Below, piece by piece: positions 1 to 64,000 of a stretch of 64,000 bases of DNA. Positions within the stretch are counted from its first letter, which is position 1. Every line of letters starts with the position of its first letter. The DNA comes from Kudoa neothunni (taxonomy: Eukaryota > Animalia > Cnidaria). The translations under genes and the position numbers were made by a program. The stretch spans positions 12,192,524 through 12,256,523 of the forward strand of contig OZ199838.1 in the NCBI GenBank assembly GCA_964304625.1. The letters are read 5' to 3'. Below the pieces are notes generated by a model. The model was given only the letters and a program-made list of their open reading frames with translations, was not told where the DNA came from and ran no database searches.

Positions 1-600
1 TTAGTTTTTCTATTTTTTCCATTCGATATTATTTCATAATATGGCATTATATCCACGTTTTCTTTCAAACAACGAAACTAATTGATTCTCTTCAAGTGCC
101 CCCGAACCCTCATTTGGGCAACTTTATTCTTAAGCTTAGTGCTCTCGAGTCGTAAATTTGAGCTAATTCCAACTTACTGCGAATTAAAACAAAAACTAAG
201 GTTTTAATTATTCATGATAATTGCTATTCTTTTATTATATCGATTTTAATTAGTAACAATATTGTGTAAGCTATTAAATCATGGAAGATGCGTACGAGCA
301 GTCACCTACTGTATTTCTATAATATTTTAAGCCATCAACATCTCATATATAAAATTTGGAAACTGAGGACGATCCTGATTAATCGATTATTCGAATGTAA
401 TTTAAATATCAGAATACGCTATAATAATTTTTTTAAATTTCGACACGCATGGATGAGAGCGCTCTCGGATTAAGACGATTATGGAAAACGCGACTTTTAA
501 ATCCGCCGAAATGAGTTTCGATTTTGTGACCTTTGTAAATTTTTCAGAAGGAGTTTCAATTGAGTATTTAAGGGGGTTTTTACTCTAAGATAAACTTCTC

Positions 601-1710
601 TTAATCTTCCTAGCGTCTGTGGGGTCAATATGACCCCAGACAGCATTCAGTTGTATTATAAACCAACTTGGAAGTCAAATTTATACTTAAAACCTTGATT
701 ATTTTCCCAAAAATTATTGCTCTTTCTAAATTAAAGATACTGAATGTTATTTGGAAATAAATAAGCTTTGCACGAAAAATACTTGCACTCTCCCTCTTTT
801 GGGGTCAATGTGTCACCAGTCATTTTTCTCAAAAAAAGCTATTTATACGTTACTCAACTAGTGATTAAATATTTTTAAACAATTCCTCTAATTGAAATTG
901 AAATTTTGATAAGTAAATACAAAGAAAAACTAAAAATTTAATTTATGATGTTAACGGATAATCGAGGGTGAGGTAAATTTTTAACGATGAGCGATTTTGA
1001 CCAAGATTTATTGTCACATGATGATACTGAGATCCGTGAAATTTATAACGAAATTCATTAATTTAATTTTACATCTGAATCCATTTCTTATGGTGACGAA
1101 ATCGCTGAAAACTACCATGTTGATAAAAATGGAGATAAATGGTCTATTGAAATGCCTAGGATAGCGGAAACCAGAAGTTATACTCCATTATAATCAATAC
1201 AAGGATGATATAGACACAGTCGGCAGGATTATATCTACAGCAAGTGTCAAAAGATACGCAAATCGATGACCAACAGTTGTTTTCTGCAATATGATTGATA
1301 TTAGCTTAATTAACACATTTCACATTTCCAGGAATATTTTCTCAGATTCAAATTTTTAAAACAGTTAGCTGATAGTCTAGTTAAAAATTATATTCGCGAT
1401 GACATTAAATAAGTTGAACAAAACGTTGGGACTGGCGAGCCTCATTCTAGTAGAAAAAGATGTTATCCGTTTGACTATGTTCGAGAAAAAAAAAATAAAA
1501 ACATTAAGTTCCGATTGAAAATTATATTGTGAAAACCACCCAAAACTTATCTGCTACGAATGAATCAATTGATAGGTTTCAAAATAAAATATTGACTTTT
1601 CATTTTTCTTGATAGACGATTGATTTTTTTAACTCGCAAAAATATACCTTATTCTAATTTTATCAAATATTTGACACTTCAAAAATAGGAATGGTCATAC
1701 GACCTAAATT
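601..1710 (+). mobile_element. Degenerate, internally deleted piggyBac transposon
   Basis: TTAA at 601 followed by subterminal palindrome GGGGTCAATATGACCCC (621-637). ~1210-1320 translates IDTVGRIISTASVKRYANR*PTVVFCNMIDISLINTF, resembling piggyBac GVDxxDQ..YS.KR.T.RWP..F..M.D; then FLKQLADSL and an RKRC-type C-terminal remnant. Contains stops; right end approximate. Confidence 0.7.
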
Positions 1711-1899
1711 AATCAAATAATGATTTATATACACAATTTGTGTGGTTCGGTATTATTCGCCTAGTCTCGTAGCCGCTATTTTTAGCCATTACTCCCAAGT
1801 TAATGATTAGATTTAAATGTAATCCGCATAAAACATCATAAAATATTTTATTTCACGATTATAGGCAAAAAAATATCTGGAGTCATATTAAGCCCAAAA

Positions 1900-2080
1900 G
1901 AAGGAAAGCGTATTGTCGATTTTGGAGCGCTCGGAAGATTAAATGTGAAACATGCGGTGGGTATATTACCATCGTTAAGAAGAGGAACAACACGATGTAC
2001 AGACTCCCTTCATAAGAATATACATCAAACAAGAAATCAAACATGTATACAATTGAGGAACTGGATTGTGGGTTTTTTTC
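1900..2080 (+). mobile_element. Possible Merlin/IS1016-type transposase N-terminal zinc-ribbon fragment
   Basis: Translates KIKCETCGGYITIVKKRNNTMYRLPS*, a CxxCG ribbon resembling Merlin N-termini. Weak. Confidence 0.3.
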
Positions 2081-3969
2081 ACACTCATAAAAATGAGAAT
2101 AAATCAAAAATTTAAATAGTCCTGAATTAGAATTGAGATTATTAAGCCTCTTTGAGTATAATTAGGGTCTTTTTGATCCCAGGCGACATTAGTTATCGAT
2201 TTTGTACCATATCTAATTGCGCAAAATTTTCAAATAGTCAATCTATTATTCTGAAATTTTTGTTGTAAACTTCTACTATTTAACAAACTTTTTTATTCCA
2301 TAGAAAAAAAGTTTACACAAAGGAAAAGGAACTCTTGATACGGTGAAATTTAATCCTAAACAGCACGACCATGCGCAGTGGGAATTTTTAATCTCTGTAA
2401 CTCTTAATTTCAAGCTGTTTAAAGATTAAATTTTTTAGAATTTGCAATTCAATGCTACCTCGGGCTTCAATCATAGTCAGTTCTAGAAGTGTGTTCGAAT
2501 TCCGAATAATTTTTCCTATGTCAAATAATGGAAATTAGTTAAATCCGTTACCGCGAATAAAACAAATGACTATTTTTATTCTTATTCATGAAACACATGA
2601 ATATTTTGTTCTTTATAGATATAACAAATAAATATTAAATATATAATAATAAAAATGAAAATGAAAACGAAAATGAAAATGAAATATAGGATAAATATTT
2701 TTTGGTTGTCATAAGATAGTTTATAAAATTTTCTCTTTCGATGACATTTTCACAATTTGATTGAGCGACTCTTCTTCCAGAATTTCTATTCATCTCTGTT
2801 TTTTGTTCTAACTGAATTTTTTCTGAATAACTTTTCTACATGTGTTCGAACTCAAAAGTGTTTCTAACTCAAAATGTTTGGTCTAAAATACAGATTGCAC
2901 TGTATTTAATTATTTCTGGCCCATCGTCTCGTTCTTAATTGGCCGAAATAATGTAATATAATCAAAACTGATACCATCTGAATATAATTTAACGTGCCAA
3001 TAATCATTTCCAAGCAAAAACACGTTTCGAGCAGAATTGGGGTCAAAAAGATCACAATAATTTGTTCATCCTATTTATCCACAATGTTAAACTTAATGTT
3101 ATAGATAAATTTGAAACAAAGTCTACGAAGCAAATTTTTTTCATTGTATGGAAATCATATCTCAAGTTACAATGTGCATGTGCCAAAATTAGTTTGAAAT
3201 CTGCGCCTCCCGATTCATTTTAATTTCGGCATTCCTTCTCAAAAAAGAAATTGCCTTACGGATTTATTTTTATGCGGAGAAAAAATATTACTACAATTGC
3301 ATGAAAGAGAATAAAATATTTCAACGAGAAAACAAACGTATATAAAATAAATACAACTAATAATAAATTAACTGTTTTTAATATATTATTGTTTGTGGAT
3401 AATAATTAAGTTAAAACGAAATTCTTTATCAGAAAAAGAGTAATTTATTTATTAATCGACTAAATATATTAATATTTGAGTACAAAATATCAGATGTGGG
3501 TAGTTGCACGTGCGCCAATATTGGATAATGTAGTTTTTCACTTTAATCATAAATTTAATAATTACATGATAACAATAAACATGTAGCTTAATCTTTAATG
3601 TGAAGTTTTAGTTTATATAATTTTCGAGTGTCAACGGATTTTATCTTTAAGTACAAAAATTTTACACAAATTAGAAAATTTGATTTTGACACTTATTTAA
3701 TTTCTTACTTACCTTATAGTTTACCTATAAAGATAAATATTACAATTTATAAACATTCAACCCATTTTAAAACACTTTATATTTTTAAGACATGAATATT
3801 TTATAATTTTTTACTTCGGACAATTTGAGACTCTAATTGAATAAGTTATTTATGAATAAAAAAGAAATAAATTATCATTTTTGTTTTATATACTAATAAA
3901 TAGAAAAAATAAATTACTTCTCAGTAGAATTCATCAAATAACTATTGTTTACCAGACTTTTGATCTTCG

Positions 3970-4119
3970 ATTATGCACAAATCGCTCGTGACGTTTTAAA
4001 ATGAGACTCCTATTGCGAAGAATCGGTTCTCGACGAACGAAGCATGCTTAGCCAAACACTTCTTTCATTGACTCAAGTTATGAGTCTTGGACCACCAGAA
4101 ATTGCCTACAGAACCCCTG
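3970..4119 (+). mobile_element. hAT dimerisation-domain remnant and element end
   Basis: YAQIARDVL...VLDERSML resembles hAT LARDVL...VLxxRRSRL; ends ...GAACCCCTG followed by GTTTATAT (nnnTAnnn). Confidence 0.35.
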
Positions 4120-4196
4120 GTTTATATCATTACAGTCTACGTTGGAAACAATTGTAAAATTTCGAATTTTTTACTAAAATACGTTTACTGATTTAT

Positions 4197-4760
4197 ATGG
4201 AAATATTTAAATCAAGACTGGAATTTTTAAATATGATTTATTGTAAAAATAAAAATACAGAAATATTTCGAAATGTCAAGCCTTCGAGAAGGTTGATTGA
4301 AATTACGAGGTCTTTTCAACTTGCAATGTATGAAGAAATTCTTCCTATTTGGCTAGTACCTAATTCAAATTTAACCGTTGATAAACAATTGTTTGCTTTC
4401 AGAGAGAAATATCCTACCACAAAATATGTCCTATAAACCGACAGTCTACAGAATCAGATTTTTCCCCCTTGTTGATCTATCAACGATCTTTTACCGCAAT
4501 ATTTCTCTCAATTTTGGAAAAAAAATAACCAAAGAGCAAAATGTTTAGGGGAAATATTGTGTTAGATCTTGTGCTATACTTAAATAATAATAGAAACATC
4601 GTTTCCGACGATTTTTTCACGTCAGTTTCACTTTCCAATAAACTATTAAAAACTAGCCTAACTATGGTTGAAACAATCAAGCTAAAAGGGATATTCCCGA
4701 AGTATTTAAACCACATAAATCAAGAGAACTGTGTAGCCCACTTTTTCTTTTCTATGAAAA
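4197..4760 (+). pseudogene. piggyBac transposase core fragment
   Basis: PNSNLTVDKQLFAFREKYP (cf. PGxNLTVDEQLVPFRGRCP) and NRNIVSDDFFTSVSLSNKLLKTSLTMVETIK (cf. GRNITxDNFFTSxxLxxxLLxxxLTxVGT); stop and frameshift between them. Confidence 0.85.
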
Positions 4761-5639
4761 AAATACGTTGTTGTCTTATGGCTGATCACTCCACAGCAAT
4801 AAGGAGGCAACCTTTACCTCCTTTTTTTTATAGGTGGCTATGTGTTTCGGTTTGACAGCCTGCTACATTATCACATGCCTGTTGTTTGTTGCGTTACAGC
4901 ACACAGTGTTTCCAGATTAAAGAACAAATTTTTAATGATTATATTTTAAACACACATCTCAGAGAATGAATTATAAAAATGTATCAACAGCTGGGATCCA
5001 ATAGGGATGAATCAATGAAAGAAGAAGTAAAACCAAAAAATGCTATTTTGTTAACACGAAATCTGACCTCATGTAGAATGTTACAAATGATGAATCTATC
5101 CTTGATTCGTTTACGACATTTGTTCAAACACAGTATCGGGGAAATATTATATTATACCAATAATTTATGATTAATTAGAAATTTACATAAAATGCAAAAT
5201 CTATACCTATGGAATAACTAAAAACAGTATTGGGGGTTTTGACTGCATCCTGAAAATGCAATAATAAAAAAATATCACTTAAATCGTCAAATAACAAATA
5301 TTTAAGCGATCAATTAATAAAATTAACGGAAGTTAGAAAAAGTAAGTTCTTTTAGTTTTATTAAAGGCGACGATTTTTTGTTTATTAATAACCCCCTTTA
5401 AATTGTTCAATATCCTTACAGAAAAAGAAAAAAATGCTTCCTCTTTTTTGAAGTGTAACAATTGTTACACATTCAATTGTTTTTTCCTCAACGAAAGCAA
5501 TCTAAACATTAAAGACCAATATCTAAAATTAAATCACATGAAAGGAACAATAAAGTTTATTCATTCTGTTATTATTGTAAAAATTAATTATTTTATACTA
5601 AAAAATTATAATAACGATTCCAACTTGTCAAAATAAGTA

Positions 5640-6570
5640 TTTCCTCGAAATGGAACTTCCATTTTAAGTGTACTATCATTTGATCTTCTCTTAAATTAAC
5701 AGTGAAGAAAACATGTAAAATTATTTACAACTGGAGCGCGGAAGAAATTATTTTATCCGTCTCAGGAACTATGAATGAAACAACAAAAACGTTTGCATTT
5801 ATAATTTTCATATGAGGAAACTATTCGATGGGAAAGGATATATAATTGAAATCGACGAAATATTCCTTCACGGATAACGTAACGATAACCGGGAACGTTA
5901 CTTATAGGAAAACTACTCGATGACAGCACCAAAAAAAGAATTTTAGGAGCTAATTAATCATCATTATTAATTAATAAATCATAACATTTTGTTATTTCAC
6001 GTTTTAAGTTTGAATTCATTGCAATCAACAAATTGAGTATAATCCAGCACTAAAAATCAAATAATAATAATGCATCAGAAGACACTTAAATAGTCTATTA
6101 ATTTTTCGTCCCCTACCTACAAGAATATAGGAGCGCGGCGGAGAGAAAGATACGGTAAACGTATTGACGAACCCTGAAATTTTGGACTGGCATTATGCAG
6201 ACTGATGGATAAGGCCCGACGGTTAGATATCATTTACTTTTTTATGGAAACGCCAAGCATGGAATTATTAACCAGAATCATCGAAAACGAAGTTATTTTT
6301 GGTCCAGCCATTTATAATGATGCATAACAGGCCTATAATAATTAGTTTATCATCACTTGGTTTTAATCGTTCTGAAAGTTATTTTCAAAACGGATCCCAT
6401 ACGAATACGATAGATGCTTGATAGGGAAGATTAAAGACAAAGATTTCAAGGATAAGGAAAGGAATATCTTTTGACAACCTGGAAGATTATTTATCAGAAG
6501 AGTGGTTCAGATCGACTATGAGCAAGAAGTACGAACCGTTAAAGAATAATTTTCGAATGATTAGATAAAA
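5640..6570 (+). mobile_element. Decayed Merlin (IS1595/ISXO2-like) transposase
   Basis: DGKGYIIEIDEIFLHG*RNDNRER (cf. GGxGxxVEIDESxFxKRKYNRGR), AIYNDA*QAY (cf. IxSDxWxAY), GSHTNTIDA (cf. GAHTNTIE), LEDYLSEEWFR; many stops; AT-rich insert ~5930-6110. Confidence 0.8.
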
Positions 6571-8763
6571 AATTAGATAATAAATTATTTTTATATTTAA
6601 GCCAAAATTAATAAATTAGCATAAATATCTAGTGGTGCTCGCTTCAACGATCATTATTAACTTATACATTATAAAATGTTATAAATATAAATCATTTCAC
6701 TTAAAATACAAATATATTGTTCGTTAAGTCATGACATGAGACAGCGAAATGTGTAATTATTTATTTTACTGAAATAAATGATACCAGCTTTTTCATTGCC
6801 GTTGTTATTCGTTGGCTTTATATCCCAAACAACAATTGGCGTCAAGTTGGAGCGCTTTTTGAACGACAACCTTCGAATGCGCACGCGAAATTGTGTTGGC
6901 TTACTTGAAGACTTTCAATACGTTTCTTTAATGGATGAGTGTTAATTAAAAATCCTTATTTAGTTCCGTTAACGTTTTTATTTTATCTTAATTAGAACAA
7001 AAAAGAAAATCGACACACTAATATAGCAAGATTCTGAACGTAAAACGTGCGAATCGATAAAATACATGTTGCAAAGTTTATTTAATTCCTGCACTTTTAA
7101 TAATTTAAACTTGTAAGTTAAATTGATTAGCTTTGACTTTTGATCTGGTTGAGTTTAATTGATTTGATACTAGAAATTTAAAATGAAGGGAAATAATAAC
7201 CGTTCCTTTGATATTTTCTATCATTATGTACAGTATTCTACGAAATCATATACTTATATCTAAATATGGGTTAATAAAGAAATAATAAAAGAATTTAAAA
7301 CTCGACAGATGAACATCTTACTAACATCTACGCAATTTGGATATAATTAACTTAATAAATAGTGAATTTTCGTATGAAAAAGTTGTAATTCTTAATTACT
7401 ATCAAAAATACAATTAATGTTGCAATTTTTTAATATTATAGATTAGACGAAAGGCCGTTCGTTATCCCACTGAAGCCTCAAAAATGAAATATATTAATCG
7501 TTAACACAAGAGTTCGTTGTCAGATAAACATCTTAGTGCATTTCGTATGGTTGGAATTACTCTTTATTCACCGATAGGGGATAAAATGTTAGCCAACAGA
7601 AATCAGTTTAATATCTAAACAAATATTTCCCTTATTTCATTTTTATGACGATTTTTTTAAACAAAAGTTCAATCCGGCCCTCGAAGCTTATAAAAATCAT
7701 AAATTTTGCCATCCAGTCGAAAACTTTGGTGACTCCTGTGCTAACTATTGTAAATTATATTACTGTTTGTTTCGTCACATGAATTGAAGATTAGATGGAT
7801 TAACGATAATTATTTTAACATCTAAACACCACAAAAATTCCAAAAGAAATAATTGAACGGATTCATAAGGAGGAAGAATTTTCATTTCAATATATTTTTA
7901 ATATTTGTCTTTAAATATAAATATTAATAATCCCTAAGGTTTATTTTTGGCGTGCATACTTTAGCAATGTTATCTATTGAATATTCCAATTCCACATGAA
8001 TAAAAAAGTAAAAATATCTTTCGAAAAGAATATCGTAATTAGATGCAAATTTTACGAGCCAATCATTAATTATTACATCGTTGCATGGTTACATGGAGAT
8101 TATATGTGATTCTCTTTAACTATTCAAGTTTCATATCATGTGATGAATGAAGATAACAATAGGAGCTCGCTGATTAGAATAAAAAAGATAAATACTATTG
8201 TTGATTTACGAATGCATAATCAAGAAAGACATAATGATATCAACTCGAAATAAAAATTAAAATGATTCAGCGCGAATTAACAAAGCCGCTGATAGTTTAT
8301 TGATGATTGTGTCAATCGTTACATCCATTGCAAAGTCAATCAGTATTTCTAATTTAACCAAACCATCTGCGTTCGTAATAATGTTGTTGTTGTTGATAAT
8401 TTAATATTCAATCGTATCGTTGTTTTTTAATACTGATTATTTAAATTAAACTCTTAGAATTAGCTTTTAATATTTAAATGTACTATTTACATACAATATA
8501 AAGGCTAATAATGATAATGATGACGATAGCTATGTAGCCCAACTTCATTATCGCTATGCGCAAGCAGAGATTCAATCTAACACATTTTCTTTTATGATCT
8601 ATTTCCTTGTGGTTGTTGAGCATATAGTTGATGGGTTAAACTAAATTTATAGATCCGGTAACCTTTTTTACTTGTCTCGAGGTTGATACTGGCATACGTG
8701 AGAGTGTTTTAATTATCGTCGTGATTTATACTTAATAGGATTAATTCATTTTGTGGTGGAACG

Positions 8764-11700
8764 ATGATGCTGCAGCATCGTTATATGTGTTTTTTATTTC
8801 TATTGGCGATTATTAAAACGTTAATTTTGATAGATTGCACATTGGTAATCAATAGTTTATTGTTTGAGTTACTATTGTGATATGTATAGTGTATTGAGAA
8901 CGGGGCTGGTGGAAGCTACGGTCCGAATGATGCTAAATTAATTGTTTCAACGATTGAAGGATCTTTACTTATTATAAGAAAATTAGATGGGAAAATATTG
9001 CTAAATCTCAAAGGAAGTAATTGCCGCTTTTCATTGGGTAGCGGTGTAACAGTTTTATATAGGAGCAATGATTGAGGGATTCAATCATATGAAAGACAAA
9101 TATGAATTGCTATTAGGAACCTCCAAGGAGCATATTCAATTCAGAAAATTGTTGGATGGTGATCCAAATGATCCGAAAGTATCTTTGTGCATTTGTTTTT
9201 GATCGAAATCACCAAATGGCGCATAGGACATCACAACATCGTTGAAACAACTCACAACGAATGGTTTTGAATTCGGATCGGATCTCATTTCATTAAGTAA
9301 TTTTTTGTAGAATCGTTAACCAATTTCAATGCTTATTTATATTTAGGTTCTCATAGAGACACTCTTCATTTGATTGACCTTCAAAAACCTCAAGTTAAAT
9401 CAGTAACCACTTTCGATGTTGATAATGATAATCTTTATAATTCTCATGAGTTGGCCATAAGTATGTTTTTAGTGATATTTTTGGTGTATGGAATCTGTTT
9501 GTTTAAGAACATGCTGATGAACCCGATGATTCCGTTAATGACAGTTATAATTCAGATGGATTGATTAAAGCCGGTGAAGACATGTTGTCGTTGGATAATG
9601 AGGGCAAATCGTTTCCAACTTTCTCTGATGCAACGATGTATTTATTGGTTTTATGAATGGATGATTGGATCGGGATGGAGTTTGAACTATTTTTTACGAT
9701 TTTAGCTTACCGAATTTCAGTGTACAATTTGGAGGAGAAAAAGGAACTTGGTCGTTTGAACTATGTTGTTTTCCCTCAGTTGGAAGAGGCTAGTTATGTG
9801 GACGGTATTTATTATTAATGATGGGATGTGACTTAATAATCTCAATTCTGCTATTATGATATCAAATTAATGAGGTTATCATTAAAAAGTATCTTAATTT
9901 TATTTCAAATTTAAACATCTATTAATTCCATAAGTAATCAGAATCGCGCTCATTTAGAATAAGATACCATATTTTTAAAACCTATTTTCACGTTATTTTG
10001 TTAATGATGGTTTTCCTCTCATAATTGAAATTTGGGTTGATAAGCTATAAGTAGAGATCACAGTTTTTCAATTATAATCTATTTTAGTAGTCGAATTTTT
10101 TTAAAAGTTTCGACGGGGTTCCCAGAAAAATTCGAAATCTTCTGAAAAACTTGAACGGGATAGTAGCCGAGGAGTAATTGATAGTTTTATTATTGAATGG
10201 ATCGACATCAAGAAGGTGACAAATGAGTTAGCCTGTCAATATTGCAAAGTGAAATTATCTCCACAACAGCATAGAATTTACAAGCAAATAAAGTCGAAGA
10301 ACCAAACGTTGTTAAAAAAAGGCTTTTCAAGATACTTCTCTTCAAGTTATTTTTTTAGAGGTAAAAAAATGACAAAATTGATCAAAATTTGATTTCTGTT
10401 GTTGTTCTCGACGTTTCGTCTGCCATTGGTATTTTATAAGGAAAGTTTTTTTGTAGGGATCTTGTTACGAATTTTTTAAATAACGTTGAAAAGATGCGAT
10501 CCCTAGCTATAAGGGCTCATTACAATGTTGCATTAAATCCGCAGTGCTATGCGCGCACGTGTATATCAAATTAATTTAAAGTTTCGGTTCGCTTTTATAA
10601 AGTATATTTTTAGTTATAGTTACATTTATGAAGTATTATTGATTTATTTGATGAATATGCATTGAGTGTGCGTAATTTTAGCAATGAAGAAAAATACATT
10701 GATTGAAAACTTTGAAAACTAGCTTATTCGTTTAAAATATTTTTCATCTGTATTTTTACCAACAAGATAATACCTATTATTGATTTGTTATGTAATTGTA
10801 AAATTTCAACGAACTTCTTTTAATGCGGCAATCAATATCAAATTTACTCATTTTTTTCCTTGAGTCATGATATATGCATGTAATATATTTTTTTAAATAT
10901 AATCGACGTATATGCACAAAATATCTTTTTTATCACGTATAACCATGATGCACAATTTTTGTAGGCATAAATTAGAATATTACCAACGACGGGTAACCTT
11001 GAGAAGGCCACATCTTATATATGTCATTTTACCTACATTCATGTACAGATACCTATTATTATATTTTCTTGTAAATCCTCTACGAAATTATTCGCTGAAG
11101 ATTTTTGGAAAAACTTAGTATTGCGATCGTTAGTTTGTTTGAGATATTTTCAATTGGTTAAGTTGGGGTGGATCGCAGGCAATATTTTTTAAAAAACTGT
11201 ACCAATATTGAGACTGTTAAATATTTATTTTTGCGCTACAAAAAATCCCGTCAAAGGTATATCAACCATGTAAAATATAAAAAGCAATTCCATCTAATAG
11301 TCTTTTTACAGAAACATGTGTCCATTTTTTCGACTCATCATATTGATTTTTTTGCAATATTTTATTATCGGTTGAATTTATTTTTATGAGTTTAATCTAT
11401 TTTTATTTTATTTGTGCATTAAATTCAAAAAATATTTTTCAGCTAATTTTCATCTGCGAAAAGCAAACCATACATATTATTACTTTTAAAATGAATGATA
11501 ACTTGTTTATTACAGTCTATCTATCCAAAAAGAGATGTTTCTTTTTCTAGTTGTGTTGTCCCAGTAGCCTCACAGTGAAATGATCTGCTTTTGATAACTC
11601 CACCGAAATTATTAGTCGTTAGAGTTATGGCGAACTAAATTGTTTCTGGCGCAATAAACTTATCTAATAATGTTTTATATTTCCCACAATTTTATCCTCC

Positions 11701-14700
11701 TTAGTTTTTTCTGTTATAGATTTATTATCAATTTATGCATGAATATTTATTACAAATGAGATTGTGGATTTAATCAAAGAAAAATTTAAATCCATTGTTG
11801 GTAGATTTATTTTTATGCATTGTCTAAAGAAATGTTACCCCCGCCCCATCGGAAATCATCTCTTCATAGACATGTTTCAAAGGACTGGGGTTCTTGATAG
11901 CTAATCAAATCGAATATTCCAGGTTCTTCCAATTCCTTCTAGGTCTCGTTTTGCCATGTATACAAAACTTTGTTCTTTGCTTTTAGTACCATTCTTACTA
12001 GATCCTGATAAACACCAGAGTCAATGTAGAGAATATACAGTATTGTTTGTTTCATAACTACCAAACATTTGTTCTATTCGTTTGTCACTACCAATGAGCC
12101 AGCCATTTATAAGACATGATTAATAAATCTATTACATTTATATCATTATATATATCATTAGGTATAGTTGGATTTTAAGAATTCGAATTTCTCCCCAAAT
12201 ATTTGACTTTTTATTATTTTTGAAAGAAAAATAACCCCAATATACCTTTTGACACTTTTGGCGGAATTAAAGTTACGCTCACTCAAAAAATTACCACCTC
12301 ATTTTCCAGTTTTTCAATTTTACTAAATTAACAAAAAATTGCCATTTTAACTAATGTAAGATTTATTGGAATCTATCAACATTGTAATTTTATTTTTTTA
12401 ATTCCTTAATATCTCTTAAATTACTGTTGATTTCAGCTAGTTTCGTGATAAGGTATATCCTAGAAAAAATCAGCACGAAACAATTATGGTTTGTATAAAG
12501 CAATATGTAATTGTTTATTTAAGGAGATTTTTTATTAAAATAAAAAAACCATCTTACAATGATAAAAATTGCGATCTATTTAGACCCTCATTTACTATAG
12601 TTTACCTAAAGTTATGATAATTAAGAAAATTTACTTAAAATTAAATAAAATATGAAACTGTGCTTAAAGTTGAGAAGATTATCCAACTTTGCTTGAAACT
12701 AGTTAAAGTAGGAAAATTTGCTAAGATCGGTTCAAACTATCTTATTAAAACTTTTTAATCTATAGTTTATAATATTTACATTTCAAGTATGTTTGTTCTG
12801 TAAAATCTTTAACTATTGAGGATAATCCACCACAATTTATTTTGCTCAAAAATGAGACTTGTTGTGCTTCTCTAGTTAACCCGCTTGTGTTAAATCTTGT
12901 GGCAAGCTAATTGTTTTTCGTCATTTTTCTAATCTTAAATGTCTATTCGATTTTTTGACTGGTCGAGTTATTGCTATCAGATTGGGAGTTGAGATCATTC
13001 GTTTTATTTTTTTCAATTCATCTTTACCATTTAATTACATGTCGATATAGATGACAGCACTTACTTTTTTTCGATTCATTCCAACAAGTTAGCCTCGGTG
13101 AACCTATTAAAAAGTAAACACTTTTGTTATGCTTATATTTATCGTATTACTTTTATATGAACCGCTGGAACTTATTATAGAAAAGCTTAACTGGATAGTA
13201 AGGTTAGACTCTCATTTGTTCTCAGTCGGATTACTGGACAGCCGAGAAAAACTGGACGTTAGGCGCCTAACAGTGAACTTTGTTACCGAGCGAATCATGC
13301 AAGAAATCATACTACGTGTTGAAAACAAGCAGAACCTTGAAATGTTCTCTTCATTAGAGTTTGTGAAAAACAATTTGATGTAATTCCGCATTATCTTTGA
13401 TTACGCGTGTAAGCTAATATTTTCATGCAGAAACGTAGAAATATTGAGGGATTCGAACGGAGTGAAGCTCTTTTTTGATTCTCCTGTAAAGGTAATAGAT
13501 TGAGGATGAGTGTTTTTGATCAACAGCGATTCAGGGAGACGGTTGTAAACCAGCCGGCCAATTTGGAATCCAGAATCAAGCCTGCGACAACCACATAGTT
13601 ACTGCCGACACTGTTAATGAAATGAGTCAATCTGTTGGTTATCTTCTCGCTTTGCGAACCAACGGCACTGATAATAACGACGAGGATAGCAGGTCTACCA
13701 GTGAATCACATGAAATAACCCCATCCAAAGGTACCCTTAGGAATGTTGAAGACCCAGCAAAAGTGCTATTGTTATACAGGCAGATGATTAGATTTATGAC
13801 TCGCTTCAAAAAATATGCTATCAAATATATACCCCTTTCCGAGAATTTGGCTGATTCGTTCATCAACTACAGTGCCCTTATAATGTTGGGATACACATTG
13901 ATGTATATATGCAGAACTATTGGTCATACTTGGGGTAATAAATTGCCATCGTTGATTAAATCGAATCTGATCAAATCTTGCTATCCTGAAAATGGCAGTG
14001 TAATCCAATTTCTCAATATGGAGTTCAATGTGGATGATCATCTTAATGATGTGGCATCAGTTTCAAACACCAGCAAACTAACCACATTCAAAGGATTGTA
14101 CAAAAATAAACCTGTTGTGATTCGTCGATATGAGAACAATGTTCAATGCGATGGAAATCAAATCCTTATGCCTTCATCAACGTTCAGCCACCAATTTCAC
14201 GTTTCAAATTCAGTTCCTTTCAACAAACACATTGTCAAATTTGTGGGAAGTGAAATTGGTGTACGATATTCGTATCTCATGACGGAGTTGTATTCTTACA
14301 ACTTGGAACAATTTTTTCAATGCGAGCACTCATCTGATGTCCTTGATATTAAGACCAAAATCAATATGCTGTACCAACTTATGAAAGGAGTGAAACACCT
14401 ACATGCCAATCGATTTGCTCATGGCGCCCTTATACCAAAGAATATTTTGGTTGATCTCGATAGAAATACAAAACAATTGCGTGTGACCATCTCTAATTAT
14501 AGTAAAAGTCATGTTCTCGACGCTTCTATCACTACGGCTGATTGCGTATCCACGTCAGCAGATCCAAATGATAATTCACCAACAAAGAACATTAACGGTA
14601 ACAACGTCCGTTCTACAGACAAAGACTATTTCAATTCTAACACACCCATACTCAGCGAAGCTCTAAAACACAGTACCAATGATATCTACGAATTTGGTAT

Positions 14701-15367
14701 GCTAGCAATCTACATTATGTGCAATGGAACGCTTCCAACTAATTGGGTCTGGGGCAGCAACCATATTCCATCTCGTCCTCAAATCGAATCCCTTCTAGGG
14801 ACTCATTGCAAATCAGTGGCGCACGAAGTTATTGATCTGCTTACTAAATGTTTTTGTCCCAATCTTGCTTATCGCATTTCAGCCAATCAGCTGATTAATC
14901 ATCCCCTATTTTGGAACTATGAAAAGAAAGGATTGTTCATATCTGAAGTGAGCAACCACATCGAAAATTTAGTTCCAGGGCATTACGTTCTCAAAAAATT
15001 GGAGCGAAACTCGTGTGATGCAGTGAGAGGAAATTGGGCCGACATGGTCAGTGCTGATATCATGAAAGATGTCACCAGACATCGAACCTATCGTGGTGAT
15101 AGTGTCAAAGATTTACTGAGAGTTATTCGAAATAAGGTATTTTTGGATAAAAATCAGCTGTTTATAACAACTATTTTTATTTGTTAGAGAAATCATTTTA
15201 ACGACACATGCTCAGAAGTGTCCAGTAGATTCGAGTCTGCCGATCAACTCACCGAATATTTCATACAATTATTCCCAAAACTGATCATGCATGTTCATAA
15301 AGTCATTAGAGAATGCAATAAAAATGATATCCCCAATTTGGCAAAGTTCTTTGTCGGGGTTGTGTAA
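8764..15367 (+). CDS. IRE1: IRE1-like ER transmembrane protein: signal peptide, luminal domain, TM helix, pseudokinase, KEN ribonuclease (multi-exon)
   Basis: ATG 8764 gives a signal peptide MMLQHRYMCFLFLLAIIKTLILIDCTL. Luminal motifs LIVSTIEGSLLIIRKLDGKILLNLK (IRE1 [25 protein letters not shown]), DTLHLIDL, YRISVYNLEEKKELGRLNY, LNWIVRLDS. In-frame 3246-nt intron 9805-13050. TM FINYSALIMLGYTLMYI. Kinase fold then KEN: HPLFW...RTYRGDSVKDLLRVIRNK|RNHF...YFIQLFPKLIMH, with intron 15137-15187; stop 15365-15367. Confidence 0.88.
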
Positions 15368-16369
15368 CGAATAACGTCAACAATAAACTATCATTCTAAC
15401 AGCGAAAGATCCAAGTTCAAGCTTTCTTCGACCAGAAATATTTGCGATACAATTATGATTCGGTGGATAGCCAACTTACTCTACCATGGATACGAATAAT
15501 AACAGCGGTGACAATAATATGAATTTGCATCTTCGTTCATTTCGAGCGATTATACAATGTCAAACCAAACTCGTGTGAAAATTAGTGTTATTTACTTGTT
15601 GTAGTTTATTTTTGAATCGAGCTCATTTCTTAATTTGCATATTGTACGCTAAGCTTATGCTTATAGGGTTGCGAGAAATAGTAGACTAAGGTACACGAAT
15701 TGTTTTTGTGAAAATTACTTCATCATATATATTCTCGCGAATTCTGTTAATATTTATTGCTCACTCGACTAAGTTTTATTTTAGGAATTGAACTAATTTC
15801 ATTTTTTGGTTTAATTTATCTGGATATTTTTAATGACATGATAAATAAATAAGTTATAATATTTATTTATTCATTCGATAATATTGATGTAAAATAGAAG
15901 TATATTAAGCTAGAAATTCTTCCACTAGCTATATTTCGTAGATTTCATTAGTAAAGGCATCATTTAAGCCGTCATACTCCATATTATTCACGACGGAGGT
16001 TGGCTGTCTGGCTTATTGAACCATGATTCGATGGGTCGCGAATTCAAATCACTACAATAAGGCGAAGTCGTTGCTTCATCGATATGTCTCTGTTTCGTCA
16101 CGGAGCTATGGTTAAAGTGTACGCTCATTATTAAATGTAACGCAACTGCAGTTATAATTAGGTTCAGAATGATGGACCAGCTTAGACATTTGAATCATCG
16201 AGGATGTAAAATTAAGAAACCTAATTTCACCGGCCTCATAGAGGGATTGGTCTTGAGGAATAAGATTAGGGTTTGAAGTGGTATTGAACTTGATACGATA
16301 ATATTTAGTGGTTAAATTCAGAAAACATGAAGAGAATCTAATCTATGTGATTGGATGCGCTGTCTACAG

Positions 16370-17083
16370 CAGTGTTCCCACCGTGGAAAAATTTTGGTGG
16401 GCATGGAAACTTTCGGACGTTTAATGAACAGTTCAATTGGGATGCGTTAAATCCTGATCATTGTTGTAGCATAAGTAATGGTGAGATAATTGGGCAGTGC
16501 GGTGCACTTTGAAATCAATACATTGATTCTCGTTCTCGTTTGTTTTTAAGTGACTATTAATATCATAAAATGTACCAAAAGCAACGACTTTAATATAAAA
16601 ATGGATAATAATATTAAAAGCGGTCTTTACAAAAGTATAGTCGGAATGGTTTTGATTTCAATTTTTGCTCTTCTGTAATTGTGATCTCTATTTTTATTTT
16701 AGCCCCGTATGATATGAATTGATTTTCTTTCAACATTGTTAATTTTAAGTTTATAAGCTCCACACACACGAAAGTATTGCCTAATGAGAACTAGATTACC
16801 ACAAGTCTCATTTAACGTTGTTTTAGATGACATTAAGAACTAGACATTCATTTTTAAGGTCCAACTGTAAATTTAGTTAGATCCGATCGAATAAATTTTA
16901 ATTTTAATGAGAAAAGAGGTATACACTAAACAATATCAGATTTTACTGATATGAAGATCATTTTAAAGTCATAGTCAGTTTAAATTAAAAACCTATAAAA
17001 CCAATACTTTCGAAAAAAGCTGGGAAATGGAACTTTCCTTCAAGAAAAATTGGGCGCGGTGGAAAAAAGTTTGGAAAACACTG
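16370..17083. mobile_element. Non-autonomous hAT (Buster/Charlie-type) MITE
   Basis: TIRs CAGTGTTCCCA / TGGAAAACACTG; 8-bp TSD GTCTACAG (16362-69) / GTCTACAA (17084-91). Confidence 0.85.
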
Positions 17084-17248
17084 GTCTACAATATTCATTG
17101 AGCGGCTAAGCCAATTAGAACTCCATAGCCTAATAAACTTATTTAGAAGGTTTATTTGTGAATAATTCCAACAGAATTTTTGTCATTTATATATATAAAT
17201 AAAAAATAAACAACTATCTATTGAACATATCAGAAAATTATTATATCA

Positions 17249-17283
17249 CATGTGAGTGTAATACACGCATGGGTTATCGCTAG
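17249..17283 (+). mobile_element. Helitron-like 3' terminus
   Basis: Imperfect hairpin CATGTGAGTGTAATACACGCATG shortly before CTAG|T; 5' end not identified. Confidence 0.5.
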
Positions 17284-17755
17284 TTTTTCAAATTAGTGCC
17301 TTATGAGTTGAATTATCCTATTATTCATTTAATCTTCTAACTATGGACGAAGAACTTTACTTGAAAACGTAATTCAATCGTTTTTAGATTGTGGATACAA
17401 TCAAGTTGGTACATTAATATATTACGAAAATCTTCGTTTTTTTGATTCACAGATTAAGAAAATTATATAGAGAGAGAACGATTTTTAAATAAAATCTGAT
17501 ACGTCAATGGAATTAAAAACTAAAGATATACATAAGTGATAAATATTCTAATTGAATACTACAAATACACATAAATGATGATTATCCGAAATAAATACTA
17601 AAGAGTGCAGAGTTTTTGATTGCACAAAGGCATACGAATATGAATAAAAAAATTGGAAAATATTTATTACTGAGTAGAATTTTTAATTGGGCGCGCACAG
17701 AATAATGACGTATGTAAACTTTACAGTAGTTGAAATATTGTTCATAAGTAGGCAA

Positions 17756-20700
17756 TCAAAGATTGTAAGCAAATAAACAAGTGTTTTGAATGTGATTGAA
17801 GAATTTAACTTTTTTTGCTACAACGATCCTTTCTAACAAAGGATCGTAATTATTTACGGAGTTTTCAGTTGCCGACGATATTTCGTACTAAATGGGTACA
17901 TAAAATAATTTTTACAAAAGCAGTCAACCATACAAGTCTTGCATATACATCTTTAAGTCCTCCCTTTAGGAAAGACTCTAAAACAAATTACATTCGTCGA
18001 AGAAATTAATTGATTTTATTTGATACCTGATAGAACTGACAGCAAACTACTGTCATAAATCAGTTCCAATAATTGAAGATTAACTCTAGATACTTTCATG
18101 AGACTATAGAATCATTATAAATCGTCAAAAATGATATTCACACCAAATAATATCTTCAACATTGGTCTCAATTATATTTCCATTTAGGACGGCGATGAAA
18201 GGTTGTAAAATACAAACAGCCTAATTAATTTTAAAACAATTTTCTCTCTAAAAAACAAAACTTCAAGTGGTCTGTCAGTCTTGCTGAAACAATCAGCTAT
18301 ACGAATGGCAGTAGTCTAAATTATAAATAACACACCACATTCGAATCAAATAACGTTTGGGATCGAAATAACCACAAACAAATAATTACTTTGTCAATAA
18401 ATTTATCAAACAAGACATTTTCATCATGATCTCCAACAATATCTTTTAGAAAATGGACAGTTGCTATAGCAAACGATTTCAGACATCCATGGAAGTCACC
18501 AAGTACTAAAAATCAATTAAATCCATTTATATTCACTCAACTTGCTTACAGTATAAACTTTCAGCGTGAAGAAGTTGAAAATCGATAAGAAAGTTCAGTT
18601 GAAGTAGTTTATCAGCGACGATAACAATCAGCTTAAGCAGGAGCATATTTGAGATTGTGGAAACATTTCTAACACCCAACGTGTAGAAGAAAATTGGATA
18701 AACAGTTAGAATGGTACTTATTTTTTAGATTAAAATGTAATTCGGTCAATTCGGAGACATGAATTATGTTGCTTCGAGCTTTGTCGATCTAAACCAATAG
18801 CACATATTAACTCAAATATTTGGCACTGCCATACAATAGCAAAATTATAAACTGAAACCAGCATGCTAAGAATTCCCTTAATAAATTCTGCATTCTAAAG
18901 TAATTTAAAATCTTCAAGATTTGCGTATATTTGTACGTACTGTTATGGGATCCATCCATTGTTTAAATACAGACCTACAATCACATAATCACGATATTCA
19001 AATTTAGTAATATAAAAATCTACGTATTGATATTAATGGTGGAATGGATGGTAGATTCCTTGCCTTCGTTAAAAAGACCAACTACATTAATCAATAAACG
19101 ACAACAAAAAATTAAAAACAATTACATATGTCAAATAGACTCTTAAGTGAGTCAGGGTTGGCCCCACTGTTGGACTGGGGTAGAAAAAAAGATCCAAAAA
19201 CATTTGACAGCTATTAAATAAAGTAAAATGAAATACTCAAGTGAGTCAAATCACATGTCCAATTGGTTCATTGTTTATACTACTGATTGTCAGCGTGACT
19301 AACAACTGGTATTCTTCAAAATTGATAAAATGAGTGAATATGGTAGTATAAAAATCGATATAGAATTTGAAATTTTTAACTAGAAACGAAAAAATAAGTA
19401 ATAATAACAAAACAATGCACTCCAACCCAAAAAGCTATTAAAAAAGTTGCCGTCAACGTCCTCAACAGTGGAACTCACATTAAATTGTTAAAAATATTCA
19501 TTTGATGAACAAGACGTAAGTTAGAGCTAATTATTTTCAAGATTAATTTATTATACACTAACTATATTATTAACTAATCAATAAAGATGCAATTAAGGTG
19601 ATGCGTTGGTATATACCAGATCAGACAAAAATAAAAGCTGCTATTTCTACATTGAAGCAGTTTATATTTGACCCAACGAAAAAAATACAGTTTTTTACGA
19701 AAATTAATAAGGAAGAAGTTATTGGCATGATATTTTTCAATCCTAAATATCACGTGAATTTGAGAAATAGAAATTTTAAGGCAGATGCTGTTGGCACGGT
19801 AAATTTTAATTAACAAAATGGGTCATCGCGTATGCGCAGTGGTCCTTTTTTTACCCCCAGCGAAACTCCCACTCCCACGCTGTATACAGATTTAATTTTT
19901 CGGAATCTGTAATATTTAATTATCACTGGACCTTCTCTCTGTTATTGGATATTAGAGATAATTAAATTAAACCAAAACTATACTTACCTGAATATCATGA
20001 TCCGTGCCAATAGCTATTTCCATTAATTTATCAATAAAGCGTCGGAAATAAATAAATTTTTAAATAAACTAATTATATTATTTTTATTATCAATGTGAAT
20101 TAGTTTTGGAATTTCCAACTTCTAAGAATACTAAGAATTATCCTAACACCTAACTATATTAAGTTGGGGTTACCTAGAATACAGTGGGTAACCGATTTTT
20201 TGTAATCCCCTCAGGACCATAAAAAAGTAGGAAAATCAGTCTCGACCGATTTCTCGCATTTTTGTGCGTGTGCCTCGAGGAATAAATAAAGTTTGACCCT
20301 ACAAATTTGTACAACGATATTAATCTAACCTCGTTTTATTTAAATTATATTAAATAATATATCGCATTCAGTTTACAATATAATTAGGGGTCCTTATGAA
20401 CCCATCTAAATTATAGGAAATGCAACAAATATCCTACAAAAAAATGAATCCTCGCCAAAAAGTTTACATTAATTATTATTAATATTACTACATCTGTTGA
20501 AATTATAATTATTAAATTATTGTAATTCTCGTCTTTCTCTTGACGTAAAATACCTTCAATAAATATAGGAAATAACATGATAAACTAGCCAGTAAACGTA
20601 AAAGGGATTTATATCCATGTGTAAGTCTGAATTATCGTATGGTAATACAATATGTGCGTTTATCAAAGATAAAAAAATCTGATTATTAAAAAACAGTTTA

Positions 20701-23700
20701 TAGGATAATGGAATGAGGAATATACATACGATATTCAAATTTGCTATCCATCTAAAACAGTGTTTCCCTACAAATTTTACACCCGTACCCCCATCCTAAT
20801 TTTCGCGTAAACGTCGCACCCCCTCCTCCATGTGAACATCAAGACTCAATTATACTTTTTATTTAAATACGACAATAATAATACCAATGAAGAATGTCTT
20901 AAATTTAAAATTTTTATTATTTCAGTTCATATTTTAACTTCAGATTTTCCCATTTACTTTTAAAATAAATTAAAACCAAAATGTTTTGGTTAACTCAATT
21001 TGTAATGTATAATTGAAAAAGAATGAACATTATTTTTTCAGTCCTCATGACTTAACACTCAATGATTGGAGCTATTATTCATTCCTGCTTATATATACCA
21101 TTTTTATGTAAATTAAAAAATGAATATAAACGTAATACTAAACTATAAAAAGTATGGTCGCTTAAATAAGCTCTGTATTTAGGGGTGAAAATTAAATGAA
21201 CCGAATAGAAATAGCCAATTAGTATAGTTCACAAGAAACATTATTCCAAAATCAATGATTATTTAGTATTTATTTGATCTGACGGTTCTCTTGTTCTCGC
21301 TGGGTTTTCATAAGTAATTCAAGGCAGGACATTTTGTTGGACTATGAAACATGAAAATAGTTTTCGGAGTTTAATGAATTCGATTACTTATTATTTGTAT
21401 ATAACGAAGTCGATAAGCTTGTTTCATATGTTATCCTGTGCTGAATAAATCTAGCGACTCCCTTATTCTATATTGAGTTATATGTTAACTTAAATTTTAA
21501 GGCGGTGGGTTAATAAAAATTCAATAGATTCAAAAAGTAGGCCTTCTAAATATACTTGAATAAAAAAATATATTGTTAAAAGTGGCATTCATTTATTTAT
21601 ATGCATAAATGAATGCTCGGATTTTTGTCGTACAAACATTTTTCAAGAAAATTTAGCTAAAGTTCATATCAAAGGCCGGGTACAAATTCGAGCATAAAAT
21701 TTAAAATGTAACATAATAAAGCATATAAATATGTTATTTTGAAAGATAACAAAGTTACGATTTTACATGAAAATAACGATAGATTTTGTAAGCTGAGCAG
21801 GCTTAATATAAACTATTACCTTACTGCGCTATTTCGTAGAATCAAACAGAATAAATTATAAATTAAATAAAATATCTAATCCCATTTTTGAATTGAAACA
21901 ACAAGAAATATTATTGTACGCATTAAGTCCTTTCATGATTCAAACGGGGACTGACGAAAATTACGAAATGAATTAATTAAGATTAATTTTTAAATTTATT
22001 CTTGAATGACTCCCGCACCCCCTGTAGGGAAACACTGATCTAAAGGAAATTATTTTCATCACATGCTCATCGGAGCAAAAATAGGGTTAAAGGCGCAAAA
22101 AATTTCGTAAAATCGATTAATCTTCTTTTCGTCAAAAAAGGAATACAAATGTTTTACTCATTTGAAATTTCACAAATATTATAATAAAGGGAGTTATAAT
22201 GATTCCTTGAAAATAAGAATGGTTTTAAAACGTTTATTGTAAGATTTTTAAAAGTGCGGCAAACCGGTTACCTACTATACTAAGAATTATTTTAAATCCC
22301 GCTAAATTAAGGTGAGGCTACATATCAGACTGAATTCGTTAGAGGGTTGAAAAAGTGCTCAAAACAATCTATAATCTCCTTAAGAGACAAAATAATGATA
22401 CATTTTGCAACTTGATCCAGTAGATTATTGGATTCCTTCACAAAGTTTACATCACTAGTTAAAAAATGGAGCATATGAATAATATTTTCGACATTCTAAG
22501 ATAAAAATAATCTTACGCTGTGCATAAAAAATTGATTTTATGGGCAAGAATATCAGCTTCCACTACAGTGACCACCTTTTCATACGTCGGTTGTTCCATT
22601 TGAGCCGATAAAGAATGAATAAATTGGATCAACGCCGCGAGTAGTTCAGAAATAATTTTATTATCGACAGTCTATCGAATGGTACTCAGTTATATTCAAG
22701 GTTGATCAATCTAAAAAGCTAATGACATACGTTTGTTTTTTTCGAAAAACGGTGACATTTAGAAAGCACAACATGAAGAACGACCAAGAGTTGTAGGTTA
22801 TCGATACTTGCTATTAATTCATCGTAATGATGGCAAATTAGGCGCTATAAAATTCGGTCACTCTCAAACAAAGAAAACATCAACAACTACCATTGATTTC
22901 AGATGAGCGCACACTTTAACCTTATCGTTCTGACAATAGGAGATAAGCTCAACCACTGTATTTTTGATGTCATCAAACACAAAGTAATCCAGCAGGTTTT
23001 GGTTGAGTACGGTAACATTTCTGGTTTTCACACTGAAATACTCAGACACTAATTTCGATCAGTTTAGCTGTTGTAACGAAGGTGAGAGATAAATTACCAA
23101 AATTTTCAGGAAATGACGCAATAATATCGTTGCATGAAATTTCCAAATTTGAAAGAATTTCAAGTGACGATGTCTCTGAATCGTTTAGATCGGATTCGCA
23201 ATCGTTCTCATTGTGGCTTTCGAGTGAGGTTGCGAGAAAATGTTTCTTAGTTGGGAAACATGAAGATTCAATCGACTTTGAATTTTTAAGCATCTCACTG
23301 TTGTTGATGAAGGGGGAAATGAGATCTTCGAGCAATTCTTTGTCAGAAAACGACACAAATCGTGAACAAAACCTAAAATCAGTTGACGATATGCTGAAAA
23401 TAGCATAAACTCTAACCTTAGCGTTTCACTGATTAATGTTAGTTCCTCCTCGCTTTTATTGGGCACAATATCATTGAACTCCTACACACATTACATAGAA
23501 TAAAAAGAGCTAATCTGGACTACACTGAAAACTATTTCCATATCGTTATCACAGAATGTGAGATCTTTTAATGGGAAACTATTGGGAGAATTGAACAGTT
23601 GCTAAAAATATCTCAGACAGAAATTCAACCAACTGAAAGATACATTTAGTTTTTGACGTAGATCTTTGGTGATCGGTTTGGTCTCTTCATTTTTATTCAG

Positions 23701-25059
23701 AGAATTCTCAACGATTTCTTTAATCTTATCCAATCGATCAAAATTGTAATTGTAAATTAATTTATCGGTTGTCTACACATTGGTGTTGAATTTGAATGAG
23801 AAAATAAATATCACAATTTACTTGTTTCATCTTGAAAAGTTGGTCGAAATATTCTTTTGCTAATTCCATTTTTCCACCAAAGAAATAATATAATGCCAAC
23901 TCACGAGAAACCTACACATTGGAAACAAATATACCCATACTGCAATCTCACACATACATAAATGGTCAACTCATAAACACTCATGCAAAATCCCTTCCCT
24001 GAAAGTTCTTCCGTTGCCATATCCACTGAAGTATTAATTAAAGAACTATTATTGCTATCATTTATGTCAATATAATCGTTGATTAGTCGAAGAGCTTGAT
24101 CGATTTTAGTTGTGTCAAATTGGATTGGTATTTTTCTAGACGACAAAATTTCCTTATACAGTCGAATAATTTTGTCTATGGATTCTTCCACCTATAATAC
24201 GTCATACATTTACGTAAAAAAGTAGAGCACTGGTTGAATCAATCAGCCGCGTGAATGTAGCAATACTTGTGACGAGATTATATCCGATACAATTGGTTCA
24301 CTGTTAGAAGCTCGACCACCCATAGCTAGCACACTAAAAATTTAATGATTAACTCGATAGTTAACTAGGAATCTAGAAACCTTATCTTGGAGAGAGAAGG
24401 GTAGATACTACTATAGTACGTGATAATATACCATCGAATGACGGTTAACGCTGATGATAGTTTTTTATCATCAAAATCATTCAACGAATCAATCTCTTTC
24501 AGAAGGGGTAATTCGTTAAATTCAATTAATGCATTGATTAGTACACTTTGTTCAACAAGACTTAACCTATGTAATATGCACTCTCCAATCAGTGTCCCAA
24601 TATGTCGATATACTTAGTCAAAATTAATTCAATGTCAAACTGGGTATAACTGAAAACAGTTAAAGCTAACAATTTTGCTTTAGTGAATGAGATTCTATGT
24701 TCAGCTTCTAATATGTGAATCTAACAATTATAAAAATTAACAAATTTGAGTTTAATGTGAAATTGTGTTAGAATAACTTCACGTGGCTTCATATCCCAAT
24801 CAAGGTTGGGTAATTTTGACTAAATTATTGAGGTAATTAATTGATCGCTTGTTGGAGGCAAATTGAAAAGTTTTTACGTGTGAGATGCAACGATTTGTCA
24901 AATCTTTCAATATTCCAACTATTTCATCTTCTATATTTATCCAAACGTACCAATATAAAATTTTTTTAATAATTGTTGCAGATGGTTACTTGTAGATATA
25001 GAAAGCTTTGAAACCAACGCAACAAAACTTGTCTTCAATAAAAGCACTTCATCAGCCAT
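17756..25059 (-). CDS. INTS8: Integrator complex subunit 8, highly divergent, many short introns plus one ~2.8-kb TE-filled intron
   Basis: N-terminal KAKLLALTVFSYTQFDIELI...LSLVEQSVLINALI (INTS8 LKLLALKVAAHLKWDLDIL...LSVPVLNMLLNELL). C-terminal LLHAESLYLLGDFHGCL, IRIADCF...AVCILQPF, ELIYDSSLLSVL, ENSVNNYDPLLERIVVAKKVKFF (INTS8 IIQADIYF, KRMIKCC...VAILCQFL, DYIWDVTILEYL, ELNASNPEEVL...RRKKKFL). Joining of the two halves across ~19527-22330 is inferred; the exact junction is not resolved. Confidence 0.72.
20182..22277. mobile_element. Tc1/mariner-type non-autonomous element inside the INTS8 intron
   Basis: TA|CAGTGGGTAACCG ... CGGTTACCTACTA|TA: imperfect TIRs with TA flanks. Confidence 0.6.
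20758..22037. mobile_element. hAT MITE nested in the Tc1/mariner-type element
   Basis: Perfect 15-bp TIR CAGTGTTTCCCTACA / TGTAGGGAAACACTG; TSD ATCTAAAA / ATCTAAAG. Confidence 0.9.
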
Positions 25060-27172
25060 CTCTCTATAAATATCAACTGTGAATGATGTAATGATTATAT
25101 TAAATATGTTAGATAACACAATTGCTATAGTTTGTCACAGTCAAAATATACAATCAAACGTTGGGTAATGTGCGATACAGGTGGAAGAGATTAGAATTTG
25201 GAAGTAATGGCACACGCCTGCGCGGTTTTATACACGACGAATAATTTCATCTTTAAATGTATTTTTTCTTATTTTAAATATAATGTATTAATTAGTTATG
25301 TAAAGTTATTTTGAATAAAAATGAGTGGGGTTCTCTCGTGTAACTTTTGATGAATAATATGCATAAAAAATTTATTCTTTGTTATTCAAGTTTTTTGTTA
25401 TTTTTCAATGTAGTATAATATCGATTGGATGAATTTAATGTTGAAAACACGAATATAAGATAAGGTAAGTAACAATTATTAAACATAATGTTTTATAAAA
25501 ACATTTCATACTTTATAAATTTGAAATAAGAATTAGTGATATTCGAATTGTGGAATATTTAGTGAAATTCAGGTCAATAGAGTTAAAACAAGATAGAAAA
25601 TAGTCTTTGTGAAATCACGTGACCAACAAATTTTACGCAATTTTCAGAGTGAATATTGTCTTTTATTGATGTGTTTAATTCTCGGTGGCTGATTGAATTG
25701 AATTGAAACCAGAAATGTTTATTTTCTAAATATCAAATAAAAATATAATACAGTAGGTAATCGATATTCCGTATTTTTTTGATGCGTGCGCGGACAATTA
25801 GAAATATTTTGTATTGAAGTAATATAATAGATTCACAATTATTAATGTTTAGAAATATTTTTAACAAAAGTTGAAACAAATCTGGTGGTTATGTATTTAG
25901 ATCGTTATCATATGCAATAATGAGGATTTTAAATGAAATATTTTTGTAGTTGGGCTTTGAAAAAAAATTATTTAATTTAAATTTTAAATGGAACAACGCA
26001 AAAAATTACGCAATATTTATTTTTTAATTGGAAAGATAAACGACATATAAAGATTTAAAAATGGATGAATTATTAAAAATTGTATTATTTGTTATTTTTA
26101 ATCAAACTATATAGCAAGTGAGAATTAAAATTGAATTAATATCAAGGTTACGTTATTTAGATTTGTTGTTAAATTATTTTAAATTTTTATACCTTAAATT
26201 AAAGTAATTTTCACTCAAAAAATCTATAAATTAAAACTGTGCATTCGAGATTGGTCCACATATTTAATTTCCTCATTAAATTTTTAATTTTATAATTAAA
26301 CAACAAAACTACAAAATTTCGTGTAAGCTCAACTATTCACATCTGTTATTTTTCACAAAAACATTAATATATCTTGTTACTTTACAAATTATGGTTTAAT
26401 CATAACTTTATCTGATAAAGAGTCCCATTCTGACCTAATTATTGTCCAAAAAGCCAATAAAACAATTCAAACCATTGATTTGTTATCAGTTTTATTTATT
26501 CTATTCACATTTGTTTTCTTGTTAAAATAGGCGGGTTTTTTCTTTTTAATGAAAATATTTTCCCCACCAAAAAATAAATCCATTTTAAATCTCTTTTTTG
26601 AGAAGAGGCGCAAATTTTTCCACGTATGTGGTAGGGGTTCCGGAAACTAAAGTAATCAGGAAGCGCTGATTTATAACATTGTTTATTCACAACCTTGTGA
26701 GCGCAATCTCAGATATTATGAACTGCACGTACAATAAATGTGGTTCATAATTTTTTCTCGTTCCCAATGCGACTACAAACCACCCACTGTATTTGTTTTT
26801 AATAAACACTTTCTAGAGTTTAATAAATGTTACAAGTTTTTGCGCATGTGTGGGGCGCACACAAATTGACGACCTTGTTCCAGGCTTTTGTGTATTGCAA
26901 TATTTTTAAGAAAATATAAAATGAATTTAAAAATTCAATATTATAATAAAATTAAAAGAGATTAAGTGTATTAAATAAGTTATGAAGTGTTAACGTATTG
27001 ATGCATTGATGGGTGTAACAATTTAACTATTTGACCCTGAAAAATGACTTGGCTTGACTGTAGCAAGATTGAAAAGGGGGTTATGTTGAATAGTGGAAAG
27101 TTTTAATTTAGTAAGACAACAAGCGCTACATAATTTTTTGTTGGTTGTTGGCGCAGTGTCCACGTTCGTCCA

Positions 27173-29259
27173 ATGTCAGAAGGAGCGGGTTACGATCTCG
27201 AAAAATGTCAGAAAAAAGTTTTGCAATGCAAGATTGCTATTGACAATCATCTTCCTCATCAAAAACCATTAACCGCTAAACATAAAGATGGAGTTATTTT
27301 GTTGTTGACCAGTGAGCATGTTGAATGGACTCAATGGAAAAATAACATTTTACTTCATTCAAAAAATTGTGTTAAATCAGATTGTTTACTTGGAATCGCA
27401 TTGTCGGGAAACAAAGATCGAAACAAAATTCTCAAAGTAATTTCAACTCAATCATGTTATCGTTTGATTGAGTTGTTTATTGGAACATGAAACTAATTTC
27501 TGTAAACCTATAGTACAATGTTGTGGGAAACATTTACAAAATATATTGGAAACAATTAAAACAAGGAACACTGTGTGTTTGTTTCAAAAACCCAGCCGCA
27601 ACCGTACGAGTTATGAGCGTAATTATTTTCTAATAGATTACCGCTTTAATTTTGCTACACAATAGAGTGACTCTATGGTTTTGAGAATGTTGGTATCGTT
27701 TATAGCCTATTTGGACAATTATAGCGATAACAATAATCCCACATTTTTGAAGTATTTTCAGTTGCCCATCAAACAAATTCTAGAGTACATGGGGAGGTTT
27801 TATGAGGAACAGAAAAATTTATTTGTAAGGCCTTTTATAAACAACCCTGGAGAGGTGGTATTAAGCTGTGATTCCATTTCTCGCTACCCATGGTCGAATC
27901 CCCTGCCCTGCAACTTGGAATCCTTACAACTTTTTAATTGTTGGACTGGAAAAATTACAACTGACTATATATCCGATCTAGTTGATCTCTCTGCTCAACG
28001 CAAATGGATTCAGTGCGCTTGTAGTTGTTGTGTCAAATGTAATAGAATAAAACCTTCTTTAAAATTGGAAGGCGAGCAAGAACGTACCAATTATTATTTT
28101 TATTCTAATATACTACTGGTGTATAGATCAACGTGAAATAAAAATATGTCAATTTCAAGGCCCTCTTATAGACTTAGGAAGAATCTACAGACAACTGAAT
28201 AAACTTTTGAACACCCATGGTGGACCGAAAATATTAGATACAACCAAATTGTCAGCTTTATTTACACAAATTCTAACAGATGGTTCTTACAGGCACATAA
28301 AAAATTTATTCCGTGATTCCACTTACTGTAGGGGTGAATACACTTGCAGGTCCTCACAACCTAACATAGATGTGCCTGTAAATTTTGCTGACACAAGAAT
28401 AAACCTGCTGTATAGACTTAAAAATATTGAATTCTACAAGATTCCAATACAACCGCAGCTAATGGCAGATTTTCGAAAGTTTTCCTATCTTCAACAACTT
28501 CATTTGGTGAATTGTAACATACGAAAGTTATCTCCCATTATATTTTTCACTCTTCCGAAATGTGAGGTATTATCATTGGCTGACAATCACCAATTTTCTG
28601 TCCTACCCCCTAGTATATGGGGAATGGGAAAACTCAATACGTTAATACTTGCCAACACTGGAATTCAATGTTTGCCTCAATCCATTATTCACTTGAAGCA
28701 TCTTCAAGTACAAACAACTTAATACACATATGTATAATGTGTGTAAACGTATAGAATATTGACATCTCGAATTGCCCTGTGAAATACTTTCCTGTGCTAT
28801 ATAGAAGATACTCATGTATTAATGTTTCTTCGACAGATATTTTCTCCACAGCATCTGCCCCACACACAATAATTTTAAATCAAAACATTGGTCCTGTTAC
28901 CTCATTGAAAACTCTCGCCTGGTCACACATTGTCTCTAATTGCTCATCAATGTAACTTTTTTTATATTTTATTGTTTCATTCGGTTTTGGATCATAGCTT
29001 TTTACAACATTTGGTGAATATTATCCCCAGAGCATTACTCAACGAAGTTGCATCGCTTGATTGTTGCATTAAATGTTTAAAATTCACCAATTTAAATACG
29101 GTTACCAGCTATTGTGCTCCAATTCCCAATGTAGCCCGTGAACTGATTTATTCAATAAATCCATATTTTTCTAATCGCACTGTCTGCTTTAGTAGACATT
29201 TCTGTTCAGTCGATTGTAGTATACGTTGCAGAAATGTTCGTACTTATTCAAACGTCTAA
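27173..29259 (+). CDS. Leucine-rich-repeat protein with BC-box/cullin-box-like segment and Cys-rich tail (LRRC58/LRRC28-like C-terminus); long unrecognised N-terminus
   Basis: LRRs LQQLHLVNCNIRKL, CEVLSLADNHQFSVLP, LNTLILANTGIQCLP, LQ|NIDISNCPV; then VTSLKTLAW...IIPRALLNEV, CCIKC and FCSVDC. Short GT-AG introns join the ORF pieces. Confidence 0.75.
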
Positions 29260-29653
29260 TTTTTGTTATTAAATTTTTATTTTTTTTCAATGTGAATATT
29301 TTTTCCAAAGAATTACCCACTCATTATTTATTTTAAGCTGAGATAAAATTAGTTGAAAATATTTTATATTATGGCTTAAACTTATTAAAAATTCAACCAA
29401 TTTCTAAGTTATTGATAGAACTATTACTTTCATTCTCACAATGTTAAAAAGGTGAAATTGTTCGTTCCAATTAATCTACCATGACTCTTCTAAATAAGGC
29501 CCAGACTTCAATTAATTGTTCTTTGAAAAATAGTTTTGGGGCATATTTCTCAAGTTTCTATTTAGAGTTTTCTCTATCTTTTCGCGGTTTTATTAAACCT
29601 TATTAGTATAGAGTTTATACTATAGAATTTTAATTCTGTAATGTATTTTACAA

Positions 29654-30251
29654 CAAAGGTTGTCAACAGGAGGTAAATTTCAAATGACAAGAGGTAAATC
29701 AAGTGACATCAAAATTTGATAGGATCAATTTTTGCATGAAGGGTTTTGTGGCGTGCTTAAGGGTTTCTAAGGAATTATATTATTCAAGACTATAAAACTC
29801 AATAAGAAGTTGCAGGGATGCTTAAAATGCTTTTACGAATAAATATTCAACAACCATTTATGACATTATAATCCATCTCTTTCTTATACGGCTCGTTTAT
29901 CTTTTGGTGATGTAACTAATAACACTTAAAGTGGTTATTTGAATGGTATATAATATTTATGTGTCATTAGTTTTGACTATTTTTAATTATGTCTGGTCCC
30001 TAAGAGCGTAGGATTGGGATAGAAATAATTTAATTTAGCAAAGTCTAAAAAGTTAATTCTGTAGACAATTTGTGAGTAAGAGTTGGTGTGATTAAAAATT
30101 GTCATTATGCAAACGTACATGCTTTTTAGGATCAGAATTTACCCCTCAAATCGCGTTTACCATAGCAAAATCGGTATAAAACCTTCAAGTAAATATGAAC
30201 TCGACTTCCAAATTAAGGAGGTAAATTTGGAAAAACGGTTGAGAACCCTTG
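29654..30251 (+). mobile_element. hAT MITE, family with TIR consensus CAGGGGTTCTCAACC; full-length copy
   Basis: Ends CAAAGGTTGTCAAC / GTTGAGAACCCTTG; perfect TSD TTTTACAA (29646-53 / 30252-59); internal similarity to copies at ~55550-56046 and ~63350-63631. Confidence 0.85.
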
Positions 30252-31383
30252 TTTTACAATTATTAACTTCATTGTTGGTAATTGTGGATCAAAAGAACGA
30301 CATTGTGATTAAAATTTGTGTATAATAATTTAATTGACCGGTCAATTGAATGATAGAGATAATATTTGTCCTTCTAAATTTTTCTAATTCAAATATGCAT
30401 ACTGTGAGGCTAAGCCAGATATTTCGATATAATTAAAATTAATACGTTACTTGGCACGATGTTCAAAAGGATGATATAAAAATAATTATGAGTTTATTCT
30501 GTTCAGCAAAGCGCTATGTGAACGGGTTAATGTATTTTTTAATGTTTTTCTAATTTAAATAAACTCACTCCCGGACAAATTCTGAGTTTCGCGCTAGTAT
30601 TTTACAGATAAATAGGAATAAAAATCACAACCAATCTATTCAAAATAACTATGTTGATGATAAAAGTTTCTGTAAGATTCGGCTCATTGGAATTTTTAAG
30701 AGAAACTAACGCAGGATTGTGACCTACTTCAAAATGTGAAATATTAAATTATCATTTAGAAAGTTGCTACCTTAACGAGCAATAATATTCGGTTATAACT
30801 ATTTATGACTACAATTAATTGTTTCTGACACGTCGTTGCGTTACTAGGGGCCGAAAATAATTCAATCTAGTAGACCCTAAAAATCAAATGCTTATAAGTT
30901 ATAACACCTAAAAATTGGCATTATTAACATTAAGATTGATAAAGGAGCAGATCTCCTTCTCCATTAGGGTAAATTTTTAGGAGCAATATTAGCGCTATAA
31001 ATGGAAAGTTTGGCTACAAAAATTTATGCGGCGCGTGCGTATTAATTATTAAAAATTAAATTTTTACGGACCCGTAAGAGACCCATTTCAACTAAGTTAA
31101 GTTTATTAAAATTAATTTAACAAGAAATAGAGCGTTAGAAATTAAATGAATTAAAATAGGATTAACTGTTATTTAGTTTATGATTAAAACACTGAAGATT
31201 TGGTACATATCAATTTTAAGAACATTACTGCAAGACTGGGTGAAGAGCAGCATGAAGTTTCCTTGTTTATCATAATAAAATATTTTTCAAAATTATCGTT
31301 GAAAAATGCCAAAAACTGATACATCTAAACAGAAAAAGAGCATTACATCAATTTGCACTTGCGCTCTAACCCAGCGCCATAGA

Positions 31384-32843
31384 ATGCCAACAGCGATTGA
31401 GATTTTTGATCAGTTTTATAATTCTATCACTTGTTACAAATGGTAATCTAAATTTTCTAACCACTATAAATCTTAATTAGTAAGACGTCCCCAAACAATT
31501 GCTTTACGGTGAATATGCCGTGCAATCATCTTCTTTGCCAGTATTCGGTCAATATTTGGTCACTATTGTTTAATATTACTTAGTGAATGTAACAACGACA
31601 TTTCCAAATGTTCAGCTTGCAATGAAACCATAGAACGAAGCATAAAGGATGGCATTAACATTTACTCGAAAATACAACAACGATTTCTAGAATTAAAAGA
31701 TACTGTCAAAATTGATGGTAGTATTGTTTTATTTTCCAGGGTTATTGTAATGGGTGAGATAGAGAAGAAAACAAAAAAAGAAAATTCTATTTCGAGGGCA
31801 GAGAAAAAATCTAAGAATTTGGTACAACAAAAAGTCACCGAAGAAACTGAAACCTCCCAAGATCCTAACTCGAAAGGAGTTGAAAAACTGAAACACAAAA
31901 GTTCCAACAACTCAAAATCTCAAACAACCAAACAAAAACTATCAACCAGAACAGTCATTACATTAGTTTATTCCTGTTCTGTAATTGTTATAGGCAACGA
32001 AGAATATATTAATGGGAGGATTTTCTAATGATGAAAAGGTTTTTACAAATAAAAATCATGTTTTAATTTTATTGATTAGAGTGAACTAAAAGATAAAATG
32101 TTGTCATTGAAGGGCGGAAATATTTGTGACGAATTCTCACCTTCTAGTAACTAAACTAATGTGTATTCAATCAAAGGCTTATGTTTGTTTGATAGTTACC
32201 CATATGGTGGTTAGCACAAATGAGAATAATGTGTGTGCTCGAACAATAAAATATTTGTATGCACTTGCATCCGGCTGTTTTATAGTCACTAGAAACTGTA
32301 TAGTTGATTAGTGGAATTGTGAGTGTAGTTTGATATTCGGTTTCAATTAAGGGATTGATGATAGTAAAAGTAAAGGAGAATGGCAGGACGAGTTGTCCTA
32401 TCTTGTTCAAGGATGCAAAGATTCAAGCGATGGTATTCCATTGAAAGTTTTGGACGCTAAAAAACAGAATGTAGATTCAATTGTTGGTATTTTCTATTTT
32501 ATTTGATCAACTCAGAATGCGGGGGTTTTCAGCGATTGTTTGTTCTTTATTCTCGAACAAAACAAAGTTCCCTCAAACACTCAGCTTGAGCAATTGATTG
32601 AATTGTGTGACGGAAAAATGGCTGATAATTACAGCAGCTTTAAAAAACAGGCTTCAAAAAATAAAGATTTTAACTGTTTCGTTTTGATCACAAAAGAAAG
32701 CCTGAAGTAATATACTATGTATTGATAGAGTTAATATTCATTTTTTTGATTATAGGTCACAAACAAATGCTATCTGTCGACCTATTTCTTGGCTGCTCAA
32801 ATGTGCAGCCGATTTTCGGCTTCAAACCGATCAAAATATTTAA
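31384..32843 (+). CDS. Miniature BRCA1/BARD1-family protein (RING + tandem BRCT), ~350 aa, ~10 exons
   Basis: Spliced RING CYKC...PCNHLLCHEC...KCSAC. BRCT1 ILMGGFSNDEK...THMVVSTNENNVCARTIKYLYALASGCFIVTRNWIDDS (BRCA1 THVVMKTDAEFVCERTLKY...WV). BRCT2 VFSDCLFF...QLEQLIELCDG...PISWLLKC. Stop 32841-43. Confidence 0.8.
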
Positions 32844-33500
32844 CTCTAATCTTCCACCATAATAATGTTATGTATAGATCATATGAAATGTGTCTTCTTG
32901 AATATTGTTGATCTAACAAGTTGTGACTAATTTTTTCGCTAACTTTACCGATTATAATTATTTATTTTGTGGTTATCGAAGATTTATTAGGGATTTGTCT
33001 TTTTTGCGCAGTATTTTAAGTATTTAATTCTAATCTAATCGAATATGTTGTTACTATTATTCAAAGAATGTTTTTATAGATAAATTTTTTAACATGAGAT
33101 ATATTTCATTCTGATTTTCAATTTATTTTATATTTATATAATATCACATTGTATTTATAAGCTAGAAATTTTAAAACTTGTAGAACTCATAAATTTGTAT
33201 AAAAATCATCTTCTAATTTAAATTTTATTCACTGAGTATTTCGTATTAACAATTTTCGAAGTTTATTTTACTTATATTTACTAAATTGAATCATATATAT
33301 GATAAAAAATTAAGTCAAGTAATTTTTATCCGTGATAAAATTTATAATTAAATATTTAAAATATGCAGGAAAAATTATGATTATGAACTTTACACATTAT
33401 AAAAGTAAAAATATGTATTTTGGGGCTTTTTTAAAGGAATTGGCTATATCTCAAGGAATGCATATCTCTAAAACTATTGCACTTGTTTTTCGATTTTATT

Positions 33501-33601
33501 TTTTTCACGATTGTCCCTAATAAAATAAAAAAATACGGAGAGAAAAAATTCAGCTTATAATAACAACTTCTAAATTTTAAGAATTTTTCATCCGAACACG
33601 G
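33501..33601 (-). repeat. Transposon terminus, inverted copy of 34569-34668
   Basis: Reverse complement CCGTGTTCGGATGAAAAATTCTTAAAATTTAGAAG... aligns over ~100 bp with CAGTGTTCGGATAAAAAATTCTTAAAATTTTGAAG... at 34569. Confidence 0.75.
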
Positions 33602-34568
33602 TCGGATACACGTGTAATCTCCATCTTTTTTTTTCAATCAACATTGAATTTTGTCGTTCCTTTCTTAGCTACTAACTCAAAAGTTATTTACTACTACCAT
33701 TTAGATTTTTACTATTGTTGTATAACAATTTTATATGGACTAACTTTAATAATAAACTTATTGCGTGTTTCACAAAAAGATCTCATTTTTCACTATAATA
33801 AAAATACTTTTTGAATTTTAAAAAATAGATGCTGATGGCGTATGATTTGTTTTAGTTTATATCCTGTTTATTAAATTTATTGCTAGAAATTAAGAATTTA
33901 TTCAATTTTTATTATCAAAATTCAAAAACCTAGTTTTTTAAAATGAGAATATAAAATTGTTTTACCTTGTATCATCTGTAATATATCGAAAAAATATTAA
34001 GCTATATTTTTATTGTTTTGTAAGTTTTTGTATATGTCAAAATTTAGTAACAAAAAATTCGACCAAATATACGAATTGAGAATATTACTAAGTATAAACT
34101 CAATATCTTAATTAAGGTTATTATTTTTATCGGTACACATATAAATGATTAGAAACTAATAAATGTATAGAAAAAACGACATGTTTACGTTCATCGAATG
34201 TTATACTGAACACACGTAAAAATTCTTCTAATAAAGTAATAACTTTATATAATCAACCTTGGGTTATTTACCTATTGAAATTAAATGTTAAACTAAAATA
34301 CAGTGTTGATTTATTATTAAAAAAACTCATCGGTTCCAAGAAAATTAAGAACATGCATTTTGAGAGCACGTGGTTGTCTTCTCGGTTTTTAAACTATTCA
34401 CACTTAAAACTAATAAAAACATGTATAGAAAAATCTTATATTGTAAAAATTATGTTTATATAGTAAGAAATGTGAAGAAGCATTACCAATTTATGAATGA
34501 TTATCAAAACAAATTAGAGAGCAATCCAATGTTTATTGAAAAAAGATTGATATTACATGTGTATCAAA

Positions 34569-37198
34569 CAGTGTTCGGATAAAAAATTCTTAAAATTTTG
34601 AAGTAATTAATATAAGCTAAATTTATTCTCTCCTTATTTTTTATTTTTTTATGGACACTCGTGAAAAAGAGATTTTAGATATGAAATTAATATTAAATTT
34701 TAAGCGAAGAAAAATATGAGGCATTGAATATAAGCAATTACGATCTTCACCTCGATTTACTGGAATTTTTGAGGTATGTTACCTCATGTCATAATTTCAT
34801 ATTTTATTACCAAATAAAAACTTGACATCAGTGTTTTTTTCGAAGATAATTAAATTGATTTAGGAAACAGAATCCTGCTATATTAAGTTACACTATAGTC
34901 AAATCTGTCTAAACGTTTTTTAGAATGATGAAAAAACTTTAAAAACTTAATTTTATAAATATAATAACTGGAAGCGAATTTTTTTAATGGCATAGTTGGA
35001 TCTGTTCAGTTTGTTTTTGAGATCATGCGAAATAACGCATAATAAAGAGGAGTGAATTAGATGTACTCTGTGTGTCTTATTTTTAATATTATTAGTATAA
35101 ACTACTAATTTTGTTAATGTGTTTTGTTTAAGTCTATATCTAGACTTGGATAAAATTTTTCCAGCGTATGAAAACTCCCGCTCTGACATTGAGCTGGATG
35201 CTGGTCGGCTGTACACGTTAGTTGCAATTTTTTAAGATATTCTTTCTTTGAGTTTTCCCAATAAATGAACGGATTTTCGTAAACCTGGTTGACTCTTTCT
35301 CGGATGTACGGTTGAATTTCTGATTGAAAATCTTCTGAGTCACTATCCAGTTCATAACATATTGAGTGGCTTTTCGAAGATTCCAGGTTCTTTGGGATTA
35401 ATTCTAATTTTTTTTTCAATGTTTGTTCCAAGCAAAGATTTACCATAAAATTTGTTTTTTTAATGGATGATTTGATTCAGCCATACCAGACAAAAGCGAC
35501 TTAACGTGGTTTATCACAAAATTTAATTTTTTGTTTCGTAGACTCACACTCGATAAATTTGGGTGGAAAAAAACCGCGATTTATGGTTGATATCAATACA
35601 CTGTGTGTATTTTTTGTCTAATAAACTTTCCAAATGCTAAAAATAATCTCCCATAAGATTTTCATGTTGCTTTTGGATCGTTCCTTTGATACGATGAAAT
35701 ACAATAAACACCTAACGATAATATAAAAAAACTAAAATGAATTACAAAATGTGACGATAGTGTCTTCACTTGCTCCAACTGATCAAAGAAATCGGGAAAT
35801 ATATTGAAAAATTCAGTCACAGCAACACATTCGTTCTTGTCCAATCCATCAAAGTATTTTTTAGCCGGGGGGTTTTCTAACACACCCTCTAAATTATCGA
35901 AACACACCACTAACGTCCTATATCGATCGCTGAGATCTCTCCATGGTCGCGTAGCTAAGTCCCATTGTATTTCTATCGGAAATTTAAACTGTAAATCTGC
36001 CGTTTTATGAACAGACCTCCGCAGTTTGTCAATATTTACCCTTGGTATGGATAAATTGGATGTGCCGTTTGTACTGAGATCCCAAGCTACACATAATGAA
36101 AAATCGAAATTAGATATTATAGCGAAGGTAAAATTTATTTATAAACTCATTAGTGATAAAAACATGTAATCAATATATTAAAATACATAAATATAAATTA
36201 TTAAAATTTAGATTAAACAGTTTTATCCGGATTTTCAAACAGAATTATGAGAGGTTAAGATAGCGCATCGTTAAGTGTACCACTTTTACATTTATTTACT
36301 CACTAAAATTTTTACATTAATTTAATACATAAAATACCTTGAAATATAATAGTGTGAAGGCGGTGAGCGGCACATCTGGTTGTGTTGAACTCTCTTAGAC
36401 CTAATAGATTGTTTGCTGCGGAGTCACCAACAATTCTTAGATCAGATTTGTTAAGTGAAAATTTACTACAAAATTCCGTGCAGATTTTATTTATATTTTC
36501 TGCAGTGTGTTTTTCAGGAAAATAGCTCATGCCATATCGGAAAGGTCGAAGGGTGAAATCTTTAACAAATAATACTGATATATCAATGAATGAATTGATT
36601 TTGGAATTATCACTCCAAATATCAACGGTTAGGCACATACTATTGTGATTGATCGTTTTAATTAATTTGTCCATTTTTAAATACATGCGCTCATACTCAT
36701 TCATAATTGTTTTTTAACGCATTTTTTGGATAAAACCTTAAACCTAGCACCAGGTTCATCGAACTTTTTGGCCAAGTTATATGAAAAGTTTATCATCTCC
36801 GTAAACGGAGAGATTGTTTCAGCTACAAAATTGCCAATTTTAGTGTCAAACATTGCCTGATCAGATACGCTTAAATTAACAATAGATATAGGTGAAACAA
36901 ATAATTCACCAATTTTTATATCTTTATTTGTTCGAGCATGTCACTTATTATGAGTAAGAAGTTTCCTATCCCCGTAAGACGATTTATGTGGGAATGTTTT
37001 GTAGCACTTTGTGCAAGCAATAAAATCAATTTGGGATGTTTCATCCCCATCTTTAGTAATGATGGAATAGAAATTGTCCCATTCTTCAGAACGCGTGGCA
37101 GATTTTTTCCAAAGGAAACGTTTACCAGCTTTCAAAGCCTCTTCAACATTTTCCACACTCCAGTTTGACATAATGTAACTAAAAGAGGGCACAAACAC
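34569..37198 (-). mobile_element. hAT (Ac/Hermes-like) transposon with disrupted transposase (coding remnants 34953-37198)
   Basis: BED finger WDNF...CTKC...LLTH, CLTVDIWSD (catalytic D), RCAAHRLH (CxxH), PASSSMSEREFSYAG...SRYRL dimerisation motif; split by stops/frameshifts; probable terminus CAGTGTTCGG at 34569. Confidence 0.9.
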
Positions 37199-38816
37199 GA
37201 ACGAATGGGCACTGTCTGCTAATAATACTTAAATAACTACAACCTCAAAGTAGATATTAATTCAGCTTCCAAATTAATGGGTAAAATTGGATTTTTCATC
37301 GGACCAAGGAGGTGAATTTTAAAGAAACGATTGAGAACCCACGTCTGAATAATTAATATATTCATCCATTGGATTCAACTCTACTCAAAAGAAATTAAAC
37401 GTTATATCATAACCTGTCCTTATTTTATTTTGAAGGTTTTTGCGAGGATATTTAATTATATATTTATTTTTTTAACCTAGATAAATTGAAATAAGTTGTT
37501 TATTTACTATTCACTTTTTCCGCCTTAAATATTTTGATGGGGAAAATTCAACAAGTCTTGATTTTGAGTCAGTATTCATAAATCATGGATGAGGCTAATT
37601 TATGTATGATTGATTATTTATATCAATTTAATCAAAAAATCCGATTTATAATTTATTGTCGTATATTGAACGAAAGTATTTAACATTAAAAATTTATCAA
37701 CAATAATCACACTGAATTTTTCAAAATCCTGATCTTTATTTTTATCGTATAACTTAATACGACAACAAAGGATAATATTATCATGCATGCGGATTGATTA
37801 AAGAAATTTCGGAATATTCCTAATGATCGTTAGGAATCACGATGCCTTACTTTTTTTCAGCCGATATTGCTATAAATAATGAAAATAGATATTAACCGTA
37901 CAAGTATCTTAACTCGTTTGAGCTTTGAGTGTAGTACTCGAAATGTTTGATGTTGCATATATTTTCCTTTGGAATAAATTATTGAGAAATATTTATTAAT
38001 AAATATATAATTTAAAATAAAATAAATACTATAATCATTAAATTTGTTTATCGGTCACAACGTAGAGTTTATGGGTAGTGCGAATGTAGTTTCAAATAGA
38101 CTTTGTGTTTAAAGTTATTACCAATTTTATAAATAACATGGAGAATTTTAATACAGATTTATTTTAATATCAATAACATTTTTTATAGTTTCATCATATA
38201 AAAGCTCATATGAAGTTCTATTTCTTACAGAATTTTATAATACAAATTAAATTAACCTTAACGCCTTAAATGAATCAGTTCGTCATTTGAATCGAATCTA
38301 AATATCTTGTGATGTTTAGTACTACAAAATAATTATAAGACGATACAGAGAATTTTCGATTCTGTTCTCATTGCAAGTGACCCCTCATAAATAAAAGATA
38401 TTTAATCTTTTTAAAAAATTTTATATAATATTAATTAATTATTCTATATATTAAATTTCAGATGTTCCTTGTATAACAAAAAAGACAAATTATGTATTAT
38501 CCTATTATCTTTATTCCTTCGTGATTACTTATTCTATACCCTAAGCCACAACTTAATTATTAGATTTTAACGTTATCTAAATTATTCTTATTTTCTACGA
38601 TTTAAACCATAAACGAGTTAATAAGATAAAGCTTTTATGTTTTTATGTTGGATGTCTGGGATGCGGAGAAGAAAGTCGGTACCAATAAATATTTAACTAT
38701 GATAAATGTCAATAAATAAGCTGTTTTTATTATTCTTGGTGAATTTCATGAAAAGTTAATTGAAATTATCAAAAACTCACGTTTTCGGCATTATCATTTG
38801 ATAAATTGCATCATTG

Positions 38817-40344
38817 ATGAGTATGTTGTCTTCTTCAGTAATCTCAGTCACAACTCTCATTTCCGGTAATAAATCAGACTTCACCTTTAAATAATTTATC
38901 TAGTTGTTATTATATGTTCACTAAACCCTAACACGAATAATCCTACTGGAAAGAGAGGTAACAAAAAAGTTGCTTACAAGGACAAGTGTGACAAGAAAAA
39001 CCCTATCGTGATAAGTTGAACTAGTTTTATCGGTTTCATAATCAACCGTCTGTCTAGTTCCTGGATTTTTAGGGAGTCGACTTTATGGACATATGAATGT
39101 TACCGATGCATTGTCTGATTATTGCACACGAAATATGTCATATACCCAAGTATGGATGAATATCTGGCATGTGTTAAATCTGAATTGTTTTTCACATATG
39201 CTTTCGTAATATACAAATAATATTTTACATGACTTAACTTATTTACTGAAGCTTGAAGTACGATCAACAAAATAACACCATGAAGGATCAAAAAGGTGTA
39301 GAAATAGGTGCAACTAATTTTGGGGATGTTGACATGGTTTCCAAACTGAGTGATTCTATATTTGTCGCTTTGTTTGGCAATTACTTCCAAGGGGTGATTG
39401 ATCTTATCACTAACATGGGCTGGACGTACAATGTGGATATTCGAGCTGCACCCTATGACTTCAGGAAAATGCCGTGTAAAACATTGGTCGAAATACTTTT
39501 CTACGATTGATTATTTTAATTCTTATTCTAGTGAACGAAACAAAAGATTCCTATTTTCTAAAACTCAAGGAAATGGTAGAAGCACTTCACCAGGTAGATG
39601 AGTGTAAAGTGGTAATGATAAGTCATAGTATGGGCAGCCCGTTAACACGTATGTTTCTATCCGCCCAAGGCCAGAAATGGATCAACAAACATATCCGAGC
39701 TTGGATTTCTCTAAACGGAAGTTTCGCTGGTGCCAAAACAGCAATCCTATCAAGAACCTACGGAATAACTACGTTGAGTTTAGTTAACTATTTGAGAGAA
39801 TATCTGCAGATATTCTTTTCCACGTTTCCCTCCTTATACTTCCTACAACCAAGCATATCTTATTTTGGTGCTGACCACGTAATTATATAAAATATTTCTT
39901 ATAGTCTTAACTTTAAATAAGCGTGTTGCGTTCACCCCAAAACAGAATTTTACTCTCAGAAACATGACAGAGTTTCAGAGAGTGGTTATTGGTGTTAACC
40001 AGCCACGATTGGAAAAAATGAACTTGCCCGATATATACACAGAAACAAGTTTTCATGTTCGTTTCCTCTGTGTGTATAGCACTGGATATGCTACACCCAT
40101 TCAGGCTCCCCTGTTCAATGACTACTCTTTGGATAGAGACAATCTGATAATGGGGAATGGTGATGGAACGTTATCGATTGAAGAATTAAGGTCTTGTAAA
40201 GCGGTCGCTAAGTCAATGAGAAAACGAAAAACTCGAATTGTTCGTTTGCGTGGAATAGAGCACGTAAGAATTCTATCGAGTGATCTAACTCTGAAGGTTA
40301 TTGGGAAATTTCTTCGTCGTCTTAAACCTAGACCACAAACCTAA
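38817..40344 (+). CDS. LCAT / lysosomal phospholipase A2 (PLA2G15) family acyltransferase
   Basis: Hydrophobic N-terminus, PIVI|IPGFLGSRL, lid Cys pair (YCTRN...LNCF), AAPYDFR, nucleophile SHSMG, GDGT (Asp), EH (His); short introns. Confidence 0.9.
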
Positions 40345-42247
40345 TCATTCGTCTATTTGGTCTTTCGAATTAAACACGAATTATCCATTTACGGTGGTTT
40401 TATTGGCGTTAAAGTTTGATTTTCTTTCTGACAGATAAATCTATCGGATGAAGTTTTTATTTGATATGATTAAATCAATTTCATATAACTTGATATAGTT
40501 GTTAAAAAATTATTTTTGAAATAAACTGCATTTTCTAATGAAACAACATATAATTCTACAACGTATCGAAAAATACGAAGAGCAGTAAAAAATCATTTTT
40601 GATCGACATTTTTAATCGTCGGTTTTGCAAATAACGAATCATATTCTTCCATCAAAGCTTAAAAACAAAGAAGCTCTCCTTTAACCAGTATAGAATAATT
40701 TTGTCGCGCGAATTAACCAACGGAGCCGAAAGTCTACAAAAATAAAAATAAGGCGTTATCTTGGTCTTGTAACGGAATTGAATCGGATTGGGTTTTTCCA
40801 TATTAAACAATGTTTTAGACCTTTCTTTTATCCCTTCACTTTTATTAATACAAGAAATATTTTACTTAGAACTATATTAACCCTTAATAGATGAGCTTGT
40901 GCTCCACGAGCCCACCTAAGTAGTAATTTGAACATTATCCATCAAGGAATAAAATTTCTCAACACTAATTTTTATATTTTATCTATATAATTCAATATAT
41001 TGAATATTTATGTACTTATCATTTATAATTAATAAAAAAATAAGCTTTCATCTAAACAAATTCCTTTTAAATAGTAGAAGTATTTAAACCATTGATGCTA
41101 CGTGATGATTAAATATTCTCGAAAACATTTGATACACATGTTACATTTGAATTTATTGAATTTACAAAGAGGCATGTTACATCATTTTTTTCCGTTATTT
41201 ACGAATATTTTTTAATTATAAAGTCAGGAAATATATGTAATTTGTAACCTTTTATCGTTAATATTTTTGGATCCAAAAAATTATATTCCCAATTAAAATT
41301 AATAATCATTACTAAAAATACGAGACTCACATTTAAAATATCAATTACAATATGAAAAACTAGTGCTAATGACTAAAACTAAAGAATGATAAGTCGATAT
41401 AGAAAAAGCTTAACGGTTTAATAATATTATTAGTTAGAAAGCAATATTAAAAATTTAAAAGTCCTATTAAAATGGGTGTTAAATAATTATATTAAAGCAC
41501 ATAATTTCAATTATCATAAAATGTTTATAATATATAACCCTGTAAATAAATATTATAAAAATGTTAAAATTATTAACATTTAATTCGATTAAACATTTTT
41601 AATATTTACATGGATAATCAGATATTTGTTTAAAAAATATGGGCTACAGCAAAAAAATATTAAACAATATATTTTTTGATTAATTTAATCACAAAATAAA
41701 TAAATTATTTTTGAAAATGTCTTATAGCGATAAAATGGAAAAGTTTGGCAAATAAATTTATCTCTAATCCGTTAAAAATAATAAACTATACTAAGGGCTG
41801 AGTTACAAATGAGATATTTGACATAAAAAGGGTTATGAAAAAGAATTCGGTAAATACTAGAAAATAAAAATAAAATATATTTTTAGAGGGTGAAACTCTT
41901 CAGGATAAATAAAAAATTATCTCTGAAGGACTAACTGAAACAAGTAGAAATATCACACAGAATTTTAATAGCCAGAAAGCGTATCATTACGATTAAGTTC
42001 AAGTTCAATTGGAATGTTTGAACTTTTATGCCTCAAATGCATTTATAATTAATTAACCGTGGATTGAAACTTTAATTTACTGAAAGTGTTTGATAATGTT
42101 AGATGAAAGAAAATAACATGTAATCTCCTAATCCTCGCGTAAACATATTTCACAGTAAATAAACTCTATGGCTGAGTATCGAACGAGGTAGTGCGATTTA
42201 GACCCACGTGCATACTTTTTTGAATATCAACCAAAATTACAATCAAT

Positions 42248-43943
42248 ATGGCATATTTGTGCCAGAAGAACCCCTATCTTAAAAGTCTTATCACAGAAGT
42301 GATTTCGTGCGTGCCTATCGCGGATGAAAATAAATCTGTTTCCGATGTCAGTTATATGGTTGAGTTGAAAGAATCGTTGTTTTTTCCAGAAGGAGGGGGC
42401 CAGGTGCACTATAATATTTGAAGCCAGTAGTAAAGTTGATTTTTAGCCTGCCGATTTTGGAAAAGTCTGACTTACAGTCATCGTCTACTTATTAATCTGT
42501 GTATCTGATAGATCGGAGCAGCAAAAGTGCTATGGGTGACACGACAACCTGGCAAAATACTTCATCGAGTAGATATTTGCTTAGATGTTGGAGTTGAAGT
42601 GGAATGCACATTGGATTGGCCAAGACGTTACGACCATATGCAACAGCATTCAGGTTTTTGTCAAACTACTTTTTTTTCACTTTAATCAGGTAATTTTCAT
42701 GATTATAGGTCAACACTTGTTATCAGCTGTTTTGAATAGTCACAATATTCCAACGGTGTCATGGTAAGTAGGCACTATTTGAGGTGTATGTAACTATTGA
42801 TGTATAAGGGAATTGGGGACTTTTACTTGCAACATTGACATCCAAGTCGACAAAAACAAAATGAATGCGCAGTTTTTGGATCAAATAGAAAAACAAGTCA
42901 ATGAAAAAATACGCCAAGGGTTGCCTGTTATTGCTCATGAATATAGTGTTAATGAATTGGACACCTTAGTTGAGCAGGTTGATTGGTCGTCAATGAGTTT
43001 GCCTCAAAATTGACACCGAAATTAATATAGGGAAGACTAAAGGTGAAACCCCCTACTTTGAATGGTTGTACATCTTATTCATTCATTGAAATAAAGGGTA
43101 AATACACTTTGAACTAATTTTACTGACAAATAATAATAATAATTTATTTATTTATTGCAACTTATAGATACCGACTTCAATATGTGTTGTGGCACCCATG
43201 TGAGATCGTTGGCTGATTTACAAGCAATCAAATTGTTGTTTACCGAGGCAACGAAAGGAAACACAAGATTGCATTTTATTTGTGGTCAGAGAGTGTTAGA
43301 TAGGTTCTCCACATTATTTCAATATGAAAAAGACATGATTAAAATATTAAAGTATTTGTTCTGGAAACAGAAATAACCCAATTTTATTTTAACAACATAA
43401 ACAGATGTCAACCTAAAGAACACTTGCATAAAGTTGATGATTATCTTAAGACCATAAAATCGTTGGAAAAATCCAAAGCCACACATTTAAAAGAAATCGC
43501 CAAAACCGATGCTATGACTATTGGTAGTAATAGCAACAATAATTTTGTTTTTGTTCACAAGTATGAGCTTTGAGTGAAATTTTGAAGCAGTCTAATCTGA
43601 ATTGATTGAATAAAGGGAAGATTACGATAGCACATATTTGAACTCATTCATGAAAGAATTGAATGAAAATCCCGCGATTGGCTGTAATAAGATTGTGATG
43701 GTGGTGTGTGGCCCAACCAAAGGGACAGGTGTATTCGGAGTGAAAGCTCCTGAGACATTTTTTAACGAACACGAGAAAATGTAATTAATCTTGAATTTTA
43801 ATAGCTAATTAATAAAAATATAAAGGATTTTAACCGCCCTGGAAGCAAAAGGAAAATCACGTAATGGCATCCTTCAAGGGAAAGCTGAAAACCTTAAATC
43901 TATTACTTCATTAGTAGCTCAACTTGAGAAACTAACCGTTTAA
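42248..43943 (+). CDS. AARSD1: Alanyl-tRNA editing protein (AlaX-type)
   Basis: MAYLCQKNPYLK, LFFPEGGGQ, HMQQHS|GQHLLSA (HxxxH), NMCCGTHV (CxxxH), C-terminal GILQGK; stop 43941-43. Confidence 0.93.
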
Positions 43944-43995
43944 AATAATTTTAACAAAGTGTTCAACAAAAATAGTATAACATTTTAAAATTCTA

Positions 43996-46900
43996 TTAGA
44001 GGATTGTTTGTTGCGTAGTGACAATATCGGCGTTGCTGCTTGAGGTATCATCTCGTATTGGTGGTGTTGTTTGTGGCGGTGAATGTATTTGAGGTGGATT
44101 ATTGTTATATCTGAATCAAGTTTATTGTCAAAAATGTTATAATCAACAATAAATTATTGAAGGGAAGATGTTTTAAAGGAAAATTAATTACTTGTCAAAT
44201 GTTTCGTTGTCTTTTGTTAGCGCCACAACTGGAGAGTTGTTTTCAACCTCTATGGATGAGAATGAAGTGTTGAATTTAGTGTTTTCGGTGTTTTTTTCAA
44301 CCATGATGGGGGTGCTAGAGATAGCATTGCTAGTGGGTGCGTTTTCTGTCTGTTTGATGGAAATTGATTTGTTGTGCAATGGCGATGGCAAATTTGAGCT
44401 ATTAGCATATTGTGATCCTGGACCTAAAATCCAAATTATACGATGAAATAATAATGCCGATCATATGAAATGTATCCGTAGCTTAAATTTACGCTAACAG
44501 GTGCAAGACAAGTACATCGATAAACTGAGTCGACGCATTTTGCTTTAATTTTATTTTTTTAAAATTTTAATGGTTTACACTGCAAATGTCTACTTTTCTT
44601 TCTCTATAAACGAGGTTTTGTGAATATTCATATATAGGATCAAATCGTTTGAAACCAATGGTTCATTCTACTGATTTAATATTTCGGAGACGACAAAGAA
44701 TCTCTTGTACTTTACGGAATATTTTTTGAATTACTGGTTTGAGAATATTTTTATTCTCAATTTGAACCTATTTATATCGGCTTAGGTTTTATTTATAGTA
44801 AGATGGAATTTTTGGTCATATTGGCGCATTTGTAGGGAAAAACATTTTTAATTCCAATAACTACGATACACGATGCGTAGATAATTTGTATGGTTCATTT
44901 TTTTGAGACACTCCATATTTAAACTATTATGGCATGAATATAGTCGTTAAGAATGAATTCATCGTCTTATTTATTTCAAATGCACGGGTATAATTAACGA
45001 ATCGCTCGAGCACAAATAAAGGGTTTTTATAAAAAAAATTAAGATATTTAGTCAATTATGAATTATCAAAAATTAATATATTTTAATTTTTTTAACTCAC
45101 AAATATCATCAATTTAAATATAAAAAGATTTAAGAAATTAATTTTCAATTATTTTTGATCATAAAAATAGATAAAAATCATCTAAAACAATAAATTTGAT
45201 AAATGTTTTATATTATGCACATTTAAAAGATTAAGTTTGTTCACTTTGAAATTTTTAAATTATAACTCAAATGAGGTCGTAAAATTCGAAACATGAGCGC
45301 AACAACAAAATATAGAATATTTCTATTTTAGATTTTTGAGACGGTTTCTCGAAATAAGCTGTTATTCCGTCTAAATTCTCCCGTGTTTTAATTAGTAATT
45401 TTTCGTTAATAAGATAATGGATGGATCATTACAGGCATTAGATGTATTGTAGCTAATCGTTTTTACTGAATTTATTTAATGTTTTTCCTTATGTATTCGT
45501 AGTTTAAAAAGTAAAAACTATTTCTGAAATTATGATAGATTATTCTCATACAATTAAGATTGAAAATTACAACAATTAAAATACTCTATAGGAATATTTT
45601 ATATAAAAAATACGCTATTTCGCAATTACGTAGCTCTCTGGTACCACCTTAAGTATTTACTCCTTTAATTTAACGAATTGCATCACTTTAGACTCTATAA
45701 CTCAATTGAAAATAAATTTTGATTTATTACCAAATTATTTAATAGTTTTATTAAAAAACTACTCAAGTTGTTACTTATCGCCATCATAATCTCCCTCTAC
45801 TACTGCTTTGCAGATTATTTCTACTTTTTATAGCACATAAAACAAGGTGGACATATTGATTTCTTCCTTATAAGCAAGTCCGAATTTATCCAAACGAATA
45901 AATCAAAAAGAAATATCAAGTAGTGAATTTGTTACTATACTTATGGCTGATTCGATTAATTAATTAATTGCCAAGAAATCCGATTTTTTAGACAATAAAG
46001 AAAATATTTGAGAAAAAAATTATATAAGGAGATCGCATTGGAACAAAATTTATAACTTACAGGTGTTTTCATTGTTTAGGTCGTGCTTTAATTTATGAAT
46101 GGTCATTTTTCATGATGAGTATTTTACGAACTTGCGATTGTTGTCAAAAGTGACAAATTAACTTTAGTGATATTTCCGATGGAGATTAAGTTGATTTTTT
46201 CAACATTTAAATAAAAATATACTGTTCTATCGTTAAAAGGTGGTCAGTTAATTCTTATAAACAATCTGCATAAATTTTTTAAAGTTAAGTTTGTTTCGCA
46301 CCTTAAATCCAATTAAAACCAAGAAGAGAGATCTACTAAATGGCTTTCAGCTTATTATATTGATCCATATACGTAGATCACGTAAAAGATTTTTTCATTA
46401 GACATTGTAAGACTCCATAACACTTTAAAAAATCGAAAATTTACCTTCTTGATGATATGAGTAAAATAATTAGCATGAGGAACGATTGAAATATTTAAGA
46501 AGCATCTTATTTATAAATAATTATTTAAAAATAATTTGTTAGTTGTTCCATAGAAATGTATTTCAACGTGTAATTAAATTATACAGCATAAATGTATTAT
46601 TCAAAAAGTTCAACATTATTTCATTGGATCAAACACATAAAACTGTAAAAATGAAGTCAGAAAACTAAGTAATAAGGTTTTCTCTAATAACGCCTTATGT
46701 TTGTTACTCAACAAAATTCATGACCATCACTGGCTGGAATGTTTGGAAAATTCAACACGAATTGAGAAAAATAGTTAATATATTAAAAATAACATATAAA
46801 AATTTAATCGTCCAAAAATAATAATTACTCTACTCAATATAATAATTTTGAGTTAATTTGTAGCATCCTTCAATACAAATATTATTCATGCGCACGTAGT

Positions 46901-49644
46901 TAACCAATTTTTCTCTGAAACCAAATGGATTACAGGAACACGATAAACTATTGTATTTGACTATCACATTTATTCAAATAACATCACGCGAAAAAATTGA
47001 TTATTATTTTATATGTCTCGTGCTTTTAGCATAATCTGATTGTTGTTTTAAATGCCAGAAATTTTTAGCTATTATCGCGGCGGGGAATTTTAATGCCCAA
47101 ATCACACACACACGCACGTGCATTAATTAGTTTAATCCTAACAACTTTACTCTCAAACTGTACACAAACTTTTTTAGAATATGCGATAATTATTTCTGAA
47201 CGGTAGATTCGCCCTTAAGGATCAGAGATAATTATACTCGAAACTAACGACATCTTAATATTAATTGTGGTGCTAATAGCCATTATCTTGTTAGATCCCA
47301 AACAAGCCTATCCTGATTTTAAATTTTTTTATATAATAAAAATTAATCGTTTAAATTTAAATAATTTTTATCGAATTCTGTCATTTAAAATAAATTATTT
47401 TTTTGAATTTATCTGAATCCGCCTGATAATAAAACATACCGAAATATAATGGTGGTTTTAATAGTCTTATTTGATCAATGTTGTTCCAATGATGATCTTC
47501 ATCGTCGAAAAATATCCAAAAACGTCTGAAGTTGGCTTGGCCTTCAATTTTTTCAACAGTTCCGGGGAGAAAACTATCGATACCGGGCCATCTTGCTATC
47601 ACCCTGCTACCGACTATTACTTCAGAGGAATCAGGTTCAGCGTCAAAGATAATGGCATCTTCGACATCTTTTGCAAACGCGGCAGTGTTTCCATTGTCAT
47701 TTTTTACATAGATTTTATCTGACAATGCTACAATATGACCATGGTAGTATTCTCCATTGTATCCTTTGCTAAGAACACGCGAGCCAATTCTCAAATAACC
47801 TGAAGTTCTTCGATCGTTTATAGCAGATGTGTTAGTTTTTCTAGATTTAAGTGGAATAATTAGGCTGGTTAGTTAAATATCATGTCACCTTCTAAATGAC
47901 TTTTTACGTATTGAGTTTCTAGCAATTTTCATTGACTCGTATAAAGTTCGTCCTCTTTGAAAAACATTTTAATGTTCTGTTAGTCAATTCGTAAAAATTA
48001 CTGATATATGTGAGAGGTTTGCCCAGTGAGGAAAAATCCAGACTTTTTCTCCTTTTTAACACATTTCAACAGTCTGTAATAAATTCATAACGCTCAAAAT
48101 GGAAAAAGTTAACACAAACCTGAAAAAAGAATGATTTTCAATACACAACTTCCAAATATCTTTAGAAATAAATGAGTTGTCGGTCACAAGGATGATTTTT
48201 CTTTTTTTCTTATTGTTCTAGATGTCAGAATTATTCAAATATAATCGTGGTATCGAAAATACTCTATTCTGCACTTTGAATTTAATTACTTTCCTTTTAA
48301 ATGCTATTAGTAATAATTGCTCCCTTTATATATTTATTTAATTAATTTATGTATTTTTAATTAGTAAATACCAAAAATAATTTTCTAAATCTATGTTATT
48401 TCGAGATATTATTAATCCTTTAGATCCAATGCACAATTCATGTTGAAGTCCAAGTATATTCTAAAAAATTGATATTATGAGAAATAAAATTTAAATTAAT
48501 TAGAGTGATTAATTAATTAATTAAATATAAATATAATTAGGTATGCGAACGTACAGTAACGGAAAATTTATGTAATCCAAAACCATGGATATTTTTTACA
48601 ATTCTCAGATAGTTCATTTCACATTCTCCAGGTGTCATCGAGCTAAAGAGAAATTATTAATCTGGGAAAAACTAGCAAAAAACTACATCAATGCTCTATG
48701 TTTATCGGAAACCTGTTTTTCAAATTCTTCAGTCTAAAAATAACCCAATTAGTTACTCACATCAAACGTCACATCATTAAATAACTTGTTTGGGTATAAA
48801 TTTAAAGTTTTTCACATAGTTTGACACATTCTGCAGATCTTCATAATCTCCAAGCTCACCTAATTCACAAAATATCTCCAGTGTAACTCGCACAAATAGT
48901 TTATAATTAACTTTGAAGCGATAAAGCCGCCAATTCGACGCTTATATGATGTGGGGGTGATAGTTTTCGTTCTCGAATATCTTTTCGAGCTTGTAGATAG
49001 AAGTGATACCTACATTCAACATTAATACAAATATCAATCATCTGAAATCAACCTGGTCAGTTCTTCAATCAATTCATCGGGATCATGTGGGAAAAATTTC
49101 ACTTTAAAATGAAAATTAAAGTTTTCTATTAGCGAACACCATTAGCTCATTTAAACAATGAAATAGAAAAAAGAATCACTTTTAACTTGTGATCTTATAG
49201 TTTTTGTCATATCTAACCAAAACTAAATACACACATGTATAACTATCAAAGAAATAATCACATGCCGACCTACCATCTGGTTTCCGAATTCATACTGTAA
49301 ACTGAAGTAGTCTCTTTCCACCAGATCCAATGTGCGGACCACCTGATTCATTAGATCTTCTCCTGTGCAATCTTTCTATTAAATATTACTCCACGTTAGC
49401 TGTAATCAAATGAGAAATCAATACACACAACATTTACCCCCATTTTAAAAATCTGTTCACTATTGTCGAGAAATACCACTTTACACTCCAGCTTTCTTCT
49501 ATCATAATTTATCCAATTCGAAGTGGTTGATTTCTCATGAACAGCGGTTCTATTTTTTTGTGTTTTATTGTTGGAGGTAGAAAGTGAAGGATGTGTTTTT
49601 GGGTTGGTTCTCCCATTCAGGAAGGTGCTTATTCTATTAAACAT
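43996..49644 (-). CDS. Band-4.1-type FERM protein with tandem Tudor-like domain and S/T/P-rich tail
   Basis: FERM motifs CKVVFLD, LDLVERDYFSLQY, WLDMTKTIRSQ, FKVKFFPHDPDELIEELTR|YHFYLQ, ELGDY, IWKLCIENHSFF; then two GSRV repeats (47440-47800); in-frame 3016-nt intron 47439-44424; low-complexity tail to stop at 43996. Confidence 0.82.
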
Positions 49645-50191
49645 TACTACCTATTATGTGACTTTTATTTTTCGAATAACAATGTGAAAAATCAAACAAT
49701 TCTATTCCCAATAGTTTTACACAAATCGAGTTAAATAGCTATAGAAACGCCGTGACTCACTCTCAACCGTTCAAACAACTGTTCTCTACTATCAAACTAT
49801 TATGTCGGTGTAATAATATTCATAGTGTCGCTTTTTATAGTTGAATTATTGTATTGCCAAGGTGTATTGATCCTGTTTGTTCTTAAATCCCACGCTAAAA
49901 TGGTTCCCGTGGTAACTATTTAATAAATACGCTGGGTAAAAATAAATCACCCCGCCATTAGATAACTCTAGAATTTGCTTTAGGAAAATGTGAATTACAC
50001 AAAAGAACCCGAAAGCAAATGATAACTCAATCGAAGATATCCCAACAGTTTGGTTAAAGTGGCCGACTTTGATAATTAACGATAATAACTGTCAAATACT
50101 ATTAATATTCATTTCTATAGTTATCAAACCATACTCTCGACTAATAGAAATAACAATTGAATCATTAATATTTTATGATAATAAACTCAAT

Positions 50192-50215
50192 TATATATAT
50201 ATATATATATATATA
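50192..50215. repeat. (TA)n microsatellite
   Basis: ~12 TA units. Confidence 0.95.
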
Positions 50216-50279
50216 CATATCACTAATATATGCATATATAGTAGTGAATAAATACACAAATAAAACACTATCTATAAAT

Positions 50280-51856
50280 CTACAGCGTAGAGGATGTTTT
50301 TAGTAATTTCTTGGCAAAAAATGGATTATTCATGTACACATGGATATTCTTCTTGAGATCGTGTGAAAGTAATTTTCGTAAAACTGCTAAAGACTTGGTC
50401 AGCTTAAGAATATATCTAAAACGAAAATCGAAGTTGTAAGCAAACAAATCATATATTAAGCGCAAAATACTTTTCGTTAGTAGCAGGTAAATCCTGCATC
50501 GAGCAATTCAATATTTTTTCTACTTCAACCAGCCGATCATAATCATGAGGGGATATCAAGGTGATGCTGGTACCGGCTCTACCTGCTCTGCTGGTACGTC
50601 CCACGCGATGGATATAATTGTCTGTAGCTAATGGCAACGAGCTAAAACCAAAATATAATGAATTCTGAGCGTGTTTTACAATAAAACAAATAGACAGTTG
50701 GTTACTCATTGATAACTAAAGTAACATAAGGAAGATCCAATCCACGACTGGCCAGATCGGTACAAACCAATATCTGAGTGAGACAACTTTTGAATCTGCT
50801 GTAGGAGTTATTTCGTTTGGCCTGTGGCATGGCGGAATGAAGAGTCGATACACGGAACGAAAGTTTAGATAAAAGTTCGTATAGAATTTGACAATTCCAA
50901 CAACTGGAAGTAAAAATAATAGCTTGCTTTGTGATTTTTTCTTTTGGTGTTTGAGGTATGCGAGTGGATTGTTTGTATACTTTGGTGACGTTCAACTTCA
51001 TTTCAGGTATGTTTAAAAAAAGCTGCAACAAATGCACCAAATGAGCATCTTTAGCAATTGGTGGTACTATGCGATAGTACTGCTTCAATGTGTCCACTGT
51101 TGACACGCTAAGTAATGATCAATAAGATGGGCGGAAAATTGAGAGTGTAACACATACGACGTAGGTTCTTTCCAAAAAAAGGCATTTAAATTGTCCTGTG
51201 TATTGATAAAATTTTTCAGTGTCTCCGAGAGAGTTGCACTTAAAGCTACTATCTGAAACTGATTCTTTGGAGGTAAATGTTGGATAATTTCCGCAATACT
51301 ATCCAGCATTTCACCCTCTTCCAACAACATATCAGCCTCATCCAGTACAAGCATCTTTATGTTTCTAAGAGTGTAGGCATGCTGAGGATCTCTTAATAAG
51401 ATCTTTAGACGACCTGGAGTGGAAACAACTATGTGCGGTTTGTCAGCCAATTGTACACCATTATCCACTTCACTTATACCTCCACTACAGGTTAACACTT
51501 TCACTCGAATACCGCTCCCTAGGGTTGTGAATTGTTCGGCTATCTGTGCAACTAATTCTCTAATAAAAAGTATTATTATGTGCCCATGGTTAATAATACT
51601 CATATTAAAACTACCTAGTTGGTGCCAATACCACTCCAAACACACCAAACATGTCCCTTGATAATATGCTCAACATTGGAATCACATAACATGCTGTTTT
51701 TCCGGTTCCTGTTCGTGATATCACTATTCCGTTTTTTCCATCCATTATATTGGGCATACATTCACGTTGTACTTGAGTTGGATTGTGCATTCCAACCGCC
51801 AACATGTGATTTTCAATAACTTTCGATATTTTAAAAATTTTCCAACCATCACTCAT
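50280..51856 (-). CDS. DDX49: DEAD-box RNA helicase DDX49/Dbp8
   Basis: PTQVQREC, SRTGTGKT, LSRDMFGVFGVVLAPTR|ELVAQIAEQF (DDX49-type DPYGIF...QIAEQF), STPGRL, DEAD, SAT, LASRGLD, YIHRVGRTSRAGR. Confidence 0.9.
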
Positions 51857-52296
51857 CTCACCGAATCTTGATTGAGTATGTTACGAATACTGCTTCACGC
51901 CTAAACGAGGCTATTGTTTTTTTGTTGCGCTTGCGTGAGAACATTACGCCCTCTTTTAATCAAAATTCTATTCATTTTCAAATAAAATATGAGGCTAAGA
52001 TAGTAAATAGAATAAATTTTATATCCTACACTCTTTTATTGTTCCTTGATAAATATTTAAAATAAATACAATTTCTGGTGATCGAATATTCGACGAAGGG
52101 TTTCAAGAAGATTTTATGTAAAATGAGACTGAATATTCCCCAAATTAAATTTATATCCGCGAGAGAATTTTACTAAATTTTTGATGTTTAATAGAAAGTA
52201 AAAAATATTTTAGTATATTTTGAAATGGAACTTGCAGAAAATATGATGGTGGTATTTCAAAAATATTAAAAATATTAAAGAAATTGAAGTTTACAC

Positions 52297-54392
52297 CAGG
52301 GGTGCACAAAATCCGGTACTCAATGAGATTTTTTGTGGTCCTCGATGAACTCTAATTAAGTTCAGATCAATGATACATTTTTAAATGAAATGAAGAAATC
52401 ACTCGATTATTTAATTTCAGTTGGTTCATCTAGGTATTGAATATATCGAGAACACCTAATGAAACGATCAAAAAAATTTATTAAAGTTTTTATCATACAC
52501 GAACCATTAAGAACGAAACATCAAAAACTCTTTAAATAGTCAAAGGCTTATTGCTATTAGCCACTTCACGATGTGATATAGAAAATAGGTTTTTTTGATC
52601 AAAGTTCGTGTACCATTTTTAATTATTTCTTCTTGAGTGTGTATGTAGGAGAAGAAAATCATACAGACGCTGGGCGGATTTATGATTTAAAAATTCGTTT
52701 GACAACGCTAACTCGAAGTTTAAATTCAGTAAAAATAAGGTTAATAATTAAAATACGTTTTATAAACGATGCGAATTAATAAAGTATTTATATTATGTGT
52801 AAAAATCAAAGATTTTGAAAAGTTTCTATACGAAAAATAAATAAAACATGAAATAAACTTTGACACAAAGGATAAACATCCGTTAGAGCTGATAATGAGC
52901 ACATATTAATGGGTAATTTAAACTGCATTTCACATCTACGCTCGCAGCTATTTTTTTTACCCAAGATACATCTCGTATTCAATTCAGCTTTTTTTATTTC
53001 CAAGCTAAAACGACTGAAATTCGAAAAAAATTGATGATGAGAATAAAATATATAATGAAGGCTGGGTAGAAAAATATTTTCATTCAATCGAGGACGAATA
53101 TTATTTGTTTTCTATGTCAACCGGTATTCAATTTAAAACATTTGGTAAACTAATCCTTTATCTACTATCTACTATACATTTAAAGCTGAAGTGTTCGGGT
53201 GTGTGTGTCAGCAAGTATGCATGAGTCAAAATTTTTTCCTTATTGAGAGACATATGTAATTTTTTTAAATTAAAATGTGTAAAAAAATCTTTAAATCGTT
53301 TTCACGTTCCCAAATATCACAAAAAGTGTTTCGAAAATAATGATTTAGTCGATTCAAAGTTTGTTTATCGGGTTACTTAAGTTCAACAATAGGAATAACG
53401 CCGGCTTTTGTCATGGTGAAGGTCGGTTGAAGTTAAAAATCCCTTTATATGTTCTATCAAATGTTGATTAACTACTACTATCTGACTTTGTATATAAATT
53501 TAATGTGTGAATTTAGGTGTTCGTGCAAATACACTCCTTATTTGCGGAGTTTTAACATACTTGACTTGATAAACACATTTTGAAGGTTCTATTAATGGAT
53601 TTAGATTTGACAAAAAATCTATATATGTTTAATGAATAAAGAATTGATAACGAATTCTATAATCAGATAAGTTGAAGCTTTATAATACCTACACCATGTC
53701 CGTAGATTTCATTGAAATCGCTCGCTATGTTTAACTTTCAGTGATTAAATTCAATGCAGATAGTTGTAATCTTACTCCCTCTAATTATATAAATTATTTA
53801 TGTTGATATTGAAGCGATTTTTAGCTGTTTGTTTGGGAAAAGTGCAGTTATGTTTATGCTGGGCAACGCGATGCTAATTTTAGCAATATCAATTAATTTT
53901 CGTACGGGTTCTTTTATCTCTATTACTTTTTCTATTTTTTTATCTCTTAAAAAGTTAGTGATGCACACAGATACTGGGCCGGGCCAGAATTCGACTTTTC
54001 AAATCCTCCGGGGAACAAATCACGTTTAAGGTAACATTTTGGCGGGATTTAAATAATTGAGGAATTCACAAAAATTATCATAATTTAAATTACGCCAGTC
54101 CGAATCGTTGAAAGTATGTCACTTAACATTTTTTAGTTATTTTGCATCTGTGGGTTAATTTGAAACTTCAATATATTTCTTGAATATTATTAAGAAGCTT
54201 ATTTATGCGAAATCTTTCCCAAACAACGCTGGGAGTTCCTTCTAGTTATTTGTGAATTATTTTGAATCTTGCGTTTTAAAATTCGTAAATTAATTCAAAA
54301 TGTGAGCTATAACTTTAGTTTTAAACTTTCTGGACCTGGGCGATTCTGAAGAATAAAATTTGGCCGAGTATCCTAAAGTTAATGCACCATTG
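52297..54392. mobile_element. hAT MITE interrupted by a Helitron
   Basis: Ends CAGGGGTGCAC / ATGCACCATTG; perfect TSD GTTTACAC (52289-96 / 54393-400). Confidence 0.85.
53161..54245 (+). mobile_element. Non-autonomous Helitron
   Basis: Inserted between A and T; starts TCTACTAT... with a short GT microsatellite; ends with hairpin CCCAAACAACGCTGGG then CTAG|T; no TSD. Confidence 0.75.
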
Positions 54393-54999
54393 GTTTACAC
54401 ATAATCAAAATGTCGGTTCACGGGCGACGTCAATATTGATTTGAATGATAATTTATAGCAGCACTTTCCTATTCATTTTAGTTCCCCCATCCCTCACCAC
54501 ATATGGGGGTAACTCCGAATCCCCTGTCAAAAAAAATATTTAAACAAGGATTTATTTTTAGGCGGAAAAAATATTTCTACTAAAATTGCATGGCAAGAAA
54601 ACGAATGTAAATAAAATATATACATCTGGCAATTAATAAAATGTTTTAACTTTTTGGGATAATAATTAGGTTAACACGGGGCTCTTTATTAACCAACGAT
54701 ATGTATTAATTATAATTTGTATAAAAACGAATATATATATAATATTTTAGTGCAAACTATTAATGTGAAAATCGCGCACGCGCGGAATGTTTTTGTAGAG
54801 TTTTGTTTTAATTATAAATTTTAAAATTAAATGAGAAAAATGAAGAGGTGATTCATTTTAAAATATACCGTTTTAATTAATATAATTTATTGGATGCTAA
54901 TCGATTCTAATTTTAAGTATAAAAATCTAAAATAATTCAACAACCAAATAATAAATTTAATTTTGACACTAATTTTTTGTTTGTTTATGAAGTAAAACC

Positions 55000-55540
55000 C
55001 TTGGCGCAACTTATTAGGCTATGGAATTCTGGTTGGTCAGACCTCTTTCATTAACGCTTTAGGCACCACAGATGTGGTAGTGTGGAACTTTACCCCACTA
55101 AACATCCTCGTTTCGGAGCAACCGCCACCCAAACCATACCCTGGACAAACGTAGAATTATTCTGGGGAAGTTATCTGAATGTAGACTTCGGTTACACGGA
55201 AAACACCTTCTGGGTTTTATTTCGTTCCTGTACCCAGACGTTTATGAGCTATGAGCGCCCGAATTCTACCCTTTCGCCAGGCTCCTCTCTAACTGCAAGC
55301 AAGGCCACGATAAATCGTAGATCCTTGCGATTATTACAGCTCTCCTACTTAATTTCGAATTAGGAGTACAGGAACTCCCGGACTAGGCTTCGAATTCACA
55401 TCCGCAAGGTACGCTATCTCAACCTAACGTCATCATGCCACGTTGTCCAGGCAGGCGACTCAATGTGTGAGTCTCGGGCCCATAGTAACTGTCTCTAAGA
55501 CTCCTTGGGGGTCCGAGAACACCCAATCGGGAAGTCGTGA
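55000..55540 (-). mobile_element. GC-richer foreign fragment, possibly a non-LTR retrotransposon relic
   Basis: Sharp rise in GC; stops in all minus-strand frames; no diagnostic RT motif recognised. Confidence 0.25.
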
Positions 55541-55549
55541 CTTAAGGCT

Positions 55550-56046
55550 ATTAAACTCAGTAAGAAGAAGGCAGAAATGCCTAAAATGCTTTTATGAATA
55601 AGTGTTTAAGAACTATTTATAAAACTATTATCAGTCAGTCTCTTTCTTTTATGCCTCGTTTATCTTTAGAGATGTGGTCTAATAATAATACTTAAAGTGG
55701 CTATTCGCATAGTAAATAATATTTGGGTGAAACTAATTTTGACTATTATTTAATTATTTCTGACTCTAAGAGCAAAGGAATAGACAAGAAATAATTAAAA
55801 TTAGGAGAATTTAAAAAAATAAAATCTTTAGACAGCTTGTGAATCAAATTTTCTGGAAGTAAGACTTTTCATTACACAGGCGTACATATCTTTTAAGATT
55901 AGAATTTACCCCTCCAATAGTCCCTGCATACTTAAGCTAGTATAGAGCCTTAAAGTAGACATGAAATCGGCTCCCAAATTAAGGGGGTAAATTTGGGGTT
56001 TTGACCAAGCCGGGGATAAAGTTTAAAAAACAGTTGAGAAACCATG
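55550..56046 (+). mobile_element. 5'-truncated copy of the 29654-30251 hAT MITE
   Basis: Shares AAACTCAnTAAGAAG, AAAATGCTTTTA, CTCGTTTATCTTT, ACTTAAAGTGG, AGAATTTACCCCTC; ends GTTGAGAAACCATG. Confidence 0.8.
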
Positions 56047-56419
56047 GCCTAACTAACTCATAATTTCCTTTCCGAAAACTTAAAATTTTGGAAGCATAAA
56101 TTTAAAAACAGCAACTGAACCTTTTGCATAATTTTACGAGTAAAATAAGAATATGTACAAGGAATATAATTAGCCATAGAATTTAAACCGCACGAAGTTG
56201 TTAATGTTCGTTGCCAATGTTAAAGGAATCAAGCATCACCGTAAATAGAAACATGAACTTTAAAAAAAGGCGGTGGTATTATTGACATACATACATACAT
56301 ACATAAAATAAACTTAATCAATAAAAAATCAACAAAATAAAAACATTCAACAATAAAACGTGACAATTTACACATTTCAAAAAGTAATACAAACGTCTGC
56401 CAGCATGCTAGCTGGTCGG

Positions 56420-58687
56420 TTAGGTGTAGGAATTTTTCATCCTGATAACAATAGGAGCCGATGTACAAGGAACAACACCTAGTTCGGTGGCGAGGGCGGA
56501 TATAAATTTAGGAAGGATAACATCATAGGAGAGATTGAGCATGCAGACAGTTTTTGCATTTTTCCAATTCTCAAAATGATACGGTGCATTGGGGGTGCTG
56601 GTGATAAGCTCGTGAGGATCACCTACAACAAGTAAGTCATATGTTAATTAATGATGTGGATATTTGAATTACAAAGCTCATTGTAGACGATTGCATCAGT
56701 CTGAGCTCGTTCCGAAAATTTGTACGACTCGCAACAGACCAAAACAGGAACATTAAAAGCGTTAGCGACTGTTGTCACCATTGCGCTGCCAACTCTGCTG
56801 ATGACAGCTCCATTTGCTAGCAGTCCATGGGCGCCAAGGAGAACCTTGGTAACCTATATAAACCATTATAAATTGTATAAAAATTTCCCAGAAGATTTTG
56901 ATCTTAATGAAAGAGAATACACTACCTTTTTCATCACATAACTAATGCCATTGATGCCAGTGTAAGTGCATTCGATGCCGATTTTGGAGAACTTGTCAAG
57001 CATTTTCCTACCTAGAAATTATCGAAATTTGAAACTCTTCTTACACCTTATCGAATCAACTCAAAATTTACCTTCAAATCTGGGTTTAGAGTCAACAATA
57101 ATCAATTTTATATTCTTTTTTCTGTTGATAGCCTCAACAAGTATATCGCTTATAAGGGAGGAACTGCCAAGCATAAATTAAAAGCTTAAATAAATTCAAA
57201 TGAATTTACCATGCGTAGGTTAGAATCACATCATTATTATTAATTTTAGCTTGTGTCACATTGACAATAGTGTTGTGTGCGTTGATAATTCTATTTTGAT
57301 AGAATTGGTCCAGTTTTTTTAACAAATCTTCCTTACTCTGATAACAAATTCAAACCGATTAAGAGTTTAAAGAAATTCACCTCTTCTTCTGTAAGAGTGT
57401 ACGGTAAAGTTGTGATATTAAATTTCAAATATTTTATAATATTGCCCATACCAATGGACAATGGCCTGCATTGATTTAGAAAACTAGACAACCAATAGAA
57501 TAAACATTCAAATCTACAATAAAGTGTCACCTTATTGGTGGTCTCAAAGATACTTCCATATCCCTGGAGAGAACCTTGTCACTTGGAGTTTTGTAATTTA
57601 TAACGAACTAATGTCAACCAAGTGTCACAACCAAAATCTTCAACAATAATTACATTTCTAAGTGCCATCAATAAAGCTATTGATCTAGCGTTGGATCCAA
57701 TCAATATTCCATCGGAGTATTTTAAACCAAGTACAATAAAATCATATCCAATACTAGTGGATAATGAACTACACAACAGAAGATTAGTGACAATTTAAAA
57801 TTCAATCAATCTCTAGCTGAACACACTTGAAATTCTGCTCAATTATATAAGGTTTGTCGTATTGTTTTAGATGAGAAAATATAACCATTTTTCGAGTAGT
57901 TTCCACACGAATAGGTATCTGTCGGTGACAAATAATCATCTACTTGAGATAAATTGATATAGATTGATTACATTTTGTTTGCTGAGCTTTTTGTTCATTT
58001 TCTTATGGAAACGAGGATCATCCATATGATTTCGTGACCGCACAGCTTTCTCGCTTTGGCCTTGATCATCTAAGGTGGTGTTCTTTGATGGATTCGAATC
58101 ATTTAAGAGTGCGACTTCATCTACAACAGCTACATTTTGTTGACCGCTCTTACCCTTGGTGGACGCATTTTCTGTCAAATTCATTTCGTTTAATGTTTGA
58201 TGGATATCTGGTTCGTCATGGTTAGGAATTGATTCAATAACGGGACGAGACGTCTCTTTGTCTTTGTTGTCCGGTTTTTTCTTTGTGTCACACTGGTTAA
58301 CCACTTTCTTTTGTGGTTTAACCTTTTGTGGTAAGCCTTTACTAATCCGTTCTAATTTTGCCGCCCGTTGAGCTTCCTATTCAATGACAAATTCAATAAC
58401 AACAATATATCCACAGTTAACTTTTGCGGGTTTATCGCCAGCACTAATGACCATTAAAAACCACATGAACAAACGTTACCTGCAGAGCTCTTCGTTCCGA
58501 TTTAGTTAGCTTTGTTTTAGCTGGTTTTAAATCAGCATTTACAGTACTGTTTTTTTCTATTTTTGGTTCATTTGCTGACACACAATTTTGATGATGTTCA
58601 TTACATCTCGTTGAATCTTCTGTTTCTCTGGAAAAATAACGTTAGCTGATGGGATAAAGAAAAGATAACACGTATTAGTTACTTCAT
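56420..58687 (-). CDS. EIF2B4: Translation initiation factor eIF2B subunit delta
   Basis: TKSERRALQ|[103 protein letters not shown]. Confidence 0.93.
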
Positions 58688-59759
58688 TTTTCTTCAACTT
58701 AAAATTTAAGTTCTTTCACCAAAATAATAACCTAGCTACCGACTAATCCCGATCCTTGCACGATTCATTTGCGATACTCACCAGGTTGCCACATTGTACA
58801 TTGTTACGGGACCTTTTTATTGAAGATAATAGATTTTTGTTCGTTTGAATATTAGTTTTGTTCCAAAATTTAAATTAGATTTTTACATTTATTGTAGAAT
58901 GTATTGTATGGTTTTTAGGTGTGTAAATAGAATAATTTATCAATAAATAATTAAATATCAGCGTACATTCAAAACATAATCATTAGGCGTGTACGGTTCA
59001 ATCGTGGATTTCGGGGGATTAAATTCAATTTAATTTGATACACGCGTTTAATGCCGAATTAGGTGGTATGATGATGTTCCCAATCAATAATCCATGATAC
59101 TCTGCGCGCGTGCTAATTTTTCTTAACTTGTAACACTGAGTAGAGATTTAACTAACCAAATAATAATTAGTCTTAACTCAATTAATCGGTGATAAGCTTA
59201 GAAAGGTTTGCAGTCGCATGTTTGTGGTGATTATGGGTGTCATTGTTATTCTAAAATTTCTGTTGGAGAATTCGTCGTGCGACGAATAAGATCACTTTTA
59301 TTTTGGTTAAGTTGTATAAAACGATACAATTTTATTAATATTAAAAAGGATATTTTTATATCAGTGGTTATCAATCGGTGTTTGGTGAGCTAGCGTCAAG
59401 GATTCGACGCATCGACGGATGAGGAAATTTTTACTGTTGGTTGTGCGAAACGTACATCAAAGATTTAATAATACCGATTGGAAGTTCCTTCTTGTTATTT
59501 AACTACAGAGACGGCCATTTAAGTTCACAAATATTTAAAACATTAAGTTTATTGTTAAATCTTATAAAAATAATGATAGTTTATTTGAATAATTCACCAT
59601 TTAAGTAAGGACTCCTCACCATCTATTACGTTTTCTTTATGATGAATACACGGCTTCTATGTGCAATAAGCATTCTGCGTTTTCACTATTCATGTCTAAT
59701 CGCATCAATCTTGGCCCATTTGTTGTTTTTATTTAGTATTGCTGATTATTATAAATATG

Positions 59760-60715
59760 AAAATGGTCAGAAGAGTACATTAAATATGGGATCTCTGCGG
59801 TAACCGATTAACATGGAAGTCAGCATTAACCATATATTGCGGTGTAATGTTGTATTAGGCAATTATAACCTCGTAACCTGTAAAACTAGATGATCGTTTT
59901 GTAAACCTTCATGATAATATCCAACACAAAAATGCAATAATCGCCGATTTTATAGCTAAAAGAATAAAACTGGAGCTAATAAAAACTTTAACATGTCTGG
60001 ATTTTGTGTGAGTGAGAAACGAGTTTGAAAGGCATCATGCAAAACTTCGTATTTGATTGTTAAACTAAATAAGCCTCGTACAATCGGTGATTATGAGTGA
60101 GGTCAACTTCTGTGAAAAGGGGAGATATTCTAATAGAACGGGCTGCTGAACCTAATTTGTCTAAAGTCTCATTTTTTGAAGGAATTATACTAAGTTAAAT
60201 TATGAATATGAATACTGCGTTCAAAAGAAAGTTCCATAACGTCCATAAAACACTTCACAACAAAGAACAGTACTCTAACTGGACTGATTGTTTATATGAA
60301 TAGGGAGAGAAAATGTAGCGATTAATAACGACGTTGAATTGACAAAATAACAAATTTATTCAGGAATAAATCTTCAGTCATCTACTTGAAAATTTTTAAT
60401 TACATTTAATAACACGTGTATAAACGTTAAAGTGAGCAATGACATATGTTATGGCTAATAGATAGCGCGGACAGGGATTAGGATTATTATTAGTATTGGT
60501 ATCACGTTGGAGTTTCAAATATTGTTTCTATTCGCGTTGCTCATACTTCACAACATATTATCGCGAATAATGGAACATCTGCTTTCAAGCCCATTTAAAT
60601 TCAATCTCCATCTTGATACTTGATTTTGAGAGCGATATGAGAATCGCATTGACTACAATCAAGATTAGAATTTCTAAAATAATTAATGAAAAAAAGAAAC
60701 AAATTTTATATTACT
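59760..60715 (+). mobile_element. Internally deleted Buster/Charlie-type hAT transposase relic
   Basis: EEYIKYG, PVKLDDRF, KASCKTSYLIVKLNKPRTIG (cf. ASYxVAxxIAKxxKPHTIGE), LDFESDMRIALTTIKIRISKI (cf. LDVExDMRVALSxIxPRI). Confidence 0.75.
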
Positions 60716-60801
60716 TTTATTTTTGATGATACAAAAAACTTATTCGTTATTTAGTTCTTAATTTTACTTAATGTTGAATAAGGGTTATACGAATTATATG
60801 C

Positions 60802-60825
60802 ATATATATATATATATATATATAT
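60802..60825. repeat. (AT)n microsatellite
   Basis: ~12 AT units. Confidence 0.95.
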
Positions 60826-61376
60826 GATGGGATAGAATATGCAATAAATTGAGCATAATTCATTCAAAAAGTTTTATTTAAAGCTTTTTCCCGTAAATTG
60901 TTAAAATTTTACTTTACATCTAGTAATAAATTTTCAAACAATTCGATATTTTTTATTTTAAGACGATGTTTAGCCGAGAAGGATTATGACAGACGCAATG
61001 TGCCTTATTTTATTTAACCTTTAAATAGAATGAGGTAGACCTCTACCCCAAGCGGGGTTTGTCGTCACATTTATGACTTTAATAGGAATCCAGTCTTATT
61101 GATACTCCCTCTAATATTTTATAATCGTTGATTCTTTAGATGAACGTAAAATAAAATTTTTTAAATAAATATTAAAAAAGTCAATGCAAAAACACTCTCC
61201 AAGTAAAATGGGGTAGAATTCTTCCCCACGTTTTTTTGATCAAAAAAATTCAATATATATAAAAAATAATTATAGAACAAATTTCAGAAAATTCCATAGA
61301 GTAAATTTTTAAAAAATGAGTAAATATACTACAAAGTTTCCGAGTTCGATTGCGCAACGCTAAACGATAATTAATA

Positions 61377-63190
61377 CAGTAGGGTCTCGATATTGCGTGA
61401 GTCGATACGGCGTAATTAAAGATTTTTGGTTCAATCAAACTCAAAATTACCGAAATCGACGGTCTCGCTATTGCGTGGCGTTTTGGATAAAATAATCCGA
61501 TGAATCCTATATTTGACCCCCCCCCCCCCCAAAAAAAATTAATGGTAGGACGATCTCAGAGAAGCATAGAAGAAAAAAATTTAATATTACGACTCGATTA
61601 AAACAATAGCTGGGGCAAAAATGATGACAATGAAACATTTTAACCTGCCAAATAATGACTAGATTTTGGTTTTCGATAAATCAGGATAGGAAATTCCTCT
61701 CTCGATAGAATATTATCAAAAAAAGATGAACTTATTAGTTCAAATGTCTCAATTGACCGAATACGAGTTTCACGGGGAAAATACACTCAGATTGAAAGTG
61801 AGTTGTATAATTGGATAGTTAGCATGCGAGAAAAAAAGAAAAACATCTCAAAATTTATAATTAAAGAAAAGGCGATGCTTATAGCACATGATCTTCATGT
61901 CAAAGATTTTCGTTCCAGTAATGGGTGGTTTTGTAATTTCAAAAAACGGTTCAGTTTGAAAAATCAAAAGCTTCACGGCGAGGCATGTAGTGCGAATGTG
62001 ATGGCATCTAATGAATGGATTGGACAATATTCGGATGTAATAAGTAATTACAATAATGAAAATATATTTAATCTTGACGAATTTGCTCTTTTTTAAGAAC
62101 AACTTCCCAAACGTACTTATCGTATTTATACAACAAAAGGCGAAATCGAATTGAGGGGTTGTAAACGATCAAAAAAAGAGTAACCGTGTTGGTAACTGCA
62201 TCATTGGTTGAAGAAAAACTTTCGCTTTATGTTATTGGTAAGTTTCAAAAACCACGTTGTTTTAAAGGGGTGAATGATTTCCCTTGCAAATATTTCTCTC
62301 AAAAAAATGGTTGGATGTCAGCGGCTATTTTCTATGAGATACTAAAAGATTTGGACAACAAATTTTTTAGAGAAAGTAGAAACGTTCTTATGTTATTAGA
62401 TCAATGCCCTTCTCATCGTTAATCAATTAATTCATTTACAAACATCAAATTATTATTTCTCCCAAAAAATACCACCAGCATCGTCCAGTCAATGGATCTC
62501 GGTGTTATTAATAGTCTTAAGGCAAACTATAAGAAAATATTGGCCCAAAATCTTATATTTGACGACGATGCTACAAATGTTCCGAAATACACCATATTAG
62601 ATTGTCTAAATACATTAAACAATGCTTGGGAAACAGTTATTAATTCAGTTATACTAAATTGTTTCAAAAAATCTCCTATTTTCGGTAGTGATAGTTTTGT
62701 TGATTTTGAAATATTTAATATACATACAGAAAAATCATTAATTGATTCGAATTATGAAAACCATGAAATTGTTGACGGTATTAATTGTTGCTTATCTGGT
62801 TTGATTATATTACATGACCTCGATGACGTTGGCGCTATGGAAGAGGCTGAAACTGCTCATGATGATGCATCTTACAACTCCAACACAAGCAAATTAAATA
62901 ATTCTATATGTACTGAAGACTCCGATTTTGATTTGGAAAAATAAACAGTTTCAACGAAACAACTAAAATCCTCGATCAGCACAATTAGAAGGGCCTTTAT
63001 AGCTGAAAACCTTCAGCTTTGCTCTCTCTACGTCCTGTTATGGATCATTTATACGAAATATTTAAAAAACGTGAGAAACAAACTAAAATAGATAACCATT
63101 TCATCAAAAAATCAGAATATTATTTGTATGTGAGCGTGCGGGAAGCCTCGATATTGCGAGTGGCCTTGTCATTGCGTGGTAGAATGTTGC
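61377..63190 (+). mobile_element. Tigger/pogo transposon with disrupted transposase
   Basis: TA|CAGTAGGGTCTCGATATTGCG terminus; CENP-B-type HTH (LYNWI...SNGWFCNFKKRF...LHGE); DDE motifs NLDEFALF, LLDQCPSH, MDLGVI; stops/frameshifts; CTCGATATTGCG recurs at ~63147; right TIR missing. Confidence 0.9.
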
Positions 63191-63349
63191 CCGTTGTTCC
63201 AGAGCCTTCTAGCAATTTTTATGATGGTCAACTCATCCACAAGCTGTATACAGATTTTATTTTTTGGATTTTGCTAAATCAAATTAATTCTTTCCCAATC
63301 CTTCGTTCTTATGAACCAGAAATAATTAAAAATAGTAAAAACTAACGGC

Positions 63350-63631
63350 ACTTGAATATTATTCACCGTGAAAATACTCATTTTAAGCATTAATATTATT
63401 ATTAGGCTACATCATTAAAAGATAGAGGAGACTGAGAATAGTTTTATAAATAGCTGTTAAAGGCTTATTCCTGAAAACATCTTAAGAATGTTTACCCAAT
63501 TATTATTGAGTTTAATTGCCCCGAATAATACAATTCCGTAGAAATCCGGAAGTATGCCTCAAACCCATAATGCAAAAATTCTCCCTACCTAATTTTGGTG
63601 TCATTTAATTTACCCCGGTTGAGAACCCCTG
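63350..63631 (-). mobile_element. Partial inverted copy of the 29654-30251 hAT MITE
   Basis: Reverse complement starts CAGGGGTTCTCAACCGGGGTAAATTAAATGACACCAAAATT, matching the left part of the 29654 copy; flank CTCTATAG. Confidence 0.78.
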
Positions 63632-64000
63632 CTCTATAGGATTTGCTAAAATTTGTTCTAAAATTTTTTTTATACATATTGAATCTTTTAATCAAAAAAA
63701 TGTGAGGTTAATTTCTACCCCATTTTACTTGGAGGGTGTAAATTTTTGAGTGACTGCTTTAATTCATTTGTTGTATTTTGTTTGCGAAAATACAACAAAT
63801 ATTTGAAAGGTAAACCTAATCGCCGACAACAGTTTTTGTTGGATCTCTCCGCTTCTTTGAATGAAAGCCACTAGAGGAGAAGAGCTGAAACCCAAAGGAT
63901 TGGATATCAAACGTTCTCTTGAGGCAGTTTGGTTTAAATTCAATGAGAATAATACGTCATTTACGGAAGCTAACAATGTAAATGTCCGGAAACGATGTTG

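Follow-up and report, generated by a model that had tools for sequence, protein, structure and literature searches.

A candidate phosphotransfer-independent IRE1 in the parasitic animal Kudoa neothunni

Whether the kinase of IRE1 controls its RNase by phosphotransfer, by nucleotide occupancy or by pairing alone has been under debate for two decades. To our knowledge, tests of this question have so far relied on engineered mutants and inhibitors alone. A gene of the myxozoan fish parasite Kudoa neothunni, located at positions 8764-15367 on the plus strand of the window (the whole stretch of 64,000 nucleotides that was analysed), would amount to an evolutionary experiment on kinase control, as erased kinase motifs in what appears to be the sole IRE1 stand beside a conserved XBP1 switch. 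Is the encoded protein an IRE1, has its kinase ceased to function, and might it still splice XBP1?

The gene comprises 12 exons and 963 codons, all on the plus strand, with phases that are consistent throughout and introns that are all of the GT-AG type. Its model was assembled from exon lengths and phases, with each exon searched individually against homologues, including a relative on the contig L004. Exon 1 (8764..8844, 27 codons) contains the ATG at 8764 and a predicted signal peptide with the hydrophobic core CFLFLLAIIKTLILI (Kyte-Doolittle value of 2.8 over 15 residues) and ends in phase 0 at the donor GTAATC. The luminal domain begins in exon 2 (8890..9037), where LIVSTIEGSLLIIRKLDGKILLNLKG corresponds to the 'STLDGSL' strand region of IRE1 and which aligns with columns 69-94 of a template built from 39 canonical luminal domains (hhalign E 1.2e-4), although its donor, at 9037 or 9043, is uncertain. 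The domain continues in exon 3 (9063..9178, MIEGFNHMKDKYELLLG...), whose counterpart at L004 59-199 (TIEGFNNIKDEYELLLG) is conserved and whose donor GTATCT opens an intron of 48 nt, in exon 4 (9227..9296, DITTSLKQLTTNGFEFGSDLISL; tblastn to L004 196-294, E 0.01; hhalign columns 148-155, collinear with the remaining luminal blocks) and in exon 5 (9347..9460; tblastn to L004 248-475, E 1e-4), which is flanked by introns of 50 and 47 nt, both in phase 1. Exon 6 (9508..9647), an acidic luminal loop placed by phase arithmetic, is the least certain; it is followed by an intron with the donor GTTTTA, and at positions 9489 and 9615 the assembly and a DNA contig from run X1 disagree by single-base indels. 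Exon 7 (9681..9804, YRISVYNLEEKKELGRLNY; tblastn to L004 627-740, E 1.7e-9; hhalign E 2.7e-4, columns 213-239) precedes the large intron 7 (9805..13050), which is in phase 1 at both ends. Beyond it lie exon 8 (13051..13113, DSTYFFSIHSNKLASVNLLK; tblastn to L004 766-837, E 6.7e-8; hhalign E 7.9e-4, columns 258-278), exon 9 (13181..13379), which is the luminal block with the highest conservation (tblastn to L004 859-1065, E 2.4e-22, 49% identity), and exon 10 (13431..13485, donor at 13485 or 13491; tblastn to L004 1069-1215, E 5.9e-6). The junctions between exons 2 and 3 (19-28 nt) and between exons 6 and 7 (33 nt) are weak spots of the model, with unusually short introns and weak donors.

Exon 11 (13535..15136), supported by Pfam, PDB, AF2 and Foldseek comparisons, encodes the end of the luminal domain, the transmembrane segment, the kinase fold and the first 80 residues of the KEN domain. 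The predicted transmembrane segment (13856..13915, SFINYSALIMLGYTLMYIC) is the top hydrophobic window, with a mean of 1.35, and in alignment A1 falls on the membrane spans of both canonical IRE1s and the relative. Intron 11 (15137..15187; 51 nt, phase 0, GTATTT...TTAG) joins RNK to RNHF in frame and is missing from the relative, whose protein P0001 is continuous across that point, whereas exon 12 (15188..15367) completes the KEN domain (RNHF...) and ends with the stop TAA. The introns 9805-13050 and 15137-15187 were accepted on the basis of their GT-AG borders, the reading phase and homology with L004. In three RNA runs filed under this species name, zero reads fell on 8740-14739; the label probably refers to the host fish. 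The paper describing the Kudoa genome reports that very few transcriptomic reads map (PMC12239612).

The protein has the layout of an IRE1, with a hydrophobic N-terminus, a single transmembrane segment and matches to luminal profiles. Luminal exon blocks are collinear with the canonical profile, three of them at E-values of 1e-4 to 8e-4, and matched more weakly in another comparison of this kind. The predicted luminal domain is a divergent one of the IRE1 type. Pfam searches with single luminal exon pieces gave no matches, and a search of the genome with the canonical luminal domain returned none either, missing even the present gene, and is hence uninformative with respect to PERK. The comparison of profiles and structures proposed in an earlier note on this DNA places IRE1 first in both sequence and fold. 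In a phmmer search of PDB sequences, IRE1 is matched at an E-value of 8.5e-23, compared with 1.6e-7 for RNase L and 1e-7 for the next kinases, and the AF2 model (pLDDT 84.9, pTM 0.83) retrieves IRE1 structures in all of the top 50 Foldseek matches, with TM scores of about 0.7. No Pfam match to ankyrin repeats was found among the exon pieces. Membership in the RNase L family was rejected in view of the signal peptide, the luminal exons and the transmembrane segment, the absent ankyrin repeats and the loss of the β3 lysine, the Gly-loop and the DFG aspartate.

We placed the motifs of the kinase domain (14051..14899) with alignment A1, a 151-sequence MAFFT alignment and alignment A2, in which between 57 and 150 canonical IRE1s were compared. 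Each of the residues defining kinase competence (GxGxxG, the lysine of VAVK, the αC glutamate and the aspartates of HRD and DFG) is replaced. The Gly-loop is absent from the corresponding region VASVSNTSKLTTFKG (14051-14095), the β3 lysine has become arginine in VVIR (14114-14125), the αC glutamate glutamine (around 14192-14194), HRDLKP has turned into HGALIP (14420-14437), with HGA in place of HRD and isoleucine in place of the catalytic-loop lysine, and DFG into NYS (14495-14503). Among the 150 best database matches, 127 keep the lysine and both aspartates, with most of the others being fragments. Pfam detects only a partial Pkinase match in exon 11 (E 8e-13). The activation segment has been replaced by a disordered insert of about 55 residues rich in Ser, Thr, Asn and Asp, which is unalignable and of low confidence; in the AF2 model, pLDDT values below 50 are confined to this segment and the Gly-loop. 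The architecture and the positions of VVIR, HGALIP, NYS and RNHF described earlier are confirmed, whereas the proposed change of APE to LSE holds only in part: APE is not conserved in any register, and the exact register of LSE is unfixable in the unalignable segment. The catalytic-loop asparagine is retained, a lysine occupies the third position of the Gly-loop, and the R-spine is largely hydrophobic (S/F/Y/H, with L/L/F/H in the relative, alignment A1). From the replaced motifs, the kinase fold is predicted to be incapable of phosphate transfer and to have lost most canonical nucleotide-binding residues as well, and because its catalytic motifs are replaced, the protein is, as judged from its sequence, an IRE1 by descent and architecture and not a kinase/endoribonuclease by enzymology.

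In human-type IRE1, a salt bridge of D620 with R594 and R627 connects the N-lobes of the dimer (PMC4536996). The equivalent of D620 is proline in Kudoa IRE1 and serine in the relative, so the bridge is not conserved and the dimer geometry may depart from the human one, a point against the reading preferred below.

The only close relative, P0001 on the AT-rich, myxozoan-like contig L004 (36% identity, E 5e-54, a distance at which synonymous sites are saturated), has its luminal, transmembrane, kinase and KEN blocks conserved in the same order on one strand within 3.6 kb. It has also lost the Gly-loop, the β3 lysine (Cys), the HRD motif (HGN), the catalytic-loop lysine and the glycine of DFG (DFK). 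As the relative shares these core losses, the kinase domain of Kudoa IRE1 is best described as an old and maintained pseudokinase, and since P0001 retains the αC glutamate and the first two residues of DFG, the decay would have been stepwise under a maintained reading frame. Columns that are near-invariant in canonical IRE1s (at least 90% conserved) are kept at 5 of 22 positions in the N-lobe, at 18 of 39 in the C-lobe and at 18 of 21 (86%) in the KEN domain. As a control, other kinases of the Kudoa genome retain GxGxxG, HRD and DFG. These observations bear out the earlier reading of a selected pseudokinase on an IRE1 chassis, which is further backed by the XBP1-type intron and the RtcB gene described below. 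A search of the 40 Mb assembly for a second IRE1 with intact HRD and DFG motifs yielded none, as there is a single KEN/IRE1 locus; the suggestion that the protein serves as regulatory partner of a canonical paralogue is therefore refuted for this assembly. Word-indexed protein searches with an IRE1 exon or the KEN domain of the relative returned nothing or the query alone, with an index that is insensitive to AT-rich divergent proteins.

The KEN RNase is well preserved. Pfam Ribonuc_2-5A (PF06479) is matched above its curated cut-off both in exon 11 (E 1.9e-15) and in exon 12 (E 1.3e-5, profile positions 91-120). The N-terminal part of the domain (14900..15136) extends from HPLFW to the segment TYRGDSVKDLLRVIRNK (15086-15136), which contains the equivalents of human Y892, R905, N906 and K907, and the equivalent of H910, covered by alignment A3, follows in the RNHF segment that starts at 15188. 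All five residues are present in A1, A2, A3 and the 151-sequence alignment, as had been claimed from the sequence alone, and the His, Asp, YF and FP.L columns of A3 are invariant. The residue following RNK is arginine in Kudoa IRE1 and lysine in P0001.

A candidate substrate for this RNase emerged from the genome-wide search for an XBP1 with an unconventional intron that had been advised earlier. The locus L005 contains an XBP1-like bZIP reading frame with a 23-nt intron that is not of the GT-AG type (1832-1854), enclosed by two 7-nt hairpin loops, UAG|AAGC on the 5' side and AAG|AAUU on the 3' side. Removal of the 23 nt switches translation into a conserved second reading frame, and a hydrophobic stretch past the intron is confined to the unspliced frame. 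Folding of the 86-nt segment gives a z-score of -4.1, and a second relative, L018, whose DNA is about 93% identical here, keeps the stems, the G preceding each cut and the second reading frame. Compared with the cleavage motif of yeast Ire1, CNG|(C/A)NGN (PMC8104961), the 3' loop agrees solely in the G that precedes the cut, and in the 5' loop the C needed by the yeast enzyme is replaced by U. The genome also encodes the ligase RtcB. A CTGCAG at position 1910 of L005 was rejected as cut site in variants removing 15, 23 or 56 nt, as it reads CAACAG in L018, lacks a closing stem and would leave the hydrophobic stretch in both isoforms. In an Atlas look-up, the bZIP protein fell into generic bZIP clusters only.

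We consider it probable that the sole IRE1 orthologue of Kudoa neothunni acts independently of phosphotransfer and still splices XBP1; its RNase activity, its expression, the lack of ATP binding and the role of XBP1 as substrate are what we infer here. More specifically, but with a confidence that falls somewhat short of even, the kinase fold would be a passive pairing scaffold devoid of both phosphotransfer and canonical nucleotide binding, and the frame switch of XBP1 would proceed via relaxed NG|AA loops. In the mechanism envisaged for a phosphotransfer-independent IRE1, ER stress would lead to the oligomerisation of luminal domains, upon which the rigid pseudokinase folds would associate and thereby juxtapose two KEN domains. 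The resulting composite RNase would cleave the XBP1-like mRNA in both 7-nt loops to release 23 nt, and RtcB would join the halves, with the ensuing frame shift generating an active transcription factor. Among the roles considered previously, conservation of the XBP1 switch favours a sensor of the unfolded protein response triggered by luminal oligomerisation over a nuclease acting constitutively in RIDD.

The pseudokinase might instead have lost phosphotransfer alone and, in a manner resembling RNase L, bind ATP or ADP in a non-canonical way as allosteric cofactor of the RNase. Such gating is compatible with the catalytic-loop asparagine retained in both species, the αC glutamate and DF kept in the relative, the lysine in the Gly-loop and the hydrophobic R-spine, and it has a precedent in RNase L, whose pseudokinase binds ATP to stimulate the RNase (PMC4718504). 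However, RNase L retains its canonical nucleotide-binding residues (PMC4718504), whereas the Gly-loop glycines and the β3 lysine are gone in both species, Kudoa additionally lacks the DFG aspartate and the αC glutamate, and the Gly-loop lysine is not found in the relative, which leaves this mode of control rather unlikely. The same lysine recalls an atypical active kinase. WNK kinases carry a relocated lysine in the Gly-loop region. In Kudoa IRE1, however, the HRD aspartate is replaced by alanine (asparagine in the relative) and the DFG aspartate by asparagine, and the relocated lysine corresponds to serine in the relative; we thus rejected a WNK-like lysine for want of a catalytic aspartate and of conservation, and regard this or other non-canonical kinase chemistry as scarcely credible. 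That another kinase phosphorylates the protein in trans is suggested by the long insert rich in serine and threonine in place of the activation segment, but this insert shows little conservation and has a far shorter counterpart in the relative, and the canonical GT.GW.APE context is lost. We know of no candidate kinase for this role and judge it quite improbable.

It would be improbable, to a slightly lesser degree, that the RNase serves mainly or exclusively in mRNA decay, either RIDD-like or as constitutive turnover at the ER, with XBP1-like hairpins being cut poorly or not at all. The deviation of the XBP1 loops from CNG|(C/A)NGN and the arginine after RNK would agree with decay, since the latter is a change of the Y1059R type, which together with K992D makes yeast Ire1 promiscuous like the S. 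pombe enzyme (PMC8104961). Such a specialization would, on the other hand, hardly explain the twin 7-nt loops, their exact 23-nt spacing, the conserved switch in reading frame and the identity with L018, and the protein is the only one with a KEN domain in the genome. A non-functional relic or an annotation artefact, in which the gene decays or its luminal and cytosolic parts stem from separate transcripts, could account for the two atypically short introns, the single-base indels between the assembly and a DNA contig of low depth and the zero reads from the RNA runs mentioned above. All 12 exons are nevertheless open with consistent phases, the domain order is conserved on L004 at 36% identity, and the KEN domain keeps 86% of its near-invariant positions, which makes a relic or artefact highly improbable.

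Relative to canonical IRE1s such as yeast Ire1p and human IRE1α/ERN1, Kudoa IRE1 shares the domain order, the catalytic residues of the RNase and, in its genome, a twin-hairpin intron of the XBP1/HAC1 type together with RtcB. It differs in the absence of the Gly-loop, the β3 lysine, the αC glutamate, the HRD arginine and aspartate, the catalytic-loop lysine, the DFG motif, the activation-loop motif and the residue equivalent to D620, and in NG|AA loops that replace CNG|(C/A)NGN. Like RNase L, it couples a pseudokinase to a KEN RNase, and the kinase fold, which in RNase L is a scaffold for dimerisation and not an enzyme (PMC4718504), would have the same role here. RNase L, however, is a cytosolic protein controlled by 2-5A, with ankyrin repeats at its N-terminus and the canonical ATP-binding residues in place. 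The closest engineered parallel is yeast Ire1(D797N,K799N), for which phosphoryl transfer is reported to be abolished with the RNase preserved and HAC1 still spliced (PMC3082176). Kudoa IRE1 resembles a natural counterpart of this mutant. The mutant has two residues changed, an intact nucleotide pocket and impaired deactivation, whereas the erosion in Kudoa is motif-wide, ancient, common to two species and found in the sole IRE1.

Nucleotide continues to serve as cofactor both in RNase L and in Ire1 that has been made kinase-dead by engineering. The nucleotide-binding residues of Kudoa IRE1 are mostly gone, unlike in these proteins, an observation that speaks against our preferred reading. No account of an IRE1 pseudokinase turned up in a literature search of incomplete coverage. 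If the kinase fold is indeed a passive scaffold devoid of both phosphotransfer and canonical nucleotide binding, this would be the first natural IRE1 without kinase function, and autophosphorylation and nucleotide gating would be dispensable additions to an RNase driven by oligomerisation. Kudoa would also illustrate how far the unfolded protein response can be pared down in a parasitic animal that is itself highly reduced. Given its small size, the cytosolic domain lends itself to expression and to assays of ATP binding, autophosphorylation and hairpin cleavage.

The arginine following RNK is found likewise in S. pombe Ire1 and in the promiscuous S. cerevisiae Ire1(K992D,Y1059R), and the Kudoa loops depart from the stringent yeast motif. 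S. pombe Ire1 differs in being an active kinase without a HAC1 or XBP1 substrate, and P0001, with its lysine, is unlike the S. pombe type at this position. A further observation concerns intron 7, which measures 3,246 nt in Kudoa neothunni compared with about 25 nt in the relative on L004. It is spanned by DNA contigs of run X1 and carries a repeat about 435 nt long (approximately 10046-10481), which is dispersed through the genome in at least 40 copies of 71-77% identity.

The IRE1 gene at 8764-15367 (+) resides in an AT-rich window (GC about 30%) on C1:12,192,524-12,256,523 of the assembly of Kudoa neothunni, a myxozoan (parasitic cnidarian) living in tuna muscle, which amounts to 40.26 Mb in 4 pieces. 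Its 3' part contains a 555-codon open frame at 13520-15184 (+) with a partial match to the Pfam Pkinase profile (E 8e-13, approximately profile positions 50-140 of 263) and the N-terminal half of KEN/Ribonuc_2-5A (E 1.9e-15), whose remainder is found in the next open frame at 15188-15364 (E 1.3e-5). Both are separated by a 51-nt GT..AG intron of phase 0 (15137-15187) placed between RVIRNK and RNHF. Based on tblastn of the window against L004, the contig carrying the closest relative, with exons searched singly and splice sites and phases assigned by hand, we predict a gene of 12 exons and 2,889 nt (963 codons) with GT-AG introns throughout and consistent phases. The hydrophobic signal peptide lies in exon 1, about 340 luminal residues come from exons 2-10, and exon 11, which begins in the luminal part, includes the transmembrane segment at 13856-13915. 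Two junctions are uncertain, those at the exon 2/3 (19-28 nt) and exon 6/7 (33 nt) introns. In comparison with low-depth (2-5x) DNA contigs of run X1, the assembly shows single-base indels at 9489, 9615, 13512 and at several sites within 10000-11325, and those at 9489 and 9615, located in or adjoining exon 6, could affect the frame of this exon if the assembly is wrong.

The intron at 9805-13050 proposed in the earlier note is matched exactly by splice sites, phases and tblastn against L004, where only about 25 nt are found at the same point. Inside this intron 7, positions 10046-10481 hold a SINE/MITE-like element of about 435 nt that is dispersed over all three large genome pieces in at least 40 copies (71-77% identity). 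It explains part of the expansion of the intron, which measures about 25 nt in the relative and 3.2 kb in the window. Elsewhere, the 45-51 nt introns of the gene are in line with the published median of 49 bp for the low-GC K. neothunni assembly, which was described as three chromosome-scale scaffolds and a circular mitochondrial genome extracted from yellowfin-tuna data and to which "very few" transcriptomic reads map (PMC12239612). The latter agrees with three RNA runs of the same species label, which yielded zero reads on 8740-14739. Introns of L004, such as the one between 740 and 766, are only about 25 nt long at sites that are occupied by 45-67 nt or 3.2 kb in the window, and a KEN intron is missing from L004 altogether.

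Eight blocks located 5' of the kinase have conserved matches in L004, all collinear and on the same strand (tblastn E 2.4e-22 to 0.01). Compared by profile with the luminal domains of 39 canonical IRE1s, the luminal exon blocks are collinear with the template, where exon 2 covers columns 69-94 (E 1.2e-4), exon 7 columns 213-239 (E 2.7e-4) and exon 8 columns 258-278 (E 7.9e-4), with weak matches of exon 4 to columns 148-155 and of exon 9 to columns 279-292; a simpler HMM search gave the identical order with weaker scores.

HMMER, run exhaustively against 1.84 billion cluster representatives, retrieved a single close relative, P0001 (548 aa, 36% identity, E 5.5e-54), encoded on the 3,650-nt contig L004 of run SRR31175926 (18% GC), whereas the remaining matches all belong to canonical IRE1s, with 21-30% identity and E of 7e-24 or weaker. 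Among solved structures, yeast and human IRE1 match the sequence with E 8.5e-23 to 1e-21, RNase L with 1.6e-7 and ordinary kinases with 1e-7 or weaker. An AlphaFold2 model of the residues encoded by 13985-15136 (59-row alignment, mean pLDDT 84.9, pTM 0.83), in which pLDDT falls below 50 solely in the Gly-loop and the activation segment, finds only IRE1 among its top 50 Foldseek matches in the PDB (TM about 0.65-0.71). The comparison with IRE1 and RNase L suggested in the earlier note is thus decided in favor of IRE1 by sequence and by fold, and the protein is an IRE1 by descent and architecture, though not by its kinase. A literature search of incomplete coverage, which included IRE1 in Myxozoa, found no report of an IRE1 pseudokinase occurring naturally.

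Three alignments (A1 and A2, comparing the window protein with canonical IRE1s, and a MAFFT alignment of 151 sequences) agree on the kinase motifs and bear out the dead kinase noticed previously, with every motif coordinate exact on re-reading of the window: Gly-loop, β3 Lys, αC Glu, HRD and DFG are all replaced. The Gly-loop signature G.G..G reads V.N..K and is devoid of glycines in P0001, VAVK in β3 is changed to VVIR (K to R) and in P0001 to AAIC (K to C), and the αC Glu is a Gln in the window and kept in P0001. In the catalytic loop, HRDLKP.N has become HGALIPKN, where Arg, the catalytic Asp and Lys are gone and Asn is retained (HGNLSCQN in P0001), DFG is NYS (DFK in P0001) and the GT.GW.APE stretch of the activation segment is replaced by a disordered S/T/N/D-rich insert of about 55 residues, which is shorter in P0001. 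Judged by these motifs, the kinase is dead. Since the core losses are common to both proteins, they arose before the two lineages split, and the window has, by the same alignments, lost further kinase residues thereafter. Of the columns with a conservation of 90% or more across 57 canonical IRE1s, the window retains 5 of 22 in the N-lobe (12 in P0001), 18 of 39 in the C-lobe (19 in P0001) and, like P0001, 18 of 21 in the exon 11 part of KEN. A general drift of the lineage would extend to other kinases, but four control loci in the genome keep DFG (4/4), GxGxxG (3/4) and the strict HRD.K..N pattern (2/4), and the erosion is thus specific to IRE1.

Lys, Asp(HRD) and Asp(DFG) are retained in 127 of the 150 best database matches, most others being fragments and only two, one protein from a mussel and one fused gene model from a plant, being truly substituted. 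The former (P0060, Sinanodonta woodiana, KAL3837646.1, 597 aa) combines a kinase fold with KEN, carries HGN for HRD and SFA for DFG, and keeps the β3 Lys and αC Glu. Pfam recognizes nothing within its N-terminal 226 residues, and it may represent a hitherto undescribed pseudokinase-KEN protein from an invertebrate.

The RNase half contains HPLFW, F..VS, LE, W, R.Y.G.S..DLLR..RNK and the His of (K/R)(H/N)H(Y/F), and the alignments confirm equivalents of human Y892, R905, N906, K907 and H910 in an active site already assumed to be intact. When querying the genome with the KEN profile, the protein itself and a canonical IRE1 kinase-KEN region, this was the sole locus matched beyond the generic kinase region. 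With only one KEN/IRE1 locus, the proposal of the earlier note that the protein acts as regulatory partner of a canonical paralogue is refuted for this assembly.

The search for an XBP1 with an unconventional intron, also advised there, yielded a candidate in the best bZIP locus of the genome (L005, G000:C3:3938633). Its ORF at 1273-2061 encodes the basic region YRKLKNRISAQNSRERRRK and is overlapped from about 1827 to 2075 by a second ORF in another frame. Positions 1818-1868 fold as two adjacent hairpins (z = -2.3), one with a 7-bp stem and the 7-nt loop UAG↓AAGC, the other with the stem UAUCC/GGAUA and the loop AAG↓AAUU. Predicted cuts (↓) after the third loop base, at G1831 and G1854, would release 23 nt (1832-1854, C3:3,938,964-3,938,986) without GT-AG, the usual length of this intron in invertebrate XBP1, and their removal shifts translation exactly to the second ORF (...SPCNL-E-LDNMGDGL...). 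The hydrophobic stretch WITWEMVLMLNMLGFL, which only the unspliced frame encodes 3' of the intron, matches that of vertebrate XBP1u. In a larger 86-nt fold (z = -4.1, with none of 200 shuffles folding as well), an extra outer stem would hold the exons together. The ligase RtcB, which is also required for tRNA splicing, was found in the genome.

The layout is kept in the related contig L018 (ENA ERZ795007), which encodes P0151, a protein of 57% identity. Both stems are present, as are the second ORF (ELDNIGDGL...) and a G preceding either cut (UUG↓AAGC, ACG↓AAUU), and all three substitutions in the 51-nt core fall on unpaired positions. DNA identity is about 93% over 1769-1909 (by eye), clearly above the flanks and compared to a mean of 79% for the whole alignment; the CTGCAG at L005 1910 is replaced by CAACAG in L018. 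The candidate IRE1-type switch is under selection. Overall, the comparisons cover a single relative for IRE1 and a single one for XBP1, which probably belong to different species. The frame-switched ORF stops at 2075 and is followed, in a third frame, by 123 open codons (2096-2467), an arrangement (region about 2060-2100) that suggests a conventional intron joining the two.

Since the genome holds a single KEN nuclease and this switch is selected, the simplest interpretation is a pseudokinase IRE1 that would still splice XBP1. Activation would proceed via oligomerisation of the luminal domain, with rigid pseudokinase folds pairing and thereby contributing. The engineered yeast Ire1(D797N,K799N) is a protein with abolished phosphoryl transfer and preserved RNase activity and HAC1 splicing, which deactivates poorly (PMC3082176). 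RNase L provides an example of a pseudokinase acting as scaffold for a KEN dimer, with canonical ATP binding kept (PMC4718504); whereas it retains the canonical ATP-binding residues, the window IRE1 has mostly lost them. The equivalent of human D620, an N-lobe salt-bridge residue (PMC4536996), is not conserved and the dimer interface must therefore differ from the human one. The loss of the kinase may reflect a relaxed need for fine shut-off control in a highly reduced parasite.

The loops of L005 match the yeast motif CNG↓(C/A)NGN in part only (PMC8104961). The residue following RNK (15188-15190, first codon of exon 12) is Arg in the window, Lys in the relative and Tyr1059 in yeast, where Y1059R and K992D together render Ire1 promiscuous like that of S. 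pombe (PMC8104961), and this Arg may be related to the relaxed XBP1 loop sequences.
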